Source: a phage
Reading direction: 5' to 3' (one strand)
Sequence record: PZ452606.1
DNA length: 64,000 nucleotides
In this document: positions 1-64,000 of the stretch, piece after piece
How positions within the stretch are numbered: the stretch's first letter is position 1
Layout of the letters: every line of letters begins with the position of its first letter
Made by a program: the position numbers and the translations under genes
Notes under the pieces: model-generated
What the model saw: the letters and a program-made list of their open reading frames with translations, nothing else
What the model was told of the DNA's origin: nothing
The model's database searches: none

Positions 1-172
1 CAGTAAAGAAATTATGAACTTGAATTGTAAAGGTGAAATCTGTTCCCATACCTTCTGTTGTTTCTACTTCAATAATATCACCTTCAACTGCCATTAAGAA
101 CCACATAGTTTCATCATATTTACCATTGAAGCATTTAGTTTTAACTGCAGCGTTCAGATTAATCGTTTTCAT
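1..172 (-). CDS. hypothetical protein, partial (3' end beyond window edge)
   Basis: ATG at 170-172 preceded by AAGGAG; frame open to position 1. Confidence 0.5.
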   Translation of the reverse strand, partial: MKTINLNAAVKTKCFNGKYDETMWFLMAVEGDIIEVETTEGMGTDFTFTIQVHNFFT

Positions 173-199
173 TTTATTCTCCTTTGTTTGTGTAAGATA

Positions 200-228
200 A
201 TACTATCACAAAGGAGCTATACTGTAAA
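200..228 (-). promoter_or_regulatory. early (sigma70) promoter
   Basis: TTTACA, 17-bp spacer, TAGTAT on minus strand. Confidence 0.4.
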
Positions 229-252
229 CAACTTTGTGCAATCTTTGGAAAA

Positions 253-277
253 TAAAAAAGGACTCCCGAAGGAGTCC
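253..277 (-). terminator. rho-independent terminator
   Basis: GGACTCC-TTCG-GGAGTCC hairpin then U-tract on minus strand. Confidence 0.6.
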
Positions 278-282
278 TCAAC

Positions 283-459
283 TTATGCTTTCTGCTTACC
301 AAAACGAGAAGCATCATCTCGAAGAACCGCACGTGCTCGGCGCATGATCTTCTCAACAGTTTGATTGATACGAGAGTTCGACCCACGCTTGTAACCAGCG
401 CGTTTAGAATCACCAACTTTCTTTTCAACTGCTTTCTTTGCTTTAACTTGTTTTGCCAT
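283..459 (-). CDS. small basic hypothetical protein
   Basis: Track ORF 283-501; internal ATG at 459 gives a Lys/Arg-rich 58 aa product; terminator follows. Confidence 0.45.
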   Translation of the reverse strand: MAKQVKAKKAVEKKVGDSKRAGYKRGSNSRINQTVEKIMRRARAVLRDDASRFGKQKA

Positions 460-747
460 TATAAATTCTCTTTTAAACGAAAATGCAGGACTTATTGGCA
501 TTGCCTGCGAAAGCCCTCAAAGGGGTACTTAGGTTTTGAATATTTACCGACAGGATAACCATAAACCCGTCATCATACCACCAAGACTTACACAGATAAC
601 ACTTTTCTGACGCATGATAGTAACATTCAAGAGGTACACCGTAAAACTGCCGGGGTCTTAAAACTATAATGATTCGCAAATCATTAATCAGACAGTTCGA
701 CGGCTCCTCGATTTTAGCTCACACTAAGGCAGTGAATCTCCAATAAA

Positions 748-996
748 TTACTTCAGTGTTACCACAAAGTGACGAACTGCTTTTCGTGCAGCAGAAGCCA
801 GAGGCTTAGCATATTTAAGTTCATCTTTTTCCTGAAGCTCAGCAGCTAATGCAGTTTGAGCAGGATTCAGATGTTTGAAATAACGCAGGATTTCAAGAGC
901 TTCGGCTTCAACATCAATAGATGCGCCATAGTTTTCGTGACCATTATTCCATGCGTTTCGTTGCAGTTCAAGAGCGTGTTGTAATTGTTTAATCAT
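748..996 (-). CDS. rIII: rIII lysis inhibition accessory protein
   Basis: 82 aa, size and position next to gene 31 as in T4. Confidence 0.8.
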   Translation of the reverse strand: MIKQLQHALELQRNAWNNGHENYGASIDVEAEALEILRYFKHLNPAQTALAAELQEKDELKYAKPLASAARKAVRHFVVTLK

Positions 997-1135
997 TTAA
1001 AAATTCTCGTTAGAGATTAAAACTCGGTAGTCACGTTCTTCTGAATTTCATCTTCTTTCGACAGATCTCTCAGTTGTAGACTACCACATAGAATTGTTCG
1101 GTTAACTTATTATTCCGACACCCAATTCATATTAT

Positions 1136-1143
1136 TATTTATA
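1136..1143 (-). promoter_or_regulatory. late promoter-like TATAAATA box
   Basis: exact TATAAATA on minus strand just after gene 31 stop, upstream of rIII. Confidence 0.35.
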
Positions 1144-1479
1144 TCACTTATAAAGACACGGAATAGCTTTATAATGACAGGTAACGAATTTTTGTTTAAT
1201 TTCTTTTGGCTGCTTAAGACCCAGAGCTACAAAAGGATGCGGAACATTTCGAATTTGACCAACTGGAAGAGAAGTCAAATCACCAACTTCGCAGAAACCT
1301 TCAGGAACATCAGGACCGACAGAGTGAACTACACACAGTTCAGGAACTTCACCTTGAACACGTTTACCGATGATAAGTCCTGATTCTGTAACTTCTTCAT
1401 CACCGGCTTGTGCAGGTTCAGAAACTAAAATAACATATTCACCGACAGCACGAATTGGTAGCTGTTGTACTTCAGACAT
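1144..1479 (-). CDS. 31: gp31 co-chaperonin (GroES-like)
   Basis: 111 aa; sequence matches T4 gp31 from memory. Confidence 0.9.
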
Positions 1480-1509
1480 CGTTTTTCCTTTTTGTTAACA
1501 GATGAATTA

Positions 1510-1534
1510 ATAATAACAAATAATTCTTAAAGCA
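1510..1534 (-). promoter_or_regulatory. MotA-dependent middle promoter upstream of gene 31
   Basis: TGCTTTA MotA box, 12-nt spacer, TATTAT. Confidence 0.45.
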
Positions 1535-1535
1535 T

Positions 1536-1844
1536 TTATTTACCAATAAATTGGAGTAAATGCTCAACTTTCATACCATTAACAGAAATCAATTTGTCAA
1601 TAGAAAAACCTCGCCATGCACCAAGCTCAACATCAAATACTGGAATCATGTCAGTAGATTCTTTCCGAGTAGATTCAGTCAATTTACCAGTTTGCATGGT
1701 TGGCATAAAGTCTGCATCACGAGTACCTTTCATAGTACGAATAGTACCATCAGACTTTTCAAAAACTACGTTTGAAACACCCATGGACAATTTAGTTTTC
1801 AAAATTTCACGAATTGCTACTTTCTGCTCAGTTGTCAGTTTCAT
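1536..1844 (-). CDS. hypothetical protein
   Basis: ORF tightly packed after gene 31; no recognised family. Confidence 0.55.
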   Translation of the reverse strand: MKLTTEQKVAIREILKTKLSMGVSNVVFEKSDGTIRTMKGTRDADFMPTMQTGKLTESTRKESTDMIPVFDVELGAWRGFSIDKLISVNGMKVEHLLQFIGK

Positions 1845-2081
1845 TTATTTACCTATTACAGTTTTAATATGAGTTGTTCCACGTTCTTTAAGGGTGGAAA
1901 GTAATTTTTGGCATTTTTCTAAATCAGATTTCCAACTATATGGTCTATCAATACTAGTCCAATCAGTTTTATAATACTGTTTCCATTTAGAGAAAAAATA
2001 TTTCTTATACTCTACAGCAAATGAGATGTTCTCGTTAGAATAAGAACTAATTGCTGTGAGCTTTACCAAACGAAATTTCAT
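1845..2081 (-). CDS. hypothetical protein
   Basis: ORF abutting cd; no recognised family. Confidence 0.5.
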   Translation of the reverse strand: MKFRLVKLTAISSYSNENISFAVEYKKYFFSKWKQYYKTDWTSIDRPYSWKSDLEKCQKLLSTLKERGTTHIKTVIGK

Positions 2082-2662
2082 TATTCACCACAGAATTCGT
2101 TGATATTTTCCCAGTTTAACTTATTCAAGTTTTTCTTAGGAACATTAAACACTTCAATACCTGCATTTCGCAGAATATCATCCCAGCCAGGTTTATTTTT
2201 ATCGTATGTTTCACAATAAACCAGCTTTTTAATACCAGATTGAGCTATCGCTTTTGCACAATCTGGGCAAGGAGAAAGTGTTACATACATAGTAGCACCT
2301 TCAATAGAAGAACCATTTCGTGCAGCAAACAAAATTGCATTTAGTTCAGCATGAATTTCATTTTTAGACGACCATTCAGAGTGAGCGCTACGGTGTTCTT
2401 TCGCCAAAACAAAACGATCAGTTGAACCAAATGATACGCATTCAGGCTTATGGCCTTGAATGATAGTATGTTTAGGCTTATTCAGCAACCAACCTTGCTC
2501 AGCAGCATAATCACAACAGTTCACACCACCTGCGGGTGAACCATTATACCCAGTAGAAATAATACGTCCATTCTTTTCAATTACTGCTCCTACCTTCCAG
2601 GAGCAACATTTTGATTCCTGCGATACTAAATATGCAATTTGAAGTACTGTACTCGCTTTCAT
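2081..2662 (-). CDS. cd: dCMP deaminase
   Basis: 193 aa; cytidine/dCMP deaminase zinc motifs (HAE, PCxxC); T4 Cd length. Confidence 0.9.
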   Translation of the reverse strand: MKASTVLQIAYLVSQESKCCSWKVGAVIEKNGRIISTGYNGSPAGGVNCCDYAAEQGWLLNKPKHTIIQGHKPECVSFGSTDRFVLAKEHRSAHSEWSSKNEIHAELNAILFAARNGSSIEGATMYVTLSPCPDCAKAIAQSGIKKLVYCETYDKNKPGWDDILRNAGIEVFNVPKKNLNKLNWENINEFCGE

Positions 2663-2997
2663 TTCATAATCACCAGATAAGCAGATTTAGCAGTTTCAAC
2701 ACGATAAATTTCGTGACGAAGTTTAGTTATACTTTTAATAACAGAACTAATTATATTCTGCCCATCTTTAAAGCGGTTTTTCTTATCAATAAAAACTGCG
2801 CCAACCATCTTTTTGTGAAGCTCAACTGGATACTTCGTCACAATAATAGCATCATACACAGAAGGATGAATACTATTCACCAGAGTATCATTCATTAAAG
2901 TTATTCTAATGAACTGTGTTGTTTCAGAATCAAGCGCTCTATGATCGCCAGTATCATTTTCAAGACAATTATCAATTATATCAGTTAAATTCATCAT
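2659..2997 (-). CDS. hypothetical protein
   Basis: 4-nt overlap with cd; T4 cd.x position. Confidence 0.5.
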   Translation of the reverse strand: MMNLTDIIDNCLENDTGDHRALDSETTQFIRITLMNDTLVNSIHPSVYDAIIVTKYPVELHKKMVGAVFIDKKNRFKDGQNIISSVIKSITKLRHEIYRVETAKSAYLVIMK

Positions 2998-3233
2998 AGT
3001 ACGCCATACACCCTTTGTGCTTCAACTAATCCATCAAAATCCAGTTTAAGATGCGATATTTGATCGCCATCACCTGGATTCACAATTACTAATACTGAAC
3101 GAGGAGTTTCGGTAATAACACGAACCGATGTTTCAGGAAATCGTTCAGAAACCTTATTTACCAATTCCTGCGCAAATAGCTTAACTTTTTCTTGGAATTC
3201 TTTAACAGTAATCGGTTTTTCACTTAGCAGCAT
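2994..3233 (-). CDS. hypothetical protein
   Basis: ORF with GAGGAAAA SD; early promoter upstream. Confidence 0.5.
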   Translation of the reverse strand: MLLSEKPITVKEFQEKVKLFAQELVNKVSERFPETSVRVITETPRSVLVIVNPGDGDQISHLKLDFDGLVEAQRVYGVL

Positions 3234-3262
3234 TTTGTTTTCCTCATTTGTTTGGTAGAGCT

Positions 3263-3291
3263 ATAATATCACAACTCTACCGTAAAGTAAA
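3263..3291 (-). promoter_or_regulatory. early (sigma70) promoter
   Basis: TTTACT-17-TATTAT. Confidence 0.5.
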
Positions 3292-3294
3292 CTA

Positions 3295-3570
3295 TTAAAT
3301 TGCTTTGAATTCTGCTGTCTGCGATTCAAAACGAATATCGCCTTTGATAACTAGCTCAGCATCAAGACCGAATACAACAATGATATGCGCGGAACCTGGA
3401 TACAGCGTAATGGCAACAGAATCCACCTGGTCTGGAAGCAAAGTATTCAATACATGAGTCACTTGAGCATGAATTCGAAGCTCAGCTGCGTTATCAAGTT
3501 TTTCAAACATATTATTAGCGATAATTTGGCTAAACACTACTTCTACGATTTTAGAGTAAGTCGGAAACAT
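3295..3570 (-). CDS. hypothetical protein
   Basis: six-frame ORF in cd-pseT interval. Confidence 0.5.
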   Translation of the reverse strand: MFPTYSKIVEVVFSQIIANNMFEKLDNAAELRIHAQVTHVLNTLLPDQVDSVAITLYPGSAHIIVVFGLDAELVIKGDIRFESQTAEFKAI

Positions 3571-3572
3571 AT

Positions 3573-3773
3573 TTACCTCGCATAATTTTCTTCAAGCCAA
3601 TCAATAACATCCAACGCATTATCAAAAGTTGAACCATCTACTCTGTCTTCTGTTTCATAATCAAGAACATCTAAGCCTACTCTTCCGTCAACAATAGGCC
3701 ATAGACAGAATAGGTATTTCTTTTCTTTTTCAATTTTATCACAAAGACGATAAATCTTTTCTATGTTATTCAT
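3573..3773 (-). CDS. hypothetical protein
   Basis: six-frame ORF in cd-pseT interval. Confidence 0.45.
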   Translation of the reverse strand: MNNIEKIYRLCDKIEKEKKYLFCLWPIVDGRVGLDVLDYETEDRVDGSTFDNALDVIDWLEENYAR

Positions 3774-3962
3774 AAGTTTTCCATGGTAAAGGCAGTTTAG
3801 TTTTCTTTACTGTTAGTTCAACATCAGGATTCTTTTCTCTTAATTTAAGGCATTCCTCCCAAGCTCTGATTTCACTAGCGAATACACAAAATTGCCCATT
3901 ACTAGTACCGACTAAACCGCTATTTACAATAATAATAGCCCAAGTTTCATGATGCCACGCCA

Positions 3963-3963
<1 letters not shown>
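3766..3963 (-). CDS. hypothetical protein
   Basis: six-frame ORF abutting pseT. Confidence 0.45.
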
Positions 3964-5166
<1,203 letters not shown>

Positions 5167-5170
<4 letters not shown>

Positions 5171-5397
5171 TTATTTTTCTCAACCAATGATTGAATATAA
5201 TCATGCAGGTCTTTAGATGCTTTACCCCACTTATTTTGATATTCATTTTTAAGATTAGCCCGAGATTGAGCTAATAAAACATCATTAGTTGGAGGTAAAG
5301 ATTCTAATCGTTGAATCTGACGTCCATAAATCATTGCAGCCATCTCAGATTCATAAATCAATCCTTTGAGATGTTCAAATTGATGCCATGAAATCAT
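5167..5397 (-). CDS. hypothetical protein
   Basis: ORF with 4-nt overlaps to both neighbours. Confidence 0.5.
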
Positions 5398-5693
5398 TTA
5401 CATTTATCCTCTTTTAGCTCTTGACGATAATAGCATATCATAGTTTTTTGGTCATGTACATATCGTTTTACATCATTAAGCCAAATACGAAATTCCTGGG
5501 AATCTTCAAATGGCATACCGACCCAAGCTTTACCATCAATAACTTTAACTTGCCAAGATAGTTTAGCTTCATCATATGACTTTATTTGTACAGGCCAATT
5601 AGGATGAACTGTTTCTTTCTTTACTTCTAGAGGCTTTGTAGAACAACCAACTAGAAGACCAATAGATAATATTACTGCTGATAGTTTAATCAT
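5394..5693 (-). CDS. putative o-spanin (outer membrane lipoprotein)
   Basis: Signal peptide with lipobox LVGC; 4-nt overlap with the upstream i-spanin candidate; position of T4 pseT.2. Confidence 0.6.
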   Translation of the reverse strand: MIKLSAVILSIGLLVGCSTKPLEVKKETVHPNWPVQIKSYDEAKLSWQVKVIDGKAWVGMPFEDSQEFRIWLNDVKRYVHDQKTMICYYRQELKEDKCK

Positions 5694-6043
5694 TTAGAAA
5701 GGTCCTGGATGTCTTCTGCGAACTTGTTGAAGGAGTTGTTGATTTGTTTTTCAACCAATCCTGGCTTATGAGCCACCACATCCGCCTTCTTTGCGTCTTT
5801 GCGCAGTTTTTCATTTTCACGCTCAATAGCAGCAATTGCCTCACGATTTTTATTATTCATCGCATCAATATAATTATACTGAATTCGCAAATTATTTAAT
5901 GCTAAGGCGTTTTCATTGGCCGTTTTTGTAATTTCTACAACAGACGTTTCTAATCTTTCAATTTTATTTTTTAAAATTAAAGAAGTTCCGCCTAATGCAA
6001 TTACAATTAATAGCAAACCTGCTGTCGTATTACTTAATTGCAT
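5690..6043 (-). CDS. putative i-spanin
   Basis: N-terminal transmembrane helix followed by charged helical region; position of T4 pseT.3. Confidence 0.6.
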   Translation of the reverse strand: MQLSNTTAGLLLIVIALGGTSLILKNKIERLETSVVEITKTANENALALNNLRIQYNYIDAMNNKNREAIAAIERENEKLRKDAKKADVVAHKPGLVEKQINNSFNKFAEDIQDLSK

Positions 6044-6540
6044 AAAGTTTTAATAACCTCTATAATATCGTCTTGAGAAAGACCGTTAATTAAAATATGA
6101 TGTTCAGCTGGAGATTTAGAAATTTTAAAGCATGCCTCAACATCTTCTGCCATATCCGATGCACTACGATTTGGATTACTAATACCAAGGCGGTGTTTTC
6201 CCGTCAAAGGATTAACGATGATATAGCATTTGCAGCTATTGATATGAACATTGGGTTGAGTCTGATTAATGAACACTTCACAATCATACTTAGCGAGTTG
6301 ATTTTCTAAAAAGACTTTCATCTCTTCAACCGCATCAGGAAGCATATCACGGGCTTGCTCAAGACGACGATTTCGATATTCTTTAATGGTCGTTTTCCGC
6401 TTGACTTGCTTAGCTAAATCTTTCTTAAGATCGGTGATATATCCAACTCGACGATTTCCTTTGAATACAGAAATCCCATCTGTAGTATCACCGTATGCTT
6501 CAACGACCATTTCAGTAGTAATAAGTTGTAAATCCATCAT
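6034..6540 (-). CDS. alc: Alc, inhibitor of transcription on cytosine DNA
   Basis: 168 aa ORF between pseT cluster and gene 63, as T4 alc (167 aa). Confidence 0.7.
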   Translation of the reverse strand: MMDLQLITTEMVVEAYGDTTDGISVFKGNRRVGYITDLKKDLAKQVKRKTTIKEYRNRRLEQARDMLPDAVEEMKVFLENQLAKYDCEVFINQTQPNVHINSCKCYIIVNPLTGKHRLGISNPNRSASDMAEDVEACFKISKSPAEHHILINGLSQDDIIEVIKTLCN

Positions 6541-6601
6541 AAAGTCCTCATGTTATGTCAGTAAGACTACTGTAACACAACACGAGGGACTTGTAAACAG
6601 C

Positions 6602-8189
<1,588 letters not shown>

Positions 8190-8197
8190 AATAAAAT

Positions 8198-8218
8198 GGG
8201 CCTTGCGGCCCACTCCTT
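8198..8218 (-). promoter_or_regulatory. hairpin splitting the denA Shine-Dalgarno from its start codon
   Basis: GGAG, then GGGCC-GCAA-GGCCC hairpin, then 8 nt, then ATG. Confidence 0.4.
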
Positions 8219-9395
8219 AAAAATATTTTTTAAAACTCATCATAACTTTATCATCAACATCATTATCAATCTGTGCTACAAGGTAAGATGACAGTTCTAC
8301 TTCTTGCGGTGCAGATTGAACATTATCAGAATTAAGATATTCACGAATCCAAGGATATGGATGTTTAACCGGAGCATCGGTAATTGGGCATGGAAGACCG
8401 CACTGTTTCATACGAGATACAGTTAAGTAATCAATAAAGCTCCACATGCTATTTGTATTTAATCCAGGAACATCGCCATCTTTAAATAAATGAACTGCCC
8501 AATCTTTTTCTTGGCGGTTAACTTCCATGAAAATATCAACTGCTTCTTGTTCACACTCTTGAGCAATTTTAACCCATTGATCGCCATCAGTACCAGATTG
8601 AAGTTGACGAATAATATATTGTGTACCTTTAAGATGAAGCTGCTCATCACGTGCAATGAACTTCATAATCTTGGCATTACCTTCCATGATTTCCATGTTC
8701 TTATGGAAGTTAAAGGTACATGCGAAAGATACATAAAAACGAATAGCTTCCAATGCGTTGATTACATGCAAACAGAGGTAAAGAGATTTCATTAGCTCAC
8801 GCTTCCAATATGTCTCATGCTCAATAGCATCTTCAATAACGTCTTCGTCTGCATTAATTTCTTTTTGGTATTCGATATCAGCTTTAGCGTTTTCCCAATA
8901 ACGAGTTTTAATCAGAACATCATCATAATAACGTCCAATGGATTCAGCACGTTTCATAATAGCTTCATCTAATACAATTTCATCAAATACCTTCGATGGA
9001 TCAGTATAAAGATTTCGCATGATATGAGTATATGAACGACTGTGAATAGTTTCACTAAAAGTCCATGTAGCAACCCATGTATCAAGGCTTGGGTCTGAAA
9101 TTAATGACATAAGTACAGCAGATGGCGCGCGACCCTGAATGCTATCTAAAAGTGATTGATACTTCAAGTTGTTAGTAAAAATATTTTGCTGATACTGAGG
9201 AAGCTTATTAAACTGTGCAGCATCCATCATCAAGTTTACTTCTTCAGGACGCCAGAAAAATGATAAAGATTTCTCAATAAGTTCTTCAAATACTCTATGC
9301 CGTTGAATATCATATCGAGCTAAACCCAATCCAGAACCAAAAAACATCGGCTCAGTCAAAATATTAACAGGGGATGTATTAAAAACTGTACTCAT
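8217..9395 (-). CDS. nrdB: ribonucleotide reductase small subunit
   Basis: 392 aa continuous ORF, no intron. Confidence 0.9.
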   Translation of the reverse strand: MSTVFNTSPVNILTEPMFFGSGLGLARYDIQRHRVFEELIEKSLSFFWRPEEVNLMMDAAQFNKLPQYQQNIFTNNLKYQSLLDSIQGRAPSAVLMSLISDPSLDTWVATWTFSETIHSRSYTHIMRNLYTDPSKVFDEIVLDEAIMKRAESIGRYYDDVLIKTRYWENAKADIEYQKEINADEDVIEDAIEHETYWKRELMKSLYLCLHVINALEAIRFYVSFACTFNFHKNMEIMEGNAKIMKFIARDEQLHLKGTQYIIRQLQSGTDGDQWVKIAQECEQEAVDIFMEVNRQEKDWAVHLFKDGDVPGLNTNSMWSFIDYLTVSRMKQCGLPCPITDAPVKHPYPWIREYLNSDNVQSAPQEVELSSYLVAQIDNDVDDKVMMSFKKYF

Positions 9396-10033
9396 TTAGA
9401 ATCCTTAAATTTACATTTATCATAATGCCATCTTAGAGCATTGCCTTTATTAACCTTCTTGCCACAATGCGGACAAGGCGGATACTCTATACTTTGCTTA
9501 GTTCTCAAAGAAATCAAATCACGAGTTTCTTTAGTATGAGGAACATCTCTTGTCGGAGAGATTGTACCATACATCGGATTAAGCACGCCGACTTTAGCAG
9601 CAGCTATATTCTTTTTAGCTTCTTCGGTTTTAGGTTTTCTCATGCGAGCTAAATGCTCTTTGGTAAATTTCCTTCCTTTAAGAGCTCTACTTATCTTTTC
9701 CCTGGTTTCTATAGAAACTTCACGTCCTATAGCAGCTTCAGATAAACGTCGTCTACCTAATTCGTATAGTTGAGAAGAAATTTTATATGAGCGATTTTTA
9801 CCAGTCAAGCACATTAAACCAAAAGCTTTCTTTAATCCTGGGGTGTCATATATTTTGCATAAAAGCCAATGAGCTATAAAATGCTCTCTACCTGTTAATT
9901 CAACTAAATTTTCTTTATCATCAGAACCTCCCATACATCTAGGGATTATATGATGAGTCTCTTTATATTCAGATAAAGGTTCCCGAGCCTGAGCTCGGGA
10001 AATTAGGTCATTATAGATTTTTTGATAATTCAT
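9392..10033 (-). CDS. HNH homing endonuclease (mobE-like)
   Basis: HNH motif HHIIPRCMGGSDDKENLVELTGREHFIAH, NUMOD-like repeats, C-terminal CxxC zinc finger; wedged between nrdA and nrdB. Confidence 0.75.
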   Translation of the reverse strand: MNYQKIYNDLISRAQAREPLSEYKETHHIIPRCMGGSDDKENLVELTGREHFIAHWLLCKIYDTPGLKKAFGLMCLTGKNRSYKISSQLYELGRRRLSEAAIGREVSIETREKISRALKGRKFTKEHLARMRKPKTEEAKKNIAAAKVGVLNPMYGTISPTRDVPHTKETRDLISLRTKQSIEYPPCPHCGKKVNKGNALRWHYDKCKFKDSK

Positions 10034-12297
10034 TACAATTTACACGCTGCACAATCGTCGGCTTTTGGAGTTTCTATTTCATAATCATCAGTACCAGAAC
10101 CATCACGGGTATTATGATAATAGAAATTTTTTCCGCCAAAATACCAAAAATACAAAAGGTCATCAATCATTATTGACATTGGAACCTTTCCTTTTGGAAA
10201 AATCTGTGGGTCATAATATGTATTCGCCGAAGCTGATTGACAAACCCATTTCAGCATAATAGCTACCTGCGTAAGATAAGGTTTATTACCTTTCTTAGCT
10301 AATTTCCATGTATAGTCGTAAAGGTCTATGTTATGCTCAATATTGGGCACGACTTGATTAAAGGAGCCCTCTTTTGATTCTTTAACAGAGACTGGTCCAC
10401 GTGGAGGCTCGATACCGTTTGTACTGTTAGAAACTTGGGAAGATGACTCACATGGCATAAGTGCTGATAATGTGCTATTACGGATGCCAAAGAGCTTAAG
10501 GTCTTCCCGCAGCGACGACCAGTCACAAACGTATTTTGGAGCTGCGATTTGGTCAATCTTTTTATTGTACCAGTCGATAGGTAATTCGCCTCGAGACCAA
10601 CGAGTGTCTGAATAATATTCGCAAGGTCCTTTTTCTTTGGCGAGCTTAATGGATGCTTTAATGAGTCCATACTGTAATCTCTCAAATAGTTCATGTGTTA
10701 AATCGTTAGCATCTTCATAAGAAGCAAAGTTACTTGCCAGCCAAGCTGCATAGTTGGTAACACCCACACCGAGGTTACGGCGCTTTTTAGCTTTTTCTGC
10801 TTCAGGAACTGGATATCCTTGGTAATCCAAAAGATTATCAAGAGCACGAACTTGGACTTCTGCCAATTCATTAATTTTATCTTGGTCTTGCCAATCGAAG
10901 TTATCCAGCACAAATGCAGATAACGTGCACAATCCAATTTCAGCATCGGGGCTATTCACATCATTTGTTGGAATAGCAATTTCACAGCACAAGTTACTCT
11001 GACGAATAGGTGCCTTTTCACGAATAAATGGAGTATAGTTATTCGTATTATCAATGAACTGCACATAAATCCTTGCTGTTCCTGAGCGTTCAGTCATGAG
11101 CAATTCAAATAGTTCACGGGCTTTAATGCGCTTTTTACGAATATTAGGGTCTTTTTCTGCTGCTTCGTATAATTCACGGAAACGGTCTTGGTCTTTAAAA
11201 TAAGAATAATAAAGCTCGCCACCCATTTCATGCGGACTGAACAAAGTAATGTAGTCGTTCTTTCCAAAACGTTCCATCATTAGATCATTCAGTTGAACAC
11301 CATAATCCATATGACGAATGCGGTTTTCTTCTACGCCTTTGTTATTTTTCAAAACGAGAAGATTTTCAACTTCCAAATGCCAAATAGGATAATAAGCAGT
11401 AGCAGCGCCGCCACGAATTCCACCCTGTGAGCATGATTTAACTGCAGTCTGAAAATGTTTCCAAAAAGGAATAACACCGGTATGGCGTACTTCACCCATG
11501 CCAATCTTAGAACCTTCGGCACGAATCATACCAACGTTAATACCAATTCCAGCGCGTTTAGAGATATATTCAACAATTGAAGCGGAAGCCTTATTGATAG
11601 ACTTCAGCGAATCACCTGCCTCAATAACAACACATGAACTAAACTGTCGAGTCGGAGTACGACAACCAGCCATAATAGGAGTTGGCAGTGAAATCTGTCG
11701 AGTAGATACTGCTTCATAAAAACGGATAACATGTTTTAGTCTATCAACAGGTTCATCTTGATGCAGTGCCATTCCAATAGCCATAAATGCAAACTGTGGA
11801 GTTTCATAAATTTGACCAGTGGTTTTATCTTTAACTAGATATTTTTCTTTTAATTGCATCGCCCCGGAATAAGTAAATTCCATATCCCGCTCGTGCTTAA
11901 TTTTTGATTCTAAAAATGTAATTTCTTCTGCTGAATATTTTGACAATAATTCAGGGTCATATTTACCTGCATTTACACAATAAGAAATATGGTCAATAAA
12001 TGAACGCGGTTCATACTGCCCATAAACATGCTTACGAAGAGCAAACATTAAACAACGTGCAGCTACATATTGGTAATCAGGCTCTTCAACCGAAATAGAA
12101 TTCGCAGCGGCCTTAATGACAATAGTCTGAATATCATCAGTTGTCATTCCATCACGGAGATAAGATTTAATATTTTCATATAATTCATAAGGATCTACTG
12201 ATGTTCCTTCAGCTGCCCAAGATAAAACTTTAATAATTTTTTGTGGGTCAAAGCTCTGAGAAACACCACTACTTTTGATAACATTAATTAATTGCAT
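10033..12297 (-). CDS. nrdA: ribonucleotide reductase large subunit
   Basis: 754 aa; ATP-cone N-terminus and class I RNR catalytic residues. Confidence 0.95.
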   Translation of the reverse strand: MQLINVIKSSGVSQSFDPQKIIKVLSWAAEGTSVDPYELYENIKSYLRDGMTTDDIQTIVIKAAANSISVEEPDYQYVAARCLMFALRKHVYGQYEPRSFIDHISYCVNAGKYDPELLSKYSAEEITFLESKIKHERDMEFTYSGAMQLKEKYLVKDKTTGQIYETPQFAFMAIGMALHQDEPVDRLKHVIRFYEAVSTRQISLPTPIMAGCRTPTRQFSSCVVIEAGDSLKSINKASASIVEYISKRAGIGINVGMIRAEGSKIGMGEVRHTGVIPFWKHFQTAVKSCSQGGIRGGAATAYYPIWHLEVENLLVLKNNKGVEENRIRHMDYGVQLNDLMMERFGKNDYITLFSPHEMGGELYYSYFKDQDRFRELYEAAEKDPNIRKKRIKARELFELLMTERSGTARIYVQFIDNTNNYTPFIREKAPIRQSNLCCEIAIPTNDVNSPDAEIGLCTLSAFVLDNFDWQDQDKINELAEVQVRALDNLLDYQGYPVPEAEKAKKRRNLGVGVTNYAAWLASNFASYEDANDLTHELFERLQYGLIKASIKLAKEKGPCEYYSDTRWSRGELPIDWYNKKIDQIAAPKYVCDWSSLREDLKLFGIRNSTLSALMPCESSSQVSNSTNGIEPPRGPVSVKESKEGSFNQVVPNIEHNIDLYDYTWKLAKKGNKPYLTQVAIMLKWVCQSASANTYYDPQIFPKGKVPMSIMIDDLLYFWYFGGKNFYYHNTRDGSGTDDYEIETPKADDCAACKL

Positions 12298-12614
12298 AAG
12301 TCCTCAACTTGAAAATCGTCTTTAAACAATCGGTTAACTATATGAGCTATTATATCACCATGACACGGCTTTGGTTTACATGTGCATCCTAGCCTCATTC
12401 CACGTAAAGGCTCTAAATGTGCTTTAGTTATTTCTCCGGATTTAATTCGACGTATAAAATCTTTTTTGAATAATTCAATGGCAGCCTCCCGGCTGCCAGC
12501 ATCTTTACCGACGTAATTTCCCCAAAATGTACCGCGGTGAATATTAACATCAAAGTCGGATTTATATTTATTCACTACTCGGCATAGACGGCCCACGCTG
12601 GAATAATTCGTCAT
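12288..12614 (-). CDS. conserved hypothetical protein (CxC...CHxD motif)
   Basis: 108 aa with [13 protein letters not shown] motif; position of T4 nrdA.1. Confidence 0.55.
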
Positions 12615-12831
12615 ATTGTTTTTCCGTTAATACAGTAATATCATAGTAACAATCGGAAGAAGTTTTAACTGTGGAAATTTTATTATCAAAATACTCACGA
12701 GTCATTTTATGAGTATAGTATTTTTTACCATAAATGGTAATAGGCTGTTCTGGTCCTGGAACTTCTAACTCGCTTGGGTTAGGAAGTGTAAAAAGAACAA
12801 CGCCAGAAGTATCTTTAAATCGTAAAATCAT
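12568..12831 (-). CDS. hypothetical protein
   Basis: ATG at 12831 (track start is TTG); td-nrdA interval. Confidence 0.45.
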
Positions 12832-12851
12832 ACATCCTCGCAATAATAAAA

Positions 12852-13712
12852 TTACACCGCCATTTTTCCTTTAATTGGCAGATGAGATACATAGTTGTTA
12901 AGAACAAAATTATGAGGCTTTGCAAATTGACTCAACCAAAATACCTGCGATTCTGTGTCCCATTCATCAAATTCATCTGGAAATTTTAATTGTAATTCGC
13001 ATAAATCCATAGGTTCACGACGTAAAATTTCTTTACATTGTTCTACGTGATTCATATAGATATGAGTATTACCACCAGAAAATATCAAATCTCCAGGAAT
13101 AAGATTACACATTTTAGCTACAATATGAACTAACGTAGCATATGATGCAATATTAAATGGAAGACCGAGGAAAACATCTACCGAACGTTGATACCACTGC
13201 AAATCTAAATAGCCATTACGCACATTAAACTGATAGAACATATGACAAGGCGGTAATGCCATATATTTAAGTTCAGCTGGATTCCACGCAGAAACAATTT
13301 GACGCCTATCATTTGGCAGTTTTTTAATACGATCAACAACTTCTATAATTTGGTCTACACCGCCAAAATCACGCCACTGTTTTCCATAAATTGGACCAAG
13401 TTCACCGCTATGATATCCTAAATCTTTTGCCTGATTTTCGTAATTTTCATCCCAGACTGTTTTGCCTTGGATTAACGAATCGTGTTGAATTAATCGTAAA
13501 TCATTGACATTTGTGCTTCCTGATAAAAACCATATTAGCTCAGCAATGCATGCATTCCAGGCGAGCTTTTTAGTTGTTACTGCAGGAAAGCCTTTAGTTA
13601 AATCCCAACGCAATTTAGTACCGAACAGAGCAATTGTTCCTGTGCCTGTGCGATCATCGGTTTCATAGCCATTTTCAAAAATGTCTTTAATTAAATCTTG
13701 GTATTGTTTCAT
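12852..13712 (-). CDS. td: thymidylate synthase
   Basis: 286 aa continuous ORF with TS active-site region PPCH; no intron. Confidence 0.95.
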
Positions 13713-13757
13713 TTAGTACCTTATATAAATTATAATACATTTTATGAAGCTAAATAA

Positions 13758-14105
13758 TCAATACGGTTTAGCATCAAATTTTCTCTCAATTTCAGGTGTG
13801 AAATATAATTCTTTACCGCGTTTGGAAAAGCGACCAATAATATGATAATTATTCTCATCAAACGTAATATTACCAATATCCATAGCTTTCAACCAAATAT
13901 CGATATTTCTATCCAGCTTTATGTCAAAATTCCAATACGGAGAACTATTACCAAAAATACTACAAGCGGATTCAGTGAAACAGCTACTATAAATCTTGTC
14001 TTTAGGAACTACTAATTGATAGACACCTTTAATAAACTGAGGACCTTGCCATTTTGGCTGTTTCGCGTCTTTTTCTAATAGAATAGGATAATAATTAAAA
14101 TTCAT
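13758..14105 (-). CDS. hypothetical protein inserted between frd and td
   Basis: 115 aa from ATG at 14105 (track ORF starts at GTG 14117); no recognised domain. Confidence 0.5.
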   Translation of the reverse strand: MNFNYYPILLEKDAKQPKWQGPQFIKGVYQLVVPKDKIYSSCFTESACSIFGNSSPYWNFDIKLDRNIDIWLKAMDIGNITFDENNYHIIGRFSKRGKELYFTPEIERKFDAKPY

Positions 14106-14125
14106 ATTTTCCGCCACGCGTTATT

Positions 14126-14952
<827 letters not shown>

Positions 14953-14963
14953 ATTATCTCCTA

Positions 14964-15296
14964 TTAAAAAGGATCAGGAACATATCCGCTAGCTTTAATC
15001 ATTTTAATTAACGTTAACATTCCTTTGTTAACTGCTCGTGAGATTTCATCAAAAACTTCATCACTAAAAAGTTCTAACACGCCCTTCTGAACTTTTAATT
15101 TACAGCCAACAATTTCTTCATCGCCTATAGTAAATTCATTACCACCAATTCCACCGAAAAACTTAATTACACCAGTTAACTGTCTTCCACGAGAATATGG
15201 GTCGTGTGATAAAGTAATATGAGTCACCCCGGGTACAGTTTTAAATTGGCAGCGAATATTTACTTGTGAAATTCCAGTTACATGAATGTCAGACAT
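14964..15296 (-). CDS. hypothetical protein
   Basis: six-frame ORF in frd-32 interval. Confidence 0.5.
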   Translation of the reverse strand: MSDIHVTGISQVNIRCQFKTVPGVTHITLSHDPYSRGRQLTGVIKFFGGIGGNEFTIGDEEIVGCKLKVQKGVLELFSDEVFDEISRAVNKGMLTLIKMIKASGYVPDPF

Positions 15297-15306
15297 AATA
15301 TTTTCC

Positions 15307-15549
15307 TCAAATAGACTTTTTCACAATTTTCCAATCAGCTTTAAACTGATCGACGTCAGAGTGATAAATCCAAAATCCTGCGCTTTCACCGTCTTCATAA
15401 AGCGGACACTCATCACATTCATCTTCCCATCCCATGCCACGTAAAAGGTGTTCAGCTTTTTCAACAAGTTCAGGATCTTTACCGATGATATTAAAATACC
15501 ATTTACCTCTAACTTCTGAATCTTTGATGCTCTGGCGTTGTAATCTCAT
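15307..15549 (-). CDS. hypothetical protein
   Basis: six-frame ORF in frd-32 interval. Confidence 0.5.
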   Translation of the reverse strand: MRLQRQSIKDSEVRGKWYFNIIGKDPELVEKAEHLLRGMGWEDECDECPLYEDGESAGFWIYHSDVDQFKADWKIVKKSI

Positions 15550-15658
15550 TTTATTCTCCTTAGCAAGCTTTAATCAAAAGATATAAACAGACCAACATAA
15601 CTGCTGCCATAATATAAGGTGCGAACATTTTCTTTTCTCCATTAGTTTTGATAGGGTA

Positions 15659-15687
15659 ATAGTATCACACTACTACCCTTCTGTAAA
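15659..15687 (-). promoter_or_regulatory. early (sigma70) promoter
   Basis: TTTACA-17-TACTAT. Confidence 0.5.
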
Positions 15688-16068
15688 CTACTTTTTGAAA
15701 GTTTTTCGCAAAAGTTCAATAATTTCGTCTGCATTGTTTTCGTCAACAATGCAGTGAATTTTTGCTACGCCAGAAACCTTGTCTTTGACTTCATCTTTTT
15801 CAGAAGTCGGTTCTTTATACTCACGAAAACAATGAAATTCGTCTTCGCAAATTTCTAAAAGTCTATCTTTGAGGTAAAAATGCTTTCCATTTGCGCATTC
15901 AATGTGTTTTACTGCTTTATATCCATTAGCGACGGAAACTTCTTTAACTTCAAACCATCCGCCATTATCTCGAATCGCTTTAACTATTGATGAATTAGAA
16001 CGTGGGCTATAATTAATAAATGTATCAATAAGTCTTGGAACAAGCTCATACTTTTTACCGGTATACAT
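15688..16068 (-). CDS. hypothetical protein
   Basis: six-frame ORF; GAGGAAAA SD after a hairpin. Confidence 0.5.
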   Translation of the reverse strand: MYTGKKYELVPRLIDTFINYSPRSNSSIVKAIRDNGGWFEVKEVSVANGYKAVKHIECANGKHFYLKDRLLEICEDEFHCFREYKEPTSEKDEVKDKVSGVAKIHCIVDENNADEIIELLRKTFKK

Positions 16069-16113
16069 TACGTTTTCCTCATTTTAATAGGGGCTGTAAT
16101 AGCCCCTCGATAA

Positions 16114-16341
16114 TTATTGTTCAATCAGTCCCATGTAAAATTCTGCGTCTTCAGAATCCATGCCATCACAGTATTCATTAGCCATAAAGCGGGTGAGATC
16201 TTCAAGAGGACCTTCAATAACGATTTGAATACTCCAAAACTTAGAATCTTGCACGCTTGTGATACTAAGTTCAGGATAACGATTACGAATAATCTCTTCA
16301 ATATATTCAAAATCAACGATGTCAATATCAACTTTAGCCAT
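16114..16341 (-). CDS. hypothetical acidic protein
   Basis: ATG at 16341 with AAGAGGAAAA SD; the track N-terminal extension covers an early promoter and the gene 32 terminator. Confidence 0.5.
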
Positions 16342-16384
16342 ATTATTTTCCTCTTTAATCATCAGCAGTATTGCCGATAGTTGT

Positions 16385-16413
16385 ATAGTACCATAGAAGG
16401 ACAAGGATGTAAA
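16385..16413 (-). promoter_or_regulatory. early (sigma70) promoter
   Basis: TTTACA-17-TACTAT. Confidence 0.5.
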
Positions 16414-16434
16414 CCGTTTTGTGAAAAAAATTTT

Positions 16435-16465
16435 TGAAATAAAAAAGGGGACCTCTAGGGTCCCC
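16435..16465 (-). terminator. rho-independent terminator after gene 32
   Basis: GGGGACC-CTAGA-GGTCCCC hairpin then TTTTTTATTT. Confidence 0.65.
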
Positions 16466-16487
16466 AATTAATTAGTAATATAATCTA

Positions 16488-17396
16488 TTAAAGGTCATTC
16501 AAAAGGTCATCCAGGTCCGTGTCATCAGCACTAGATGAACTGCCAGAGCTTGAGCTCATAAAATCATCTTCAGTTTTTGTATTGAAGTCATCAACATTGA
16601 ATGCATCCAAATCATCAGCAACTTTATCAGCTTTCTTAGCAGCAGTTGCAGCGGCACCGCCCATCACAGCAGTTCCCATAACTTGACTGAATTTAGTATT
16701 CAGTTCTTCAAACGATTTGAATTTATCTTTAGAAGTCATTTCAGAAAGGTCAACCATTTGTTCGAACAGTTCTTTCTGGAAAGATTCATCGTCAATGTTT
16801 GGAATCGCAGATTGATTCAGGAATTTAGATTCGTCGTAGTTACTAAATCCAGAAACCTGTTTAACTTTCAGTACAAAGTTAGCACCTTCCCACGGACAAG
16901 TTACATCAACCGGAGTTTCACCCATTTCAACATCAACCGCAATCATCGCGTTGATTTTATCCCAGATTTTCTTACCGAAACGATATTTAAATACTTTACC
17001 TTCGTTTTCTGGAGCAGCTGGGTCTTTTACAACAAGAATGTTAGCCCAGTAAGAAGTTTTACGTTTAACAAGACTGTACTCTTTATTATCAGTGTTGTAC
17101 AGATCATTTTTACTGATGTATTGACATACTGGGCAAGAATCGTAATCACCGTGGGTAGATGAACAGTTTTCAATATACCATTTACCATTTTTCTTGAAAC
17201 CGTGATTTACAAGAATTGCGAATGGTGCTTGTTCATCATTTTTAGACGGAAGAAAACGAATTACTGCTTGACCGTTACCCGCATTGTCGAGTTTCAGTTT
17301 CCACTCGCCTTTATCTTCAGAAGAAAAACCACCTTTATTTCCAGCCAGTTTAGCCATTTGCGCAGCGAGTTCAGCAGTAGATTTACGTTTAAACAT
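16488..17396 (-). CDS. 32: single-stranded DNA-binding protein gp32
   Basis: 302 aa; sequence matches T4 gp32 including acidic C-terminus; known operator upstream. Confidence 0.97.
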
Positions 17397-17462
17397 TTTT
17401 ATTTCCTTTTTAATTTAATTAACAGTTGGTGCTATGACGATGTATGACCTCATAGCTGGTCA
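17397..17462 (-). promoter_or_regulatory. gene 32 translational operator with pseudoknot
   Basis: Leader TGACCAGCTATGAGGTCATACATCGTCATAGCAC then AU-rich TTAATTAAATTAAAAAGGAAATAAAA before ATG, as in T4. Confidence 0.7.
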
Positions 17463-17479
17463 GTGAGATAATTATAATC

Positions 17480-17487
17480 TATTTATA
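17480..17487 (-). promoter_or_regulatory. late promoter TATAAATA upstream of gene 32
   Basis: exact TATAAATA on minus strand. Confidence 0.5.
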
Positions 17488-17495
17488 ATAAGCAA

Positions 17496-18149
17496 TTAAT
17501 ACTTGCAAGATTTCACAGTTTCAATAAAAACACTTTTAGCTTTCTGTGAATCAATATTTAAAATTTTTCTATAAGCCTTTAACTTTATAGAATAATTATT
17601 CCAGACTAAATTATCAGTCTGTTCATCATGTTTATCAATTATATTTAAAAACGAATCAAGCAAGATAAACGTCTCAAACGAAATTATGTTCGATTGCAGA
17701 AGTTTAAAAATATAACTTGACTGAACCTTTGGATTATATTCAAAGATTTCTTTAAAAGCAGAAACTTCAACTTTTTTACTAAAATAGTAAATATTGCGAA
17801 TATCTTCTTCAAACTTAAATTTAATTTGCTTTAAGCGTCCGATATATTCACGATAAAACACAAGTGCATCAGCGTCAGAGATGTCACCAATCCAAGCATC
17901 TTGGTTAGCAACCAAATTGCTTATAAAGATTAAAGCAAGTTCCTTTAATTTATATTTTTCTGATAACTTCTGGAAAAAATACTTATCCCTTCGCTTTTGA
18001 TAAGCGGCATCAGACACCCGCATGCACCAATTATACTTAATAACATCATACTTTCCATTCATATGCTGTTTTATCATTAAGTATAATTTATAAACTGATT
18101 TACCATCAATGTATCTTTCACCACCAGCAGGCATGCGGAGTTTAATCAT
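17496..18149 (-). CDS. 59: helicase loader gp59
   Basis: 217 aa, T4 gp59 length and position. Confidence 0.85.
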   Translation of the reverse strand: MIKLRMPAGGERYIDGKSVYKLYLMIKQHMNGKYDVIKYNWCMRVSDAAYQKRRDKYFFQKLSEKYKLKELALIFISNLVANQDAWIGDISDADALVFYREYIGRLKQIKFKFEEDIRNIYYFSKKVEVSAFKEIFEYNPKVQSSYIFKLLQSNIISFETFILLDSFLNIIDKHDEQTDNLVWNNYSIKLKAYRKILNIDSQKAKSVFIETVKSCKY

Positions 18150-18484
18150 AGCAGAAAATCTAATGTATTAGTTTTTTCACAACGAACAACAGAAGGACGC
18201 AAAAGATTTTCGTCAATAGCTTCTGACTGAATTTTTTCAATTATACCCGAAGGAATAAATTTAGCAAATTGAGTTTCAGGAATAGAGTTTTCTTCCAAGA
18301 ATGCTGTCGTAGCTTCAAGATAACTCATTCCAAACTCTTCTACCATTTTTTCAATGATAAATCCATTTTCTTGACGATCAAGAAGCTTTGCAATTTCATC
18401 CTTTTCTTTCTTAAGGGAAAGTTCTTTTTCTGAAAGACCGGTCTCATCGACCGGACGAATATCATTTAGAGAAAACTGTGTCAT
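18146..18484 (-). CDS. 33: late transcription accessory protein gp33
   Basis: 112 aa from ATG at 18484 (track start is TTG); matches T4 gp33 from memory. Confidence 0.85.
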   Translation of the reverse strand: MTQFSLNDIRPVDETGLSEKELSLKKEKDEIAKLLDRQENGFIIEKMVEEFGMSYLEATTAFLEENSIPETQFAKFIPSGIIEKIQSEAIDENLLRPSVVRCEKTNTLDFLL

Positions 18485-18731
18485 AAAGTTCAACTACCTC
18501 TTCAGTTTCAGCTTCAAACACATCACGGTTATCTTTATGATACAAAGCTAACAGACGATTAAACATCTTGCCATCAACACCAAGTTCATCTTTGGCACGA
18601 ATTCGAATATCTTTAATCAGTTCATTATAACCGGAAATTTTCAGTTTATGATCAGATGCTTCTTTAATAAATTTAGCCAAGTCTTCGCCATGGATAGCTT
18701 CATCAAATTCAACCATTTCTTTTTTAGCCAT
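18462..18731 (-). CDS. dsbA: dsDNA-binding protein DsbA
   Basis: 89 aa between 33 and rnh as in T4. Confidence 0.75.
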   Translation of the reverse strand: MAKKEMVEFDEAIHGEDLAKFIKEASDHKLKISGYNELIKDIRIRAKDELGVDGKMFNRLLALYHKDNRDVFEAETEEVVELYDTVFSK

Positions 18732-18739
18732 TATTCACC

Positions 18740-19657
18740 TCAAAATTCATTAATGCTATTAGTTAATTTAGAAAGACCCGCTTTTACAAAATATGAATAA
18801 ATTTTGCCACGCGGTGGTAATTTATATGAATTATAGTAATTCACAATGTTTGAAGCAATATTATCAGGAATATAATCAAAATCAATTAGAACTAAATTTT
18901 CTTTATAACGATTATATTCAGATTCTGTGAGAAGCACCTTAGCTTGCTCACGGTCATTAGCAATAGCTTCAACGATTGAAGTTTTCATTGAAGGAGTTCG
19001 TTCACCTTCAACTTTGGTAAACCAAAAGTCAGATCGTACTTTAACTGAAGCAACGTTATCCTTTTTGTCGCCTTTAAGGATTTTAGTCATGCAATCAATT
19101 TCAGCAGAACCGCTTTTAATTTTAACCCATTTCTTATGCATCGGTGACCATTGCTTAACATTTGGGTATTTGTGAAGCTGTGTAAAGTCACCATCCGACG
19201 AAATGATTAAAATCTTATGTCCTTCTAAAGAGAACTTTTTAACAAGAACAGCAATATGGTCATCTGCTTCATACTTATCAATATCCATAACAATGTATGG
19301 CATATAAGCTTTCAATTCATCTATAACTTTATGGCTGGATTCAAAATAACCTTCCCAGTCCCAAGTAGATTCTTCTCGTGCTTTTCCACGGTTTTTCTTG
19401 TAATAATACGCAAAATCACGACGCCAGTATCCAGATTTCGCGTTATCAATACACAGTACAATTTTAGTGTATCCAAGCGTTTTTGCTTTTTTGACATTAA
19501 ACTTAATTGAGTTCAATATCAAATGACGAACCATTGATAAATTAATTTTTTCTTTATCTGGGAAGTTTACTAAAGCAGTTGAAAGCGCAATTTGACTAAA
19601 GTCAATAAAGCAAATTCCTTCTTTGTAATCTTCATCCAACATCATTTCTAAATCCAT
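18740..19657 (-). CDS. rnh: RNase H (5'-3' exonuclease)
   Basis: 305 aa from ATG at 19657 (MDLEMMLDEDYKEG); matches T4 RNase H. Confidence 0.9.
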   Translation of the reverse strand: MDLEMMLDEDYKEGICFIDFSQIALSTALVNFPDKEKINLSMVRHLILNSIKFNVKKAKTLGYTKIVLCIDNAKSGYWRRDFAYYYKKNRGKAREESTWDWEGYFESSHKVIDELKAYMPYIVMDIDKYEADDHIAVLVKKFSLEGHKILIISSDGDFTQLHKYPNVKQWSPMHKKWVKIKSGSAEIDCMTKILKGDKKDNVASVKVRSDFWFTKVEGERTPSMKTSIVEAIANDREQAKVLLTESEYNRYKENLVLIDFDYIPDNIASNIVNYYNSYKLPPRGKIYSYFVKAGLSKLTNSINEF

Positions 19658-19719
19658 ATGAACCTCGTTCAATTAGTGAGATTTCTATTATATACCATCC
19701 AAATCTTAAAGTAAACAAG

Positions 19720-19727
19720 TATAAATA
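19720..19727 (+). promoter_or_regulatory. late promoter for gene 34
   Basis: exact TATAAATA about 35 nt before gene 34 ATG. Confidence 0.7.
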
Positions 19728-19761
19728 CTTATTATTGAAAACACAATAGGAGCCCGGGAGA

Positions 19762-22700
19762 ATGGCCGAGATTAAAAGAAAGTTCAGAGCAGAAGATGGT
19801 CTGGACGCAGGTGGTGATAAAATAATCAACGTAGCTTTAGCTGATCGTGCCGTAGGAACTGACGGTGTTAACGTTGATTACTTAATTCAAGAAAACACAG
19901 TTCAACAATACGATCCAACTCGTGGATATTTAAAAGATTTTGTAATCATTTATGATAACCGCTTTTGGGCTGCTATAAATGATATTCCAAAACCGGCAGG
20001 AGCTTTTAATAGCGGACGCTGGAGAGCATTACGTACCGATGCTAACTGGATTACGGTTTCATCTGGTTCATATCAATTAAAATCTGGTGAAGCTATTTCG
20101 GTTAACACCGCAGCTGGTAATGATATTACATTTACTTTACCATCTACCCCAATTGACGGTGATACTATCGTTCTCCAAGATATTGGAGGAAAACCTGGAG
20201 TTAACCAAGTTTTAATTGTAGCTCCAGTGCAAAGTATTGTAAACTTCAGAGGTCAACAAGTACGTTCAGTACTAATGACTCATCCAAAATCGCAGATAGT
20301 TTTAATTTTTAGTAATCGTCTGTGGCAAATGTATGTTGCCGATTATAGTAGAGAAGCTGTCGTTGTAACACCAGCAAGTCTCTATCAGGCGCAATCTAAT
20401 GATTTTATCGTACGTAGATTTACTTCTGCTGCACCAATTAATGTTAAACTTCCAAGATTTGCTAATCATGGCGATATTATTAATTTCGTTGATTTAGATA
20501 AACTGAATCCACTTTATCATACAATTGTTACTACATACGATGAAACGACTTCAGTACAAGAAGTTGGAACTCATTCCATTGAAGGCCGTACATCAATTGA
20601 CGGTTTCTTGATGTTTGATGATAATGAGAAATTGTGGAGATTGTTTGACGGGGATAGTAAAGCACGTTTACGCATTATAACGACTAATTCTAATATTCGT
20701 CCAAACGAAGAAGTCATGGTATTTGGTGCGAATAACGGAACAACTCAAACAATTGAACTTCAGCTTCCAACTAATATTTCTGTTGGTGATACTGTTAAAA
20801 TTTCCATGAATTACATGAGAAAAGGACAAACAGTTAAAATCAAAGCTGCCGGTGAAGATAAAATTGCTTCTTCGGTTCAATTGTTGCAATTCCCAAAACG
20901 CTCAGAATATCCGCCTGAAGCTGAATGGGTTACAGTCCAAGAATTAGTTTTTAACGGTGAAACTAATTATGTTCCAGTTTTGCAACTTGCTTACATAGAA
21001 GATTCTGATGGAAAATATTGGGTTGTACAGCAAAACGTTCCAACTGTAGAAAGAGTAGACTCTTTAAATGATTCCACTAGAGCAAGATTAGGCGTAATTG
21101 CTTTAGCTACACAAGCTCAAGCTAACGTCGATTTAGAAAATTCTCCACAAAAAGAATTAGCAATTACTCCAGAAACATTAGCTAACCGTACTGCTACAGA
21201 AACTCGTAGAGGTATCGCAAGAATAGCAACTACTGCTCAAGTGAATCAGAACACCACATTCTCTTTTGCTGATGATATTATCATCACTCCTAAAAAGCTG
21301 AATGAAAGAACTGCTACAGAAACTCGCAGAGGTGTTGCAGAAATTGCTACTCAGCAAGAAACAAACGCAGGAACAGATGATACTACAATCATTACTCCTA
21401 AAAAGCTTCAAGCTCGTCAAGGTTCTGAATCATTATCCGGTATTGTAACTTTTGTATCTACTGCAAGTGCTACTCCAGCTTCTAGCCGTGAATTAAATGG
21501 TACGAATGTTTATAATAAAAACACTAATAATTTAGTTGTTTCACCTAAAGCTTTGGATCAGTATAAAGCTACTCCAACGCAGCAAGGTGCAGTAATTTTA
21601 GCAGTTGAAAGTGAAGTAATTGCTGGACAAAGTCAGGAAGGATGGGCAAATGCTGTTGTAACGCCAGAAACGTTACATAAAAAGACATCAACTGATGGAA
21701 GAATTGGTTTAATTGAAATTGCTACGCAAAGTGAAGTTAATACAGGAACTGATTATACTCGTGCAGTCACTCCTAAAACTTTAAATGACCGTAGAGCAAC
21801 TGAAAGTTTAAGTGGTATAGCTGAAATTGCTACACAAGTTGAATTCGACGCAGGCGTCGACGATACTCGTATCTCTACACCATTAAAAATTAAAACCAGA
21901 TTTAATAGTACTGATCGTACTTCTGTTGTTGCTCTATCTGGATTAGTTGAATCAGGAACTCTCTGGGACCATTATACCCTTAATATTCTTGAAGCAAATG
22001 AGACACAGCGTGGTACACTTCGTGTAGCTACACAGGTCGAAGCTGCTGCAGGAACATTAGATAATGTTTTAATAACTCCTAAAAAGCTTTTAGGTACTAA
22101 ATCTACCGAAGCACAAGAAGGTGTTATTAAAGTTGCAACCCAGTCTGAAACCGTAGCTGGAACATCAGCAAATACTGCTGTATCTCCAAAAAATTTAAAA
22201 TGGATTGTGCAGAGTGAACCTACTTGGGCAGCTACTACTGCAATAAGAGGTTTTGTTAAAACTTCATCTGGTTCAATTACATTCGTTGGTAATGATACAG
22301 TCGGTTCTACCCAAGATTTAGAACTATATGAGAAAAATAGCTATGCAGTATCACCATATGAATTAAACCGTGTATTAGCAAATTATTTGCCGTTAAAAGC
22401 AAAAGCTGCTGATACAAATTTATTGGATGGTCTAGATTCATCTCAGTTCATTCGTAGGGATATTGCACAGACGGTTAATGGTTCACTAACCTTAACCCAA
22501 CAAACGAATCTGAGTGCCCCTCTTGTATCATCTAGTACTGCTACGTTTGGTGGTTCAGTTTCGGCAAATAGTACATTAACTATTTCTAATACTGGAACGG
22601 CAACTCGTCTGATTTTTGAGAAAGGACCTCAAACTGGAACTAACCCAGCACAGACGATGACTATCAGAGTTTGGGGAAATCAGTTTGGTGGTGGATCAGA

Positions 22701-23631
22701 TACAACACGTTCTACTGTATTTGAAGTTGGTGATGAAACATCTAATCACTTTTATTCTCAACGTAATAAAGCTGGTAATATTACGTTTAGCATTAATGGT
22801 ACTGTGATGCCAATAAATGTTAACGCTTCCGGTTCATTGAATGCGAATGGCGTAGCAACATTTGGTAGTTCAGTTACAGCCAATGGTGAATTCATTAGCA
22901 AGTCTGCAAATGCTTTCAGAGCAATAAACGGTGATTATGGATTCTTTATCAGGAATGATGGCGGCAGCACATATTTTATGCTCACTGCATCCGGTGATCA
23001 GACTGGCGGATTTAATGGATTACGTCCTTTAGCTATTAATAATGCATCTGGCCAAGTAACGATTGGTGAAAGCTTAATCATTGCCAAAGGTGCTACTATA
23101 AATTCAGGTGGTTTGACTGTTAACTCGAGAATTCGTTCTCAGGGTACTAAAACATCTGATTTATATACCCGTGCGCCAACATCTGATACTGTAGGATTCT
23201 GGTCAATCGATATTAACGATTCAGCCACTTATAACCAGTTCCCAGGTTATTTTAAAATGGTTGAAAAAACTAATGAAGTGACTGGACTTCCATACTTAGA
23301 ACGTGGCGAAGAAGTTAAATCTCCTGGTACACTGACACAGTTTGGTAACACACTTGATTCGCTTTACCAAGATTGGATTACTTATCCAACGACACCAGAA
23401 GCGCGTACCACTCGCTGGACACGTACATGGCAGAAAACCAAAAACTCTTGGTCAAGTTTTGTTCAGGTATTTGACGGAGGTAACCCTCCTCAGCCGTCTG
23501 ATATCGGTGCTTTACCGTCTGATAATGCTACAATGGGAAATCTTACTATTCGTGATTTCTTACGAATTGGTAATGTTCGCATTATTCCTGACCCAGCGAA
23601 TAAAACGGTTAAATTTGAATGGGTTGAATAA
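19762..23631 (+). CDS. 34: long tail fibre proximal subunit gp34
   Basis: 1289 aa; N-terminus MAEIKRKFRAEDGLDAGGDKIINVALADR; internal TETRRG repeats; late promoter upstream. Confidence 0.95.
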   Translation: MAEIKRKFRAEDGLDAGGDKIINVALADRAVGTDGVNVDYLIQENTVQQYDPTRGYLKDFVIIYDNRFWAAINDIPKPAGAFNSGRWRALRTDANWITVSSGSYQLKSGEAISVNTAAGNDITFTLPSTPIDGDTIVLQDIGGKPGVNQVLIVAPVQSIVNFRGQQVRSVLMTHPKSQIVLIFSNRLWQMYVADYSREAVVVTPASLYQAQSNDFIVRRFTSAAPINVKLPRFANHGDIINFVDLDKLNPLYHTIVTTYDETTSVQEVGTHSIEGRTSIDGFLMFDDNEKLWRLFDGDSKARLRIITTNSNIRPNEEVMVFGANNGTTQTIELQLPTNISVGDTVKISMNYMRKGQTVKIKAAGEDKIASSVQLLQFPKRSEYPPEAEWVTVQELVFNGETNYVPVLQLAYIEDSDGKYWVVQQNVPTVERVDSLNDSTRARLGVIALATQAQANVDLENSPQKELAITPETLANRTATETRRGIARIATTAQVNQNTTFSFADDIIITPKKLNERTATETRRGVAEIATQQETNAGTDDTTIITPKKLQARQGSESLSGIVTFVSTASATPASSRELNGTNVYNKNTNNLVVSPKALDQYKATPTQQGAVILAVESEVIAGQSQEGWANAVVTPETLHKKTSTDGRIGLIEIATQSEVNTGTDYTRAVTPKTLNDRRATESLSGIAEIATQVEFDAGVDDTRISTPLKIKTRFNSTDRTSVVALSGLVESGTLWDHYTLNILEANETQRGTLRVATQVEAAAGTLDNVLITPKKLLGTKSTEAQEGVIKVATQSETVAGTSANTAVSPKNLKWIVQSEPTWAATTAIRGFVKTSSGSITFVGNDTVGSTQDLELYEKNSYAVSPYELNRVLANYLPLKAKAADTNLLDGLDSSQFIRRDIAQTVNGSLTLTQQTNLSAPLVSSSTATFGGSVSANSTLTISNTGTATRLIFEKGPQTGTNPAQTMTIRVWGNQFGGGSDTTRSTVFEVGDETSNHFYSQRNKAGNITFSINGTVMPINVNASGSLNANGVATFGSSVTANGEFISKSANAFRAINGDYGFFIRNDGGSTYFMLTASGDQTGGFNGLRPLAINNASGQVTIGESLIIAKGATINSGGLTVNSRIRSQGTKTSDLYTRAPTSDTVGFWSIDINDSATYNQFPGYFKMVEKTNEVTGLPYLERGEEVKSPGTLTQFGNTLDSLYQDWITYPTTPEARTTRWTRTWQKTKNSWSSFVQVFDGGNPPQPSDIGALPSDNATMGNLTIRDFLRIGNVRIIPDPANKTVKFEWVE

Positions 23632-23639
23632 GAGGTATT

Positions 23640-24755
23640 ATGGAAAAATTTATGGCAGAGTTTGGACAAGGATATGTCCAAACGCCATTTTTATCGGAAA
23701 GTAATTCAGTAAGATACAAAATAAGTATAGCGGGTTCTTGCCCGCTTTCTACTGCAGGACCATATGTTAAATTTCAAGATAATCCCGTAGGAAGTCAAAC
23801 ATTTAGCGCAGGCCTTCATTTAAGAGTTTTTGACCCTTCCACCGGAGCATTAGTTGATAGTAAGTCATATGCTTTTTCGACTTCAAATGATACTACATCA
23901 GCTGCTTTTGTTAGTTTCATGAATTCTTTGACGAATAATCGAATTGTTGCTATATTAACTAGTGGAAAGGTTAATTTTCCTCCTGAAGTAGTATCTTGGT
24001 TAAGAACCGCCGGAACGTCTGCCTTTCCATCTGACTCTATATTGTCAAGATTTGACGTATCATATGCTGCTTTTTATACTTCTTCTAAAAGAGCTATCGC
24101 ATTAGAGCATGTTAAACTGAGTAATAGAAAAAGCACAGATGATTATCAAACTATTTTAGATGTTGTATTTGACAGTTTAGAAGACGTAGGAGCTACCGGG
24201 TTTCCAAGAAGAACGTATGAAAGTGTTGAGCAATTTATGTCGGCAGTCGGTGGAACTAATAACGAAATTGCGCGTCTACCAACTTCAGCTGCTATAAGTA
24301 AATTATCTGATTATAATTTAATTCCTGGAGATGTTCTTTATCTTAAAGCCCAGTTATATGCTGATGCTGATTTACTTGCTCTTGGAACTACAAATATATC
24401 TATCCGTTTTTATAATGCATCTAATGGATATATTTCCTCGACACAAGCTGAATTTACTGGGCAAGCTGGGTCATGGGAATTAAAGGAAGATTATGTAGTT
24501 GTTCCAGAAAATGCAGTAGGATTTACGATATATGCACAGAGAACTGCTCAAGCGGGACAAGGCGGTATGCGAAATTTAAGCTTTTCTGAAGTATCAAGAA
24601 ACGGCGGCATTTCAAAACCTGCTGAATTTGGCGTCAATGGTATTCGTGTTAATTATATTTGTGAATCTGCTTCACCTCCGGATATAATGGTACTTCCTAC
24701 GCAAGCATCGTCTAAAACTGGTAAAGTGTTTGGGCAAGAATTTAGAGAAGTATAA
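23640..24755 (+). CDS. 35: tail fibre hinge protein gp35
   Basis: 371 aa, immediately after 34. Confidence 0.85.
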   Translation: MEKFMAEFGQGYVQTPFLSESNSVRYKISIAGSCPLSTAGPYVKFQDNPVGSQTFSAGLHLRVFDPSTGALVDSKSYAFSTSNDTTSAAFVSFMNSLTNNRIVAILTSGKVNFPPEVVSWLRTAGTSAFPSDSILSRFDVSYAAFYTSSKRAIALEHVKLSNRKSTDDYQTILDVVFDSLEDVGATGFPRRTYESVEQFMSAVGGTNNEIARLPTSAAISKLSDYNLIPGDVLYLKAQLYADADLLALGTTNISIRFYNASNGYISSTQAEFTGQAGSWELKEDYVVVPENAVGFTIYAQRTAQAGQGGMRNLSFSEVSRNGGISKPAEFGVNGIRVNYICESASPPDIMVLPTQASSKTGKVFGQEFREV

Positions 24756-24760
24756 ATTGA

Positions 24761-24786
24761 GGGAGCCTTCGGGTTCCCTTTTTCTT
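24761..24786 (+). terminator. rho-independent terminator after gene 35
   Basis: GGGAGCC-TTCG-GGTTCCC hairpin then T-tract. Confidence 0.6.
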
Positions 24787-24794
24787 TATAAATA
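24787..24794 (+). promoter_or_regulatory. late promoter for gene 36
   Basis: exact TATAAATA about 24 nt before gene 36 ATG. Confidence 0.7.
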
Positions 24795-24817
24795 CTATTA
24801 AAATAAAGGGGCATACA

Positions 24818-25480
24818 ATGGCTGATTTAAAAGTAGGTTCAACAACCGGAGGCTCTGTCATTTGGCATCAAGGAAATTTTCCATTGAATCCAGCCGGTGA
24901 CGATGTACTCTATAAATCATTTAAAATATATTCAGAATATAATAAACCGCAGGCAGCTGATAACGATTTCGTTTCTAAAGCTAATGGTGGTACTTACGCC
25001 GCGACTGTTCGATTTAATGGAGGAGTACATGTTCCTACTATAGGTAGTAGTCAACAGTGCGGTGTTTATCCAGGTAACGGTGATGCAGCTACCTTTGCTA
25101 TGGCAAATATTGACATCGTTTCGTGGAATGGTATTGGTTTTAAATCATCACAAGGTTCAGCAGACCGAACTGTTGTAATTAATGCACGTAATGGTGATAT
25201 TAGTACAAAAGGCGTTATGACAGCAGTAGGTCAAATAAGAAGTAATGCAGTTGCTCCTGTAGCAGCAAATGACCTTACTCGAAAAGATTATGTTGATGGA
25301 GCAATAAATACTGTTACGGCAAATGCGGATTCTAGAGTTTTCCGTAAAGGAGACACTATGACTGGAAACTTAACCGCACCAAACTTTTTCTCACAGAATC
25401 CCGCATCTCAACCTTCACATGTTCCACGATTTGACCAAATCGTAATTAAGGATTCTGTTCAAGATTTCGGCTATTATTAA
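24818..25480 (+). CDS. 36: long tail fibre distal connector gp36
   Basis: 220 aa; own late promoter. Confidence 0.85.
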   Translation: MADLKVGSTTGGSVIWHQGNFPLNPAGDDVLYKSFKIYSEYNKPQAADNDFVSKANGGTYAATVRFNGGVHVPTIGSSQQCGVYPGNGDAATFAMANIDIVSWNGIGFKSSQGSADRTVVINARNGDISTKGVMTAVGQIRSNAVAPVAANDLTRKDYVDGAINTVTANADSRVFRKGDTMTGNLTAPNFFSQNPASQPSHVPRFDQIVIKDSVQDFGYY

Positions 25481-25488
25481 GAGGACTT

Positions 25489-28400
25489 ATGGCTACTTTA
25501 AAACAAATACAATTTAAAAGAAGCAAAACCGCAGGTGCACGTCCTGCTGCTTCAGTATTAGCCGAAGGTGAATTGGCTATAAACTTAAAAGATAGAACAA
25601 TTTTTACTAAAGATGATTCAGGAAATATCATTGATCTAGGTATTGCTAAAGGCGGTCAAATTGATGGAAATGTAACTATTGATGGAACTTTACGCGTCAA
25701 TGGACCAATAAACAACTTTGGAAATTTTTCTACAAGTGGTACTATTACGGCAAGTAATATTGTTTCTGCTACAGTATTCAGATCAACATCCGGTTCATTT
25801 TATACAAGAGCAATAAATGATACTGCAAATGCCCATCTTTGGTTTGAAAATACAAATGGCTCAGAACGTGGCGTTTTATATTCAAAACCGCAGTCTGAAA
25901 ATGAAGGCGTAATTACAATGCGTGTTCGTCAAGGAACCGCTGCGGGAGCTCAAAATTCAGAATTTCATTTCATTTCTACTGATGGCGGTATCTTCCAGGC
26001 ACGTAAGTTAACTGCTTTAACTTCTATTAGTACACCAACTATTAGTGTTAATTTAATTAATCATGATTCTAAATCATTTGGACAATACGATTCACAATCT
26101 TTGGTTAACTATGTTTATCCTGGAACCGGTGAAACAAATGGTGTAAACTATCTTCGTAAAGTTCGAGCTAAATCAGGTGGAACTATTTACCATGAAATTT
26201 GTACAGCTCAGACTGGGCTAGCTGATGAAGTTTCTTGGTGGACTGGTAATATACCGTTATTTAAACTATACGGTATTCGTAACGACGGTAGAATGATTAT
26301 CCGCAATAGCTTGGCCATTGGTACTGTGACTGAAGGATACCCGTCAAGCGATTATGGAAATACCGGGGTAATGGGAGATAGGTATTTAGCTCTTGGCGAT
26401 AATGCTTCTGGACTTAAATGGGTTCGTACTGGCGTTATTGACTTAATGGCTAACGGTATTTCTGCGGCGACTATTATTAATAATGGTATTAATAGTACTA
26501 AAAAATTGATGGTTGGTTATAGTCGAGATTCTGGTTCTACTTGGGATTTCCCAAATAACAACCAAGCAATGTTTACTGCGCGTACCGATGTTGATGGTAA
26601 TAATAACGGTGATGGTCAAACTCATATCGGTTATAGCAGTAATTCTAAAATGTATCACTATTTCCGTGGTACAGGTCGTATGTCCGTTAGTATGGGCGAT
26701 GGACTTCTTGTTGAGCCTGGCATTTTAGATATTAAAACTGGTTCAAATTCATTAAATTTGCGTGCTGATGGTACTGTTGCATCTACTCAAGAAGTTAAGC
26801 TTAATAATGGGTTATTCTTTAATAGTAGTTCTTCTAACGCCGGTCTTAAATTTGGCGCTTCTTCTTCTATAAATGGAACTAAGACAATACAATGGAACGC
26901 AGGCACCCGCCCGGGTCAGAACAAAAGCTATGTGACCATGAAAGCATGGGGCAATGCATTTGAGGATAACACTAATAAAAACAGAGAAACTGTATTTGAA
27001 TTAGGCGATGGACAGGGTTGGCATTTTTATTCACAACGCGTTGCTCCTGTAGCAGGTTCTACTGTCGGTTCTGTTGAATTTGCGATGGCCGGTAGTTTAT
27101 TAACTTCTGGTTCTATTACAACAAGATCTTCCCTGAATGCTGATAATGGATTGTCTGTAAATGGACAAGCTAAATTTGGTGGAACGGCAGATGCATTAAG
27201 AATTTGGAATGCTGAATACGGTGCTATTTTCCGTCGCTCAGAAAGTAATCTTTATATTATACCGACTCCTAAAGATGCTGGAGAATCGGGCGGTATAAGT
27301 AATCTTAGACCATTGATAATAGAACTGAACACTGGCACAGTTAAAATGTCGCATGATGTTCATTTAGGAGATTCTGGATCTGGTACAGGACTTTTACAAG
27401 TAAGTAATAGTCTTAAAACTATTAAAATGATATGTCCAGTAACTATTAATGAACGCAATGCAGCGCTTACCCTGGATTCTCCTTCATCTTCTTCTGCTAA
27501 TTATTTACAGGGTTCTAAAGCTGGAACTAGATCATGGTACGTTGGTCTTGGCGGCGCTGGAAATGATTTATCTCTTTATAGCCAATCTTATGGACATGGT
27601 CTTGTTATAAGCGATAATTTCGTGTCAATCAGTAAACCTCTTAAAGTTGGAAATGCCCAACTAGGAACTGATGGTAATATTACTAGCGGTTCAGGAAACT
27701 TTGCCAACTTGAACACCACACTAAACCGTAAAGTTAATTCTGGATTTATTACTTATGGAGCAACCGCTGGATGGTATAAGTTTGCAACAGTAACAATGCC
27801 ACAATCCACTTCGACGGTCTTCTTTAAAATAGTTGGAGGTTCTGGATTTAATAGCGGATTATTCACACAATGTAATATTGCTGAAATTGTTTTACGTACT
27901 AGTAATGAAAGACCTGCTGACTTAAATGCTGCATTATACACAAGAACAATTGGAGCTGCATTTAAAGATATTGCAGTTAATAACGTCTCTGGAGATACAT
28001 ATGACATTTATGTTTCTGCTGGAACATATTGTAATCAATTAGCTTGTGAGTGGTCATGTACCGAAAATGCTACTGTTAGTGTTATTGGTATTAACTCATC
28101 TACACAATCACCTGTAGATGCTCTTCCAGATACAGCAGTTAATGGTCAAGTTGCTAATGTTCTTAATAACTTGGTTGATCGCGGTAAAGTTAAGCGTTAT
28201 GAAGCCGATTCTGAAATAGCTATTAATAGCCAAACCGGTATTCGTATCAGAAGCAATGCCGATAAAACTGGTTCTGTGGCTACAATGTTACGAAATGATG
28301 GTGGTAGTTTTTATATTCTGTTTACAGATAAAAATGCCACTGATGGCGCAGCAACTGTTAACGGCGATTGGAATAGTAAACGTCCTTTCGCAATTAACTT

Positions 28401-29169
28401 AACAACCGGCGAAGTGATGATGAATAACGGCATAGCTGTTCGCAGCGCTGCTTTATTCTATAATAGCATAAACGTCAAAGATAATGGTTCTATTAACTTT
28501 GATAAGTCCGGCGCTAACCCGAGAAACATGCGTATATTCCATGCAGGTGATGGCACTCGTGGTAATCGCATTGAAATTGCTGATGAAACAAACTATATTG
28601 CTTACTTCCAAAAATTACCTGGTGGTCAAAATCAGGTTTCATTCAATAGTGCTACACTTTCTGGATTAACACAGTGTAATCAATTTGGTGTTAACACAAC
28701 AAACGCACTTGGTGGAAACAGTATAACATTTGGTGATACTGATACTGGTATTAAGCAAAATGGCGATGGATTATTAGACATATATGCGAACAACGTGCAA
28801 GTGTTCCGTTTCCAAAATGGTGATTTGTACTCATATAAAAATATAAATGCTCCAAACGTTTATATTCGTTCTGATATTCGTTTAAAATCTAACTTCAAAC
28901 CTATCGAAAATGCACTTGATAAAGTTGAAAAACTCAATGGTGTCATTTATGATAAAGCTGAATACATCGGTGGAGAGGCAATTGAAACTGAAGCGGGTAT
29001 TGTAGCTCAAACGTTACAAGACGTTTTACCAGAAGCCGTCCGTGAAACAGAAGACAGCAAGGGTAATAAAATACTCACTGTTTCTTCTCAAGCCCAGATT
29101 GCTCTTCTGGTTGAAGCTGTGAAAACACTTTCTGCTCGTGTAAAAGAACTTGAATCTAAACTTTTGTAA
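25489..29169 (+). CDS. 37: long tail fibre distal subunit gp37 with C-terminal intramolecular chaperone domain
   Basis: 1226 aa; the last ~99 aa from SDIRLK (nt 28870) resemble the self-cleaving S74-type chaperone domain. Confidence 0.9.
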   Translation: MATLKQIQFKRSKTAGARPAASVLAEGELAINLKDRTIFTKDDSGNIIDLGIAKGGQIDGNVTIDGTLRVNGPINNFGNFSTSGTITASNIVSATVFRSTSGSFYTRAINDTANAHLWFENTNGSERGVLYSKPQSENEGVITMRVRQGTAAGAQNSEFHFISTDGGIFQARKLTALTSISTPTISVNLINHDSKSFGQYDSQSLVNYVYPGTGETNGVNYLRKVRAKSGGTIYHEICTAQTGLADEVSWWTGNIPLFKLYGIRNDGRMIIRNSLAIGTVTEGYPSSDYGNTGVMGDRYLALGDNASGLKWVRTGVIDLMANGISAATIINNGINSTKKLMVGYSRDSGSTWDFPNNNQAMFTARTDVDGNNNGDGQTHIGYSSNSKMYHYFRGTGRMSVSMGDGLLVEPGILDIKTGSNSLNLRADGTVASTQEVKLNNGLFFNSSSSNAGLKFGASSSINGTKTIQWNAGTRPGQNKSYVTMKAWGNAFEDNTNKNRETVFELGDGQGWHFYSQRVAPVAGSTVGSVEFAMAGSLLTSGSITTRSSLNADNGLSVNGQAKFGGTADALRIWNAEYGAIFRRSESNLYIIPTPKDAGESGGISNLRPLIIELNTGTVKMSHDVHLGDSGSGTGLLQVSNSLKTIKMICPVTINERNAALTLDSPSSSSANYLQGSKAGTRSWYVGLGGAGNDLSLYSQSYGHGLVISDNFVSISKPLKVGNAQLGTDGNITSGSGNFANLNTTLNRKVNSGFITYGATAGWYKFATVTMPQSTSTVFFKIVGGSGFNSGLFTQCNIAEIVLRTSNERPADLNAALYTRTIGAAFKDIAVNNVSGDTYDIYVSAGTYCNQLACEWSCTENATVSVIGINSSTQSPVDALPDTAVNGQVANVLNNLVDRGKVKRYEADSEIAINSQTGIRIRSNADKTGSVATMLRNDGGSFYILFTDKNATDGAATVNGDWNSKRPFAINLTTGEVMMNNGIAVRSAALFYNSINVKDNGSINFDKSGANPRNMRIFHAGDGTRGNRIEIADETNYIAYFQKLPGGQNQVSFNSATLSGLTQCNQFGVNTTNALGGNSITFGDTDTGIKQNGDGLLDIYANNVQVFRFQNGDLYSYKNINAPNVYIRSDIRLKSNFKPIENALDKVEKLNGVIYDKAEYIGGEAIETEAGIVAQTLQDVLPEAVRETEDSKGNKILTVSSQAQIALLVEAVKTLSARVKELESKLL

Positions 29170-29170
29170 A

Positions 29171-29188
29171 AGAGGGCTTCGGCCCTCT
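29171..29188 (+). other. UUCG-tetraloop hairpin between genes 37 and 38
   Basis: AGAGGGC-TTCG-GCCCTCT, followed by the gene 38 SD. Confidence 0.45.
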
Positions 29189-29199
29189 AAGGATTTTTA

Positions 29200-29985
29200 A
29201 TGGCAATTGTAGGTGTTCCTGGCTGGATTGGTGAATCTGCCGTGAATGAAACTGGACAACGCTGGATGGATGCTGCGATGAGAGCAGTTCGTGTTTCAGT
29301 TCCTGGTTGGATGAGTTCAATGGCTGGGCAATCTAAAGAAGTATATTATAGCATTGGTGCTAGCAATTCTTACAATAAAGACACACTAATAAATTGGATA
29401 AAAGCCCAAGGAAGTACTCCTGTTGTTATTACAATTACAGGCAATATCGTTTCTTCATCGACAGGTCAACCATGCTTAGATTTTCCTAGCTCATTAACTA
29501 ATGCATACGTGACACTTAATATCAATTCAGGCGTGCATGTTTGGGGGCGCGGCGGGAATGGCGGAAATAACTCTGCTGGCGGAGCAGGAGGAACTGCAAT
29601 AAATAACGGAATTGGAACTAGATTACGTATTAACAACAATGGTGTTATCGCAGGCGGCGGTGGCGGCGGTGGCGGCGGGTATTATTCTCCTTTTTCACAA
29701 ATGAGATTAACCTTTGGCGGTGGTGGTGGGCGTCCGTTTGGTGCTGCCGGTGGGTCTGCTAATATGGAACAGGGTGCTACTGCTGGTACTATTTCTGCGC
29801 CAGGTAAAGGGTCTGTCAACGGTATCTATAATGGCGGGAATGGTGGTGATGCCGGAGCCGCAGGAGGTAAATGTAATATTCGCGGTCAAGGATCAGAATA
29901 TAACGGCGGTGCTGCGGGTAAAGCTGTTACTGGTAATGCTCCAACTTGGACTAAAGTTGGTACAATATACGGTTCAAGAGTATAA
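29200..29985 (+). CDS. 38: tail fibre adhesin gp38 (T2-type, glycine-rich)
   Basis: 261 aa; conserved N-terminus then poly-Gly islands separating variable segments. Confidence 0.85.
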   Translation: MAIVGVPGWIGESAVNETGQRWMDAAMRAVRVSVPGWMSSMAGQSKEVYYSIGASNSYNKDTLINWIKAQGSTPVVITITGNIVSSSTGQPCLDFPSSLTNAYVTLNINSGVHVWGRGGNGGNNSAGGAGGTAINNGIGTRLRINNNGVIAGGGGGGGGGYYSPFSQMRLTFGGGGGRPFGAAGGSANMEQGATAGTISAPGKGSVNGIYNGGNGGDAGAAGGKCNIRGQGSEYNGGAAGKAVTGNAPTWTKVGTIYGSRV

Positions 29986-30015
29986 TTTGAATAAATATCC
30001 TTAAAAGGAGGGTCT

Positions 30016-30672
30016 ATGGCAGCACCTAGAATATCATTTTCGCCCTCTGATATTCTGTTTGGTGTTCTAGATCGCTTGTTCAAAGATAACGCTACCGGGA
30101 AAGTTCTTGCTTCCCGGGTAGCTGTCGTAATTCTTTTATTTATGATGGCGATTGTTTGGTATAGGGGAGATAGTTTCTTTGAGTACTATAAGCAATCAAA
30201 GTATGAAACATACAGTGAAATTATTGAAAAGGAAAGAAATGCACGCTTTGAATCTGTCGCCCTGGAACAACTCCAGATAGTTCATATATCATCTGAGGCA
30301 GACTTTAGTGCGGTGTATTCTTTCCGCCCTAAAAACTTAAACTATTTTGTTGATATTATAGCATACGAAGGAAAATTACCTTCAACAATAAGTGAAAAAT
30401 CACTTGGAGGATATCCTGTTGATAAAACTATGGATGAATATACAGTTCATTTAAATGGACGTCATTATTATTCCAACTCAAAATTTGCTTTTTTACCAAC
30501 TAAAAAGCCTACTCCCGAAATAAACTACATGTACAGTTGTCCATATTTTAATTTGGATAATATCTATGCTGGAACGATAACCATGTACTGGTATAGAAAT
30601 GATCATATAAGTAATGACCGCCTTGAATCAATATGTGCTCAGGCGGCCAGAATATTAGGAAGGGCTAAATAA
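30016..30672 (+). CDS. t: holin T
   Basis: 218 aa; N-terminal TM helix and large periplasmic domain; matches T4 holin. Confidence 0.9.
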   Translation: MAAPRISFSPSDILFGVLDRLFKDNATGKVLASRVAVVILLFMMAIVWYRGDSFFEYYKQSKYETYSEIIEKERNARFESVALEQLQIVHISSEADFSAVYSFRPKNLNYFVDIIAYEGKLPSTISEKSLGGYPVDKTMDEYTVHLNGRHYYSNSKFAFLPTKKPTPEINYMYSCPYFNLDNIYAGTITMYWYRNDHISNDRLESICAQAARILGRAK

Positions 30673-30945
30673 TTATTTGTTCGTATACATCTCTAGATAT
30701 CGATATACACCCTCAAAACCCTCGTTGAATTCGTTGATGAGGGTTTTCTTATCTTCTTGAGTTAATTCAGAAACAATTTTACGGAATGAATTCTGATTTA
30801 ATTTTCTACCTTCATGCGTTACTCCAATCTCATTCAGAAATGCAATAAAATTAGCACGATTCTCAACAATATCTTCTCTGGAAAATTTAATCAAAATAGA
30901 CGCAACAGTAATAATTTCACGAACTGTATCAATGTTTTTATTCAT
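30673..30945 (-). CDS. asiA: anti-sigma70 factor AsiA
   Basis: 90 aa; matches T4 AsiA from memory. Confidence 0.95.
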   Translation of the reverse strand: MNKNIDTVREIITVASILIKFSREDIVENRANFIAFLNEIGVTHEGRKLNQNSFRKIVSELTQEDKKTLINEFNEGFEGVYRYLEMYTNK

Positions 30946-30957
30946 TAACTATACCAC

Positions 30958-31110
30958 TCAATTAGTTGACTTTATTATAATATCATCAGACGCTTGATTT
31001 GTAAACTGGTCTGTGTTATTTTCTTCAAAAATTTTTTCTACGAATTCCTTGAACGACTCACGTTCCTGAGCTACATTATGCTCGATTACCTTTTCAAGAT
31101 TATGACTCAT
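30958..31110 (-). CDS. small acidic hypothetical protein
   Basis: 50 aa ORF read by eye; ATG overlaps arn stop (ATGA). Confidence 0.35.
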   Translation of the reverse strand: MSHNLEKVIEHNVAQERESFKEFVEKIFEENNTDQFTNQASDDIIIKSTN

Positions 31111-31385
31111 TCGAAATAATCTTCAATTTCGTAATCATGGACATAAAACATTATAGTTTTTAATACATCATCAATACTTTTTCCTGGAGCTGGAATTACG
31201 TAGAAATATCCTGCTTTTGAGAGGTCTTTATAAGTTCCAATCAAGAAATCATTGTTTTCAAGATGCAGTTCTTCAACTAATTCATTAACAATTGAGTGGT
31301 ATAAATTTGGTAGAAACTTATATAGCTTTTCTAGAATATCAATTTTGATTGTGTATTGAACCACAGACTGAGAATCAATAATCAT
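31107..31385 (-). CDS. arn: anti-restriction nuclease Arn (McrBC inhibitor)
   Basis: 92 aa acidic protein adjacent to asiA as in T4. Confidence 0.65.
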   Translation of the reverse strand: MIIDSQSVVQYTIKIDILEKLYKFLPNLYHSIVNELVEELHLENNDFLIGTYKDLSKAGYFYVIPAPGKSIDDVLKTIMFYVHDYEIEDYFE

Positions 31386-31468
31386 AGACCTTCCCCTTAT
31401 GTTTCTGTTTGCGATTAGATTCTTTAAACGCTTTCTTCTTATCTTTATGAACAGAAGCTTTATTAAAA

Positions 31469-31687
31469 TTATGCTTTGCGACTAAATTGTTCATAGTGCT
31501 GAATTACCTCTCTCAAACATTTGCATGTGAATGAAAACTTTTTAGCTACACCACATTCAAATATGTGTTCTCTTAAATCACATGTATCGGTATATCCCAT
31601 CTCAACAATAAAATGCCGTATTAGATTTTTATCTTTATCATTGAGAGAATTAAAATAATCAGATTTTGAATTAATTTCCCTGGCCAA
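31469..31687 (-). CDS. hypothetical Cys-containing protein
   Basis: 72 aa with C..C/CxC arrangement. Confidence 0.45.
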   Translation of the reverse strand: MAREINSKSDYFNSLNDKDKNLIRHFIVEMGYTDTCDLREHIFECGVAKKFSFTCKCLREVIQHYEQFSRKA

Positions 31688-31967
31688 ATTGAATCACCTT
31701 CAGTTGACGTTTTAATTCTTTTATCATTTCTTCGTTCATCGCAATATAAAGATCGCGTAAAGCAGGTTTTAGCATGTCATTTATTATAGAACTAAATGGA
31801 CATACATAATCTTTTCCTACGAGCTTTTTGGTGAATTCCATATCACAGAACTTAAATCCCGGCTCATTGGTATAAATTCCCCAATTAGTTGACATCATTT
31901 TATTGGCATATTCTAGTGCCTGGATTTGATTCATAATTCCATCAATTTGAAACTTTTTAATATTCAT
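31671..31967 (-). CDS. hypothetical protein
   Basis: six-frame ORF in arn-motA interval. Confidence 0.5.
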   Translation of the reverse strand: MNIKKFQIDGIMNQIQALEYANKMMSTNWGIYTNEPGFKFCDMEFTKKLVGKDYVCPFSSIINDMLKPALRDLYIAMNEEMIKELKRQLKVIQFGQGN

Positions 31968-32428
31968 TAGTAAAGGTCCTCAGAGTAAAGTTCTTTTTCA
32001 CTACCACCACGTTCAATACGTACTTGTCCAGCGTAAGTTGCAATAATCATTGCTTCTTCACGAGTCCAATAATTACTATATTGGTCAATAAATCCTTGGT
32101 CATCATCACAAACTTGTTGAGTAACTAATTGAGGTTTAACTACATCTAAAACTTCGGCCATATCTTTAGAATAATGACGAGCACCTGGAATAATAAGAGT
32201 TCGTCCATCTTTTAATTTAAACCGATTAGCAGCACATACAATTCGTCGTTGATACTTTTGGTTTTCATCCCAATATGCAGTCTGCCAACAGATTTCAGGA
32301 ACTTCTTTCAGAATATCTTCTTCTGTGCATTTATAACCGTGTGCTTTAAATTTTTGAACAAGACTTTCTGGAGTCTCGCGAGATAAAGGAACATTCAGCA
32401 TTTTTAAACGATTAACAAACGGGTTCAT
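31967..32428 (-). CDS. hypothetical protein
   Basis: 153 aa, 1-nt overlap with neighbour. Confidence 0.5.
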
Positions 32429-32754
32429 TTAAACCATCCTTTAATACGTTGCCACAAAGTTTTCTGTTGAGCTTTGTTAACACCAATTGAACGAATAACT
32501 GGTTGAGATTCCTGGAATTCTTTATAATCAGCAAGGTAAATTTCATAAGCCGCTTGAACAAAAGTACTAATCGCTGCCATAAAGTTCTTGCGAATTCCCA
32601 TAGAGGCTTCAGAACCACCACGGATGATTAAATATTTACCAGTCTTAATCTTTACGATACTTCCAAGATAAGCTCCATGATACCAGATATCCCAACCTTC
32701 TTGAGTAGGTTCTGCACAACGACGAAGTTCATTGATAATTTCTAACTTGTTCAT
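32425..32754 (-). CDS. hypothetical protein
   Basis: 109 aa, 4-nt overlap. Confidence 0.5.
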
Positions 32755-32764
32755 TATTTATTCC

Positions 32765-33400
32765 TCACAGTTCAGATGCTACAGTGATTACTGCTTCAAT
32801 GTTTTCTTCCGAGCGTTTAATGTCAAGATACACATTACCGTTTTTAGCGATTTTACATGACATTCCGATATCAGTAAATTTCTGAATATGATGTTCCATC
32901 ATTTTGTATCCAAAAATTCGCATATTTCCATTGTTGTTAATTTCAAAATTACGAATTCCATGAGTGCGTTTTTCTAAAATAGCGAGATAGTTACTGCGAT
33001 AAGTTTCAACCTTTTTAAGAACAAATCCATTTTCATCTAAAAGTTTTAACATGAGGTCTTTATCTTCTTCCATATCGGAAGTAATCTCGCGAGCTTTACG
33101 AGTTGCTCGTTTTTTCAGTAGTTCCGGAGCATTTTCCTGTGCGTATAAAGTTGCTGCGTTTGAAATAATATCTTGAGCTTCACCTGTAATGATTAATCCA
33201 TCACCAGATTTCTCCACCAGGCCTTTTTTAATCAATACCCCAATATTACTATTAACTACTGCGTTACCTAAATCTGGATGCACCTCACGAACTTCTGCAG
33301 CTGTAATGAAATCTTTCTTAGCAATAGTAATTAAAATCGCAGCAGTTTTTTCATTCAGAACATCGTTAGAAGCTTTGATGATGTAAGTTACTTTAGACAT
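32765..33400 (-). CDS. motA: middle transcription activator MotA
   Basis: 211 aa; matches T4 MotA; early promoter upstream. Confidence 0.95.
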   Translation of the reverse strand: MSKVTYIIKASNDVLNEKTAAILITIAKKDFITAAEVREVHPDLGNAVVNSNIGVLIKKGLVEKSGDGLIITGEAQDIISNAATLYAQENAPELLKKRATRKAREITSDMEEDKDLMLKLLDENGFVLKKVETYRSNYLAILEKRTHGIRNFEINNNGNMRIFGYKMMEHHIQKFTDIGMSCKIAKNGNVYLDIKRSEENIEAVITVASEL

Positions 33401-33420
33401 TTTCTAATCTCCGTAATTCT

Positions 33421-33451
33421 GTATCAGTAGTTGATAGTTGTATAGTACCAC
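33421..33451. repeat. 31-nt early promoter/leader cassette, copy 1
   Basis: gtatcagtagttgatagttgtatagtaccac identical to 37063-37093. Confidence 0.8.
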
Positions 33452-33470
33452 AGTATGCTTTGGTTGTAAA
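33442..33470 (-). promoter_or_regulatory. early promoter for motA
   Basis: TTTACA-17-TACTAT. Confidence 0.6.
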
Positions 33471-33494
33471 CCGTTTTGTGAAAAAATTTTTGAA

Positions 33495-33521
33495 ATAAAA
33501 AAGGGAGAGCCGAGGCTCTCC
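33495..33521 (-). terminator. rho-independent terminator
   Basis: GGGAGAGCC-GA-GGCTCTCCC hairpin then TTTTTTATTT. Confidence 0.6.
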
Positions 33522-33527
33522 CTAAAA

Positions 33528-33677
33528 TTACTGCATGACTGTGATAACTGTCATGATAACACGTTGAATGCCGAACGCAAGAAGACCTCCTGCTACGGCT
33601 GGAACAACACCTAAACCCGCCAGTAAAATGCTACCGGATACTAATGCAGCGCTTGTAATACCTATGAATGGACTCAT
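33528..33677 (-). CDS. small hydrophobic membrane protein
   Basis: 49 aa ORF read by eye (MSPFIGITSAALVSG...); ATG overlaps gene 52 stop. Confidence 0.4.
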   Translation of the reverse strand: MSPFIGITSAALVSGSILLAGLGVVPAVAGGLLAFGIQRVIMTVITVMQ

Positions 33678-35002
33678 TTGATTTCCTCTAAATCTTTGGT
33701 GTATTCTGTAACTACATCAGTAGTTTTCCAATATTCGTTTTCTTCTTTTTTAGCTTTAGCTTCTTCAGCAAGTTTCTTTGCTTCATCAGAAGTCATATGA
33801 AAAATATTCATTCCAACTAGTTTATCAACATAAGAAGAATACATCTCAATTTTAGAAAGTTCTTCGGTCAGTTCTTTACGAGTTTTACCCTGTACAACAA
33901 TTTCACCTGAAATTACTTTCTTAATGAAATGCGCCTTGGCAAAGGCTAAACGAAAAGCTGATTCAGTTTCTTTGATTTTGTTATCAATTCGTTTTTGGAC
34001 ATAAGTTTTACGAACTTCAACAAAGTCTTTAATTAAATCGACTACGTTATCGTAAACTTGTAGTTTTCCTTTCTCATTAATAACCGTAATATTCTGAGAA
34101 CGACGCTCAATCAACCCGAAGTCTTTCATAATTTTTGCATGGCGTTCTTCTTCATTATCGCTCAAAGAATATTCTTTACGGAATTTAACTTTAAAGCCAA
34201 AACCATGCTCACCACAAGCATCATCCCATGTAATGAAGCCTTTATCTTCAAGTGGGTCTAAGATTTTACTCACATAAGTTTCACGATCATACTTATACGG
34301 AATCTCAGTGATATGCATTTGAGTTCGTGAAGTAAACTTATATGTTCCACGAATTTCATATTGCCCATCAATTTCAACGACTTCACCACGAAATTCTGGG
34401 AATTCTACCTTCGGTTTAGTTACTTTCTTTCCTTGAAGAGCTTGCAGTACAGCTTTCTTGACAGAAGAAACACTATGAGGAAGAATGTAAGTTGCATAAC
34501 CAGTTGCAATACCGGAAACGCCATTAAGAAGAACAGTAGGAATAATAGGCAAATAGAAAGCAGGCGGAATGTGTTCTTTATCTTGATGTACCGGAGCATA
34601 TTCAGTATCTTTATATACGTTATAGAAATTTTTACTTACACGAGCAAAAATATAACGACTTGCTGCTGCTTTTTGGACGGTACGAGAACCAAAGTTTCCT
34701 TGACCATCTAACAGAGGAAAATTATTATTCCAAGTGTTAGCCATCAAAGCACCTGCATCTTGTGCAGAGTTTTCACCATGATGATATCCAAGGTCAGCTA
34801 CACCACCTGCAATAGAAGCAAGTTTGTGAAACTTATCTTTATTTCCTCGTGCCAAATCAAGAGCTCGAGCAATAACAAATCGTTGGACTGGCTTAAATCC
34901 GTCAATCATATTTGGGATAGCACGATTTTCAACCGTGTACATAGCATAAGCCAATGCTTCATTATCAATGATACTTTTTAAATCGCGATTATTCAGTTGC
35001 AT
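33674..35002 (-). CDS. 52: topoisomerase II medium subunit gp52
   Basis: 442 aa; GyrA-like; T4 gp52 length. Confidence 0.9.
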   Translation of the reverse strand: MQLNNRDLKSIIDNEALAYAMYTVENRAIPNMIDGFKPVQRFVIARALDLARGNKDKFHKLASIAGGVADLGYHHGENSAQDAGALMANTWNNNFPLLDGQGNFGSRTVQKAAASRYIFARVSKNFYNVYKDTEYAPVHQDKEHIPPAFYLPIIPTVLLNGVSGIATGYATYILPHSVSSVKKAVLQALQGKKVTKPKVEFPEFRGEVVEIDGQYEIRGTYKFTSRTQMHITEIPYKYDRETYVSKILDPLEDKGFITWDDACGEHGFGFKVKFRKEYSLSDNEEERHAKIMKDFGLIERRSQNITVINEKGKLQVYDNVVDLIKDFVEVRKTYVQKRIDNKIKETESAFRLAFAKAHFIKKVISGEIVVQGKTRKELTEELSKIEMYSSYVDKLVGMNIFHMTSDEAKKLAEEAKAKKEENEYWKTTDVVTEYTKDLEEIK

Positions 35003-35006
35003 AAAT

Positions 35007-35147
35007 TTACCATACTAGTGAATGTAGTGCCATAATAACATCAGAAATGAAAAGCACGACTTGAATTAATCCGAACATTATTCCGTAATATAACGCTACC
35101 AATAAAGTAGCAAGGGCTAGTGAATAGCCCAAGATTTTCTTAATCAT
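35007..35147 (-). CDS. small hydrophobic membrane protein
   Basis: 46 aa ORF read by eye; ATG overlaps ac stop. Confidence 0.4.
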   Translation of the reverse strand: MIKKILGYSLALATLLVALYYGIMFGLIQVVLFISDVIMALHSLVW

Positions 35148-35298
35148 TAGTAGATAACAACACAAATGTTAAATATGCACACATACCCTGGGCTAAAGCT
35201 TGTGAAAACACACTGCTGGCATCAATACAGATAGTTAAAACACATGCTACTATCCAACAAATAAATGAAATAACTCCTAATAATTTTGCGATATTCAT
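35140..35298 (-). CDS. ac: small membrane protein, Ac-like (acridine sensitivity)
   Basis: 52 aa hydrophobic ORF between 52 and stp as in T4. Confidence 0.5.
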   Translation of the reverse strand: MNIAKLLGVISFICWIVACVLTICIDASSVFSQALAQGMCAYLTFVLLSTND

Positions 35299-35305
35299 AT
35301 TTTCC

Positions 35306-35386
35306 TCACTGGCGTCCGAAGACGCCTTTAGTTTTAAGATTGTTACGATAAAACTGCATCACATGTTCGTTATGGAAATTACTCAT
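35306..35386 (-). CDS. stp: Stp peptide (activator of host PrrC anticodon nuclease)
   Basis: 26 aa [26 protein letters not shown], matches T4 Stp from memory; ATG overlaps ndd stop. Confidence 0.8.
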
Positions 35387-35829
35387 TAATATGCCTGCAA
35401 AACAAATTTAAAGTTATCAGCCAACATACGGTTCATTTCTTCAAGTGTTTGATACTCAGAATGATGATTACGAGTAAACGCTAAAGCTAACTGACCTTTT
35501 CCAAATCCCGTCGTCAGAGGTTTCATCTTAGAAGCAGGCAGATAAAACACCGTGTATACCATATTGTTATTTGCAATAGTACGCGCAAGTTGAGACCGTC
35601 GTTGACGAATATGACTTAAAACCGCGCTGAATCCTTGCTTAGAACGCTGATTACCTACATAAAATCGTGCAGATACACATGAACCATCGAATTCACTTAC
35701 TAAAAAGTAAAATCCAGGTTTAGACAAAATGTCTTTGTGCGGAGTTCCCAAAAACCACTCACCGCCCTTGATTGTACCAATAACAGTAGCGCCTGCGTTG
35801 TTCAGATCAGTAACAGCCATATATTTCAT
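35386..35829 (-). CDS. ndd: nucleoid disruption protein Ndd
   Basis: ATG at 35829 ([13 protein letters not shown]) with GAGGAAA SD. Confidence 0.85.
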
Positions 35830-35889
35830 TTTAATTTCCTCTAAATTATTTTCTACTCCAAGGCCGCATGAATACATACGGCCGATAAA

Positions 35890-36105
35890 TTAATCGTCGC
35901 AGTCGACGCTCAATTCCCAAAACTCTTCTACAGTATAAGTTTCAGTATCATTTTCAATACAGAAACGTTCATTACTATTATTTGCTAAAGTAGCATTAAC
36001 TGTCGGTTTCTCGCTAGTGCTCTTAAGAGGTGAAATACGAATTAACTGATCACCATTATCTAAACAGAAAATTTCACCAACTTTTACATCTTTAAAACTT
36101 TTCAT
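35890..36105 (-). CDS. hypothetical protein
   Basis: 71 aa acidic ORF. Confidence 0.5.
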   Translation of the reverse strand: MKSFKDVKVGEIFCLDNGDQLIRISPLKSTSEKPTVNATLANNSNERFCIENDTETYTVEEFWELSVDCDD

Positions 36106-36220
36106 AATTCACCTCAAGGAGTATAAAATCCAAATGCAGTTGTTGACCATCCCATCCAATATGGGAAATTTGCACCAATGTAAAACATGAGAATATAAAA
36201 CCAACCACTCAGCAAATTCA

Positions 36221-36439
36221 TCATTTTACACCATTCCAAATTGTTTCAACCACAGATTTTAAACCATTTTGATGAATATCCATTCCGACTACCGCCATCA
36301 AATAGATTCCAACTACAACTGAACCTAAAGCAAAAATCAGCATGAAAATGAATAAAGCCGGAAAAATATTATCGAAAAACCATTCAATAAATGTAAAAGC
36401 ACTGCGTTTACGCTTCATATTTTCCTCACATAAATCCAA
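36221..36439 (-). CDS. hypothetical membrane protein
   Basis: 72 aa with hydrophobic stretch; start uncertain. Confidence 0.4.
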   Translation of the reverse strand: MDLCEENMKRKRSAFTFIEWFFDNIFPALFIFMLIFALGSVVVGIYLMAVVGMDIHQNGLKSVVETIWNGVK

Positions 36440-36539
36440 AGTAAACGTTTAATACATCAATCATTAAAACGATTGGGAATATACTCAAAACTATTAGTAT
36501 TATAACTACATTCCATATAGCTTTAATAATCTTTTTCAT
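36426..36539 (-). CDS. small hydrophobic peptide
   Basis: ATG at 36539 with GGAGGAA SD downstream of an early promoter. Confidence 0.4.
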   Translation of the reverse strand: MKKIIKAIWNVVIILIVLSIFPIVLMIDVLNVYFGFM

Positions 36540-36567
36540 TTTCTGTTCCTCCGTAGTTGATAGGGTA

Positions 36568-36596
36568 ATAGTACCACGGAAGAACAGTCTTGTAAA
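36568..36596 (-). promoter_or_regulatory. early (sigma70) promoter
   Basis: TTTACA-17-TACTAT. Confidence 0.5.
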
Positions 36597-36782
36597 CAAC
36601 TTTTTTAAAAATATTCGTAATAAATGTGAATACCAACTACTACCGCTGAAACCTGTGCAACCCACCACGCACAAGCAATAAGTACAGAATTCAAAATTTT
36701 CATAATAACCTCATCACAAAAGTAAATGTTAAACAAATTACTGGAATACTAATTAACCAAACAAAACACCACCATAATGAAC

Positions 36783-37046
36783 TCATAGTTCAATCTCAGC
36801 GATTTTCATTTTATTACTATTAATAGCCTCTTTAAGACTATCTGAAAGAATTACATTCCAGTGGTCATTCATATGACCATTAACTAAGCGTGTAATTTCT
36901 TCAGGAGTTGAAAAATAAGGCTGATCAGACTCCCAATGCGATAATCCTAAGCGAGTATAAATCATGCCTTCATCATCGCTAGAATATTCAACTGACACAA
37001 ACTCATCAGTTATTTTATGTTTAGCGTAATAAAATTTAAATTTCAT
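36783..37046 (-). CDS. hypothetical protein
   Basis: ATG at 37046 with GGAGAA SD downstream of an early promoter. Confidence 0.5.
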   Translation of the reverse strand: MKFKFYYAKHKITDEFVSVEYSSDDEGMIYTRLGLSHWESDQPYFSTPEEITRLVNGHMNDHWNVILSDSLKEAINSNKMKIAEIEL

Positions 37047-37062
37047 TTTATTCTCCAAATCC

Positions 37063-37093
37063 GTATCAGTAGTTGATAGTTGTATAGTACCAC
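37063..37093. repeat. 31-nt early promoter/leader cassette, copy 2
   Basis: identical to 33421-33451. Confidence 0.8.
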
Positions 37094-37112
37094 GGTCCTT
37101 GTGGTACGTAAA
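37084..37112 (-). promoter_or_regulatory. early (sigma70) promoter
   Basis: TTTACG-17-TACTAT. Confidence 0.5.
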
Positions 37113-37129
37113 CTGTTTTGTGAAATTTT

Positions 37130-37687
37130 TTAAATGGAAAGATACCATCCGTTGTAGTTGCTTTTTCTTACAACCCTACGAAGGTCTTCTCTGTCACCGA
37201 TGAACTTCGGAGTGTACTGGATGACACCTGGATGAATTTCTTTAGTGTTGAATATAATTATACAGTCAGCGACTTGATGATTTAGAATGGGCCCTAGATT
37301 TATTCCAGAACCATATGGATACTCTCCGCTGCATCCTGTTGTTACCGAAATCCAACGTGAGTCAGTTTGATGTGTCTTAACTTCTACGCGAAGCCCACAG
37401 TATTTTGGATGCGCCAATACATCCCATGCATATGTGTACGGATCATCGACATCTTCTTGACCTTTATTAACATACCCGCTTAGCCAATCTGCCACAAAAA
37501 ACTCTGCGTACACAGCGATACGGCATCTTTCGATAACTTCTGCCTTATCCTGATTTGGGTTCTGTTTTAAAGAGTATCTTGCAGTATCAGCAATTTTGAC
37601 CTTCATTTCATTGGTTAAATCGCTGTTCGATAGAGTAAATGTTGGAATCTGAAATAGTCTCTGCAAACCCGGATTCGTTTTCTGCAT
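37130..37687 (-). CDS. denB: endonuclease IV
   Basis: 185 aa ORF next to rIIB, T4 DenB length and position. Confidence 0.7.
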   Translation of the reverse strand: MQKTNPGLQRLFQIPTFTLSNSDLTNEMKVKIADTARYSLKQNPNQDKAEVIERCRIAVYAEFFVADWLSGYVNKGQEDVDDPYTYAWDVLAHPKYCGLRVEVKTHQTDSRWISVTTGCSGEYPYGSGINLGPILNHQVADCIIIFNTKEIHPGVIQYTPKFIGDREDLRRVVRKSNYNGWYLSI

Positions 37688-37724
37688 TTAAACTTTCCTT
37701 TATGTCGGAATCATAATTTCTCTT

Positions 37725-37745
37725 AAAACAAAAGGGCCGAAGCCC
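37725..37745 (-). terminator. terminator-like hairpin
   Basis: GGGC-TTCG-GCCC then TTTTGTTTT. Confidence 0.45.
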
Positions 37746-37750
37746 TTATT

Positions 37751-37945
37751 TTATTTGAATTGTGCGATTCTTTTCTCTAGACACTCAGCATAAGATTTCA
37801 TTGAGATGAACTGTGAAAGTAGAAGTTCTTGCTCAACTGCACTAACTGTTAGAAACTTTGTGCTTTCTAAAAATTTGCTCAGTGCATTAATTTTGAGCAT
37901 TAATTGATCGTATTCTTCTTTTACTCGTGCTTGATAACCTAACAT
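37751..37945 (-). CDS. hypothetical protein
   Basis: 64 aa ORF flanked by GC hairpins. Confidence 0.5.
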   Translation of the reverse strand: MLGYQARVKEEYDQLMLKINALSKFLESTKFLTVSAVEQELLLSQFISMKSYAECLEKRIAQFK

Positions 37946-37973
37946 AATTTTCCTTAGTTAAGGGCCAAAGCCC

Positions 37974-38912
37974 TTATTTAAATTGTTCAGTAACGTCTTC
38001 AACTACTTCGTATTGGCAGGTACGCATTTTAGCATCGTTGTAATCAATCGGAATTGATACTACATCACGTGGATGTACTTTAACTTTTACAACTCGGCTG
38101 GTTGAACTGCCAAAGTGACGAATATAAGATTTAGAACACACATGCAGACCACGAGAACAAGTTTGTGTATCATCGTCATTCACACGAGTACGCGGCATTT
38201 TAACTACTTTACCAGGACTGTTATCAAAGGTGTTTGAGTGACAGTCAAAGTAGTTGTCACGAACTACTTTCCAAGCATAGAAGTAACCATCTTCTGTAAT
38301 TTCAATATCGTTTGCTACCAAGAAATCAAAGAGTCGAGATACCGCTTTCTGGCTTGGGTTTTCCAGCAGATTTTCCAAGAACGGAAAATAAAATTCAAAG
38401 TTTTCACCTTTTTCCATCGAATCGAGAATACGATCAACTAAACCAGACCGTAATTCGATATTTTGATAGAACAAGCTTCCGCCTTCAATTCGAACATCGC
38501 CGGAAATATATTTTTCAACAGCGCGACGAACATTAATTTTTTGTGCCGCTTCTTCCAACTTATCTGCTACGAGCAGATTAAGAATTTCCTGGAAGTTTGA
38601 ATGAGTATTAGGAGTTGCGTTATAAGTTACACCGTCAACAGTAATCGAAATGAATTTTTTAGATGCATTCCAAATAATGTCAGATTTAGCAACTGGAGCA
38701 ATAACTGCATCGCTATTAACTTTAACTGTAATATCACCGCTAATAGTAACTTTAGAGCGTTTAGCTTCTTCAGCATTTTTCAAAACACGACGAATTGTGT
38801 CAACCGATACACCTTGCCAATCAGCCAATTCCTGTTGGGTGTAATTACCACTTGAATACAGTTTAACAATTTCAGCTTGTTCGTTTTTGGTCAGGCATTT
38901 AATATTGTACAT
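37974..38912 (-). CDS. rIIB: rIIB protein
   Basis: 312 aa; matches T4 rIIB from memory. Confidence 0.95.
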   Translation of the reverse strand: MYNIKCLTKNEQAEIVKLYSSGNYTQQELADWQGVSVDTIRRVLKNAEEAKRSKVTISGDITVKVNSDAVIAPVAKSDIIWNASKKFISITVDGVTYNATPNTHSNFQEILNLLVADKLEEAAQKINVRRAVEKYISGDVRIEGGSLFYQNIELRSGLVDRILDSMEKGENFEFYFPFLENLLENPSQKAVSRLFDFLVANDIEITEDGYFYAWKVVRDNYFDCHSNTFDNSPGKVVKMPRTRVNDDDTQTCSRGLHVCSKSYIRHFGSSTSRVVKVKVHPRDVVSIPIDYNDAKMRTCQYEVVEDVTEQFK

Positions 38913-38923
38913 AATTTTCCTTA

Positions 38924-41101
38924 TTAAGCCGCAAGGGCCTTCATAGTTTTAGCGATTTGGGAAACTTCATCATCACTTAAAGAGTTGCGATAACCGATGA
39001 AGTCGGAAACAATACGGAATTTCTTGGTAAACTCAGCAACCATTTTATCACTGTTTTTTGAAGCATTATTTGATAATACATCAAAAAGATTAGTTACTGT
39101 CCAGATGTCATGACCGATGGTATCTTTTCCACCATTAAAATATACACCGCGCAATGAACTAACTATATTAGCGAGTCGTGTATATTCTTCAGAAACTTCA
39201 TCTGTACTGAAGTACTTCATCATAAAATCTAGTTCAGGATACTTGATAATTTTATCAATATATCGTTGAGCTGAACTTGAATAACCTACATACTTATCAT
39301 AATCTACATCATCAAAAGCATCTACATATAAATCACGCAAAGCTTCAAAAATACATTGGCACTGACCGAGTTCTTTTACCTTTTTCTGTAAAAGCGGACG
39401 AATAACATAAAATTCATTAATGCCAATAAGATTAGCCATACGAATCAAAATATTCATAGATGGATGACAAAGTGATGTAGTACCATCCATAGAGAAAATA
39501 TCAGAACGATGCATATACGCTACATAACCAGTAATTTCATCTGCTTCTGACGTAAGTGTAAATAGTTCCTCTTTTTCCCAGCGCCCGTCTTTAATTTCAA
39601 ACTTAAATGCTGTAGCAGCTTTAGGACGAGGAGCTTTACTTTTAACTACCTTTGGAATATAACTTTTTACTAAAGCTTCAATTTCTGACAAATAATGAAT
39701 GTTAACTTCATCACTTTCAAACATCGCCATAATATCAGGAAGTAAATCAATCTGCGATTCTATTTCTGGGTTAATAAACAAAAGGCGTTCGTTATGATGA
39801 ATATTCAAAGTGTTATTAAATTCACTATCATCTAACGCACGTGCTAATCCACGAACAATATTAACACGATTTTTAATATTATCAATAACGATATTAATTT
39901 TTGTTGTATTAATACCAAACAGACGATAACTTGATGCAACGGCTGAAGTTTCATGACTTTGCTTAATGCGTTTCAGTCGAGGGTCAAGATTTACTTCATA
40001 CACAACTCCTGCATTGCATAACTTACTATCAGGTTCAAACATGCTTTGCATCTTCTTATATGACAGATTTTTAGTCGTAAATTTAACTGAATTACTAATC
40101 ATATAATCTCGAGCAGAATACCCCATCTTCATCAATTCACGATATGTATGACGGGGAGATGTAGATTCTTTAAATCGTTTTACATCTTCATTAAATGCTT
40201 TCTCACTGAGTTCTTTAACTCGTTCAATAATATTTTTACGAGTACGATCATCCAGTGAAAGAGCCTCGCGAGATGGAGCAATATCAAGTGAACCCATTGG
40301 AAACTTAATGTAATTCACTTCATTGCGAATGCTTAGCCAGTTACGGTCTCTAATAACACCATCGATAGGATAAACAATACCGCCATAGATAGCATATAAT
40401 CCACCACGATCAGGCCAGTATCTTTCTGGATTTACACCATAATAATCATCAAAATCAGGAAAATAATCAATTTCGCGGTCAAGACCATTAATGATAGCCA
40501 AATCTTTGAACGGTCGCATGATATAAGAAACTTCATAAGCAAAGTTTCTAAAGTCTTTTTCTTCAACTGGAACTACGATTTCAATACCAGTTTTATCATC
40601 TGGACCCATTTCTTTTACGAATGTAGGTTTAATCTGTGGGCCATCACCATCCATGTAAGCTACATAACCACGAATTTCACCTTTATGATACGAAGTAATA
40701 CTAAACGTATCAGTATAACTAAACGGAGATTTAGAACCTAAACCAAATCCGCCAATAAAGTCATTAGATTCAGCCTTAGATGAACTGAAGTATGAATTAT
40801 ACAGCCCAGGAGAATTATCATCACCCTGAATATCAAAATCACTCATACCCGGACCAAAATCTCGACAAACAAATCGTGGATCTAATCGTCCTGGAACTTG
40901 AATGATAAATTTTTCAGGATTTCCATTAAGTGCATGAGCATCAATCATGTTAGTAATCAATTCACGGACTACTGCGCGAATCTTGTTTGTATACAAATCA
41001 GATGACAGAATTTTAAATACTTTAGGATTTGCTGCGATGCTAAATGCTTTTGATTTAGAACCATTGCCAAGAATTGTTTCTTTTTCAGTGGTGATAATCA
41101 T
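38924..41101 (-). CDS. rIIA: rIIA protein
   Basis: 725 aa; GHKL-ATPase-like N-terminus; T4 rIIA length. Confidence 0.9.
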
Positions 41102-41111
41102 AATTTCCTCA

Positions 41112-41315
41112 TTAATTCATATTACGCTTAATAACTTCAGCAACTTCTAGTAGTTCATCTTTAGTTGCAGTGTCGGATTGAATTTTATCTCTAATATCTT
41201 TAAAGCGGTTTTTAAATTCTTCGGCTTCTCCCATATCGAAAAAGCGTTGAATGATTCTATATTCTCGATGAACTGCTTTATCAAAAAGTTCTAAATTTAC
41301 TCTATATGATTTCAT
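41112..41315 (-). CDS. hypothetical protein (rIIA.1 position)
   Basis: 67 aa; early promoter upstream. Confidence 0.55.
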
Positions 41316-41340
41316 TTCAATATCCTCATTTGCCCAATTA

Positions 41341-41369
41341 ATTATACCACATCCTTGTGGTAAAGTAAA
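41341..41369 (-). promoter_or_regulatory. early (sigma70) promoter
   Basis: TTTACT-17-TATAAT. Confidence 0.55.
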
Positions 41370-43187
41370 CTACTGGCTCATCCATTCTTTACGAAGGTCA
41401 GCATTATCTCCCATGAGCATTTCAAAAAGCTCTTTCCAATTCTCAGGAAGTTTAACAACATCATATACTGGATTTTGAATCATCTCACGATATTCAGATT
41501 TTTCCAAAGAGCCAAGTCCCTTAATATAACGGATGCTATGTTTAGGTAGAGCATCTTTGGCACTCTCATATTCAGCGACTGTATAAAACCATTCTTGTTT
41601 TTTACCGACCTGAGCGATGATTACAGGAGTTTTGACAAAGCGAATTCGTCCTTGCTCAAACAATTCTGGCCAATTACTAAAAAATCCGAGCAGAGAAGGA
41701 TAAATGCTTCCTAGACCATCATGGTCAGCATCAGTCATAATAGCAATATTGCGATAATTCAAGTTTTCAGCTTTTTCACCAAGAACTAGACCAGTGATTG
41801 CGCAAATATCAAATAGTTCTTTGTTTTTAAGCATATCGGCATATGACATACCCCAGCTATTAAGAACTTTACCGCGCAATGGATAACCACCATGAAGTTC
41901 TTTATCGCGAACATCAATAAGATATCCGATAGCTGAATCACCCTCAGTCAAGAACAATGTAGTGTCAGCATCTTTACCGCAAAGATTCGCTTTAATATGT
42001 TTATGAACCTTAGCTTTAGAAGCCTTTTTAGCTGCTTTAGTTTCTGCTGCTTTTTCTGCCGCCAATTTACGAGCCAAAGCAGCTTCAATAATCGGCATTA
42101 GAATTGCTTCATTATTTAGAATAGCACGTGAAATCTTTTTAGCATCAAGTTGAATATGACTACGGATTTCACCAAATGGAGAAGTCAAACGCTCTTTAGT
42201 TTGAGAATCAAATCGCATGTTTTTCATATCACGAACAAACATAACGATAGTCAAACATTCTTTGACACGCGCTTTGGTTACATCAATTTTGAACTTACGT
42301 TTGATTTGTGGAATAAGGTCTTCACAAATATCATCCATAACACAGTCAATGTGATGGCCACCATTCTTAGTGTGAATGTTATTCACGTAAGTTAATTGAC
42401 GAAATCCATCCGGCGAACGACCAACCGCAATAGAACAATTTTCTTGTTCTTGAACAATAGCATGTTCATCATACTGTCGTGCATATTTCTTAAAATTGCC
42501 CTGAACCTTTTTACCATTAAAGGTAAATTGAATATCAGGATAAACAACAGCAAGTGTCTGGAGACGATCCAGTGTAATGTCAAGATAAACTTGGGACAGC
42601 TCATTAGTTTCAAATGACATAAAATCAGGAATGAAAGTAACACGAGTTCCTTTCCATTTTCCAGGAATATCTTCCCATGATTTATTTTCCATGCCATTTG
42701 AGCAACGAACTACAATATTATTTTGACCATCGCCAGTTTCACCGACAAACATCACAGAAAAAATGTTTGTCAAACTAGAACCAACACCGTTCATACCGCC
42801 AGTGACGCGTTCTTTATCATCACCGAAGTTACCACCTGCTTTTGGAATAGTCCACGCAGCAACTGGACCAGGAATTTCTTCACCGGTAGGTGTTTTAACC
42901 ATCGCCTGTGGAATACCACGACCGTTATCTTCAACTGTTACTTGATTGTTTTTAATAGTAACATTAATTTTATTTGCGAATTTAAACTTAGTACGAATAC
43001 CTTCATCGACTGAGTTATCGATAATTTCATCAATAAGCTTAACAAGACCAGGTACATACTGAACACTTTCCCATTTACCAAACAGAAAGCGCTCATGCAT
43101 TTCATTAGCAGAAGAGCCAATATACATGCCGCTACGCTTTTTGATATGTTCAATATCGCTCAGAATTTTAATTTCATTCTTAATCAT
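41370..43187 (-). CDS. 39: topoisomerase II large subunit gp39, uninterrupted
   Basis: 605 aa from ATG at 43187 (track starts at GTG 43190); GHKL ATPase plus Toprim in one ORF; GAGGA SD. Confidence 0.9.
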   Translation of the reverse strand: MIKNEIKILSDIEHIKKRSGMYIGSSANEMHERFLFGKWESVQYVPGLVKLIDEIIDNSVDEGIRTKFKFANKINVTIKNNQVTVEDNGRGIPQAMVKTPTGEEIPGPVAAWTIPKAGGNFGDDKERVTGGMNGVGSSLTNIFSVMFVGETGDGQNNIVVRCSNGMENKSWEDIPGKWKGTRVTFIPDFMSFETNELSQVYLDITLDRLQTLAVVYPDIQFTFNGKKVQGNFKKYARQYDEHAIVQEQENCSIAVGRSPDGFRQLTYVNNIHTKNGGHHIDCVMDDICEDLIPQIKRKFKIDVTKARVKECLTIVMFVRDMKNMRFDSQTKERLTSPFGEIRSHIQLDAKKISRAILNNEAILMPIIEAALARKLAAEKAAETKAAKKASKAKVHKHIKANLCGKDADTTLFLTEGDSAIGYLIDVRDKELHGGYPLRGKVLNSWGMSYADMLKNKELFDICAITGLVLGEKAENLNYRNIAIMTDADHDGLGSIYPSLLGFFSNWPELFEQGRIRFVKTPVIIAQVGKKQEWFYTVAEYESAKDALPKHSIRYIKGLGSLEKSEYREMIQNPVYDVVKLPENWKELFEMLMGDNADLRKEWMSQ

Positions 43188-43214
43188 CACTTATCCTCGT
43201 TTGGTTTCGGGAAT

Positions 43215-43239
43215 ATTATACTCCGGTAATCATAAAGCT
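43215..43239 (-). promoter_or_regulatory. candidate middle promoter upstream of gene 39
   Basis: AGCTTTA (MotA-box-like, one mismatch), 12 nt, TATAAT. Confidence 0.35.
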
Positions 43240-43240
43240 A

Positions 43241-43256
43241 AAGGCCCGAAGGCCTT
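43241..43256 (-). terminator. UUCG hairpin after the lipoprotein gene
   Basis: AAGGCC-TTCG-GGCCTT then T-rich. Confidence 0.45.
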
Positions 43257-43526
43257 TTATTTAAAACGAATAGTTGAATCCTTAAAGAACAGCCCAGAAC
43301 ATACTGTTCCTTCTACTTTCTGCCCAGTAGGTCCAATAGCACGAAATCCAGTATGTTGGAAATCATTTTCAGAACAACCAAACCAATTATATCCAGTGAT
43401 TTCAATATTAGTAAAACCACTTGAAGATAAAACTTTGGTTGCATTATCAGCATCAGTACATCCTGCTAAAGACACTGCTAATACTAATGCCGCGATAGAA
43501 CGATTAATATATTTCATAATTTTCAC
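43257..43526 (-). CDS. putative lipoprotein
   Basis: Signal peptide with lipobox LAGC. Confidence 0.55.
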   Translation of the reverse strand: MKIMKYINRSIAALVLAVSLAGCTDADNATKVLSSSGFTNIEITGYNWFGCSENDFQHTGFRAIGPTGQKVEGTVCSGLFFKDSTIRFK

Positions 43527-43894
43527 TCAAATTTAATGGCTTGAAGAAGACTAATAATTCTCAAGCGACTTCTTTCATCTTTAACTGTAAAAGAAAGAGG
43601 GTCACCAGATTTCATAGTAATAGTACATTCAAAATCAAAATCTTCTGTGACTTCTTCGAAGAAGTCAAATTCTTCATCATAAATTAGAACATTACTCTGA
43701 CAACTATGAAGAATTTTTCCATCATTTCCAGATGCTGTACTAATCATTGTAACATTATGACCTTTCATATCTTCAACGATAAATTCACTAGTCAATATTA
43801 CGGCATTAATAGAACTATTCCTATTACTAGCAGAAAGTAGATATTTCTGTTCTTCACCTTCACGAATACGATATTTCTTACCGATTTTAAACAT
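43523..43894 (-). CDS. hypothetical protein
   Basis: 123 aa; 4-nt overlap with lipoprotein gene. Confidence 0.5.
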   Translation of the reverse strand: MFKIGKKYRIREGEEQKYLLSASNRNSSINAVILTSEFIVEDMKGHNVTMISTASGNDGKILHSCQSNVLIYDEEFDFFEEVTEDFDFECTITMKSGDPLSFTVKDERSRLRIISLLQAIKFE

Positions 43895-43896
43895 AA

Positions 43897-44073
43897 TTAC
43901 CCTTTAAGTAAGTCGTAAAATCCACCATTCACATGCTTAGGAGCAGAAGGCCGACGAATAGACAGACGATGACATTTAGGGCAAACATCATTTTCTCGTT
44001 CAGAAATCTTTTTAATTTTTTCATATTCATGCCCGCAATCTTCGGATTGGCATTTATAATCATACATTGGCAT
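43897..44073 (-). CDS. small zinc-ribbon protein (FmdB-like)
   Basis: 58 aa read by eye: MPMYDYKCQSEDCGH...CPKCH; AAGGA SD inside goF 3' end. Confidence 0.45.
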   Translation of the reverse strand: MPMYDYKCQSEDCGHEYEKIKKISERENDVCPKCHRLSIRRPSAPKHVNGGFYDLLKG

Positions 44074-44075
44074 AA

Positions 44076-44501
44076 TTATTCCTTAAAGTGAGCTTTCAAC
44101 ATCTGATACAAGGACCATGCATGTTCATTATTTTCAATAGTAACTTTCATGACTGGGAATTCTGTGAAATCTTCTATTTGTTCTTGCTCTTTCTCTTCCT
44201 GCTCTTGCTCTTCAACTGCCTGATATGGATTTTCCACTTCATCAAAGAACCCAGCTTCGTTAGTAGAAAGCCAAATAAAGTTTTCGTCAAGGATATCACC
44301 ATGTGTTGCATATCCAACTGTGCCAGTAGATGTCACAATTTTAGTAGGACGACCAAGATGGTCAACATCTAAAATTTTAAAAGGATGCATACCTAAACGG
44401 CGTGCATAGATTCCGTTATCAGTATGATCTTTAATAAAATTTTCTTGAGCTTGTTTATTTTTAAATTGATACCATTTATTAACTTCAAATCTAATAGCCA
44501 T
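44076..44501 (-). CDS. goF: GoF (comC-alpha) protein
   Basis: 141 aa ORF downstream of gene 39 region as in T4. Confidence 0.65.
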
Positions 44502-44716
44502 TAATAAATTTCCTTCCAGTAAGTTGTACCGTCTTCAGTGATTTCACGGAATACACCATAAATCGGTTGTTTATCACCAACCTTTTCATACACATAAACC
44601 GAAGTCAAGTGAGTAAACTTAACGGTATGTTCCTTTTGAACTACTACCAAATCTGGATCGAATAATACATCTTCAAATTCGTCATTAGTGCAATTCTGAA
44701 CAATTTTACGTTTCAT
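44501..44716 (-). CDS. cef: Cef, modifier of suppressor tRNAs
   Basis: 71 aa ORF adjacent to goF as in T4. Confidence 0.55.
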
Positions 44717-44729
44717 TACAATTTCCTCA

Positions 44730-44999
44730 TTAATTGAACAGTGGAGCGATGCGTTTCAGAAGAGTAGCAGCACCTTTGGCAAATTTTACATCATGAAAAA
44801 CAGTTTCTTCTTCCGTTACAACACGAGCTTTAATGTTTTCACAATCCCAATTTTTGCGAACAATCTTCAAAAGCTGCAGTAAATCTTTACATTCAGCAAT
44901 ATCGATAACACATCCACGAGAATCTTCCATTATCGCACGATAACCATAAGCCATACCATAATCATTGAAAGATTGCTCGATGATAATTAAGTTTTCCAT
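44730..44999 (-). CDS. hypothetical protein
   Basis: ATG at 44999 with GGAGAA SD downstream of an early promoter. Confidence 0.5.
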   Translation of the reverse strand: MENLIIIEQSFNDYGMAYGYRAIMEDSRGCVIDIAECKDLLQLLKIVRKNWDCENIKARVVTEEETVFHDVKFAKGAATLLKRIAPLFN

Positions 45000-45023
45000 T
45001 TTATTCTCCAAGTTGTTTTCTGT

Positions 45024-45066
45024 ATCAGTAGTTGATATTGATATAATACCATAATCAACTACTGAT
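45024..45066. repeat. 13-bp perfect inverted repeat bracketing a -10 element
   Basis: atcagtagttgat ... atcaactactgat with 17-nt spacer containing TATTAT on minus strand. Confidence 0.7.
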
Positions 45067-45096
45067 GTATATAGTTTTATGAAAAAATTTTAAACT

Positions 45097-45588
45097 TTAT
45101 GCATAGCGAGCTTTGCTATAGTGTTTAATCCAACTTTCAGGAATGACTTTGTATGTTCCTAAAAATACCGCGTTGTATAACTTAACGCCATCTTCTACCC
45201 ATTGATCAGTAATGTATGCACACATAGCGCGAGTACGGTTAACAACACCTTCCTCACCTTCAGTAAATTCAAACTCATAAGGAGCAACGAACTTGATAGC
45301 TTGACCGAGTTTCCACTTAAAGTCTACACCTACATGCGAAGTATCAATCGTTTCAATTCCTTTAGCAGGAACAGCTTTCAAAAACGCAGATTCAAGAAAT
45401 TTCGCACGAACATAGCCAAACTGAGGTTTAGACTTTCCATCTTTAGGAATGATACGCACTTTTACTTCAGAATCTTCATCTTTAACACCGTGTTTAAGCT
45501 GAATGCTTACAACTTCGACCAATTTTCCTGCTGCTTTAGAGCGGGATTTATCAGATACACGAGCTAATTCACCAATATTAATAATCAT
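45097..45588 (-). CDS. motB: MotB-like protein
   Basis: 163 aa ORF at the T4 motB position; identity not verified. Confidence 0.5.
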   Translation of the reverse strand: MIINIGELARVSDKSRSKAAGKLVEVVSIQLKHGVKDEDSEVKVRIIPKDGKSKPQFGYVRAKFLESAFLKAVPAKGIETIDTSHVGVDFKWKLGQAIKFVAPYEFEFTEGEEGVVNRTRAMCAYITDQWVEDGVKLYNAVFLGTYKVIPESWIKHYSKARYA

Positions 45589-45632
45589 AGTTATCTCTCA
45601 CTTGTTAAAAAGATTTTATACTCCACGGGACC

Positions 45633-45661
45633 ATTATACTCTGGTCCCAAGAGTTTGTAAA
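45633..45661 (-). promoter_or_regulatory. early promoter upstream of motB-like gene
   Basis: TTTACA-17-TATAAT; -10 flanked by GGGACC/GGTCCC inverted repeat. Confidence 0.55.
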
Positions 45662-46099
45662 CTAGCTTACACGAACATTAATCACTGCGCTACGAGGAAC
45701 TACAGAGTATTCTCCAGCATGAACTACGTTCAGAAGTTCAACACCATCTTCAATCCACTGATCAGTCACCCATCCACCCACAGGATTCGCGAATGGACGA
45801 CGAATATAAACTGCCTTACACAGCAGATCAGTTGGATCTTCAGGTTTTTCAATTTCTGTCAATAGACTAAAATCTTTTTCATAAATAATAAGCGATGATA
45901 CCATTCCATAATAGTTTCTAATTTCAATATACATCATACCGATAAGAATTCCGCTATTAACACTAATAACAGTAAAAGGATATCCGCCAGTTAAACCAAG
46001 AAGTTCACAAAACTTATTATGAGCTGTATTAGACAGTACCGAAAAATTCTTAATTTCATCAAATTTTTTCAATTGATAAACAGCATTATTTTTAATCAT
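45662..46099 (-). CDS. hypothetical protein sharing a C-terminal module with the MotB-like protein
   Basis: C-terminus VTDQWIEDGVELLNVVHAGEYSVVPRS resembles ITDQWVEDGVKLYNAVFLGTYKVIPES of the neighbour. Confidence 0.5.
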   Translation of the reverse strand: MIKNNAVYQLKKFDEIKNFSVLSNTAHNKFCELLGLTGGYPFTVISVNSGILIGMMYIEIRNYYGMVSSLIIYEKDFSLLTEIEKPEDPTDLLCKAVYIRRPFANPVGGWVTDQWIEDGVELLNVVHAGEYSVVPRSAVINVRVS

Positions 46100-46109
46100 G
46101 ATTTTCTCT

Positions 46110-46613
46110 TTAATCTAAAGTAATAAAGCCTTTTAATTCGGCATGGGATTTACGGAACATTACTTGGTGCCCGCCAATGATAACTTGATCATCTGGAACT
46201 TCGTATACAGCGAGATAAAATCCTTTAGAAGATAATTCTTCACGCTCTTCTCGTGTGAACCATCTCATCATATCATATTCGCTAGCGAAAGCAAAATGAT
46301 AAAGAGCTATAAACCATCCTGGAATATAGTGATCTACGCCTACATATTCTTCTTTCTCAAAATTAGTATTAATTGCTATATTAGCATTTTTAACTAATAA
46401 TTTGTCTTCGTGTGGAAGAGGAATTCTTTTATTATCATTACTATGATGCATAAAATTAGGTCTGTCATAACCTACGTATAATAACCACTCTTCGCTCCAT
46501 GAATCTATTATACTCCTGTATGGCGTTATTTGAACACAAAGATCTCGACGTATTGTTATAGCATCTTCATAATTAAGAATACTAAACGATGATTCAACAC
46601 GATAAATTTTCAT
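46110..46613 (-). CDS. hypothetical protein
   Basis: ATG at 46613 with GAGGA SD downstream of an early promoter. Confidence 0.5.
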   Translation of the reverse strand: MKIYRVESSFSILNYEDAITIRRDLCVQITPYRSIIDSWSEEWLLYVGYDRPNFMHHSNDNKRIPLPHEDKLLVKNANIAINTNFEKEEYVGVDHYIPGWFIALYHFAFASEYDMMRWFTREEREELSSKGFYLAVYEVPDDQVIIGGHQVMFRKSHAELKGFITLD

Positions 46614-46639
46614 TTTATTATCCTCAGTAGCTATGGTGT

Positions 46640-46668
46640 TATAATACCACAACTAACCGAGGAAGTAA
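46640..46668 (-). promoter_or_regulatory. early (sigma70) promoter
   Basis: TTTACT-17-TATTAT. Confidence 0.5.
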
Positions 46669-46676
46669 ACAACTTT

Positions 46677-47360
46677 TTATCGTTTAGTTGGAAGAGATAG
46701 AGGATCGCATTCTTCCTCTGACGGAGCATCTTCAAGACCCATAGCATATCGCAAAGCATACTTCATCATCAGGATGTCTTTCGCACAGTCATGAATAGAA
46801 TCATGTGCAACGAATCCATCTAAAGTTCCTTTTGGAAGAGGACACGTGGTCATATCACGAACAAGCAGAAGTGCTTCAATTCTGGTACGAATATCACGCT
46901 GATTCCAGAATTTACATGGTTCTAACTTAAATGTATCAAGCTCATTCTCGGAAACGCCATTAAGACGTTGAATATCGCGAATGAGATCGACTAAAATTGG
47001 AAAATCAAACGACATTCCACGGCACCAGCCTTGAGATTTCCAAGGATCGATATTATGTGCATTGATGTAATCGTTGAATTTTGCAATACCATCAATGGTG
47101 CTTACATCTTCATCGGATGGTGCAATATTTTTTCGAGCTTCAGGAGACTGATTTTTCCACCATTCGATAGTGCTTTTAGTAAAAAGACGATGTCCTTTTT
47201 GGCTTTTTAAATCAAATTTGATTTTAATGCCACGTGAAACTAGTTCATCGAATGATTCAACTACTTCTGGGTTAGGGTCAAAAGCAATTACAGCCAAATC
47301 AATAACAGCTGCTTTTTCACCGCTTCCCATTGTTTCAAAATCTATAATAAAATCAAACAT
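46677..47360 (-). CDS. dexA: exonuclease A
   Basis: 227 aa; DEDD-type exonuclease; matches T4 DexA start MFDFIIDFETMGSGEKAAVIDLAVIAFD. Confidence 0.9.
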   Translation of the reverse strand: MFDFIIDFETMGSGEKAAVIDLAVIAFDPNPEVVESFDELVSRGIKIKFDLKSQKGHRLFTKSTIEWWKNQSPEARKNIAPSDEDVSTIDGIAKFNDYINAHNIDPWKSQGWCRGMSFDFPILVDLIRDIQRLNGVSENELDTFKLEPCKFWNQRDIRTRIEALLLVRDMTTCPLPKGTLDGFVAHDSIHDCAKDILMMKYALRYAMGLEDAPSEEECDPLSLPTKR

Positions 47361-47635
47361 TAAATTTTCCTCGCTAAATCACGAATTTGGCCTACAGTAT
47401 AGTCTTGAATATAAACTTTATTAATAGGCTCATCAATAAATTTTGCCATAGATTCAATATCTTTTTGTATCTCTTCAAGACTGTATACTATCTTTAAAGC
47501 TTTTTCGCGAATAGTAATATTTTCAGGACTAGAATTTTCCTCAATGACAGCTTTAACATTTGTCATAAGAGATTTAAACTGATGCAAACTTAATTCAATC
47601 ATTAATAACCGCCTTATAAAGATGGCTAATTTCAC
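47360..47635 (-). CDS. hypothetical protein (paralog of next ORF)
   Basis: shares ...LEEI..D.....F.......V.I.DY..G.I..L pattern with 47595-47855. Confidence 0.5.
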   Translation of the reverse strand: MKLAIFIRRLLMIELSLHQFKSLMTNVKAVIEENSSPENITIREKALKIVYSLEEIQKDIESMAKFIDEPINKVYIQDYTVGQIRDLARKI

Positions 47636-47855
47636 CTAAAACATAATCACTGATTGTGACAGTTTTCACTTCACCACAAAAGAATTCTAACGCAATCAAA
47701 TCTCGTTCAATTTCTTCTAATTGAAGCATTAACTTGCCAGATTCAATTTTTACATTTCTACGATTTTTACTATAAGCTATTTCATAAATTTCGCTCACTT
47801 TATCTTGAAGCAGATAAAACTGGTCTTTAGTTATTTCCACGAATAGCTTCCTCAA
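47595..47855 (-). CDS. hypothetical protein (paralog of previous ORF)
   Basis: six-frame ORF; tandem similarity. Confidence 0.5.
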   Translation of the reverse strand: MRKLFVEITKDQFYLLQDKVSEIYEIAYSKNRRNVKIESGKLMLQLEEIERDLIALEFFCGEVKTVTISDYVLGEISHLYKAVIND

Positions 47856-48087
47856 ATTTAATTAGTAATTTACAGACACTTTCATCTAGTGTAATTACCG
47901 TATCTGTATTACTGTGATATGATTGTTTTTCAATTCGTTTAATTGCTAATATAGTATCACTTATAAGATAAAGCTTATGAAGGAGCTCAGCTCCTGTTAC
48001 CATAACATCGAGATTATCTTGCTTATTAGTATGCTTCCTTATACCATCTATTAGACGATTTAAATATTTTGAATTGATGTTAATCAT
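47827..48087 (-). CDS. hypothetical protein
   Basis: six-frame ORF between dexA and dda. Confidence 0.45.
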   Translation of the reverse strand: MININSKYLNRLIDGIRKHTNKQDNLDVMVTGAELLHKLYLISDTILAIKRIEKQSYHSNTDTVITLDESVCKLLIKFEEAIRGNN

Positions 48088-48093
48088 ATAGCC

Positions 48094-49413
48094 TCACACA
48101 TAAAACACATCATAACGACCACGTGTTACACCAACATAAAGAAGTTGTTGAGCTAATTCAGCATCTGCATAATGAATACAAGGCGTATAAATGAAAGCAC
48201 GGTCTACAGACATACCCTGAGCTTTATGGAATGTTGATGCAGGAAGTGCTTTCACTTTACTGAACTGTGATTTAGCATCCCAAAAATCACTCCATGGAGC
48301 TTTTCCGCCTTTGTTCCAATTTTTATAAGTTTCTGCCGTTTTACCTAAAAATAGGTTAAACTTATATAGCTCTTCATCAGATGAAATTATTTTAATCTTT
48401 TCACGATAATATTCATCATCGCCGTAAGTTTCTACTGTTAAATCCCAATGACGAATTAAGTATTCTCCAGGAACACCACGAGCTTTAACAAACGTTGATG
48501 TATACTCTGCTTCTATAATACGAACTAATTGTCCATTATTAAAAATAATTTCTGATACAGGCTTTCCATCAATTTTATATGTTTTAATTAATGGTTCCTG
48601 CATTACAATAATTTCACCGACAATAAAATCTTTATCAGTTTCAAAAATCTTTTTACGAATAATGCTATTTAACTTGTCAACAGATTTATTCGTAAATGCC
48701 ATTACGCGATTTTCAAACAAATCATCTAGAGATTTGACGATTGAAAAATAATTTACCATAAAATCGCGTAAAGCGGTATCACCAGTAAATCCACGTACTC
48801 CATGCCCGTCAACAACTTTATCATAAATCCACTTACCGTTGCGAACATCAGTAGCTACATCAATAATAGGAGCATTACTGCGTTTAACTTCAGTGAGTTC
48901 ACACTGATAAAAATCTTTATGTGTAAAGAATGGACTGATATAAGCAGTGTTTTCTCCTGGGTCAACAGGTCTAATTTGCTTATTATCGCCTATTCCAATT
49001 ATAGTACACCACGGTGGGATAGTTGAAAGCAAAATTTTGAAGAGCTTTCTATCATACATTGACACTTCGTCGCAGATTAATACCCTGCATTTAGCTAAAT
49101 CTGGTACTTCTTTTTGTTCAAAAAGAACGTTTTCTTCATACGTAACTGGGTTAATTTTAAGAATACTGTGAATAGTACTCGCTTCTTTCCCCGACAGTTT
49201 TGAAAGAATCTTTTTAGCTGCATGAGTAGGAGCTGCTAAAATAATACCAGTTTCACCCGTAGATATTAAAGCTTCAATGATGAATTTTGTAAGAGTAGTC
49301 TTACCAGTACCAGCAGGTCCATTAATAGTTACATGATGTTTCTTTTCTTTAATAGCCCTCATAACGATGTTAAAGGCATTTTTTTGGCCTTCTGTCAAAT
49401 CATCAAATGTCAT
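48094..49413 (-). CDS. dda: Dda DNA helicase (SF1B)
   Basis: 439 aa; Walker A GPAGTGKT; matches T4 Dda N-terminus. Confidence 0.95.
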   Translation of the reverse strand: MTFDDLTEGQKNAFNIVMRAIKEKKHHVTINGPAGTGKTTLTKFIIEALISTGETGIILAAPTHAAKKILSKLSGKEASTIHSILKINPVTYEENVLFEQKEVPDLAKCRVLICDEVSMYDRKLFKILLSTIPPWCTIIGIGDNKQIRPVDPGENTAYISPFFTHKDFYQCELTEVKRSNAPIIDVATDVRNGKWIYDKVVDGHGVRGFTGDTALRDFMVNYFSIVKSLDDLFENRVMAFTNKSVDKLNSIIRKKIFETDKDFIVGEIIVMQEPLIKTYKIDGKPVSEIIFNNGQLVRIIEAEYTSTFVKARGVPGEYLIRHWDLTVETYGDDEYYREKIKIISSDEELYKFNLFLGKTAETYKNWNKGGKAPWSDFWDAKSQFSKVKALPASTFHKAQGMSVDRAFIYTPCIHYADAELAQQLLYVGVTRGRYDVFYV

Positions 49414-49721
49414 CGGAAAGTCCCTGCAATTGGAATACTAACAATACGCCCAGTATCTAGAATTCGTTGATATAATCTTTGTGTATCTACATCAGGCTTA
49501 ACATGTTTAACTTCTATTTTATTAAACCAAAACTTGCGTGGAGTCTCAACTAATCTTGGAATTCCTTTACCTAAAGCTAATCGATACTGCTCTTTAAGAG
49601 TAGTAAATACTTTATCAGCAATATTCCATTCAAAAAATACAGCAGGACGATGTTCATCAAGCGGAACTGGCGCCGTAAATCCGTCTTTGTCTCGGTAAAC
49701 TATCGCATATACATAAACCAT
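49410..49721 (-). CDS. hypothetical protein
   Basis: 103 aa; 4-nt overlap with dda. Confidence 0.5.
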   Translation of the reverse strand: MVYVYAIVYRDKDGFTAPVPLDEHRPAVFFEWNIADKVFTTLKEQYRLALGKGIPRLVETPRKFWFNKIEVKHVKPDVDTQRLYQRILDTGRIVSIPIAGTFR

Positions 49722-49722
49722 A

Positions 49723-50469
49723 TTATCCTCGGATAAGTTTAAAAATTGAACAATTCAGCGGATATCCTCTTTTCAGTTTAAGTTTATCAATAAAAGACAA
49801 GTTTTGATACCGCTCTACACCTTGAATAATTTTATCACACATATCATATTGCATTTCTGCTTCTGACAACTTTTTCACAATTTTCCAATCCGAGCCTTTA
49901 AGAAGAACGTTCAGTTTAACAACTTCAGCGCCTTCTGCTATGCGAGAACCATCAATACGAGCTTTAAGTGCTATAATCCTTAGCTTAATGTCAGAGGTCT
50001 GTTTTGATTTAGAAAGCTGAGAAATGTGTTCAATTCGATTTTCACGTTTTTTCTGTATAGCTTTAATTTGATTATAAGTCTTTTTGATTTTAGCCCATTT
50101 CTTTTCATCTAAATTTAGTTTATGAACTTTTTTCGCAGATGAACGACCAATTCGCAAAGCAAATAAATCACGCTTTTCAATTAACTCTTCTAAAGTATAA
50201 TCAGAACGAAATGTATTATACTTTTTCTTTACTGCAATAACATTTCCTTTAATGTATCCAACGTTATTATCAAAACGTTCTAATGATAATTTCTCTCCTT
50301 CAATACGATTATCAAAAGGTTCTCCCGAGTAAGCACAAACTTTTTGATCTAAAATGTTCTTAATGTAATTGAAGTCTAAGTTAAAATCTTTAGAACGTCT
50401 TTTTGCAGATGCCTGAGTATGCTCTAAACGACGTTTAATTTTACGAATTTGGTTATTAGACAGCTTCAT
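49723..50469 (-). CDS. srd: Srd-like protein
   Basis: 248 aa basic protein at the T4 srd position; early promoter upstream. Confidence 0.5.
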   Translation of the reverse strand: MKLSNNQIRKIKRRLEHTQASAKRRSKDFNLDFNYIKNILDQKVCAYSGEPFDNRIEGEKLSLERFDNNVGYIKGNVIAVKKKYNTFRSDYTLEELIEKRDLFALRIGRSSAKKVHKLNLDEKKWAKIKKTYNQIKAIQKKRENRIEHISQLSKSKQTSDIKLRIIALKARIDGSRIAEGAEVVKLNVLLKGSDWKIVKKLSEAEMQYDMCDKIIQGVERYQNLSFIDKLKLKRGYPLNCSIFKLIRG

Positions 50470-50505
50470 ATTTTTCTCACATCTTACGGACGGTTAACTA
50501 CTTGT

Positions 50506-50534
50506 ACTATAACATTTTTACTTTAACTTGTAAA
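50506..50534 (-). promoter_or_regulatory. early promoter upstream of srd-like gene
   Basis: TTTACA-17-TATAGT. Confidence 0.5.
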
Positions 50535-50547
50535 CAACTTTATGTAA

Positions 50548-50575
50548 AAATGCTTTAAAAATTTCATGGTATAAT
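50548..50575 (+). promoter_or_regulatory. MotA-type middle promoter consensus in antisense orientation
   Basis: aaaTGCTTTA, 12 nt, TATAAT on plus strand, pointing into modA antisense. Confidence 0.3.
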
Positions 50576-50592
50576 GAATCTAAGTCCTTCCA

Positions 50593-51195
50593 TTATAGAT
50601 TAAATCCTTCAAAATCAAGAGTATAGATAGTGTATGTTGAATACTTTTTGTACTCATATCTATCTGCAATTCTAAATACACTTCCAGCTGGTATCATTAC
50701 TTCTTGTTCATCTGAAACTAATTCCATATTACGATAACGATGGCTATCCGGAAACTTAAAGTTTGGATTGTATTCTTTACAGCGTAGAGCTTTTATAGCA
50801 TACTCCTGGAAATTGAATACCATAGGAGCTTTGAATTCAAAAATAACTTGTGTGTTATACTCTAAACCGGAAGCAAAATGTAGAGCTATATTTTTATCAT
50901 ATGAAGCTGATACTACTTTATCAAATGTAATAATATCAATTCCTTGATTTAACACTTGCTTAGTCTCGACTGGAACACCTCTCCAAAGAGGTTTATCGTT
51001 TGGAACCAAACGAGATTTGATTATTTCATTTAACCAAGTATGGTCATCTGGTTTGTTGGTAATACAATGAATTAAAAGTTCAATTTCAGATAAATTAAAC
51101 CCTTCAGAAAGTAATTCTTCACGAATAGAAGCACGCACCGATGCATCCATTGATTTTATTTTAAAATCTTTTAGTTGCATTACTGAGTATTTCAT
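50593..51195 (-). CDS. modA: ADP-ribosyltransferase ModA
   Basis: 200 aa, T4 ModA length; tandem with ModB paralog. Confidence 0.7.
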   Translation of the reverse strand: MKYSVMQLKDFKIKSMDASVRASIREELLSEGFNLSEIELLIHCITNKPDDHTWLNEIIKSRLVPNDKPLWRGVPVETKQVLNQGIDIITFDKVVSASYDKNIALHFASGLEYNTQVIFEFKAPMVFNFQEYAIKALRCKEYNPNFKFPDSHRYRNMELVSDEQEVMIPAGSVFRIADRYEYKKYSTYTIYTLDFEGFNL

Positions 51196-51815
51196 TCAAC
51201 TACCTCAATATCATAAACTTTAAATGTTCCAAATGAATCGTGTAATTTTTCTTTTGAAATAGAAGTTATTTTATACTTTCCAATTGGAATCATCCATTCT
51301 TGTTCATGTACAATCATCATTAAGTTATCAGTACGCTCTGAATCTAATCCATCAGTGTCTTCATACGTGTACTTAAACTCAGTATTAGGAGAAGAAAGTA
51401 TAATATCGCTGATATGGTCAGAGTAATTAAAAGCTTTATCAGTTTTTAAACGAAGTATTGTTTCAGTGAAATATTCAGCATAAGAAAAAGAACACGCTGT
51501 ATGCAAACTAGTAGTAAATGAATCTACCCTGTTCGTTGAAAACACTTCTCCAACTTGTAAATCTTTAATAAGTTCTTTTGTCGATTTTGATATACCACGA
51601 TATAGCTGATAAGGTGATTTAGTTAAATGCTTTTTAACGATTTTATTCAACTGCCGATGAAGAGCTTCATTCTTTTTTGCTTCCATACATTGCCAAAGAA
51701 CAGACTGCTCAAAGTCAGTAAATTTTTCACAGACTTTTTTATACATATCATATTGAAAATCAACGCTTTCAGCTTTTATAGATAACTGTTCAACATCTGC
51801 AGGATTAATAATCAT
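51192..51815 (-). CDS. modB: ADP-ribosyltransferase ModB
   Basis: 207 aa, T4 ModB length; 4-nt overlap with modA. Confidence 0.7.
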   Translation of the reverse strand: MIINPADVEQLSIKAESVDFQYDMYKKVCEKFTDFEQSVLWQCMEAKKNEALHRQLNKIVKKHLTKSPYQLYRGISKSTKELIKDLQVGEVFSTNRVDSFTTSLHTACSFSYAEYFTETILRLKTDKAFNYSDHISDIILSSPNTEFKYTYEDTDGLDSERTDNLMMIVHEQEWMIPIGKYKITSISKEKLHDSFGTFKVYDIEVVE

Positions 51816-51841
51816 GATAGCCTCCGTATACTTCAGAAGCT

Positions 51842-51870
51842 ATCATATCATCGTTAGAAAGGAAAGTAAA
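51842..51870 (-). promoter_or_regulatory. early promoter upstream of modB
   Basis: TTTACT-17-TATGAT. Confidence 0.5.
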
Positions 51871-51882
51871 CAACTTTTTGAA

Positions 51883-52065
51883 TTATTTTGCCCAGGGAGC
51901 CCAAGGCGGAGGGTCAAGATGGTATGAAGCTAGTTCTTCTAGAAGAGCATCTGGGGCTTTAATTCCATAATTCTGTAATACTATACGGTACTCTTTCTTA
52001 TAATCACTAGAATCATTCTGGATATTCGTAGAATGATTATCTTCTAACATCTCAAATAAATCCAT
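51883..52065 (-). CDS. hypothetical protein
   Basis: 60 aa ORF. Confidence 0.4.
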   Translation of the reverse strand: MDLFEMLEDNHSTNIQNDSSDYKKEYRIVLQNYGIKAPDALLEELASYHLDPPPWAPWAK

Positions 52066-52073
52066 ATTAATTC

Positions 52074-52544
52074 CTAGCGATAAAAACCAAATTTACGATT
52101 AGTTTCAATGATCTTTCTTTCTTCTTCGGACATTCTCCATCGTAGTCCAACATCAAAATGAGCCCAGACCATCTTAACAAATGCATTTATATCTTTAATA
52201 TCTTCAATAATGAATGTTTTACTTTTAGAAGGTTGACTCGCTAATTTAACTTTATCGTCTTCAAACATGTCAAAAAGACCATATTCATGAGCTCTTTTAT
52301 AGCCTTTAATAGTTAAAGCTTCAGAAGAAGAAAATGGTGAATCTGTATTCTGCAAAATATCTTCAGTATGCTTTATAATTAGAATAACATTTTCTGGATA
52401 TTTTCTTTCTTTTATATCTTTAATTAAAATATCCGGATTTTCTGCTAAAGGAATAATTAACGAGCATTTTTTATCAAGTGTATTTACTGATTTACCTTCT
52501 TTAGACATAAATTCTATTGAATATAATTTTGCTACTTCAATCAT
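52074..52544 (-). CDS. hypothetical protein
   Basis: 156 aa ORF. Confidence 0.5.
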
Positions 52545-52701
52545 GTGATTTCCTTTTGCCTACTAATGGACCGTCAGGAATTTTGTTTTCCTGAATGTAT
52601 TTCTCATTTTCTTCCATCATTTTACTACCGATTTTAAGAAGCAAATCTAAGGCTTCATTTGCTTTAGCTTTAGCCTCTTCTAACGTCATGTTCTTGTTCA
52701 T
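52537..52701 (-). CDS. small hypothetical protein
   Basis: 54 aa read by eye; ATGA overlaps at both ends. Confidence 0.35.
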
Positions 52702-52901
52702 GATTTATCCCCATAGATATCTCTCATCAATTTAAGTGCTGAGCGTTCTAATTTCTTTTCTTTCTCAGCACTAATCATTGATTTCATCCATTCTTCCGAT
52801 TCGTTCTGCATTTCTTTATTTGCCTGTTCAACCCAACCATCGTCAATATACATTGAGTTTGGTCTACTGAACCATTCAAGTATCTTCTTCAGAACTTTCA
52901 T
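52698..52901 (-). CDS. hypothetical protein
   Basis: 67 aa ORF. Confidence 0.45.
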
Positions 52902-53373
52902 TTGTTTTACCTAAAACAATAGTAGGAGCATCGTCAAATTCATGAATTTTTAGCAATTTTGGATTTAAATTATTCCATACATAATAAATAAAGTATGATA
53001 AAGCATCTTCACTCGCAATTATAAATTTATTTCCTTCATTTATTTTCCAGTCATATACTGAATCGTACGAATAAAAAGATAAAGGATTACCATTATATTG
53101 TTCTGCGCTAACATTAATGTATTCGGATTTAGTAAATGCTTCAATTGCTCTAAACGGACTATTTGGCACAGTTTCAATAATTCCGATCTTTTTAAGTTTT
53201 ATTTCAACATCTTCTGGAACTGGCATTGAAACGAAATTTTCTACGAGATACATAGGGTTACAATAACCCTTATCAATCACTACGGCTACAGTAATTGGAA
53301 CATCTTTAGCAAACGACATGCTATTACTGCTAATATACATTTCAAACAAAATCGCTTCCATAATTTTCCTCAA
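52876..53373 (-). CDS. hypothetical protein
   Basis: 165 aa; 4-nt overlap with upstream gene. Confidence 0.5.
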
Positions 53374-53864
53374 TCACAAGATGTAGATGAACAACCAGAA
53401 TCACAAGAACTTCCACATGAATCACCAGTCCAAGAACTAACAGCCGTGACTGTTATAATAGGAGCGGTATCGATATAGCTTTCTGAACGTCTTGAATCTA
53501 AATGTTCTTTTAACTTTTTAGAATTCAATGGAAGCGCACCTGCACCAACATTACCAGCTTTTTCTGGTTGACGAATAATTTCTTCCATCGTATCGTCGCT
53601 CGCATAAACATTAGTATCATATGAATCAGAACTAGACTGTGTATTAGATGATGTAGTAGGTGTTGACCAGCGCCAAGGATTTTTATAATATTCTTGGGCT
53701 TCTTCATAAGTCATAGTAACTGCTTCTACTGTTCCATCTCCCATATAAACATACTCAACTACAGTTAAAGGAAGGTAGTCATTTGAAATAGGAACTACAC
53801 CTTCCCCAGGAGTCGTAGAGAAAAAATCTGTAAAGAAACTTTTAAACCAATTAAAGATAAACAT
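53370..53864 (-). CDS. hypothetical Ser/Thr- and Cys-rich protein
   Basis: 164 aa; hydrophobic N-terminus, S/T-rich centre, C-terminal [15 protein letters not shown]. Confidence 0.5.
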
Positions 53865-54070
53865 TACAAAAAGCCTCTCTTAAATTCGACTTGCTTCTCG
53901 CCATAATCATATCGAATCTCTGCATTAAATTCGACAGAACCATCTGCGTACATCATAAATGAATGCACAACAACTTCTGTAGACCATGGCTGTAGTTCAT
54001 ATTTCTTCATTACATGTCGTGAAATGATAATATCTAAATCTTCATTTGGTTTAATCCAGCGATTTAACAT
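53864..54070 (-). CDS. hypothetical protein
   Basis: 68 aa; early promoter upstream. Confidence 0.5.
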   Translation of the reverse strand: MLNRWIKPNEDLDIIISRHVMKKYELQPWSTEVVVHSFMMYADGSVEFNAEIRYDYGEKQVEFKRGFL

Positions 54071-54096
54071 AGTGCTCTCCTCTATAAGATAATTCT

Positions 54097-54125
54097 ATTA
54101 TACCATACTCATTTTGGAAAGTAAA
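54097..54125 (-). promoter_or_regulatory. early (sigma70) promoter
   Basis: TTTACT-17-TATAAT. Confidence 0.55.
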
Positions 54126-54136
54126 CCATTTAAATG

Positions 54137-54160
54137 AAAAAAGGACTCCCGAAGGAGTCC
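54137..54160 (-). terminator. rho-independent terminator after soc
   Basis: GGACTCC-TTCG-GGAGTCC then U-tract; identical to the hairpin at 253-277. Confidence 0.65.
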
Positions 54161-54166
54161 TTGAAT

Positions 54167-54412
54167 TTATTCACCAGTTACTTTCCACAAATCTTCATTT
54201 GCAGCAATCCATTCAGTACGTTGATTTTCTTCATATACTGTAGAATATGCTGCTTTTTCTGAAGGGAATGTCTGATAATGAGCACCAGAAATTTTGTGAA
54301 CGTCAGAATAAAGAGGGAAAGCTACAGAAATTTCCTTTCCTTCAATTTTCTTATTTCCATCTAATTTCTGCTCAAATGTTTTGATATTAACATAACCGCG
54401 AGTACTAGCCAT
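54167..54412 (-). CDS. soc: small outer capsid protein Soc
   Basis: 81 aa; matches T4 Soc from memory; terminator downstream. Confidence 0.95.
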   Translation of the reverse strand: MASTRGYVNIKTFEQKLDGNKKIEGKEISVAFPLYSDVHKISGAHYQTFPSEKAAYSTVYEENQRTEWIAANEDLWKVTGE

Positions 54413-54428
54413 GTAATTCTCCTTTTAT

Positions 54429-54638
54429 TTAAATTACATGATTATTTATAATAAATTCTCGCGGAACGTTAAAATACCCAATTTTAGTTAATATAACAAT
54501 ATCGCCGTTAATAATTACCGGAGAATAATCGGCTGGAGCATTAAATTTCCAATGGGCTCTAATATTATATCCATCAGAACCAAATGCTCGAATAGCCGGT
54601 CTCCCGGCTTTTTGCCATGCATAAAAATCAAATTTCAT
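54429..54638 (-). CDS. hypothetical protein
   Basis: 69 aa ORF between soc and 56. Confidence 0.45.
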   Translation of the reverse strand: MKFDFYAWQKAGRPAIRAFGSDGYNIRAHWKFNAPADYSPVIINGDIVILTKIGYFNVPREFIINNHVI

Positions 54639-54687
54639 TTTGAATGCTCTATAATTAATTTTAAGGCTTCTTCACACACCAACTTGT

Positions 54688-54840
54688 CTAATGGTATATG
54701 CCCACAGTTTTAATTGTGTAAGCTTTGTGGAGCTGATTAGATAAGAGCTCGTATGTGAGCTCTTTGTCATAATCTTTAAATAGCTGGTCAATACGTTTCT
54801 TGCGGGCTTTCTTAAGCTGGCGTTTATTTAAACGAGCCAT
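54688..54840 (-). CDS. small basic hypothetical protein
   Basis: 50 aa read by eye (MARLNKRQLKKARKKR...); AGAGG SD; ATG overlaps gene 56 stop. Confidence 0.4.
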   Translation of the reverse strand: MARLNKRQLKKARKKRIDQLFKDYDKELTYELLSNQLHKAYTIKTVGIYH

Positions 54841-55358
54841 TAATAGCCTCTGTCTTGACGAGCGAAGTTTTCAGCATTTTTCAGATAATAAAGTTTAAAT
54901 ATTTCTTCAGCTGACATTCCAAGAGCAATGAATTTATTCATGAAAAAGTGAAATTGATCAATCAGTTCAAATTTAATTTCAAGTTGATCTTCAGGAGATA
55001 AATCTTGAATTTTCTTGGATTGCATTTCAGAATAACGTTTCTTCCAAGGTTTCCATACAGCAGAAGCTTCTTTTTCACCATTACTCATACCACCAAGAGA
55101 AGTATATAGCTCGCGAGTTTCGTCTGCGATATAATCGTCTTGGTTTCGCAGCCAAGCAAGAACTTCTCCTGCAGTTTCAAGTGAATCAGGATGACGATTT
55201 GTTTCTGGTTTATCATTAGCCAAACGAATCTGTAAATGCCGCTGCATATCAAGCATAACCTGCAGTGGGTCAATATTGTGCATAATATTCTCAGCATATG
55301 CACGATTTGCTTTATCAACACCTTCGATCAAATGAGCACATTCATTAAAGTAAGCCAT
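54840..55358 (-). CDS. 56: dCTP pyrophosphatase gp56 (MazG-like)
   Basis: ATG at 55358 (MAYFNECAHLIEG) with AAGGAAA SD; the track extension is upstream of the likely start. Confidence 0.85.
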   Translation of the reverse strand: MAYFNECAHLIEGVDKANRAYAENIMHNIDPLQVMLDMQRHLQIRLANDKPETNRHPDSLETAGEVLAWLRNQDDYIADETRELYTSLGGMSNGEKEASAVWKPWKKRYSEMQSKKIQDLSPEDQLEIKFELIDQFHFFMNKFIALGMSAEEIFKLYYLKNAENFARQDRGY

Positions 55359-55429
55359 TATTTTTCCTTTCAATTCATGGGTTAGTAGATTAATTATACA
55401 ATAAATATATAAAGCAATAAGGAGGACAT

Positions 55430-55630
55430 ATGATACAAAAATTAATGGCACTTGTTAATGCCATAAAAGGTAATAAGAAACGTATAGCTTTTACTATTTC
55501 TGCTATGGTAGGAATTTTACTCTGGAACTTTATTTTATCACCTGTTGCAATTGCACATGGTATTAATATTCCAGTAGTTACTCTTGATACATTCGTAGAT
55601 TTAGCATTTGCTTTAGTTGGGTTAATTTAA
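55430..55630 (+). CDS. small hydrophobic protein, convergent with flanking genes
   Basis: 66 aa with AAGGAGG SD 4 nt before ATG; only plus-strand ORF in this minus-strand block. Confidence 0.35.
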   Translation: MIQKLMALVNAIKGNKKRIAFTISAMVGILLWNFILSPVAIAHGINIPVVTLDTFVDLAFALVGLI

Positions 55631-56655
55631 ATCTTAGCATATTTAGATAACCTCATTTTAGCCATCAACCCCTGGGCAATATTATTTTTCATATATTCCA
55701 TAATTTGTTCAGGGGTTGCACCTTCCTTTCTAATCATATCATTAACATCTTTTGATTTCCAGGGAGATTTATCCCAAAACATAACCCTTTCTCCTGCATC
55801 AACTAATTTAGTCATTCGTTTGATAGTGTCAGGGTGACGAGGTTCATTATCTAAAACCCACACTCGTCTATCTTTAAATGGAACAACTTCTAGGTCTAAT
55901 TGACCACCCGTAATAGCTATACCATTTTCAATAAAAAGTGAATCTATAGGTCCTTCTAGAACATATACATCACCATCTTTAACTCGTTCGACTCCATAGA
56001 TTTTTGTTGCTTTAGGATAAGCTTTGATGGTGATATATTTTTGGGGAGCATCTTTCTTTAATGCACGTCCTTGAAAAGACTCAGCTTTTCCATTAGCATT
56101 ATAAATTGGAATAACAAGACGAGGCTCAGGTATTTCCTTTTTATATGTTCCCGGTGCTATGCTATTAACTAATTTAGGCCATTCAGTTGTAAACCAAAGA
56201 TATTTCCATTTATCCTTTGGAATACAACGAGCTTTTACATATTTTATAATTGCATGGTCTTCCGCCAGTTTATCTAATCGAACACATGACGGAAGAGATT
56301 TAATTATTTTCTTCTCAGGTTGTTTAGGAAGTTCTTTAGGTTTTTCTACTGGACGACTTTTACCTTTTTCTTTTCTTATTTCAAAGATATACTCACGATA
56401 TAAATCAGGTTCAAACTCCTTTAAATATATTCCGATTGGTGCATGATAGTTACAGTTATAACAATGAATATTTCCTTCATTATTATCACCATAATACCAT
56501 CCACGAGCTTTATTCTGGTCGGTTTTTGAATCTCCACAAACAGGACATCTAAACCGTAATTTAAAAGTTGAACTATTATTTACTTGTGTGAATTTAGGTA
56601 AATGAGCTAATGCACGGTATGCAAACTCATTATCAATCCAAGGTATTGATGACAT
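55627..56655 (-). CDS. 61: DNA primase gp61
   Basis: 342 aa; zinc ribbon CPVCG...CYNC and Toprim core; T4 gp61 length. Confidence 0.9.
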   Translation of the reverse strand: MSSIPWIDNEFAYRALAHLPKFTQVNNSSTFKLRFRCPVCGDSKTDQNKARGWYYGDNNEGNIHCYNCNYHAPIGIYLKEFEPDLYREYIFEIRKEKGKSRPVEKPKELPKQPEKKIIKSLPSCVRLDKLAEDHAIIKYVKARCIPKDKWKYLWFTTEWPKLVNSIAPGTYKKEIPEPRLVIPIYNANGKAESFQGRALKKDAPQKYITIKAYPKATKIYGVERVKDGDVYVLEGPIDSLFIENGIAITGGQLDLEVVPFKDRRVWVLDNEPRHPDTIKRMTKLVDAGERVMFWDKSPWKSKDVNDMIRKEGATPEQIMEYMKNNIAQGLMAKMRLSKYAKI

Positions 56656-56657
56656 TT

Positions 56658-56822
56658 TTACTCTTCTTTTTCTTTAGATTCCTCTTTTTTCTTTTTAGGA
56701 ATCTGTTCAGGGCCTTTATTTACTACAGCGCCTGACGTTGTTCCAGTAGAGATATTTTCAGGATTACCACCTGAATCTCCAGCGACCATATCTTCTTTGA
56801 TAAATTCTTTATATGTTTTCAT
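56658..56822 (-). CDS. small hypothetical protein
   Basis: 54 aa read by eye (MKTYKEFIKEDMVAGDSGG...) between the 118-aa ORF and gene 61. Confidence 0.35.
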   Translation of the reverse strand: MKTYKEFIKEDMVAGDSGGNPENISTGTTSGAVVNKGPEQIPKKKKEESKEKEE

Positions 56823-56868
56823 ATTAACCTCTATTCATAAAAGCATTAAAAATTTGGTCATCAATAGA
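56820..56868. repeat. 49-nt direct repeat, copy A
   Basis: 48/49 identical to 57178-57226. Confidence 0.8.
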
Positions 56869-57180
56869 TGGAATAGCAACCTTTTCGGCATCATTTAGCA
56901 AATCATTAATTTCATCAGATAGCATAACACATGTGCCTTTATTTCCTGTAATTGTTACTGCGCAATTACGAACGTTTTCTTTATCAAATTTTAGGTTAAT
57001 ATTTTCGTAGTGAAAATCCTTTAATGCCGAATATATCTTTAAAATGAAATTGTCTTTTACTACAATAAACCCAACTTCACTATTAAAACGTGGTTCATGG
57101 AAACTGTAATAAACCTTTTCATCTATGAAATCGTATGAAATTTTTTCCATTTTTAAATATGAAAATTCAGAACTATACAT
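56824..57180 (-). CDS. hypothetical protein, truncated paralog of the 208-aa neighbour
   Basis: 118 aa; last 14 residues SIDDQIFNAFMNR identical to neighbour via a 49-nt repeat. Confidence 0.55.
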   Translation of the reverse strand: MYSSEFSYLKMEKISYDFIDEKVYYSFHEPRFNSEVGFIVVKDNFILKIYSALKDFHYENINLKFDKENVRNCAVTITGNKGTCVMLSDEINDLLNDAEKVAIPSIDDQIFNAFMNRG

Positions 57181-57226
57181 ATTAATCTCTATTCATAAAA
57201 GCATTAAAAATTTGGTCATCAATAGA
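57178..57226. repeat. 49-nt direct repeat, copy B
   Basis: 48/49 identical to 56820-56868. Confidence 0.8.
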
Positions 57227-57808
57227 AACATTTACTTTAGACTGTTTTTCAGATGGCAATTCATATCCACATATTACAATTTTATGATCAATATCAAAAT
57301 ACACAGAAGCAATATGATTAATGATATTTTCAGTGAAGTCTAAATCGACATCAATATCTTTTTGACCACAGCCCAAAGGATAAATAATGCGAGTAATTCG
57401 ATTATCTTTAACAAATATTCCACCGACATACTCTGTACTGCGTTTAAAGTCTACACGCCGACGAAATGAAAAATATTCAGGCTCTTTATGAGCTCGGCTC
57501 ATAGGACACAACGAATAACTAGAATAAGAGATGTCAAATCCTACGCCTTCGATATGAGCCAAAGTGTCATGATTAAACCAATTATAATCGTACGCCAAAT
57601 CCATTAGATTATAATATGTAAAAGGCACCGGATTAACATCATTAGTCACAAGCATGTAATTAGCAACTGCTATAATTTCATTGTTTTTAACGAATACAAA
57701 CCGTGATTGATGCGAATGACCTGGACCCGCGTTTTCACGATTAATGATATAACACTGGGCACCTTTATATTTGTATGTATCTTTGCACTTGTGCATTTGA
57801 TAGAGCAT
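57182..57808 (-). CDS. hypothetical protein
   Basis: 208 aa; C-terminal half similar to the 118-aa ORF. Confidence 0.55.
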   Translation of the reverse strand: MLYQMHKCKDTYKYKGAQCYIINRENAGPGHSHQSRFVFVKNNEIIAVANYMLVTNDVNPVPFTYYNLMDLAYDYNWFNHDTLAHIEGVGFDISYSSYSLCPMSRAHKEPEYFSFRRRVDFKRSTEYVGGIFVKDNRITRIIYPLGCGQKDIDVDLDFTENIINHIASVYFDIDHKIVICGYELPSEKQSKVNVSIDDQIFNAFMNRD

Positions 57809-58101
57809 TATTCACCTACCACTTCAGCGATGATATTTTTGTTATTAAAGTTTTTATCGCAATACAGAACATAATTATACTGCATTACACCACCAGACTT
57901 AAGTTGTTTTTGCACTTCAGCTTTCATTTCAGGACGATCACGCTCAACGATATTCATAATATCCGCTTCAATTTGAGTTTCAACTTCAGTCTGATCCGCA
58001 GTCATAGACCATTCGCACAAATCTTTATCATAACCTGCCATAGCAGGCTGAGCAGCGCAAGAAGCTAAAGCAAAAATTGTAGCAAAGATAAATTTTTTCA
58101 T
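57808..58101 (-). CDS. sp: Spackle periplasmic protein (superinfection exclusion)
   Basis: 97 aa with signal peptide; matches T4 Sp from memory. Confidence 0.9.
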   Translation of the reverse strand: MKKFIFATIFALASCAAQPAMAGYDKDLCEWSMTADQTEVETQIEADIMNIVERDRPEMKAEVQKQLKSGGVMQYNYVLYCDKNFNNKNIIAEVVGE

Positions 58102-58129
58102 GATAATCTCCTCAGTAGTTTATGTTTAT

Positions 58130-58158
58130 ATAGTATCTCAATTTCCAACAAAAGTAAA
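58130..58158 (-). promoter_or_regulatory. early promoter upstream of sp
   Basis: TTTACT-17-TACTAT. Confidence 0.5.
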
Positions 58159-58161
58159 CAG

Positions 58162-58461
58162 TTATTTTAAAATTTCTGCGTAATCACATGTTACAAACTG
58201 TTTCTCTAGCTTGACGATTTTACGAAAGTATCTTTTGCATTGGCGAATCTGCCTCTTCGTAGGGCGAACAGCAAACTTAATAAATTCCACTCGACCAAAT
58301 GGAGGACTTTCTTCTGCTGGAATATCTAACACCAATTCCCACGTATCTGCAATAAGTGCTTTGAATTGCGTATTTTTCCTGACGTTATACGGAGTAGGTT
58401 TAAATAAAACAATATGCATATTATCCTCGGCAATCCACTTCACATACTTTCTTGTCATCAA
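58162..58461 (-). CDS. hypothetical protein
   Basis: 99 aa ORF between sp and dmd. Confidence 0.5.
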   Translation of the reverse strand: MMTRKYVKWIAEDNMHIVLFKPTPYNVRKNTQFKALIADTWELVLDIPAEESPPFGRVEFIKFAVRPTKRQIRQCKRYFRKIVKLEKQFVTCDYAEILK

Positions 58462-58603
58462 TGAAAGCTTTAACTAATGCTTTATTAACTTCAGCATATT
58501 GAGTAGTAGCCCATTGAACGTCATCTTTCATCATTGTGATTTCTTTAGTAAACATACTTTCGTTCTTAAACCACCCCATAAAAACTACTTTTACCAATTC
58601 CAT
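58421..58603 (-). CDS. dmd: Dmd antitoxin (inhibitor of host RnlA/LsoA)
   Basis: 60 aa; matches T4 Dmd from memory. Confidence 0.9.
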   Translation of the reverse strand: MELVKVVFMGWFKNESMFTKEITMMKDDVQWATTQYAEVNKALVKAFIDDKKVCEVDCRG

Positions 58604-58632
58604 AACAATCTCCTCATTTAACCAACAAGACT

Positions 58633-58661
58633 ACTATACCATAGTCTTGTCAGCTTGTAAA
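58633..58661 (-). promoter_or_regulatory. early promoter upstream of dmd
   Basis: TTTACA-17-TATAGT; -10 flanked by 9-bp inverted repeat. Confidence 0.5.
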
Positions 58662-60089
58662 CTAAAATTTTAATTCATTTGCCAAAGCATCTAACTGAGC
58701 TCGAGTGGATTCATTTCTTTGATAGCGATTCTGCTCAGCTTGTATCTGTTGTGAACCTGCTACCTCACTCACTTCAGTTGGAGTAGAATCTTGTTCAATT
58801 TCTACCCATTTCTGATTTCCTTTTTGAACACCCATCAAAAACTTATTCCATTTGTTCTTATCGCCATATCGTGATTTGATTTGCTTAATGAGTTGTTGTT
58901 CAGCAGCTGCTAGCTCCTCGGTTTCAATGACCGCAAGCATAAAATCGGCTGTTGCTGGAAGACCGGCAGATTCTGCAATATCGCTCATGTTAACATCAGA
59001 AGAATCCCAAGCTTGTTTACCAACCTGTGCTGCAGTCCAAAGAACAGTTTCGGTTTCAACAGCCAGAGCACGCAATTCCTCTGCGATAGCTTTAACAGTT
59101 GTGTAACTATTTTCTGAATAAACTCTAATGCGGCAAGATTTACAAATACCTAGATAGTCGACAATAATGATTGTTGGAACAAAATTCTTCTTGAGCTTCA
59201 ATTCGTTTAAAAGTGATCGAAATGTATTAGCGTCTGCTCCACCAGTAGGATACTGTTTAACGATTAAACGACCAAGAGTAGATTTCTCACGCCATTTTTC
59301 CATTTTTCCTTTATACTCAGCATAAGAAATATGCCCATCATCAATGTCATCAAGAGAAACATCAAGCATATTAGCATCAATACGCTTAGCACAGACTTCT
59401 TCTGCCATTTCCATGGAGATATAAAGAACGTTATGACCAAGCTGCAAATAATCTGCTGCTAATGAACAAAGTCCTAATGATTTACCAACGTTAACGCCAG
59501 CCATTAAAACGTTCAGTGTTCCAGTCTCAGCTCCGCCTTTAGTAATTTTGTTTAGAATTCTGAGTTTAAATGGAACCTTACGAGCTTTATTCATATAAGA
59601 TAGCCAACGCGCTTCGTAGTCATCCATCCAATCATGACCAACGTAGCTATCAAATGAAATTGATAATGCTTGGCGCATGATGTCAGGAATAGCACCAACA
59701 TCCGGCATTTTCTTATTTCGTTTTTCCGGAGGAAGCTCAGCATTAGTTTGAATTTCGATTATTTTAGACGTAGCATTAAACATCGCCCTTTGCTGAACAT
59801 ATTTTTCTGTTTCTTTTATTAACCAGCTGTGGTCTTCCGGAGAATCAGCTAGTTTTGAAATAAGTGTTTTTACACCAGAATATTCTGTTTCAGTAAATGA
59901 ACTATTTTCTAATGCAACATTTAACGCATTAATAGATGGAACGCTATGATACTCATTAACATGAGATTTAATTAATTTGAACGTATTTTTAGCTGGACCA
60001 CTTTCAAAATATTCTGAATCCATATATGGCCAAACTTTTGAAAAATAAGCTTGATCAAATATAAGATGAGAAAGAATAATTTCTACCAC
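58662..60089 (-). CDS. 41: replicative DNA helicase gp41
   Basis: 475 aa; DnaB-like; GTG start preceded by AAGGAG. Confidence 0.95.
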   Translation of the reverse strand: MVEIILSHLIFDQAYFSKVWPYMDSEYFESGPAKNTFKLIKSHVNEYHSVPSINALNVALENSSFTETEYSGVKTLISKLADSPEDHSWLIKETEKYVQQRAMFNATSKIIEIQTNAELPPEKRNKKMPDVGAIPDIMRQALSISFDSYVGHDWMDDYEARWLSYMNKARKVPFKLRILNKITKGGAETGTLNVLMAGVNVGKSLGLCSLAADYLQLGHNVLYISMEMAEEVCAKRIDANMLDVSLDDIDDGHISYAEYKGKMEKWREKSTLGRLIVKQYPTGGADANTFRSLLNELKLKKNFVPTIIIVDYLGICKSCRIRVYSENSYTTVKAIAEELRALAVETETVLWTAAQVGKQAWDSSDVNMSDIAESAGLPATADFMLAVIETEELAAAEQQLIKQIKSRYGDKNKWNKFLMGVQKGNQKWVEIEQDSTPTEVSEVAGSQQIQAEQNRYQRNESTRAQLDALANELKF

Positions 60090-60098
60090 ACTTACTCC

Positions 60099-60461
60099 TT
60101 AAAAGAATTTAAACTTTTTCTTTGACCTTTTATTAAATGCATCTTGTAGTTGCATTGTAATACATTTTTCTACATGAGGAGCTAACTCAGCTTTTCTTTC
60201 TTGGTCAAGAACAGCAAAGTCCATTACAACCTTTCCATCAACCCAATCCAGTTTAGTTACATACACTATATGTGTAGAACCATCTTCTAGTTTAATGACA
60301 ATCTCCTGGATAACATTTTCCATGGCAGATTTAATTATCTTAAGAGATTCATTAAAAAGACGTTCTTTTCTTTCTTCTTCCCCCTCCGAAGAGGGGGATT
60401 CATCGATAATTTCTAGATCTAAATCTAAATCATCTTTATTCATTAAATTCTTCCATATCAC
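60099..60461 (-). CDS. 40: gp40 head assembly protein
   Basis: 120 aa between uvsX and 41; alternative ATG at about 60443. Confidence 0.6.
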   Translation of the reverse strand: MIWKNLMNKDDLDLDLEIIDESPSSEGEEERKERLFNESLKIIKSAMENVIQEIVIKLEDGSTHIVYVTKLDWVDGKVVMDFAVLDQERKAELAPHVEKCITMQLQDAFNKRSKKKFKFF

Positions 60462-61617
60462 TTAACTGCTCGAGGTCAGTTTCTAAATCAGCTGCTGATT
60501 TACTTTTACTTTCTGAGGATTTAAATTTTTCAACCTTTGAGTTAATTAATTCATCAACTTCCGCTTCAACAATTTCATTACTATCAATAGCACCTAACTG
60601 ATAAGCACGCTTAATAGCATCTCGGAATGGTTGATGCTTAAATAAAGGACCCCAGAATGTAGTGCAGTTAGTATCTTTTGCACGCCAAGATTTTTCTTCG
60701 CGAATCATCTCGCCGGTTTCTTCGTCAAGAAATTCACGAGCATACCAACCATTTTTAGGTTTTACTACAAATCCTAATTCTAGAGCCATATCTAACAATC
60801 CAGAATAAGGATCGATACCACCGTCAAATTTAACATCAATAAAGAATTTACTTTTTTCTTTAACGGTACGAGATTTTTCTACATTTAGAACAAATTGATA
60901 CCCCTGAAGATCAGAACCATCTTTAATCTGACGCTTACCGATAATGAATACAGTATCAGCCGAATACATTACGCCTGTACCACCTGTCATCACGGTTTTA
61001 CTAAACATTTCAATTGTTTCAATTGTATGGTTAACCGCAACACATGGAATATTTTTAATGCTAAAGTAAGGAGTAACAATACGGAATAATGACTTCAGCG
61101 ATTTAGCACGAGTCATATCTGCCACAGATTTTTCATTCAAGGCATCTTCAGTTTCTTTCTTAGAAGCCATATTACCGATTGAGTCGATGAATACAATAAC
61201 TTTTTCACCGCGCTCAATAGCTTCAAGCTGATTCACCATATCAATTTTCAGCTGTTCAACTGACTGGATTGGCGTATGAATTACTCGTTCCGGGTCAACT
61301 CCCATGGATCGCAAATAAGCTGGAGTAATACCAAATTCGCTATCATAGAATAGACAAACCGCGTCAGGATATTTGTTCAAATACGCCGCAACCATAGTCA
61401 AAGACATATTTGATTTAAAGTGTTTAGAAGGCCCTGCGAAAATAGTTAAACCAGACTGCATGCCGCCATCAATCGCACCAGAAATAGCAATATTAAGCAT
61501 TGGAATTTTTGTACGAATTACATCCTTTTCATTAAAGAATTTAGATGTAGTCAGTTCAGCAGTCATTTTAGAAGTGGAAGCTTTAATCAAACGGGATTTT
61601 AAATCTGCAATAGACAT
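60436..61617 (-). CDS. uvsX: recombinase UvsX (RecA-like)
   Basis: 393 aa; Walker A GPSKHFKS. Confidence 0.9.
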   Translation of the reverse strand: MSIADLKSRLIKASTSKMTAELTTSKFFNEKDVIRTKIPMLNIAISGAIDGGMQSGLTIFAGPSKHFKSNMSLTMVAAYLNKYPDAVCLFYDSEFGITPAYLRSMGVDPERVIHTPIQSVEQLKIDMVNQLEAIERGEKVIVFIDSIGNMASKKETEDALNEKSVADMTRAKSLKSLFRIVTPYFSIKNIPCVAVNHTIETIEMFSKTVMTGGTGVMYSADTVFIIGKRQIKDGSDLQGYQFVLNVEKSRTVKEKSKFFIDVKFDGGIDPYSGLLDMALELGFVVKPKNGWYAREFLDEETGEMIREEKSWRAKDTNCTTFWGPLFKHQPFRDAIKRAYQLGAIDSNEIVEAEVDELINSKVEKFKSSESKSKSAADLETDLEQLSDMEEFNE

Positions 61618-61670
61618 TCATTTTTTCCATAGGCATCATTATATTTTCCTCACTGGTTAAAGATAGAGTA

Positions 61671-61694
61671 ATTATAACACAATAAATTTAGGCA
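61671..61694 (-). promoter_or_regulatory. candidate middle promoter upstream of uvsX
   Basis: TGCCTA (MotA-box-like, one mismatch), 12 nt, TATAAT. Confidence 0.35.
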
Positions 61695-62543
61695 TTAATC
61701 AACTGCTATTGGATGAATAGCATTAAACTTATGAAATGCTTCTGATTTTTCTTTACGCGAAACACACATGCGAAGAACCTTTAATGGCTCGTCTTCTTCA
61801 CCCAACGATTTTCGTTTTTCAATATTCGATGTTTTCCAACGAGCTTGCTCTGGAAACTCTCTATTAATCTGCTCAAGCGCTCTATTATGTTTAGAATTAC
61901 TACGAATTGAACTGCACCCGCCAGGAGCTTGTGCTTTTCCAGATACAACTAGATATTTGAACAAGGCCAAATGCGGATAACCTTGATTAATTAAATTGAG
62001 AAATGCATACATATCTTCGCATAAATCAATTTTTCCATACCCAATTTGTTCTGTCGTAAGTTTTCCGAGGTCATACCATGTATTCGTGAATCCATATGAA
62101 TTTTCACGATAATTACCCCAAGATGAAGTAATTTTAAAAATAGGTAGACGAGCATGGCCATGATAATACCCGCAATCCATGGCATCCTCAACATATTGAA
62201 TCAATTCATAGAACTGTTCACGAGTCAATTGATTGACTTTATCTACGCAACGACGATCATCTCTTTTTCGCATTGAACTCATACGAATAGTAGTATCATC
62301 GTCAATCATCCAGATTCGTTGACCTGCATACATATCGGTAATTGCTTTACGAGTACCGGCAATTCCGTTTACATCATCAGGAATAGTTATAATTTTAGCT
62401 CTAGACCCATAAGCGTCATGATAAGCTTTTTCTTCATGTTCACGCACTACAATATGCGGTTCATAATCAGTCGGAAACATATCAAGGGCAGAAACTGCCC
62501 TGACACGCTGATAACTTGGAATTACGAATTGAATCATTTCCAC
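61695..62543 (-). CDS. putative glycosyltransferase (DxD motif), candidate HMC-DNA glucosyltransferase
   Basis: 282 aa with IWMIDDDTT; sits where T4 has beta-gt but does not resemble it. Confidence 0.5.
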   Translation of the reverse strand: MEMIQFVIPSYQRVRAVSALDMFPTDYEPHIVVREHEEKAYHDAYGSRAKIITIPDDVNGIAGTRKAITDMYAGQRIWMIDDDTTIRMSSMRKRDDRRCVDKVNQLTREQFYELIQYVEDAMDCGYYHGHARLPIFKITSSWGNYRENSYGFTNTWYDLGKLTTEQIGYGKIDLCEDMYAFLNLINQGYPHLALFKYLVVSGKAQAPGGCSSIRSNSKHNRALEQINREFPEQARWKTSNIEKRKSLGEEDEPLKVLRMCVSRKEKSEAFHKFNAIHPIAVD

Positions 62544-63274
62544 TCACCTTTATAGTCTTTTTTCACAATATGAGTTTCGCCAGTATTCCACCAATGATCA
62601 ACCAAGTAAAAATGACGAGAATATACATGAAGACTTCCGACATTCCATATAATAGAACCTGCTTTATACTGACGAGATGAATCGCCGGCATTCAAATCAG
62701 ATACTAATTTATCTAATACGTATTTTTGCCATGCATAATCATTACGGAATCCGAAGACCACGTCATTTGAGCGCATGCTTACTACTGCATTGACTTTCTT
62801 ATCACGAATCAGGTACTGTACTGTATTAGTACACATGAAATCTGACATACCATCTTTATTGTAGTCAAATTGCATGGATGGACGAGTATAAATCATGATA
62901 CCACGTCGAGAATCAGGATTTTGACCAAGTTCAGCTAAACACATATCATACTGGGCATAGTTATCTTCTGACCAAATAGCCCAACCATAATTCGAGTTAA
63001 TTTCGCCTTTAGAAGATGCTACCTGCTGCCAAATCTTTGGTGTTTCACCTGGAATATCTTTAACAAACAAGCTCTTAGATTTATACCATTCAAGTTCACG
63101 TTGAATGTATTCATCATTAAGAGCGCCAAAAATAAACGGTTCATCTGCTACAAATGATGCGCCAATAATTTCAATAGTTTTAACACCAGTTTTATCAACT
63201 ACGAAATCTTTTTCTTTTAATGCAAGCCCCAAATGAAGACGGATTTCTTCAACTGTCATAGAGTCACTAATCAT
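62534..63274 (-). CDS. 42: dCMP hydroxymethylase gp42
   Basis: 246 aa; matches T4 gp42 from memory. Confidence 0.95.
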   Translation of the reverse strand: MISDSMTVEEIRLHLGLALKEKDFVVDKTGVKTIEIIGASFVADEPFIFGALNDEYIQRELEWYKSKSLFVKDIPGETPKIWQQVASSKGEINSNYGWAIWSEDNYAQYDMCLAELGQNPDSRRGIMIYTRPSMQFDYNKDGMSDFMCTNTVQYLIRDKKVNAVVSMRSNDVVFGFRNDYAWQKYVLDKLVSDLNAGDSSRQYKAGSIIWNVGSLHVYSRHFYLVDHWWNTGETHIVKKDYKGEWK

Positions 63275-63281
63275 TTAAACC

Positions 63282-63431
63282 TCAATTGATACATTCATAT
63301 TTAACTTGTAACAGTAATAAACCCCAACCTAAAATAATAGTTGGAATCATAAGAGGAACCGTTACACTATAGTATATACTTATTATAATCATCAAGATTA
63401 AAAGCAACACTGCTATAATTTTGCTTTTCAT
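63282..63431 (-). CDS. small hydrophobic membrane peptide
   Basis: 49 aa read by eye (MKSKIIAVLLLILMIII...); ATGA overlap with imm stop. Confidence 0.35.
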   Translation of the reverse strand: MKSKIIAVLLLILMIIISIYYSVTVPLMIPTIILGWGLLLLQVKYECIN

Positions 63432-63679
63432 TCCTTCTCTCTGATGATAATTACTTGATTTGGCTGTGCAGACTTTTTAGTTTCACCTGCAATTGACCAA
63501 ATAAATGTAATAAACCAACCAATAATTGACCAGTTAAACAGCAAAGACGTGAAAAAGATTCCTACTGTCGATTTTGACCCACGCATCAAGGCGATAAACC
63601 ATGGAAGCATGTATATAATAATAGCCAACACACCTGAAACTAAAACCATAAAAATTGAACCTGCTACTAAAGTTTCCAT
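63428..63679 (-). CDS. imm: immunity to superinfection protein Imm
   Basis: 83 aa, two TM helices; matches T4 Imm. Confidence 0.9.
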   Translation of the reverse strand: METLVAGSIFMVLVSGVLAIIIYMLPWFIALMRGSKSTVGIFFTSLLFNWSIIGWFITFIWSIAGETKKSAQPNQVIIIREKE

Positions 63680-63686
63680 GTTTTCC

Positions 63687-64000
63687 TCACTTAGTCAAAT
63701 TTTTTACACATGAATTATAAGAATTCACTACATACTCCATCGGAGCATTTTTACCGGTACGCCATTGGTAATTATTAGCCCAATTAGCCCAAATTTCGGC
63801 GCAGTAGTTTTCAATTTTTTCTTCGCGTGTAATTACATCAGAATTACGATATGCTTGAGCAGATTCATCTGGACGAATAGCTTCGTCAAAATTCGCCTGC
63901 ATTTGTTCTACTGTTTGCTTTGGAGCTTCTTTATAACACTTGACATTAGGATTATAAAATTTGCTTGAACAGTTTACAATTTTTCCTACATCAGACTGAT
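63687..64000 (-). CDS. hypothetical protein, possibly partial
   Basis: Frame open from 63687 to the window edge; ATG at 63902 lacks a clear SD, so the start may lie beyond 64000. Confidence 0.4.
   Translation of the reverse strand, partial: QSDVGKIVNCSSKFYNPNVKCYKEAPKQTVEQMQANFDEAIRPDESAQAYRNSDVITREEKIENYCAEIWANWANNYQWRTGKNAPMEYVVNSYNSCVKNLTK

Follow-up and report, generated by a model that had tools for sequence, protein, structure and literature searches.

Genomic context and expression of mrh.1

The window analysed here, a stretch of 64,000 nucleotides (PZ452606.1), is part of a Tequatrovirus (T4-like) genome. At 53370..53864 it carries a coding sequence of 164 aa plus a TGA stop, with ATG as the start codon in the ORF list, which represents the long form of T4 Mrh.1 (DUF7206, PHROG 2031). 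This gene and all other features described below are located on the minus strand. Even in T4, the most thoroughly studied large lytic phage, about 130 genes lack a function, and mrh.1 is one of these.

Upstream, the transcription unit is bounded by an intrinsic terminator hairpin with a 9-bp stem and a T-run, which follows soc (54141..54162). An early-promoter-like site of the form TTTACT-17-TATAAT with an extended -10 TG (GGTTTACT...TGGTATAAT; 54097..54125) is positioned 27 nt upstream of the start of mrh.2 and resembles the T4 early promoter consensus. The mrh.2 gene (53864..54070; 68 aa, PHROG 1873) has no assigned role, and its stop codon overlaps with the ATG of mrh.1 (TAATG). A Shine-Dalgarno sequence (AAGAGAGG, 53874..53881) is found 9 nt 5′ of this ATG. 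The next gene in the unit, mrh (52876..53361; 161 aa, PF24070 T4_MRH), starts 8 nt past the mrh.1 stop.

The gene order soc - mrh.2 - mrh.1 - mrh - srh - modA.4 - modA.3 - mod is that of a conserved early block. The synteny of mrh.1 is kept across 22 loci; a Mrh-family gene is found nearby in 20 of these, and in most related loci mrh.1 is preceded by a homologue of mrh.2. Also in the neighbourhood are srh and srd, whose annotation describes them as decoys of host sigma factors.

The initial annotation had described the gene as operon-packed and likely expressed. The tight packing is borne out by the overlap with mrh.2, the Shine-Dalgarno sequence and the 8-nt gap to mrh, while expression is backed by the early promoter upstream, by translational coupling and by the classification of the T4 mrh.1 RNA as 'early' (PMC9697503). 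The T4 Mrh.1 protein is absent from the time-resolved proteomics data of the same study (PMC9697503). This is only weak counter-evidence because the tryptic peptides of T4 Mrh.1 have lengths of 5, 3, 1, 52, 4 and 48 residues, which offers a reason why standard proteomics would miss the protein; unusable peptides are probably why it escaped detection.

In a genome-wide translation-knockdown screen by CRISPRi-ART, T4 mrh.1 was classed as 'Semi-Fit' (score 0.79, a marginal signal at p = 0.069). The neighbours mrh.2, mrh and srh all came out as 'Not Fit'; mrh.1 was among five purely unknown T4 genes flagged as possible fitness contributors (PMC11879866).

Family assignment and database searches

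It is practically certain that the coding sequence at 53370..53864 is mrh.1 of a T4-like phage and a member of DUF7206 / PHROG 2031. The match to Pfam DUF7206 (PF23836) scores 118.2 bits at a cutoff of 25.6 (E = 3e-34), that to PHROG 2031 has E = 2e-37, and the protein is identical to gp152 of Shigella phage Sf24, which is annotated as 'similar to phage T4 Mrh.1'. The features of family membership are all present: the W/F-L-K..F N-terminal motif, the hairpin motif, the SCD tail and the position in the early block. In the family alignment, conservation is complete or reaches at least 90% for K8, F15, P25, E37, Y40, G42, D43, G44 and E47. The gene has already been catalogued, with identical proteins on deposit and a Pfam DUF entry for the family; mrh.1 is not a new kind of system.

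The initial annotation had considered the case of homology to a characterised family with a known role. None was found in Pfam, PHROG or the literature, the best match being a DUF without a known role. In an exhaustive search of 1.84 billion representatives, the family profile retrieved only 33 matches, which are small phage-sized members of DUF7206 together with two very large proteins (E ~1e-4) that we treat as spurious. Searching PDB sequences with the profile gave one chance-level match to a capsid protein (E = 0.059), and no PDB entry was found for Mrh or Mrh.2. Foldseek comparison of the AF2 models with PDB returned nothing at E ≤ 0.001; against BFVD only the protein itself (from Yersinia phage fPS-90) and weak matches to uncharacterised proteins from T4-like phages were found, the latter presumably being family members. 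None of the defence and anti-defence profiles of PADLOC-DB matched Mrh.1 at E up to 1. In the main texts of the literature, the terms mrh.1, DUF7206, PF23836 and P20706 never appear with biological content, and papers on HIDEN-SEQ, phage Tn-mutagenesis and the LSm fold make no mention of mrh.1.

A rare long form of Mrh.1

T4 Mrh.1 (T4p027, P20706, 113 aa) is encoded by the same gene at the same position, and its residues 1-85 and four-Cys tail (...(S/G)CSSTSCD) are nearly identical to those of the window protein. DNA alignment identified a 162-nt in-frame segment (53444..53605; 54 codons, approximately residues 87-140) which is absent from T4 and RB18. The segment encodes a degenerate second hairpin motif, a basic segment (AGNVG...KKLKEHL..RR) and part of an IDTxPI stretch; T4 Mrh.1 thus lacks the degenerate hairpin, the basic helix and the hydrophobic IDTAPI stretch. 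At an identity of 99% or above, the segment occurs in only nine phage records. The next-best nucleotide matches, at 78-85%, are to mrh.1 of Mosig-, Gapriver- and Dhakavirus, a level which is expected for old orthology rather than for recent transfer. The window carries a rare long form of mrh.1, with a central segment that is also present in other genera and that T4 has lost, most likely by in-frame deletion. As T4 tolerates this loss, the central segment is dispensable, at least in the laboratory lineage.

Mrh.1 proteins from Mosigvirus, Gaprivervirus and Dhakavirus (IME08, JS98, Bp7, VR7) have the canonical DUF7206 architecture. They share with the window protein the W-L-K-x-F-F helix, the basic segment and the SCD end, and are about 70% identical to its residues 86-146. 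They differ in lacking the T4-type insertion, which consists of an extra helix and a Ser/Thr-rich linker, and in having tails with two Cys and two Tyr instead of four Cys. The reading of the degenerate motif as a second hairpin copy is based on an alternative BLASTP alignment to Mosigvirus Mrh.1; when taken alone, the intact and the degenerate motif fail to align by BLASTP.

Predicted structure of the N-terminal and central regions

Two AF2 models were computed, from 27 and 116 sequences, with pLDDT values of 49.7 and 57.6. In the 116-sequence model, residues 2-15 form a helix, the hairpin and the helix after it reach pLDDT 75-87, and the tail stays under 50. According to these models, Mrh.1 is mostly disordered outside the N-terminal helix and the hairpin-helix module.

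Residues 1-16 (53817..53864) are predicted to form an aromatic amphipathic helix, as indicated by the AF2 helix, the hydrophobic moment and the alignments, in which M-I-x-W-L-K-x-F-F is the family motif. The N-terminus had initially been called hydrophobic and aromatic. It is aromatic indeed, but it is amphipathic rather than hydrophobic in the sense of a membrane-spanning segment; over the whole protein, the Kyte-Doolittle mean of 19 residues peaks at 0.84. HeliQuest-type values for the window helix are muH 0.44-0.61, z 0 to +1 and D 0.42-0.91; for the N-terminal 11-mers of relatives muH is 0.6-0.8 and D is 0.9-1.7 in most. The N-terminus of MreB and the C-termini of MinD and FtsA, which are membrane-targeting helices and served as references, are likewise short terminal helices with a high hydrophobic moment. 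Most Mrh.1 relatives share with them a net positive charge, a muH of 0.6-0.8 and a D of 0.9-1.7, whereas the window helix is longer, very aromatic and net neutral with D of 0.4-0.9. Peripheral membrane association via this helix is possible.

The sole confidently folded part in the models is a beta-hairpin plus helix at residues 33-67 (53664..53768), which is also supported by conservation. AF2 assigns strands to 34-40 and 46-52 and a helix to 53-67, and the hairpin carries the near-invariant motif E-Y-V-Y-M-G-D-G-x-x-E. A carrier-protein-like GDS phosphopantetheine site was considered and rejected, since distant members do not keep the motif and a helical bundle is lacking.

The module is followed by a low-complexity linker at residues 67-90 (53595..53666), delimited by composition, alignment and AF2 disorder. 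With 13 Ser/Thr among its 24 residues it corresponds to the Ser/Thr-rich centre that had been noticed before (14.6% Ser and 11.0% Thr in the whole protein), and it is limited to T4-type members. Residues 131-146 (53427..53474) form a beta-prone hydrophobic stretch below the length of a TM helix; as this stretch is too short and is absent in T4, we rejected it as an integral membrane anchor.

The C-terminal cysteine tail

All four Cys of the window protein (residues 150, 154, 158 and 163; C-x3-C-x3-C-x4-C) occur in its last 15 residues, confirming the cysteine cluster as an observation. The chance that four random Cys in 164 positions fall within a 14-residue span is p ~0.0015, and of the 143 ORFs that begin with M and reach 60 aa or more in the six frames of the window, mrh.1 alone has at least three Cys in the last 15 residues. 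The cluster, at residues 148-164 (53373..53423), is the four-Cys form of a ...SCD...SCD-COOH tail that is common to the family.

Tail statistics were compiled over 122 full-length family representatives; truncated forms are rare (5 of 127). As for conservation of the cluster, the Cys-X end holds throughout, with all 122 representatives terminating in C-[D/N/E], but four Cys are not family-wide: 112 of the 122 have exactly two, at -2 and at -8 to -12 from the end, and four-Cys tails are restricted to the T4-type lineage. We therefore do not consider the four-Cys cluster as the functional unit, and the focus shifts to a pair of thiols which the whole family carries strictly at the C-terminus of a disordered protein. 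The common end is Ser/Asp/Gly/Tyr-rich and reads ...S-C-D-x(5-9)-S-C-[D/N/E]-COOH. Ser and Asp flank the Cys in about 90% of cases, none of the 122 has K or R within its last 20 residues, and the tail consists of 41% S, 14% D, 13% G and 8% Y. The extra Cys of the T4 lineage are at -15 and -7 in the window protein. T4-type tails have four Cys and no Tyr, the others two Cys and on average about two Tyr within the last 25 residues, and a hand alignment suggests that two of the T4-type Cys sit at Ser and Tyr positions.

Codons of the tail show synonymous turnover, TGT/TGC for Cys and TCN/AGY for Ser. Together with the invariant Cys-X end, this supports the view that the tail is real and selected. 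A search with a profile of the tail only gave three borderline matches (E 0.2-1), two of which bear the identical terminal motif. The SCD tail occurs on unrelated N-termini in two other small proteins, P0133 from a phage genome and P0132 from short metagenome contigs, and it looks modular.

Thiol chemistry, either metal binding or disulfide formation, is still the most natural reading of such a tail. Zinc-ribbon sites of the Cys4 type and metallothionein sites have at least four conserved Cys, usually in CxxC knuckles or CxC/CC runs, whereas members of the Mrh.1 family mostly have two Cys. A monomer with two conserved Cys falls short of a classical Cys4 site, and neither the C-x3-C spacing of the window protein nor the C-x5-9-C spacing of its relatives fits a known metal-binding signature.

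Possible function of Mrh.1

Our preferred reading, which we hold tentatively and at less than even confidence, is that Mrh.1 is an anchored protein with a flexible thiol-bearing tail that acts as a metal ligand or a redox dithiol. The protein would be made early, in the cytoplasm, and would be mostly disordered. The N-terminal amphipathic helix and the GDG-hairpin/helix module would constitute the anchor, docking to the membrane at its inner face or to a partner protein, and a variable disordered linker would connect it to the tail. The K/R-free, Ser/Asp/Gly/Tyr-rich tail would present two thiols (S-C-D...S-C-D-COOH), or four in the T4 lineage, and would be the effector end: a flexible thiolate arm which may ligate a soft metal ion or an Fe-S centre, or may alternate between the dithiol and the disulfide form. 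Its contribution to infection would be modest and non-essential. Flexible C-terminal tails with a Cys pair are known from class Ia ribonucleotide reductase R1, MsrA and MerA, which offer an analogy only. The likeness is a disordered arm rich in small residues with a Cys pair near the C-terminus, while Mrh.1 differs in having no catalytic domain, and no sequence or fold similarity to these proteins was found.

A doubtful yet serious alternative is that the acidic, Ser-rich SCD end serves as a decoy or short linear motif, binding in the active site or a groove of a host thiol enzyme and titrating or trapping it without any metal. Candidate targets would be enzymes that handle flexible Cys tails, such as those of the thioredoxin/glutaredoxin client or sulfur-transfer type; C-terminal Cys pairs shuttle reducing equivalents in class Ia ribonucleotide reductase, for example. 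In line with this idea, the tail combines a strictly C-terminal position with disorder, modularity and a charge bias, and the neighbouring srh and srd are themselves annotated as decoys; the merely marginal fitness effect argues against it.

We consider it rather unlikely that Mrh.1 is a self-assembling low-complexity protein, in which oligomers or condensates form by means of the beta-prone IDTTPIVVAAAVSSW stretch and of the S/Y/G/D-rich tail. The Cys would then cross-link these, or they would dock onto the large Mrh/ModA.3 assemblies whose genes are close by. The composition of the tail and the conservation of the short hydrophobic stretch are compatible with this, as are the frequent proximity of a Mrh-family gene and the report that recombinant T4 Mrh forms a megadalton complex (PMC8076793). 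However, the hydrophobic stretch is missing in T4 and the tail has just about 20 residues.

The initial annotation had proposed a membrane-associated or secreted protein. Peripheral association is left as a possibility, as described above, but the secreted or integral-membrane part of the claim is not supported: hydropathy and sequence inspection revealed no signal peptide with an h-region, no lipobox and no TM segment, and there is no Cys near the N-terminus. It is accordingly very unlikely that Mrh.1 is exported or membrane-integral with tail disulfides or metal outside the cytoplasm. In favour of export, the N-terminal residues are hydrophobic and aromatic, and exported proteins typically contain Cys pairs; the C-x(n)-C-X-COOH end is superficially reminiscent of the disulfide loop at the C-terminus of colicin V, and the Ser-rich tail of class IIb microcins. 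Against export stand the low hydropathy maximum, the interruption of the first 16 residues by K8 and D13, the consensus MIxWLKNFFKTKPGEG, which puts three Lys in the would-be h-region, and the absence of a lipobox, of a double-glycine leader and of a nearby exporter gene.

Still less probable is a RiPP-like precursor, with a conserved N-terminal leader and a Ser/Thr/Cys-rich core that receives lanthionine or thiazole cross-links. The composition resembles that of such core peptides, and residues 144-160 weakly match the FxLD lanthipeptide precursor TIGR04363 (NCBIfam; E = 0.015, 15.3 bits). This was the only match in the NCBIfam scan of Mrh.1; it is below the cutoff of 30 and was rejected as probably compositional, and Mosigvirus and the metagenomic members P0006 and P0033 have no match to TIGR04363. 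No gene for a dehydratase, cyclase, YcaO or radical-SAM protein is present in the window neighbourhood (profile scan of the four nearest ORFs) or in the related loci examined; the scanned neighbours belong to the Mrh family or are small proteins without an assigned role. Mrh.1 shares with lanthipeptide and class II microcin precursors a Ser/Thr/Cys-rich C-terminal peptide, but lacks a modifying enzyme, a leader-cleavage motif and an exporter.

That mrh.1 is a dispensable, decaying ORF with a tail resulting from low-complexity drift is hardly credible: large in-frame deletions are tolerated (T4 form), the protein was not detected by proteomics and the region is non-essential, but the start motif, the GDG hairpin and the precise C-terminal end are all retained in 126 clusters from several genera while the codons turn over synonymously, truncated forms are few, and the gene was 'Semi-Fit' on knockdown (PMC11879866).

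A broader proposal, speculative and on the unlikely side, starts from the occurrence of the SCD tail on DUF7206 and, beyond this family, on two or more unrelated small proteins. The tail may be an undescribed portable effector module of T4-like phages. It would act early, either as a thiol-based sink or trap whose target is a metal, a host thiol enzyme, persulfide or an Fe-S cluster, or as a peptide that docks onto the megadalton assemblies of Mrh/ModA.3 encoded beside it.

Identity of mrh.1

The ORF at 53370..53864 (minus strand; ATG start, 164 codons, TGA stop) is mrh.1. Its product matches Pfam DUF7206 (PF23836) with 118 bits (cutoff 25.6) and, with E = 2e-37, PHROG 2031 ("unknown function"), and it is identical to the translation of gp152 from Shigella phage Sf24, labelled "similar to phage T4 Mrh.1". 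Gene and family are already catalogued (T4 mrh.1, DUF7206, PHROG 2031) and identical proteins have been deposited; no discussion of the function of mrh.1 or DUF7206 was found in the literature searched. The 1.7-kb mrh.1 region is matched by 513 phage records, nearly all Tequatrovirus, with Shigella phage KRT47 as the best match (98.9%).

The initial annotation had described the ORF correctly in coordinates, Ser/Thr-rich stretch and C-terminal cysteine cluster. Ser and Thr make up 14.6% and 11.0% of the protein and occupy 13 of the 24 positions at residues 67-90. All four cysteines (residues 150, 154, 158 and 163) lie within a 14-residue span, for which random placement gives p ~0.0015 by our own arithmetic, and no second ORF with at least 3 Cys in the last 15 residues occurs among the 143 M-started ORFs of at least 60 aa in the six frames of the window. 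The tight packing also holds: the ATG overlaps the upstream stop codon (TAATG), a Shine-Dalgarno sequence (AAGAGAGG) is found 9 nt upstream of the ATG, and the downstream gene starts 8 nt past the mrh.1 stop.

A two-thiol C-terminal tail

Word-indexed and exhaustive HMM searches collected only about 126 family clusters, all of them tagged PF23836. Those with a source name or a long contig all come from T4-like phages of enterobacteria. Two of the database "homologues" are apparent artefacts: P0007 (141 aa) looks like a frameshifted mrh.1, and in P0028 (150 aa, from a 647-nt contig) an unrelated N-terminal sequence is fused to Mrh.1 residues 1-30. Conserved in the family are an N-terminal M-I-x-W-L-K-x-F-F helix, the motif PGEGVVPIS, a further 13-residue motif and the C-terminal end, and the middle region is variable and often basic.

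The tail was analysed in 122 full-length representatives. Every one ends in C-[D/N/E] (CD in 118) and has no K or R in its last 20 residues. Exactly two cysteines, at position -2 and at -8 to -12 from the end, are found in 112 of the 122, while four cysteines occur in 3 clusters, which are of the T4 type only. Ser precedes 222 of the 249 cysteines and Asp follows 224 of them; the last 25 residues consist of 41% S, 14% D, 13% G, 8% C and 8% Y. Across loci, Cys is encoded now by TGT, now by TGC, and Ser changes between the TCN and AGY codon sets, so selection is on the peptide and not on a DNA repeat. Judged from these sequences, the family has a strictly C-terminal two-thiol tail under protein-level selection.

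The "cysteine cluster" of the initial annotation is thus present in the window protein, but as read from the family alignment it is an elaboration, confined to one lineage, of a two-thiol S-C-D...S-C-D-COOH motif. T4-type tails have four Cys and no Tyr, the other tails two Cys and on average about 2 Tyr within the final 25 residues; a hand alignment suggests that one Tyr and one Ser position were turned into Cys.

A tail-only profile search of 5.8 billion sequences gave three matches with borderline E-values (0.2-1). Two of them (P0132 and P0133; E 0.2-0.75) end in the motif of the Mrh.1 family, here as ...SYDS..SCDSSS..CD-COOH, on unrelated N-termini. P0132 (77 aa; loci L028/L029, 151-384, on short metagenome contigs) has a zinc-ribbon-like CxC...CxxC N-terminus and ends in ...SSSYDSSSSCDSSSSSGCD. 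P0133 (58 aa; loci L026/L027, 4001-4177) from Citrobacter phage Ci1 (OR515478) has a basic helix and ends in ...SYDSCDSSSPSCD; in this distant T4-like genome its gene lies just after a Dda-like helicase, with an Alt-like ADP-ribosyltransferase and an ADP-ribosylglycohydrolase alongside. These matches are suggestive of a modular SCD...CD tail.

A rare long form of Mrh.1

A segment of 162 nt (53444..53605, 54 codons) is missing in T4 (113 aa), RB18 (110 aa), T2 and most other Tequatroviruses, and its flanks are 98-99% identical between the window and phages lacking it. At 99% identity or more, the segment occurs in only 9 of 50,697 phage records (Sf22, Sf24, KRT47, fPS-90, G2540-3 and similar phages). 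After these, the best matches lie at 78-85% nucleotide identity, in the mrh.1 genes of Mosig-, Gapriver- and Dhakaviruses. Such values fit old orthology, and we infer an in-frame deletion in T4 rather than a recent insertion in the window phage. Part of the segment's product was aligned by BLASTP to a Mosigvirus hairpin motif (VYVGDGMMEEVIRQPEK); the segment also codes for the family's basic stretch (ending ..RR) and for the greater part of the hydrophobic stretch IDTxPI.... The Ser/Thr-rich "centre" is part of an insertion in the T4 lineage, at about residues 50-85, which other genera do not have.

Structure prediction and localisation

An AF2 model, built with 116 sequences (an earlier one was shallower), has a mean pLDDT of 57.6. 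It predicts a helix at residues 2-15 and a weaker one at 115-127; a hairpin (34-40, 46-52) and helix 53-67 reach pLDDT 75-87, and the Ser/Thr linker and residues 132-162 stay below 50. Foldseek found nothing in the PDB and, in BFVD, only Mrh.1 itself and weak matches to uncharacterised proteins of other T4-like phages; the family profile search returned no solved relative. Mrh.1 is predicted to be largely disordered, and it lacks export signals: its sequence contains neither a TM segment nor a signal-peptide-like h-region, and the earlier proposal of a secreted protein is unsupported. Peripheral membrane association is possible, since relatives have N-terminal 11-mers that are cationic and strongly amphipathic (muH 0.6-0.8, D 0.9-1.7), comparable to the targeting helices of MreB, MinD and FtsA. 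In contrast to its relatives, the window protein has a more aromatic, net neutral helix (D 0.4-0.9).

Together these results correct the description of Mrh.1 to a rare long form, not secreted, of a family with a two-Cys motif. The N-terminal helix and hairpin module would act as an anchor and the tail as a flexible thiolate arm. The tail could ligate a metal or Fe-S, possibly by bridging a pair of chains in members with two Cys and inside a single chain in the T4 lineage with its four, or might form a dithiol/disulfide couple. We put forward this anchored thiolate tail tentatively, at somewhat less than even chances. Rival readings are a decoy tail that works without metal and a low-complexity tail that self-assembles or docks. 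Further rivals are export, a RiPP precursor and an ORF in decay, the last to be set beside the protein-level selection on the tail.

Expression and phenotype

Directly after soc lies a terminator hairpin (54162..54141, minus strand). It is perfectly symmetrical and GC-rich (AAGGACTCC-TTCG-GGAGTCCTT) and is scored as a terminator on either strand, with a T-run only in the minus-strand copy. Next comes GGTTTACT-N17-TGGTATAAT (54125..54097, minus strand) and the mrh.2 Shine-Dalgarno sequence GAGGAG, so mrh.2, mrh.1, mrh and the following genes are probably one early unit. The T4 orthologue is transcribed early (RNA class "early"; PMC9697503). In the same study, T4 Mrh.1 protein is classed "NA" (undetected), and Mrh.2, Mrh and Srh were detected. 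The tryptic peptides of T4 Mrh.1 (L030, 701-1042) have 5, 3, 1, 52, 4 and 48 residues, and non-detection is therefore expected and not evidence against translation; a technical blind spot of bottom-up tryptic proteomics probably explains the "NA" class. When translation was blocked by CRISPRi-ART, T4 mrh.1 scored 0.79 (p = 0.069, "Semi-Fit") and was listed as one of five purely unknown genes that may contribute to fitness; the class for mrh.2, mrh and srh was "Not Fit" (PMC11879866).

Genomic neighbourhood

The ORFs around mrh.1 code for Dda helicase, ModA/ModB-like proteins, Soc, gp56, gp61 primase and gp41 helicase, with Mrh.2 (PHROG 1873) immediately upstream and Mrh (PF24070) downstream. 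The gene order soc - (mrh.2) - mrh.1 - (mrh) - srh - modA.4 - modA.3 is conserved in 22 related loci, 20 of which have an Mrh-family gene close to mrh.1. ModA.3 (52074..52544, minus strand) and Mrh (52876..53361, minus strand) are paralogues, both matching PF24070 (T4_MRH) and PHROG 1234; Mosigviruses lack mrh proper and retain mrh.1 and a ModA.3-type copy. A megadalton complex has been reported for recombinant T4 Mrh (PMC8076793).

In the soc-56-61 region, a site of variable cassettes, the window has two small ORFs between soc and gene 56 (54429..55451, minus strand), whose RB18 equivalents are labelled soc.2 or "similar to...", and lacks the homing endonuclease gene segF present there in T4; dam, present between 56 and 61 in Sf24, is also absent. 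On the opposite strand between gp56 and gp61, a very hydrophobic 66-aa ORF (55430..55630, plus strand) looks like a small membrane protein from its sequence; a plus-strand RB18 ORF at the matching position is annotated "similar to RB69ORF029w". Finally, the adjacent ORFs at 56824..57180 and 57182..57808 (minus strand; 118 and 208 aa) have the C-terminal peptide SIDDQIFNAFMNR[G/D] in common, pointing to either a partial duplication or a C-terminal module used by both.

Follow-up and report, generated by a model that had tools for sequence, protein, structure and literature searches.

A small gene conserved at the gene 56-gene 61 junction of T4-like phages and predicted to encode a membrane protein with distant resemblance to three-TM holins

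The DNA analyzed in this study, called the window in the following, is a 64,000-nucleotide segment of a Tequatrovirus (T4-like) genome (sequence record PZ452606.1). The closest public record to positions 1-25000 is 96% identical, and no close match to the whole window was found. At the locus of interest, the ORF list places gene 56 (dCTPase/dUTPase) on the minus strand at 54840..55358, where its ATG appears as CAT at 55356-55358; in relatives that are 99-100% identical over the queried segment, this gene is annotated as dCTP pyrophosphatase. Gene 61 (DNA primase) is located on the same strand at 55627..56655 according to the ORF list and the annotation in relatives. The interval between the gene 56 start and the gene 61 stop (55359..55626) comprises 268 bp, in agreement with the approximately 270 bp reported by an earlier interpretation of this DNA, referred to here as the sequence-only reading. 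The further elements described there were also present in the sequence, i.e., a plus-strand ORF for a protein of 66 amino acids (55430..55630), its Shine-Dalgarno (SD) sequence AAGGAGG (55419-55425, plus strand), which is located 4 nt ahead of the ATG, and an overlap of 4 nt with the end of gene 61. The small ORF, a 66-codon member of phrog_2024 with a predicted inner-membrane product, is convergent with gene 61, and the two stop codons share the TTAA at 55627-55630. The same 4-nt tail-to-tail overlap was found in the corresponding loci of T4, Mosigvirus, Gaprivervirus VR26, and Gelderlandvirus. A segment of 401 bp around the locus showed 100% identity to phage Aplg8 and 99.8% identity to RB18.

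According to the sequence-only reading, the small ORF represents a new membrane peptide that replaced the region carrying dam and gene 69. Comparison with T4 contradicted this view. The current gene order in T4 is 61, dam, 56, segF, soc, and the gap between genes 56 and 61 amounts to 1149 bp compared to 268 bp in the window. Within this gap, the 309 bp between dam and gene 61 carry no annotation, and they harbor the same 66-codon plus-strand ORF (NC_000866, 17738..17938, plus strand). The T4 copy shows 95% amino acid identity to the window protein, and its SD and 4-nt overlap with gene 61 are the same, so the peptide cannot be regarded as new. A CDS annotation for the small ORF was found in none of the T4 records NC_000866, AF158101, and MT984581. 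The small ORF and dam lie side by side in T4, in T2-type and slur14-type phages, and in about 180 other records, which is incompatible with a replacement of one by the other.

The statement that T4 carries gene 69 and dam at this position was correct for dam, which is located between genes 56 and 61, and incorrect for gene 69. In the records K03113 and X01416 from the 1980s, "gene 69" is placed between dam and soc. When translated, residues 1-162 of the old gene 69 correspond to gp56 and residues 169-355 to SegF, indicating that it is a mis-read fusion that never was located between genes 56 and 61. Its supposed lack in the window thus refers to an obsolete 56/segF fusion on the soc side of dam. 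The segF gene was not found in the window; its absence concerns the soc-56 interval, where small ORFs of the soc.1/soc.2 type are present, as in RB18. Similarly, the oriA region had been considered missing. The T4 annotation puts oriA at 16763, within the 5'-terminal part of gene 56. The equivalent segment of the window (55214-55398) is 81% identical to T4 and 93% identical to T2-type phages, and both the homologous 5' segment of gene 56 and a middle-promoter motif with a MotA box are retained.

The absence of dam, in contrast, was confirmed. A tblastn search with T4 Dam against the 64-kb window gave a best E of 1.4, and no Dam homologue was detected by tblastn between genes 56 and 61 or elsewhere in the window. 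By local alignment, the dam cassette maps to a site flanked by the promoter region of gene 56 and the SD of the small ORF, and this insertion point is shared by T4, T2, and about 184 records. The T4 cassette of about 0.9 kb consists of dam and its upstream region, and the T2-type cassette of about 1.4 kb consists of dam and an ORF of 181-186 amino acids. Nothing of either cassette is present in the window, which, unlike T4 and T2, lacks the Dam GATC methyltransferase. The junction was matched by 506 records, 323 of which are compact and dam-less. T4-type dam DNA was present in 184 records, and the tblastn search with the Dam protein gave 182 records at ≥90% identity. Only 19 Shigella-named records contain any Dam homologue compared to 62 that contain the junction, and the Escherichia-named records with a Dam homologue were likewise far fewer. 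These numbers show that the dam-less form is the majority state in Tequatrovirus. The loss of Dam had been put forward as a point of interest; given that compact junctions without dam outnumber the others, we regard the absence of this gene as a routine polymorphism of an accessory gene and as a common variant of the T4 family. A simple deletion by recombination between two copies of ATAAATAT was considered for the compact junction and rejected, because the junction sequence does not match the product of such an event.

One way to read these data would be that a block comprising dam, gene 69, and oriA was deleted and a newly acquired convergent membrane ORF took its place. This would be in line with the lack of dam in the window and with the 56-61 gap being much shorter than in T4. 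It is refuted by the T4 sequence itself, in which the ORF lies next to dam, as it does in T2-type phages. Moreover, gene 69 in its old sense never resided between genes 56 and 61, the gene 56 segment in which oriA is annotated in T4 is retained together with the middle-promoter motif, and most relatives are dam-less as well. We therefore assign practically no probability to a deletion combined with a replacement. What lies at the locus is an ordinary Tevenvirinae 56-61 junction in its common dam-less form, and the question of interest becomes the nature of the small ORF.

The product of the small ORF matched the HMM of phrog_2024 over its full length (E = 2.2e-31, residues 3-66 versus profile positions 2-65 of 65), and the gene is already catalogued in this family. 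RB69ORF029w, RB32ORF030w, and VR7 gp033 agree with the window ORF in family, position, and strand, with no sequence difference noted, and the RB18 record describes its copy as "similar to RB69ORF029w; RB32ORF030w". Hundreds of relatives list the ORF as a hypothetical protein. A tblastn search found the small ORF in 693 phage records, about 500 of them at ≥80% identity and 190 at <60% identity. The form with 65-66 codons that is convergent with the primase gene occurs in at least six Tevenvirinae genera, and loci with this arrangement were found in Tequatro-, Mosig-, Gapriver-, Jiaoda-, and Gelderlandvirus. Some variation was observed: in Jiaodavirus KP1079 a gap of 18 nt separates the ORF from the primase gene and there is no overlap, and in VR26 two diverged copies are arranged in tandem. 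In Citrobacter phage CF1, too, the match to the small ORF overlaps the annotated primase. When 1.84 billion representative proteins were searched with a profile, only 18 clusters were obtained, all of 33-70 amino acids. In the first 50 kb of RB18, the small gene is one of two plus-strand CDSs among 94, which makes it a rare plus-strand gene in a long minus-strand block. A search of the literature on RB69ORF029w, on T4 ribosome profiling and small proteins, and on unannotated T4 transcripts revealed nothing relevant.

The region upstream of the small ORF carries signals on both strands. A predicted MotA-type middle-promoter motif for gene 56 is located on the minus strand at 55393..55417, with the mot box TTGCTTTA at 55417-55410, an 11-nt spacer, and the hexamer TATAAT at 55398-55393. 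Its position corresponds to that of the "mot-box of promoter P(M) 16.53" and the associated -10 hexamer in X01416, where this promoter directly precedes the old gene 69, now called gene 56. T4 and T2 have homologous sequence at this segment, which is followed on the minus strand by the SD of gene 56. The plus strand contains the late-promoter-like box AATAAATA at 55400..55407, which matches the T4 late box TATAAATA in seven of eight positions. This box lies entirely inside the middle-promoter spacer of the opposite strand, 30 nt ahead of the ATG of the small ORF. Such a nesting represents a compact bidirectional packing of signals.

Several observations bear on a possible function of the late-promoter-like box. 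Of 17 gene copies from several genera, including both dam-positive and dam-less phages, 15 have an ATAAATA core at a distance of 20-30 nt before the ATG; the copies without it are the second tandem copy of VR26 and one Gelderlandvirus locus. In dam-positive phages, the box derives from a different, non-homologous sequence located upstream of dam, and the spacer of their gene 56 promoter lacks it. The occurrence of the same box in non-homologous sequences of dam-positive and dam-less phages points to selection acting on the box as such. The ATAAATA heptamer is rarer in the window than expected (16 observed versus 38 expected occurrences). The conserved form is NATAAATA rather than TATAAATA, and its first base is A, G, or C; T4 and T2 have a G at this position, Gaprivervirus a C. 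The T4 late consensus TATAAATA is located at -13 to -6, and the T at -13 was described as poorly conserved in T4-like phages, with A/T being common (PMC1524935). The nearest copy on the minus strand, and the only one nearby, is the TATAAATA upstream of soc, at the site that X01416 assigns to a putative late promoter, P(L) 15.32. The scan of 55000-56000 revealed no sigma-70-like site on the plus strand, with none within 400 bp, and a sigma-70-dependent early promoter for the small ORF was rejected for this reason. We infer that the small gene is transcribed late from a gp55-type promoter, with a predicted TSS near 55413. For T4, a dRNA-seq preprint reports 150 phage TSSs, 22 of which are antisense (bioRxiv 10.1101/2024.04.04.588121).

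Two RNA structures were predicted at the locus. A terminator scan revealed a weak terminator-like hairpin with a T-run on the minus strand at 55436..55464 (-8.9 kcal/mol, z = -2.6). It is located downstream of gene 61, where it is antisense to codons 6-12 of the small ORF, and it may be a terminator of gene 61 transcripts. On the plus strand, the RNA just past the stop codon of the small ORF is predicted to fold strongly (z = -5.9). As the tail-to-tail overlap leaves no space for a terminator, a transcript of the small ORF would run antisense into gene 61. These features could mean that the interval is conserved for its regulatory signals and that the open frame is incidental. The signals in question would be a terminator of gene 61, promoters of gene 56 or dam, and a late antisense transcript by which the expression of primase is dampened. 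The hairpin with its T-run and the middle-promoter motif do exist in the interval, and both the antisense course of the plus-strand transcript and the strong folding past the stop codon would fit this idea.

The substitution pattern of the ORF points in another direction. Within Tequatrovirus, changes relative to the window are mainly synonymous or conservative, with dN/dS values of 0.07-0.29 in those comparisons that have synonymous differences, and the amino acid exchanges are mostly of the I/V type. In Mosigvirus and Gaprivervirus, synonymous sites are near saturation (pS 0.57-0.75), yet the reading frame, the length of 65-66 codons, the start codon, and the SD are kept. In all 17 upstream regions inspected, a GGAG(G) core is present at the SD position. 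At the protein level, the motif WN[FLY]..x..P...G..[LIV]P survives at 20-30% identity. The tandem paralogue in VR26 and homologues in unrelated enterobacterial contexts of prophage type are likewise at odds with an incidental frame. Since the overlap with gene 61 is just 4 nt, the conservation of the small ORF is not explained by coding on the opposite strand. Judged by these patterns, the small ORF is a real coding gene under purifying selection, and a purely regulatory, non-coding function of the interval is unlikely, to a degree that we would be very surprised to see it confirmed. An antisense role of the transcript could exist alongside the coding function.

The encoded protein is hydrophobic, as the sequence-only reading had stated, with the best 19-residue segment at residues 23-41 (mean Kyte-Doolittle value 2.0). 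Its charges are distributed unevenly: the N-terminal 18 or so residues include five K/R and have a net charge of +5, and the C-terminal 25 residues contain no K/R and have a net charge of -2. This charge distribution, which accords with the positive-inside rule, recurs across the family. AlphaFold2 with an alignment of 15 sequences gave a model with a mean pLDDT of 79 and helices at residues 2-12, 16-42, and 52-63, with a conserved G-x-x-[LIV]-P turn between the second and the third. The residues W32, N33, P38, G44, P48, and G64 are invariant or nearly so. From the charge distribution and the model, the most likely topology has a cytoplasmic N-terminus, one TM helix, and a short C-terminal helix that would be either on the periplasmic side or re-entrant. 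Foldseek searches against BFVD and the PDB returned only family members or noise.

For the window protein, neither a Pfam match, even at E ≤ 10, nor an NCBIfam family was found. Matches of family members to Ldr_toxin, Syndecan, Mlo, MASE7, and MPN163 were single, below threshold, and inconsistent between members, and were discarded as noise caused by TM composition. Distant members of the family resembled holin profiles, and a few automatic annotations label family members "holin". With PF11351 (GTA_holin_3TM), distant members gave E values of 0.03-0.1; the best family members scored 13.6-15.3 bits and thus did not reach the gathering threshold of 24.8 bits. With phrog_3427, annotated as "holin", distant members gave E values of 5e-4 and 2e-3, and a 97-amino-acid relative gave 5e-4. 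The matches to phrog_3427 and PF11351 were all located in one and the same C-terminal portion of these profiles. PF11351-type three-TM holins occur in phages and in the Rhodobacter gene transfer agent.

To compare the two groups directly, seven phage genes annotated as holins were chosen from those retrieved with a hand-written consensus probe, which was not counted as evidence. All seven pass PF11351 (best E = 2e-24), and in six of the seven loci the holin gene adjoins a gene for an endolysin or cell-wall hydrolase. Alignment of the small-protein family with these holins by hhalign gave a probability of 90% and a score of 37.4 over 50 columns, and the T4-type members alone reached 87%; the type B subfamily alone matched PF11351 weakly (20% probability). 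In control alignments, two sets of 200 column shuffles that kept the composition scored at most 18 and 23, respectively, and the reversed alignment scored 10. A bridge between the groups is provided by relatives of 94-97 amino acids (P0127 and others) from enterobacterial genomes and metagenomic contigs, which align end-to-end with PF11351 (95% probability) and match phrog_2024 in their C-terminal half. The likeness to PF11351 and phrog_3427 extends over about 45-50 columns and consists of a TM helix with an aromatic-N/Q-[FLY]...P motif, a proline-rich turn with a conserved acidic residue, and a final glycine-rich hydrophobic helix. Both the PF11351 holins and the window protein also have a short N-terminal amphipathic helix.

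The differences are equally clear. The PF11351 holins compared here have 130-153 amino acids, and the architecture of this family (about 120-150 amino acids with an N-terminal helix, a charged linker, two hydrophobic helices, and a basic tail) is not that of the window protein with its 66 residues. The alignment of the latter covers just positions 68-124 of the 152 in the template, and the N-terminal half, the long linker with its charges, and the basic tail at the C-terminus are missing. In contrast to the lysis-cassette position of PF11351 holins, its gene has genes 56 and 61 as neighbors, which belong to replication and nucleotide metabolism. On the basis of the profile matches and the 94-97-amino-acid bridging forms, the family looks like a shortened offshoot of three-TM holins, and the window protein looks like a shortened form that is distantly related to the C-terminal half of PF11351.

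These properties lead us to propose the following scenario. Late transcription would start from the gp55-type box AATAAATA and give a leader of about 17 nt with a strong SD. The product would be inserted into the inner membrane, with the basic N-terminus on the cytoplasmic side. A long TM helix comprising approximately residues 16-42 would bear the WN[FLY]...P motif and be followed on the periplasmic side by the G-x-x-[LIV]-P turn and a C-terminal helix that is short and hydrophobic. The protein would be descended from the C-terminal half of three-TM PF11351 holins, with the 94-97-amino-acid versions as intermediate forms, and would act at the inner membrane as a late holin-like accessory beside the main T4 holin T. 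As such it might tune membrane permeabilisation, the timing of lysis, or lysis inhibition. A lysis-related, holin-like accessory role is our best guess for the small protein from its sequence relationships and the promoter motif, and the entire explanation, comprising the ordinary dam-less junction and this late accessory role, is the one we favor, with moderate confidence.

A function as self-sufficient holin is unlikely. Holin T of T4 has 218 amino acids, a single TM segment, a cytoplasmic N-terminus, and a large periplasmic domain, and t-defective mutants of T4 do not lyse. The failure of t mutants to lyse means that the small protein cannot substitute for holin T. Holin T, RI, and RIII are membrane-associated and late, as is presumably the product of the small ORF, the timing of which is predicted from its promoter-like box. 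They are encoded at a different locus, holin T is much larger than the 66-residue protein, and no sequence similarity of the latter to holin T, RI, or RIII was detected in the searches performed.

The small gene might also encode a genuine membrane protein with a task other than lysis, such as superinfection exclusion or a block of DNA entry, counter-defence, or membrane anchoring in late assembly. The holin resemblance would then reflect no more than a shared ancestry of the TM hairpin. Such a function would suit the genomic surroundings, as sp (spackle) and dmd, two accessory genes for host interaction, are located in the 41-56 region. It would also suit the enterobacterial homologues, which are found at one edge of a block of phage genes beside host genes, an accessory-like position, and in some cases directly upstream of genes for RelA_SpoT-domain proteins. 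The window protein has neither a charged C-terminal tail nor an endolysin gene as neighbor, and T4 is already equipped with holin T. Two points weigh against it. The holins are the sole detectable homology of the family, and the conserved late-promoter-like box fits the timing of lysis or assembly better than exclusion, because Imm and Sp are encoded by early genes in T4. We regard a non-lysis membrane role as a serious rival to the holin-like accessory role, one that we consider possible without expecting it to be true.

The accessory role may be extended to the assumption that T4 and its relatives possess an unannotated, late miniature protein of the holin family that is a possible player in the lysis clock or in lysis inhibition and the transcript of which may act as an antisense brake on primase. 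An action on the lysis clock or on lysis inhibition might consist, e.g., in modulating the triggering of holin T or the depolarisation of the inner membrane. In this far-reaching form, the proposal is speculative and probably goes too far.

In summary, the idea of a dam/gene 69 replacement is unsupported, and the remaining interest of the locus is a holin-related, probably late gene that is unannotated in the T4 reference. This gene is conserved and under purifying selection in several genera of the subfamily and is nevertheless missing from all three T4 records listed above. As a consequence, proteomic, transcriptomic, and knockout studies that are built on the T4 reference annotation will miss it. 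The link to PF11351 offers a concrete and cheaply testable hypothesis on its function, i.e., that a small protein related to three-TM holins may take part in the best-studied phage lysis system.

The reference records of phage T4 (NC_000866, AF158101, and MT984581) contain no annotated CDS in the 309-bp gap between dam and gene 61. Inside this gap, on the plus strand, lies a T4 copy of the small membrane gene with 66 codons (NC_000866 17738-17938, corresponding to 4239-4439 of the T4 locus L001). The same gene is annotated in hundreds of relatives and is kept across several Tevenvirinae genera. In Gaprivervirus VR26, two tandem copies are located between genes 56 and 61 (locus L004, 2495-2692 and 2701-2901), which have diverged into types A and B with a mutual identity of about 22%. 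In TH40, which also belongs to Gaprivervirus, the first copy is present without the second. Since the late-promoter-like ATAAATA box of VR26 precedes the first copy only, the sequence suggests that the two copies are co-transcribed. In the window as a whole, ATAAATA is scarce, with 16 occurrences observed compared to 38 expected from shuffles.

The Tequatrovirus copies of the small ORF contain two in-frame ATG codons, M1 and M6, with Lys4 in between (window 55430-55464, plus strand), which is reminiscent of dual-start holin/antiholin arrangements. The M6 ATG falls within the stem of the hairpin ATGGCACTTGTTAATGCCAT; M6 is not kept in other genera. About 36 nt beyond the stop codon of the small ORF, a strong inverted repeat (CAACCCCTG...CAGGGGTTG; window 55666-55718) begins in the plus-strand RNA, within the 3′ end of gene 61. 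The plus-strand fold of the region 55600-55720 is very stable (-35 kcal/mol, z = -5.9), and the repeat could terminate or stabilize a late transcript.

Homologs of the small protein with 67-97 aa were also found in genomes of E. coli and Raoultella and in metagenomic contigs (loci L028-L033), where they follow a conserved pair of unknown genes of about 200 aa and 107 aa and are usually located at the edge of a block of phage genes, adjoining host genes. A gene for a T4-type lysozyme and a SegE-like GIY-YIG fragment are present close upstream in L029, L030, and L032, and a gene with a RelA_SpoT domain directly downstream in L031 and L033, the loci of the type of P0127, the 97-aa relative of the small protein.

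On the minus strand of the window, a soc.2-type ORF (54688-54840) downstream of gene 56 encodes 50 aa compared to 67 aa in RB18. As the DNA of the two is 99.6% identical with two gap positions, the ORF is frameshifted in the window, which marks a pseudogene or an error in the sequencing. Two adjacent gp61.2-type paralogs of 118 aa and 208 aa (56824-57180 and 57182-57808, minus strand) have the C-terminal motif SIDDQIFNAFMNR in common. T4 has one 61.2-type gene, whereas RB18, slur14, and the window have both.

GATC is rare in the window (79 sites, against about 207 predicted by the base composition), although a dam gene is absent there. In T2-type phages, dam is directly preceded by an additional minus-strand ORF of 181-186 aa (SV76, L019 1865-2410; slur14, L022 1841-2401), which matches the Pfam DpnII restriction endonuclease family weakly and below threshold (E = 0.005-0.01, 16-17 bits; cut-off 23 bits). 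DpnII cleaves at GATC, which is also the Dam site. In view of these weak matches and the common site, the dam cassette may be what is left of a restriction-modification module acting on GATC. In Jiaodavirus KP1079, a homing endonuclease gene (L023 1792-2346) occupies the insertion point held by dam in T4. This position, with gene 56 on one side and the small ORF on the other, looks like a hotspot at which optional cassettes are inserted.

Follow-up and report, generated by a model that had tools for sequence, protein, structure and literature searches.

The genome of phage RB18 carries the anti-DarT gene adfA next to a short relative, RB32ORF033c, and the two genes share a 49-nt direct repeat that encodes the C-terminal tail of both proteins. 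The repeat is probably best explained by a combination of three processes: selection on the encoded peptide, gene conversion between the two copies, and its use as an indel site. The conserved peptide would keep the DNA of the two copies similar, recombination or gene conversion between copies in one genome would periodically render them identical, and crossovers at a perfect 49-bp repeat could then lead to the short gene being gained or lost.

Gene order and the 49-nt repeat in RB18

The stretch of DNA that was analysed, 64,000 nt long and called the window below, derives from phage RB18 (Tequatrovirus), since it is 100% identical to MH553563 across 1801 nt. In the region between helicase gene 41 and primase gene 61, the minus-strand order is 41, dmd, 61.4, sp, 61.2, an extra ORF, 61.1 and 61. 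Gene 61.2 is adfA (208 aa, 57182-57808), and the extra ORF is RB32ORF033c (118 aa, 56824-57180). Both are located on the minus strand, which bears out the adjacent ORFs of 208 aa and 118 aa in the original prediction. According to the RB18 annotation and the comparison of T4-like genera, the upstream neighbour is sp (spackle; 57808-58101, minus strand). Downstream follows gene 61.1 (54 aa; 56658-56822, minus strand), which has its own start codon and Shine-Dalgarno (SD) sequence inside the first repeat copy. A stretch including dmd, tifA and adfA has been termed a possible 'anti-TA island' (Srikant et al., 2022, PMC9391042). adfA and RB32ORF033c sit in this sp-to-61 'anti-toxin island' of T-even phages.

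The 208-aa ORF is AdfA itself. Its residues 1-207 cover positions 1-210 of the 211 positions of Pfam profile PF23813 (AdfA, anti-DarT factor A) with an E-value of 9e-136 (450.4 bits, cutoff 27), and the RB18 record lists it as gp61.2. Its C-terminal end is ...SIDDQIFNAFMNRD. AdfA is a small protein without a recognisable domain that blocks the DNA ADP-ribosyltransferase toxin DarT1, apparently through binding (Johannesman et al., 2025, PMC11825919). A single AdfA residue sets DarT1 binding: the exchange R164H in the RB69 protein permits binding and neutralisation (PMC11825919). At this specificity position, RB18 AdfA has His165, located in ...TENIINHIASVYF. The RB18 protein is, hence, like the product of T4/RB69 gene 61.2 (PF23813) in its full-length profile match, its place after sp and the His at the specificity site. 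The AlphaFold model of AdfA has a mean pLDDT of 72, and its N-terminal half displays the same order of elements as the C-terminal half. HHalign of one half against the other yields an E-value of 5.6e-4 at a probability of 30%, suggestive at most of an internal duplication.

A repeat finder detected one direct repeat of 49 nt at 56820-56868 and 57178-57226, with 48/49 identical positions (98%) and a spacing of 358 nt. The 64-kb window contains it exactly twice, and matches were obtained in 0 of 100 shuffles. Repeat finder and shuffles thus confirmed what had been noticed in the letters, a 49-nt repeat with 48 identical positions that includes the stop codon and the last 14 codons. On the coding strand, the repeat reads TCT ATT GAT GAC CAA ATT TTT AAT GCT TTT ATG AAT AGA G(G/A)T TAA T ATG. 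In each copy, the final 14 codons of a gene and its TAA stop codon are followed by a single spacer base and the ATG with which the next gene starts. Copy 1 (56820-56868, minus strand) closes the 118-aa ORF with its final 14 codons (56827-56868) and TAA (56824-56826) and, after the spacer base, contains the ATG of 61.1 (56820-56822). Copy 2 (57178-57226, minus strand) closes adfA with its final 14 codons (57185-57226) and TAA (57182-57184) and, after the spacer base, contains the start codon ATG of the 118-aa ORF (57178-57180). The sole mismatch, C at 56828 versus T at 57186, makes the last residue Gly (GGT) in the 118-aa ORF and Asp (GAT) in the 208-aa ORF. The similarity of adfA and the 118-aa ORF ends abruptly at the first tail codon.

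In both copies, the GAGG Shine-Dalgarno sequence of the next gene lies inside the last two tail codons. These two codons, the stop codon and the next ATG constitute a compact translational-coupling junction (GAGGTTAATATG) that is found in most family members, whatever gene comes next. Across phages, this SD/stop/start junction is retained before at least five different downstream genes.

The short gene and its relationship to AdfA

The 118-aa protein ends in ...SIDDQIFNAFMNRG. A note in the RB18 record says of its ORF 'some similarity to gp61.2; RB32ORF033c'. It has its own PHROG, phrog_4122, and the precomputed domains of Pfam place it in PF23813. Compared with its orthologues in T2, Sf21 and VR25, the short ORF has a dN/dS of 0.15-0.35, which means that it is a real gene under purifying selection. 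Orthologues with 45-50% identity are encoded at the same place after sp in Gaprivervirus and other T4-like genera. Consequently, the split from adfA is old and predates those genera, and the picture implied by the original prediction, a duplicated pair with a diverged remainder, was misleading.

The 118-aa ORF and AdfA are paralogues, although the sequence evidence beyond the tail is thin. When the tail is included, BLASTP aligns the two proteins over 105 aa with 34% identity (E-value 9e-8), and HHalign yields an E-value of 7e-13. When it is removed, BLASTP gives an E-value of 0.013 over 65 aa and HHalign 1.6e-3 at a probability of 16%. Against PF23813, the 118-aa protein scores 34.1 bits (cutoff 27) at profile positions 113-211 only. 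This score depends on the tail, because the AdfA match is lost, in a search with E-values up to 10, once the last 14 residues are removed. This means, the claim that the pair is related held (BLASTP, HHalign and the shared fold), but outside the tail the relationship is far weaker than had been implied.

AdfA and the 118-aa ORF are alike in the C-terminal-domain motif VGxIxVKDNxI, which is part of the common core motif E..Y.SF...R...VG.I.VKDN.I, in the order of their fold elements, and in the tail. They differ in three respects: The 118-aa protein is composed of one beta5-alpha domain and the tail and lacks the two-domain architecture of AdfA (~208-216 aa), its Pfam score is tail-dependent, and its Cys72 aligns with the AdfA specificity residue, His/Arg165.

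Structure prediction was performed for both proteins, and the two AlphaFold models, both built on shallow alignments of 14-18 sequences, display the same order of elements. In the 118-aa model (mean pLDDT 83, core above 90), a five-stranded beta-meander is followed by helices, and this beta-meander-plus-helix order recurs in the C-terminal half of AdfA. In a Foldseek search of viral models, the 118-aa model matched a 118-aa orthologue-like protein (TM 0.80), VR25 gp038 from the 145-aa family (E-value 1.7e-4), a 212-aa phage protein read on length alone as a relative of AdfA size (E-value 1.9e-5), and a 157-aa Yersinia phage protein that was assigned to the 145-aa family on length (E-value 4e-6). 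The models support a common fold of the 118-aa protein and the C-terminal half of AdfA. The short gene would probably encode a second toxin-neutralising factor with another specificity.

An invariant C-terminal tail

All relatives found, both RB18 ORFs included, end in (S/A/T)(I/V/T)DDQIFNAFM(N/K)R(G/D). They fall into three groups: AdfA proper (208, 210 and 216 aa), single-domain proteins of 117-125 aa, and a 145-aa family (phrog_8539). Distant T4-like genera encode a single 120-125-aa protein with the same tail and a barely alignable core directly after sp, and all T4-like genera examined have a tail-bearing family member as the direct downstream neighbour of sp. Apart from the tail, just five core positions are invariant in the family alignment. 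The AdfA superfamily is very small and T-even-restricted. Only 10 relatives turned up among 1.84 billion representative proteins in an exhaustive profile search, and a search of 5.8 billion proteins yielded 5 and 16 clusters. When tail-bearing genes were sought with a degenerate DNA pattern for DDQIFNAFM, all those found were in T4-like phage contigs.

Among 17 distinct tail sequences, seven columns within the DDQIFNAFM codons are variable. All of them are third positions, and 0 of the 18 first and second positions vary. This indicates strong selection on the peptide and argues against nucleic acid as the target. A conserved interaction tail had been one of the explanations offered for the repeat. 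Its first half was corroborated, as the peptide is invariant superfamily-wide and the variation is synonymous only, whereas binding is inferred.

In the AlphaFold model of the 118-aa protein, residues 106-115 are helical, and linker and tail have pLDDT values of 56-62. The AdfA tail helix comprises residues 196-205, with the same low-confidence pattern of linker and tail. Across the family, the linker varies in length and sequence. The tail may, hence, be a short helix of amphipathic character that a flexible, variable linker connects to the core. The combination of highest conservation, least confident placement and a variable tether is typical of docking peptides, and docking would be the likeliest role of the tail. 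It could equally be that the tail packs on the core and that AlphaFold misses this given the shallow alignments. As a docking peptide, the tail would probably attach the variable beta-meander core, which in AdfA contains the DarT-specificity residue, to a partner or surface common to the family.

A more far-reaching proposal, which we put forward as a speculation and consider rather unlikely in its entirety, is that AdfA, the 118-aa protein and the 145-aa family provide toxin-binding domains which evolve fast and can be exchanged for one another, and that the invariant helix brings all of them to one common partner. The 118-aa protein would then be a stand-alone inhibitor of a DarT variant or another toxin, and the tail DNA a recombination handle for swapping modules between co-infecting phages.

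A known example of small C-terminal peptides in T4 are the clamp-binding tails of gp33, gp43 and gp55 with their (S/T)LDFL(F/L)-type motif. They resemble the AdfA tail in that a short conserved hydrophobic C-terminal peptide is connected by a flexible linker to otherwise unrelated or diverged proteins. In contrast, gp33 in this window ends with TLDFLL, and the AdfA tail DDQIFNAFMNRG does not conform to this motif. A sliding-clamp-binding peptide found no support in this motif comparison, the tail of the 118-aa protein being SIDDQIFNAFMNRG.

Presence and absence of the two genes in T4-like phages

The comparison with T4-like phages revealed that the repeat is the exact boundary of a difference between RB18 and T4. 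Neither this role as border of a widespread presence/absence polymorphism nor the identity of the long gene as adfA had been recognised in the original prediction. In an otherwise collinear alignment, exactly 358 bp, i.e. one repeat unit, are absent in T4. This indel unit (56869-57226, no strand assigned) is composed of one repeat copy and the 309-bp unique part of the 118-aa ORF, and its register can be freely placed within the repeat. T4 AdfA ends with ...NRG, which is the ending of the RB18 short gene.

Three arrangements exist in Tequatrovirus: adfA only (T4, ECML-134), both genes (RB18, Sf21), and the short gene only (T2, KarlGJung, sb2). In the last three phages, the order is sp, short gene, 61.1, and adfA is absent. 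Between sp and the short gene, they contain a remnant of the tail junction, AGAGGTTAGT. In sb2, this remnant reads ATG AGA GGT TAG, in which the start codon of adfA is joined directly to the final two codons of the gene. Judged by these sequences, the short-only state points to a deletion of adfA from a two-gene ancestor. When the exact breakpoint of the T2-type deletion was sought, a clean microhomology was not found.

BLAST coverage classes were determined for ~480-540 Tequatrovirus-like records. adfA-only and two-gene genomes together amount to 321, two-gene and short-only genomes to 281-299, and at least 154 are two-gene genomes. Totals obtained by subtraction of these classes, and not genome by genome, are ~165 adfA-only, ~155 two-gene and 130-145 short-only genomes, i.e. 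roughly equal thirds. The states are not monophyletic on the adfA sequence: adfA of the adfA-only contigs L009 and L010 is 13-18 nt away from adfA of RB18 and L034, which have both genes, and 33 nt from that of adfA-only T4. The short gene contains a dimorphic patch (EKVAI or ENITA), and both versions occur across two-gene and short-only genomes. Either repeated loss or gain, or free recombination of the locus between lineages, has taken place, and both fit an active repeat. As to the direction, the two-gene state may be ancestral and followed by deletions, or it may have arisen by insertions.

If it arose by insertions, the short gene could be a mobile cassette that entered adfA-only genomes from co-infecting phages by recombination at the tail. 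The two-gene state would then be derived, the repeat would be the footprint of the insertion, and conversion within a genome would not have occurred. This proposal can build on the exact bracketing of the 358-bp unit by the repeat, on the five or more different genes downstream of the tail, as would be expected for a shared module boundary, on the EKVAI and ENITA alleles common to two-gene and short-only genomes, and on the ready recombination of T-even phages upon co-infection (PMC11825919). However, an insertion needs homology on two sides, so that the donor must already have a tail upstream, which amounts to a two-gene or equivalent arrangement, and the junction remnant in short-only phages is explained in a simpler way by deletion of adfA from a two-gene ancestor. 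We consider the cassette improbable. It overlaps with the combination of peptide selection, gene conversion and indels favoured here and does not exclude it.

Recombination at short homologies has been reported in the same T4 island for tifA (61.4), where copy number and content shift in a similar manner (Srikant et al., 2022, PMC9391042). There, amplifications and deletions arose in the laboratory at homologies of 2-10 bp, whereas here a 49-bp repeat is kept by peptide selection, and the polymorphism is natural and widespread (PMC9391042 for the tifA events).

Identity of the tail DNA

Between the two RB18 tails, 0 of 7.0 synonymous sites are different. In contrast, the gene bodies are saturated (pS 0.73), and 51% of their non-synonymous sites differ. 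Since the tails agree at their synonymous sites and the bodies are saturated, the data point to gene conversion or recombination in addition to peptide selection. For the orthologous tails of RB18 and VR25, the difference amounts to 5.0 of 7.7 synonymous sites. The recent gene conversion that had been suggested for the pair was, thus, supported by three observations: the contrast between 0/7 and 73% synonymous differences, a chance probability of about 2e-4 for the identical encoding, and the differences between orthologous tails in other genera.

Conversion between copies is also marked by the way in which tail DNA groups, namely by genome or genus and not by gene family. Three codons distinguish the tail of the 145-aa gene from that of the short gene in VR25 (CAA/CAG, TTT/TTC and AAG/AAA), whereas the two tails of the VR25-related, Gaprivervirus-like contig L011 agree in CAG, TTC and AAG. 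In three two-gene genomes (Sf21, L026 and L027), one or two synonymous differences separate the tails, which indicates that conversion is episodic and not continuous.

Could peptide selection and codon bias alone, with no recombination between the copies, account for the identity? Most tail codons are indeed the preferred AT-rich ones, and all Tequatrovirus tails, from either gene, are nearly one sequence. Yet, with the codon usage of the window itself, the probability that 13 shared residues are encoded identically by chance is only 2.3e-4. The shared codons include GAC, AGA and TCT, which are minority or non-dominant. In addition, the tails of 216-aa AdfA alleles, the proteins of which are ~70% identical to RB18 AdfA, deviate from the Tequatrovirus tail at 4 or 5 positions, and the mosaic co-variation seen between L011 and VR25 does not conform to codon bias either. 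This reading is, therefore, very unlikely.

Still another possibility is that a cis-acting function in RNA or DNA keeps the two copies identical, with the peptide as by-product. The element could be a structured regulatory RNA, a PeSL-like cassette of promoter and terminator, or a site for protein binding. The conserved SD/stop/start junction in the last 10 nt would agree with this, and a weak hairpin (-5.6 kcal/mol, z -0.96) with its 3' arm over the SD sequence can be drawn within the repeat. On the other hand, the Rfam search of the repeat had zero matches, and the fold z-scores range from -0.5 to -1.0. Among 17 tails, covariation was found for 0 of the 10 pairs of the hairpin, and 79.4% of the cells were paired compared to 78.8% in shuffles. 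Based on Rfam, fold z-scores and covariation counts, a structured RNA was rejected. Furthermore, synonymous positions vary freely between genera at a constant peptide. Contig L040 encodes the ...FMNRG peptide with a different junction, which shows that the junction is dispensable for the peptide. We regard such an element as highly improbable, and the cis-acting RNA element of the original prediction was not supported except for a trivial component: the cis-acting content of the repeat is the SD/stop/start junction, its last 10 nt, only.

PeSLs are intergenic cassettes composed of a strong sigma-70-like promoter and a terminator stem-loop that mediate shuffling elsewhere in T4-type genomes (PMC2839356). 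Like the repeat, they are short conserved sequences at gene boundaries which occur as direct repeats around an optional ORF and give rise to indels between close relatives by recombination. Unlike them, the repeat consists mostly of coding sequence plus the SD/stop/start junction and has neither promoter nor terminator nor significant structure. A PeSL-type element was rejected, as the scan of the coding strand of the repeat for sigma-70-like promoters and terminators was empty.

That the 3' half of adfA was recently duplicated in tandem, with the 49 nt as the only part still undiverged, is a practically negligible alternative: tandem position, same orientation and a similarity limited to the C-terminal half of AdfA would be in line with it, but it was rejected on the saturated divergence of the bodies (pS 0.73, 51% non-synonymous difference) and the short-gene orthologues with 45-50% identity after sp in Gaprivervirus and other T4-like genera, and the sharp break of identity at the first tail codon speaks against it as well.

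Biological significance

The long gene was already known, and the similarity of the short gene to 61.2 had been flagged by GenBank annotators. In a limited literature search, no prior description was found of the invariant family tail, the concerted evolution of the tail DNA or the three-state polymorphism, and in an equally limited search no mention was found of RB32ORF033c, or of single-domain family members in the literature on AdfA and DarTG. T2 has been described as naturally without an adfA homologue (PMC11825919). It carries, however, a short relative of adfA. If the speculative proposal of one helix for exchangeable toxin-binding domains is true, phages said to lack adfA, for example T2, would nevertheless encode one member of the system.

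Few phage inhibitors of the DarTG defence are known. AdfA is one of them, and its mechanism is only partly understood. The AdfA family is slightly wider than thought from adfA itself, with single-domain members that about one third of the sequenced T4-like coliphages carry instead of adfA and about one third alongside it. These results do not overturn the current understanding. They are useful for work on DarTG counter-defence and unsurprising in kind. The most conserved part of the family is the C-terminal peptide and not the toxin-specificity region, which makes this peptide an obvious experimental target. The locus is a clean natural case in which selection on a peptide maintains a substrate for recombination, so that anti-defence genes are gained and lost precisely while their neighbours remain undamaged.

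Architecture and alleles of adfA

Gene 61.2 (adfA, window 57182-57808, minus strand), which encodes the anti-DarT factor A, occurs in Tequatrovirus in two allele classes of 208 and 210 aa. Between these classes, the first ~55 codons, i.e. the 5' quarter of the gene (57643-57808), are too diverged to be detected by blastn, and the other 416 nt can be aligned with 84-90% identity. At the sequence level, adfA is a mosaic gene. Its two protein halves may be the product of an internal duplication: they have a common order of five strands plus a helix, and the motif FVxVK(N/D)NxI is present in both. In HHalign, the N-terminal half matched the C-terminal half with an E value of 5.6e-4 and a probability of only 30%.

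DarT1 binding by AdfA of phage RB69 is decided at residue 164 (R164H; PMC11825919). The specificity position, His165 in the window (codon 57314-57316), is naturally polymorphic: the 208-aa alleles carry His, several 210-aa alleles Asn, and 216-aa alleles Arg or His. In the short paralogue, the 118-aa product of the adjacent ORF118, Cys72 (codon 56965-56967) is aligned with this position. Residues ~97-104 of the same protein (56869-56890), which adjoin the direct repeat on its upstream side, are dimorphic and read either AEKVAIP or AENITAP/TENITAP. Each form was found both in genomes with and in genomes without adfA.

C-terminal tails in other proteins and phages

A 115-aa ORF on the minus strand (18146-18493) was considered only in order to compare its C-terminus with the tail of AdfA. 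Gene order identifies it as putative gp33, since it lies directly upstream of a 217-aa ORF that was itself assigned to gp59 from gene order. Its last residues, TLDFLL, are the T4-type clamp-binding tail. In a distant T4-like contig (L040, ~4370-4390), AGAGGCTAA AGAGGCTAA stands in tandem between the tail and the next ATG. This tandem is a small duplication of the unit comprising the last codons plus stop.

Neighbouring genes and loss of adfA

The 54-aa gp61.1 (56658-56822) matched the 46 residues at the C-terminal end of phrog_2086, a 156-aa PHROG family (E 2.6e-16), so that 61.1 corresponds to the terminal piece of a longer protein in some phages. In phage T2 (L003, RefSeq NC_054931, 1194-1472), the spackle gene contains one additional A within an A-run close to its 3' end, and its product terminates in ...NKNNHR (92 aa) vs. 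...NKNIIAEVVGE (97 aa). Either a true frameshift or a sequencing error accounts for the extra A.

In five genomes lacking adfA (L003, L018, L023, L024 and L031), sp and the short gene are separated by a retained remnant of 12 nt, T(T/G)AGAGGTTAGT. In Shigella phage sb2 (L024), it is located directly upstream of the ORF118 start and reads ATG AGA GGT TAG, the start codon of adfA joined to its last two codons. Since all five remnants share the same TTAGT variant, a single ancestral deletion of adfA is suggested for these phages.

Follow-up and report, generated by a model that had tools for sequence, protein, structure and literature searches.

The DNA of the phages T2 and T6 contains hmC that carries the beta-1,6-glucosyl-alpha-glucosyl (gentiobiosyl) disaccharide, representing 5% and 72% of hmC, respectively (classical work cited in PMC13216743 and PMC6024577). 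Gentiobiosyl-hmC is made from alpha-glucosyl-hmC by the homologous ba-gt enzymes of the two phages (ibid.), i.e. the UniProt entries Q06717 (T2) and Q06718 (T6) (cited in PMC6024577), and a pairing of a-gt with ba-gt has been described for twelve sequenced RB phages (Thomas et al. 2018, PMC6024577). A T6 mutant lacking ba-gt contains alpha-glucosyl-hmC only and has a raised sensitivity to the Brig1 glycosylase (Hossain et al. 2024, PMC11078745). The deglucosylase BapA frees glucose from the DNA of T6 delta-g-gt, but not from wild-type T6 DNA (2026 preprint, bioRxiv 10.64898/2026.02.25.707755).

The Pfam family TAGT has been equated with the T2/T6 enzyme (2026 NAR paper, PMC13216743). The usual combination is a glucosyltransferase (alpha or beta) together with a TAGT, and the combination of alpha-GT and beta-GT, as in T4, was found in 6 of 753 genomes (PMC13216743). 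In the Tequatrovirus phages of the Durham collection, the TAGT is encoded at the position that is syntenic with the T4 beta-GT (PMC13390438). HPLC-MS of virion nucleosides revealed about one third 5hmC, about two thirds alpha-gentiobiosyl-hmC, and no beta-glucosyl-hmC for Some, TB37, Solly, and four other phages; in Geo, EL, and BGP, hmC, alpha-glucosyl-hmC, and gentiobiosyl-hmC were present at 1:2:2 (2026 AEM paper, PMC13390438). The pair of alpha-GT and TAGT is the common state in Tequatrovirus, and the alpha-GT and beta-GT pair of T4 is a rarity.

We compared these systems with a locus of the window, i.e. the whole stretch of 64,000 nt of phage DNA that was analysed (PZ452606.1). The initial annotation had placed an open reading frame for a different glycosyltransferase between uvsX and gene 42, and this position was borne out by the list of open reading frames and by the Pfam matches of both neighbours. 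The genes and the translation start region are as follows:

60436..61617, minus strand: uvsX, the downstream neighbour (Pfam T4_UVSX_C, 4.6e-39, and RecA; annotations in relatives)
61695..62537, minus strand: ba-gt (ggt) coding sequence, 280 codons plus a TAA stop codon at 61697-61695, very probably encoding the T2/T6-type beta-glucosyl-HMC-alpha-glucosyltransferase (Pfam TAGT)
62534..62550, minus strand: translation start region with the Shine-Dalgarno-like AAGGTGAG (62550-62543), a GTG (62543-62541), the likely ATG start (62537-62535), and the TGA stop codon of gene 42 (62536-62534)
62534..63274, minus strand: gene 42, dCMP hydroxymethylase (Pfam Thymidylat_synt, 1.2e-15; gp42 annotated in RB51 and T4)

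The open reading frame at 61695..62543 (minus strand) is real; it comprises 282 codons counted from the GTG and includes the sequence IWMIDDDTT. A protein of 282 aa had been proposed at first. The frame of this length exists, but the product is most likely a protein of 280 aa, because the ATG shares the four nucleotides ATGA with the stop codon of gene 42 and is preceded by AAGGTGAG. The GTG is only the mechanical boundary of the open reading frame. A length of 280 aa is also annotated for the orthologues of RB51, T2, Some, TB37, Geo, and Solly, and the 4-nt overlap with gene 42 is likewise annotated for the homologues of Karamvirus, Jiaodavirus, and Gelderlandvirus. The gene order 42 / ba-gt / uvsX is common to RB51, T2, T6, Some, TB37, Geo, and Solly. 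A spacer of 77 nt (61618-61694) separates ba-gt from uvsX. The window thus contains, with gp42 (Pfam), a gene for hmC synthesis, and the 3′-end of gene 42 has a nucleotide identity of about 93% to gene 42 of T4 over the 199 nt compared.

The sequence comparisons identify the gene as that of a T2/T6-type beta-glucosyl-HMC-alpha-glucosyltransferase (ba-gt, ggt, or "TAGT"), and we assign a probability of about 0.93 to this reading, which the initial annotation had offered as one option. The protein of 280 aa has no differences from ORF043 of RB51 and the RB68 protein. It differs at four residues from the T2 protein (98.6% identity; record AP018813, same locus), and at five positions from the T6 protein (about 99% identity; record AP018814, same locus). 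PHROG 842, "beta-glucosyl-HMC-alpha-glucosyltransferase", was matched at 8.4e-89 over positions 3-269 of 270, and Pfam PF20691 (TET-associated glycosyltransferase, TAGT) with 42.2 bits, compared to a gathering score of 27.5, over HMM positions 2-205 of 205. The proteins of the window, T2, T6, and RB51 belong to one 90%-identity cluster with 485 members, which is named beta-glucosyl-HMC-alpha-glucosyl-transferase by NCBI and UniRef, and ggt or beta-glucosyl-HMC-alpha-glucosyl-transferase is also the annotation in RB18 and many other close relatives. The T2 and T6 genes share the locus between gene 42 and uvsX, the length of 280 aa, the ATGA overlap, and all signature residues of the family with the window gene, and differ from it by allele only. 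No evidence contradicting the identification was met.

The distribution of homologues was analysed with tblastn in 50,697 phage records. A homologue was present in 689 records; 472 of them, nearly all from T4-like phages of Escherichia, Shigella, or Yersinia, encode a protein with an identity of at least 95%, and 203 records, from Klebsiella, Enterobacter, and Salmonella phages, have homologues with 60-80% identity. Among 1.84 billion cluster representatives searched, 330 belong to the family. The 8 kb surrounding the gene are 98.5% identical to RB18, the best match, and 97.7-97.8% identical to Some and TB37, and therefore the source phage is a mosaic Tequatrovirus.

A relationship to the two T4 glucosyltransferases was rejected. 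The lack of resemblance to T4 beta-gt noted initially was confirmed, and BLASTP gave chance matches only, both for T4 beta-gt (best E 2.2; no match to PF09198 at E values up to 1) and for T4 alpha-gt (PF11440, GT-B; best E 0.72; no Pfam match). Throughout the 64-kb window, tblastn did not reveal a homologue of T4 beta-gt (best E 1.5) or alpha-gt. In RB51, T2, and T6, a-gt is located about 13 kb beyond gene 42, i.e. past the corresponding end of the window. No NCBIfam model matches the protein, and membership in CAZy GT2 or Pfam Glycos_transf_2 was not found at the sequence level. A sequence search of the solved structures with the window protein yielded no relative, only chance matches with E > 1.

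The predicted model of the ba-gt product is a small single-domain GT-A-type fold. A fold prediction had been proposed as a check, and it separated the protein from T4 beta-gt: all fold matches of the model are GT-A enzymes or nucleotidyltransferases, and the GT-B fold with two Rossmann domains, which is that of T4 beta-gt, was not found. The GT2 inverting GT-A enzymes (e.g. TarP, TarS, BcsA, and the chondroitin and hyaluronan synthases) have the same fold class; as in the window protein, their fourth strand is followed by a DxD-type motif, and they contain an acidic "ED" motif. To quantify the conservation, 142 full-length family representatives (50% clustering) were aligned. The codons of the signature residues are the following:

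62013..62018, minus strand: E174-D175 codons, "ED" motif; D175 is a candidate for the general base, as judged from GT2 enzymes
62295..62303, minus strand: D79-D80-D81 codons (GAC GAT GAT), DxD-type motif at the end of the beta-strand 74-79 predicted by the model
62505..62507, minus strand: R11 codon (CGT) of the N-terminal I-P-S/T-x-x-R motif; intact in the window, H in T2

The DxD motif noticed at the outset in IWMIDDDTT is a true signature of the family and not a chance occurrence, because D79 is kept in 140 of 142, D80 in 142 of 142, and D81 in 134 of 142 representatives. By analogy, D79-D81 presumably bind the metal and the UDP-sugar. R11 is kept in all 138 ungapped representatives, D175 in 142 of 142, G206 in 140 of 142, G207 in 142 of 142, and R212 in 136 of 142; E174 is present in 81%. 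E174-D175 probably supplies the base of the inverting GT-A reaction, again by analogy. R11, R63, D79-D81, D175, G206, G207, and R212 are all intact in the window protein, and wherever at least 80% of the 142 representatives agree, it carries the consensus residue.

The T4 beta-gt (PF09198) occupies the same slot and has the same role, i.e. post-replicative glucosylation of hmC-DNA with UDP-glucose and formation of a beta linkage. The two enzymes differ in fold (GT-B for T4 beta-gt versus GT-A for the window enzyme), have no sequence similarity, and use different acceptors, i.e. bare hmC for T4 beta-gt and the 6-OH of the alpha-linked glucose for ba-gt. In T4, this interval additionally contains segA. 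The comparison with T4 revealed two segments:

61606..62555, minus strand: segment non-homologous to T4, 950 bp versus 1945 bp (beta-gt and segA) in T4 (blastn)
61693..61717, minus strand: 25-nt stretch retained in T4, i.e. the last 7 codons of ba-gt, TAA, and 2 nt (blastn-short)

The homology to T4 stops at position 62556 of the window (T4 25501), 7 codons before the stop codon of gene 42, and restarts at position 61605 (T4 23555), at codon 5 of uvsX (blastn). Window positions 61717-61693 are identical to T4 (NC_000866) positions 24262-24238 at 24 of 25 nucleotides, with an E value of 7e-7 for the pairwise search. This relic of the 3′-end of ba-gt lies in T4 directly upstream of the start of segA (CDS 23570-24235), a homing endonuclease gene. 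Therefore, the T4 lineage once had a ba-gt gene at this locus or received one by recombination, and the relic fits the view that the arrangement of T4 is derived. A match of 11 nt between the spacer of the window and the region downstream of T4 beta-gt was at chance level (E 0.64) and was dropped. The presence of ba-gt at this locus is not an unusual replacement, but the common arrangement in Tequatrovirus, to which T4 is the exception.

More distant TAGTs, with identities of about 64-66%, are encoded by Karamvirus, Gelderlandvirus, and Jiaodavirus phages (e.g. vB_VIPECLUMC02, STML-198, and PSE-D1). They also follow gene 42 directly and share the 4-nt overlap, the motifs, and a 5′ mRNA hairpin with the window gene. 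The following structure was predicted for the latter:

62465..62549, minus strand: predicted mRNA structure, a hairpin enclosing the AUG and, over codons 11-21, a GC-rich hairpin with its core at 62501-62485 (GGGCAG-NNN-CUGCCC)

The 101-nt stretch surrounding the start codon has a minimal free energy of -30 kcal/mol (z -3.9), and only 1 of 200 shuffled sequences was equally stable. In contrast, the spacer between ba-gt and uvsX does not fold into a structure more stable than shuffled sequences (z -0.17). In homologues of four genera, with a protein identity of about 65%, the GGGCAG/CUGCCC core is unchanged even at synonymous sites, and the AUG hairpin is preserved across four genera via changes from G-U to G-C. 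With few lineages compared, this is suggestive of a conservation of 5′ mRNA hairpins. The translation of ba-gt is probably coupled to that of gene 42, as indicated by the conserved ATGA overlap together with the conserved 5′ mRNA structure. A scan of positions 61400-63500 gave 14 sigma-70 promoter-like sites, compared to 9.5 expected, and a single terminator-like site (62501-62485), compared to 1.0 expected, which is not informative alone.

To predict the DNA composition of this phage, the alleles of phages with measured DNA were compared with the window protein:

Some: R13G, A14T; measured DNA high in gentiobiosyl-hmC
TB37 and Solly: R13G, H40Y; measured DNA high in gentiobiosyl-hmC
Geo, EL, and BGP: R13G, H40Y, I50V, M89I, R95K, C97R, V101I, A202S, Q203H; intermediate (1:2:2)
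T2: R13G, H40Y, R11H, P251S; about 5% gentiobiosyl-hmC (PMC6024577, PMC13390438)

The TAGTs of Some, TB37, and Solly (PMC13390438) thus differ at two residues each from the window protein; these phages have the same gene order and no beta-gt. Their composition was measured on virion DNA, whereas the window phage is known from its sequence and has R13. This is the only private residue of the window protein compared with the measured phages (T2, T6, and the Durham phages have G), and it is common to RB51 and RB68; H40 also distinguishes the window protein from the T2/T6 alleles. The T2-specific changes R11H and P251S, the seven additional substitutions of the Geo-type haplotype, and the DDD-to-DD deletion and the stop at Q10 seen in T6 records are all absent.

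With moderate confidence, we predict that the DNA of this phage resembles that of T6, i.e. that it would contain mostly gentiobiosyl-hmC, about one quarter to one third bare hmC, little alpha-glucosyl-hmC, and no beta-glucosyl-hmC, because the enzyme is two residues away from those of Some, TB37, and Solly and lacks the T2-specific and Geo-type changes. The ratio of mono- to diglucosylated hmC is an extrapolation, because R13 occurs in no phage with measured DNA; it could also vary with the level of expression and with the alpha-gt partner, which is encoded outside the window.

The same enzyme could be a low-activity allele similar to that of T2, so that the DNA would contain mainly mono-alpha-glucosyl-hmC and a few percent of gentiobiosyl-hmC. 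A high identity is no guarantee of a high activity, because T2, with an enzyme that is 98.6% identical, has only about 5% gentiobiosyl-hmC, and the intermediate values of Geo, EL, and BGP, together with the private R13, are also compatible with this possibility. The absence of the T2 and Geo-type substitutions and the proximity to the high-gentiobiosyl alleles argue against it, as does the variability of position 13 in the family (D/N/G/E/H), and we consider it unlikely.

The comparison raises the question of whether natural ba-gt alleles set the ratio of mono- to diglucosylated hmC in T-even DNA, which we regard as possible, but rather doubtful. If it were true, the difference between 5% gentiobiosyl-hmC in T2 and 72% in T6 would be explained by R11H at an invariant residue, the haplotype with seven substitutions would account for the 1:2:2 ratio of Geo, EL, and BGP, and the window and RB51 would share a highly active allele (R11, R13). 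Among the proteins compared, T2 alone has a substitution, R11H, at this family-invariant residue. A stronger version, according to which the enzyme of this phage does not form gentiobiosyl-hmC but another product, is very unlikely.

The second alternative is a glycosyltransferase of the same family that uses another acceptor or sugar, e.g. beta-glucosyl-hmC, bare hmC, or another hexose. The specificity of the TAGT family is not uniform, because homologues in other genera are paired with a beta-GT instead of an alpha-GT, or stand alone in many phages (PMC13216743). For example, Karamvirus and Gelderlandvirus have the order gene 42, TAGT, beta-gt; unlike in the window, the next gene is thus a beta-glucosyltransferase, and the acceptor there is presumably beta-glucosyl-hmC. 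However, homologues of this kind are at most 65% identical, while the identity of the window protein to the T2, T6, and RB51 type is 98-100%, and it hardly differs from the enzymes of phages with measured alpha-gentiobiosyl-hmC. In addition, a beta-gt was not found in the window. A deviating specificity is therefore highly improbable.

The two public T6 records are discordant: AP018814 has a one-codon deletion within DDD, resulting in DD, and MH550421 has a TAG at codon 10 (Q10). The deletion was considered as a cause of the high gentiobiosyl level of T6. This explanation was rejected, because DDD is complete in the second T6 record and also in Some, TB37, and Solly, whose DNA is high in gentiobiosyl-hmC. 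The lesions imply that loss-of-function variants of ba-gt circulate in stocks, and an inactive or decaying gene without an effect on the DNA could also be imagined for the window. Yet its ba-gt contains no stop codon or frameshift, has kept every family-invariant residue, and encodes a protein identical to that of RB51 and RB68, so that an inactive gene is scarcely to be expected. Nucleotidyltransferases are among the fold matches of the model, but the probability that the protein is a sugar-1-phosphate nucleotidyltransferase or another non-glycosyltransferase of this fold is negligible.

For the T2/T6-type beta-glucosyl-HMC-alpha-glucosyltransferase, the following pathway is proposed. Gp42, encoded immediately upstream, would make hydroxymethyl-dCMP, the ultimate substrate of glucosylation. 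Translation of ba-gt would probably be coupled to that of gene 42 via the ATGA, with the AUG sequestered in the hairpin. After replication, a phage alpha-glucosyltransferase, a partner assumed from the relatives, would set an alpha-linked glucose on part of the hmC. The ba-gt enzyme, presumably holding the metal and the UDP-sugar with D79-D81 and probably using E174-D175 as the base for inversion, would then transfer a second glucose from UDP-glucose in beta-1,6 linkage onto the first one, yielding gentiobiosyl-hmC, the product shown for the orthologues.

The gene is already known; it is standard and experimentally characterised in T2/T6-type phages and represents the majority state of the genus. 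The initial finding is correct but ordinary, because the T2/T6-type enzyme is the usual occupant of the locus in T4-like coliphages. It matters as an annotation only and opens no new question, and the T4 relic, R11H of T2, the discordant T6 records, the correlation of alleles and phenotypes, and the 5′ mRNA structure leave this assessment unchanged.

The expectation that the enzyme changes the glycosylation pattern and the sensitivity to host defences agrees with the published data on T6 and its close relatives (PMC11078745, PMC13390438, PMC13216743). By analogy, a T6-like pattern should lessen the attack by Brig1, an alpha-glucosyl-hmC glycosylase (PMC11078745), and should resist the BapA deglucosylase (bioRxiv 10.64898/2026.02.25.707755). 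The predicted one quarter to one third of bare hmC should stay open to attack by Brig3 and other hmC-specific defences, and the DNA should remain a substrate for enzymes of the GmrSD/BrxU type (PMC11078745, PMC13216743, PMC13390438, bioRxiv 10.64898/2026.02.25.707755). The annotation is thus of use for the prediction of host ranges in phage therapy collections.

The recombination junctions between the window and T4 fall within the genes that flank ba-gt, i.e. gene 42 and uvsX.

62534-62556, minus strand: junction within gene 42
61605-61617, minus strand: junction within uvsX
61693-61717, minus strand: 3′ end of ba-gt (final seven codons and stop), matched in T4

Because the junctions lie inside both genes, the end of gene 42 and the start of uvsX differ from T4. 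The final seven codons of gene 42 are affected (…KDYKGEWK in the window versus …KDYVGKYA in T4), as are the first codons of uvsX (MSIADLKS versus MSDLKS), and the remainder of the two genes has 88-93% nucleotide identity. T4 does not contain ba-gt, yet it retains a stretch of 25 nt that matches the ba-gt 3′ end at 24 of 25 positions (E 7e-7). This T4 copy (NC_000866 24238-24262; positions 9239-9263 of the extracted T4 locus L004) is situated immediately 5′ of the start codon of segA. The remnant suggests, at the sequence level, that the T4 lineage exchanged ba-gt for beta-gt (together with segA), or that segA-associated recombination brought in the flank.

In Karamvirus and Gelderlandvirus, a TAGT homologue with about 65% identity is directly followed by a beta-glucosyltransferase gene. 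The order is thus 42, TAGT, beta-gt, showing that both transferase types are able to share one locus. The product of the two enzymes is presumably a disaccharide on beta-glucosyl-hmC. Two loci have this order:

L012, 1-1428: Enterobacter phage vB_VIPECLUMC02
L015, 1-1428: Salmonella phage STML-198

A 98.6% identical ba-gt adjoining a gene 42 homologue was also found in the 142-kb record PV654520.1 (“Pseudomonas phage vB_PSGBLB0006”, labelled host P. aeruginosa). A Pseudomonas phage would not be expected to carry this gene, and the record may be mislabelled or contaminated with a Tequatrovirus.

The ba-gt alleles of the following phages were compared with that of the window (L numbers denote extracted loci):

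L002, 7283-8125: T2, AP018813
L003, 7135-7974: T6, AP018814
L007, 7138-7980: T6, MH550421
L008, 23868-24710: Geo
L009, 8199-9041: BGP
L010, 6119-6961: EL

The two public T6 records are discordant. AP018814, the source of RefSeq YP_010067197, has (GAT)2 in place of (GAT)3, so that the DDD motif is one Asp short. In MH550421 the motif is intact, but codon 10 is TAG, and the annotated protein starts at M20 and has 261 aa. Judged from these records, the ba-gt lesions may differ among laboratory T6 stocks. The T2 enzyme carries R11H and P251S, both of which recur in each of the four T2 accessions given for this sequence. At position 11, every ungapped representative of the family (138 of 138) has an arginine, and R11 is encoded at 62505-62507 in the window. 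The gentiobiosyl-hmC content of T2 DNA is only ~5%, versus 72% for T6 (cited in PMC13216743, PMC6024577). The two enzyme changes could explain the low T2 value; no paper proposing them as its cause was found in the literature. Geo, BGP, and EL, which have an intermediate 1:2:2 ratio of hmC, glucosyl, and gentiobiosyl forms (PMC13390438), share an identical haplotype of seven substitutions (I50V, M89I, R95K, C97R, V101I, A202S, and Q203H). Comparison of the enzyme sequences revealed this haplotype neither in phages Some, TB37, and Solly, whose DNA is rich in gentiobiosyl-hmC, nor in the window.

Potential regulatory elements lie at both ends of ba-gt.

61671-61694, minus strand: segment of the spacer between ba-gt and uvsX, with TGCCTAA, 11 nt, and TATAAT
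62465-62565, minus strand: start region of the ba-gt mRNA

MotA-dependent middle promoters consist of a MotA box near -30 and a -10 element. We take the spacer arrangement to resemble such a T4 promoter; this candidate, which is positioned to drive uvsX, is absent from the sites listed by a sigma-70 scan. Fold prediction detected no significant RNA structure in the spacer. The predicted fold of the start region is unusually stable (MFE -30 kcal/mol, z -3.9). The AUG lies within one predicted hairpin, and a second, GGGCAG-NNN-CUGCCC, spans codons 13-18; the synonymous sites of the latter are invariant across Tequatrovirus, Karamvirus, Jiaodavirus, and Gelderlandvirus. Such a structure may serve either to couple the translation of gene 42 and ba-gt or to bring about attenuation between the two genes.
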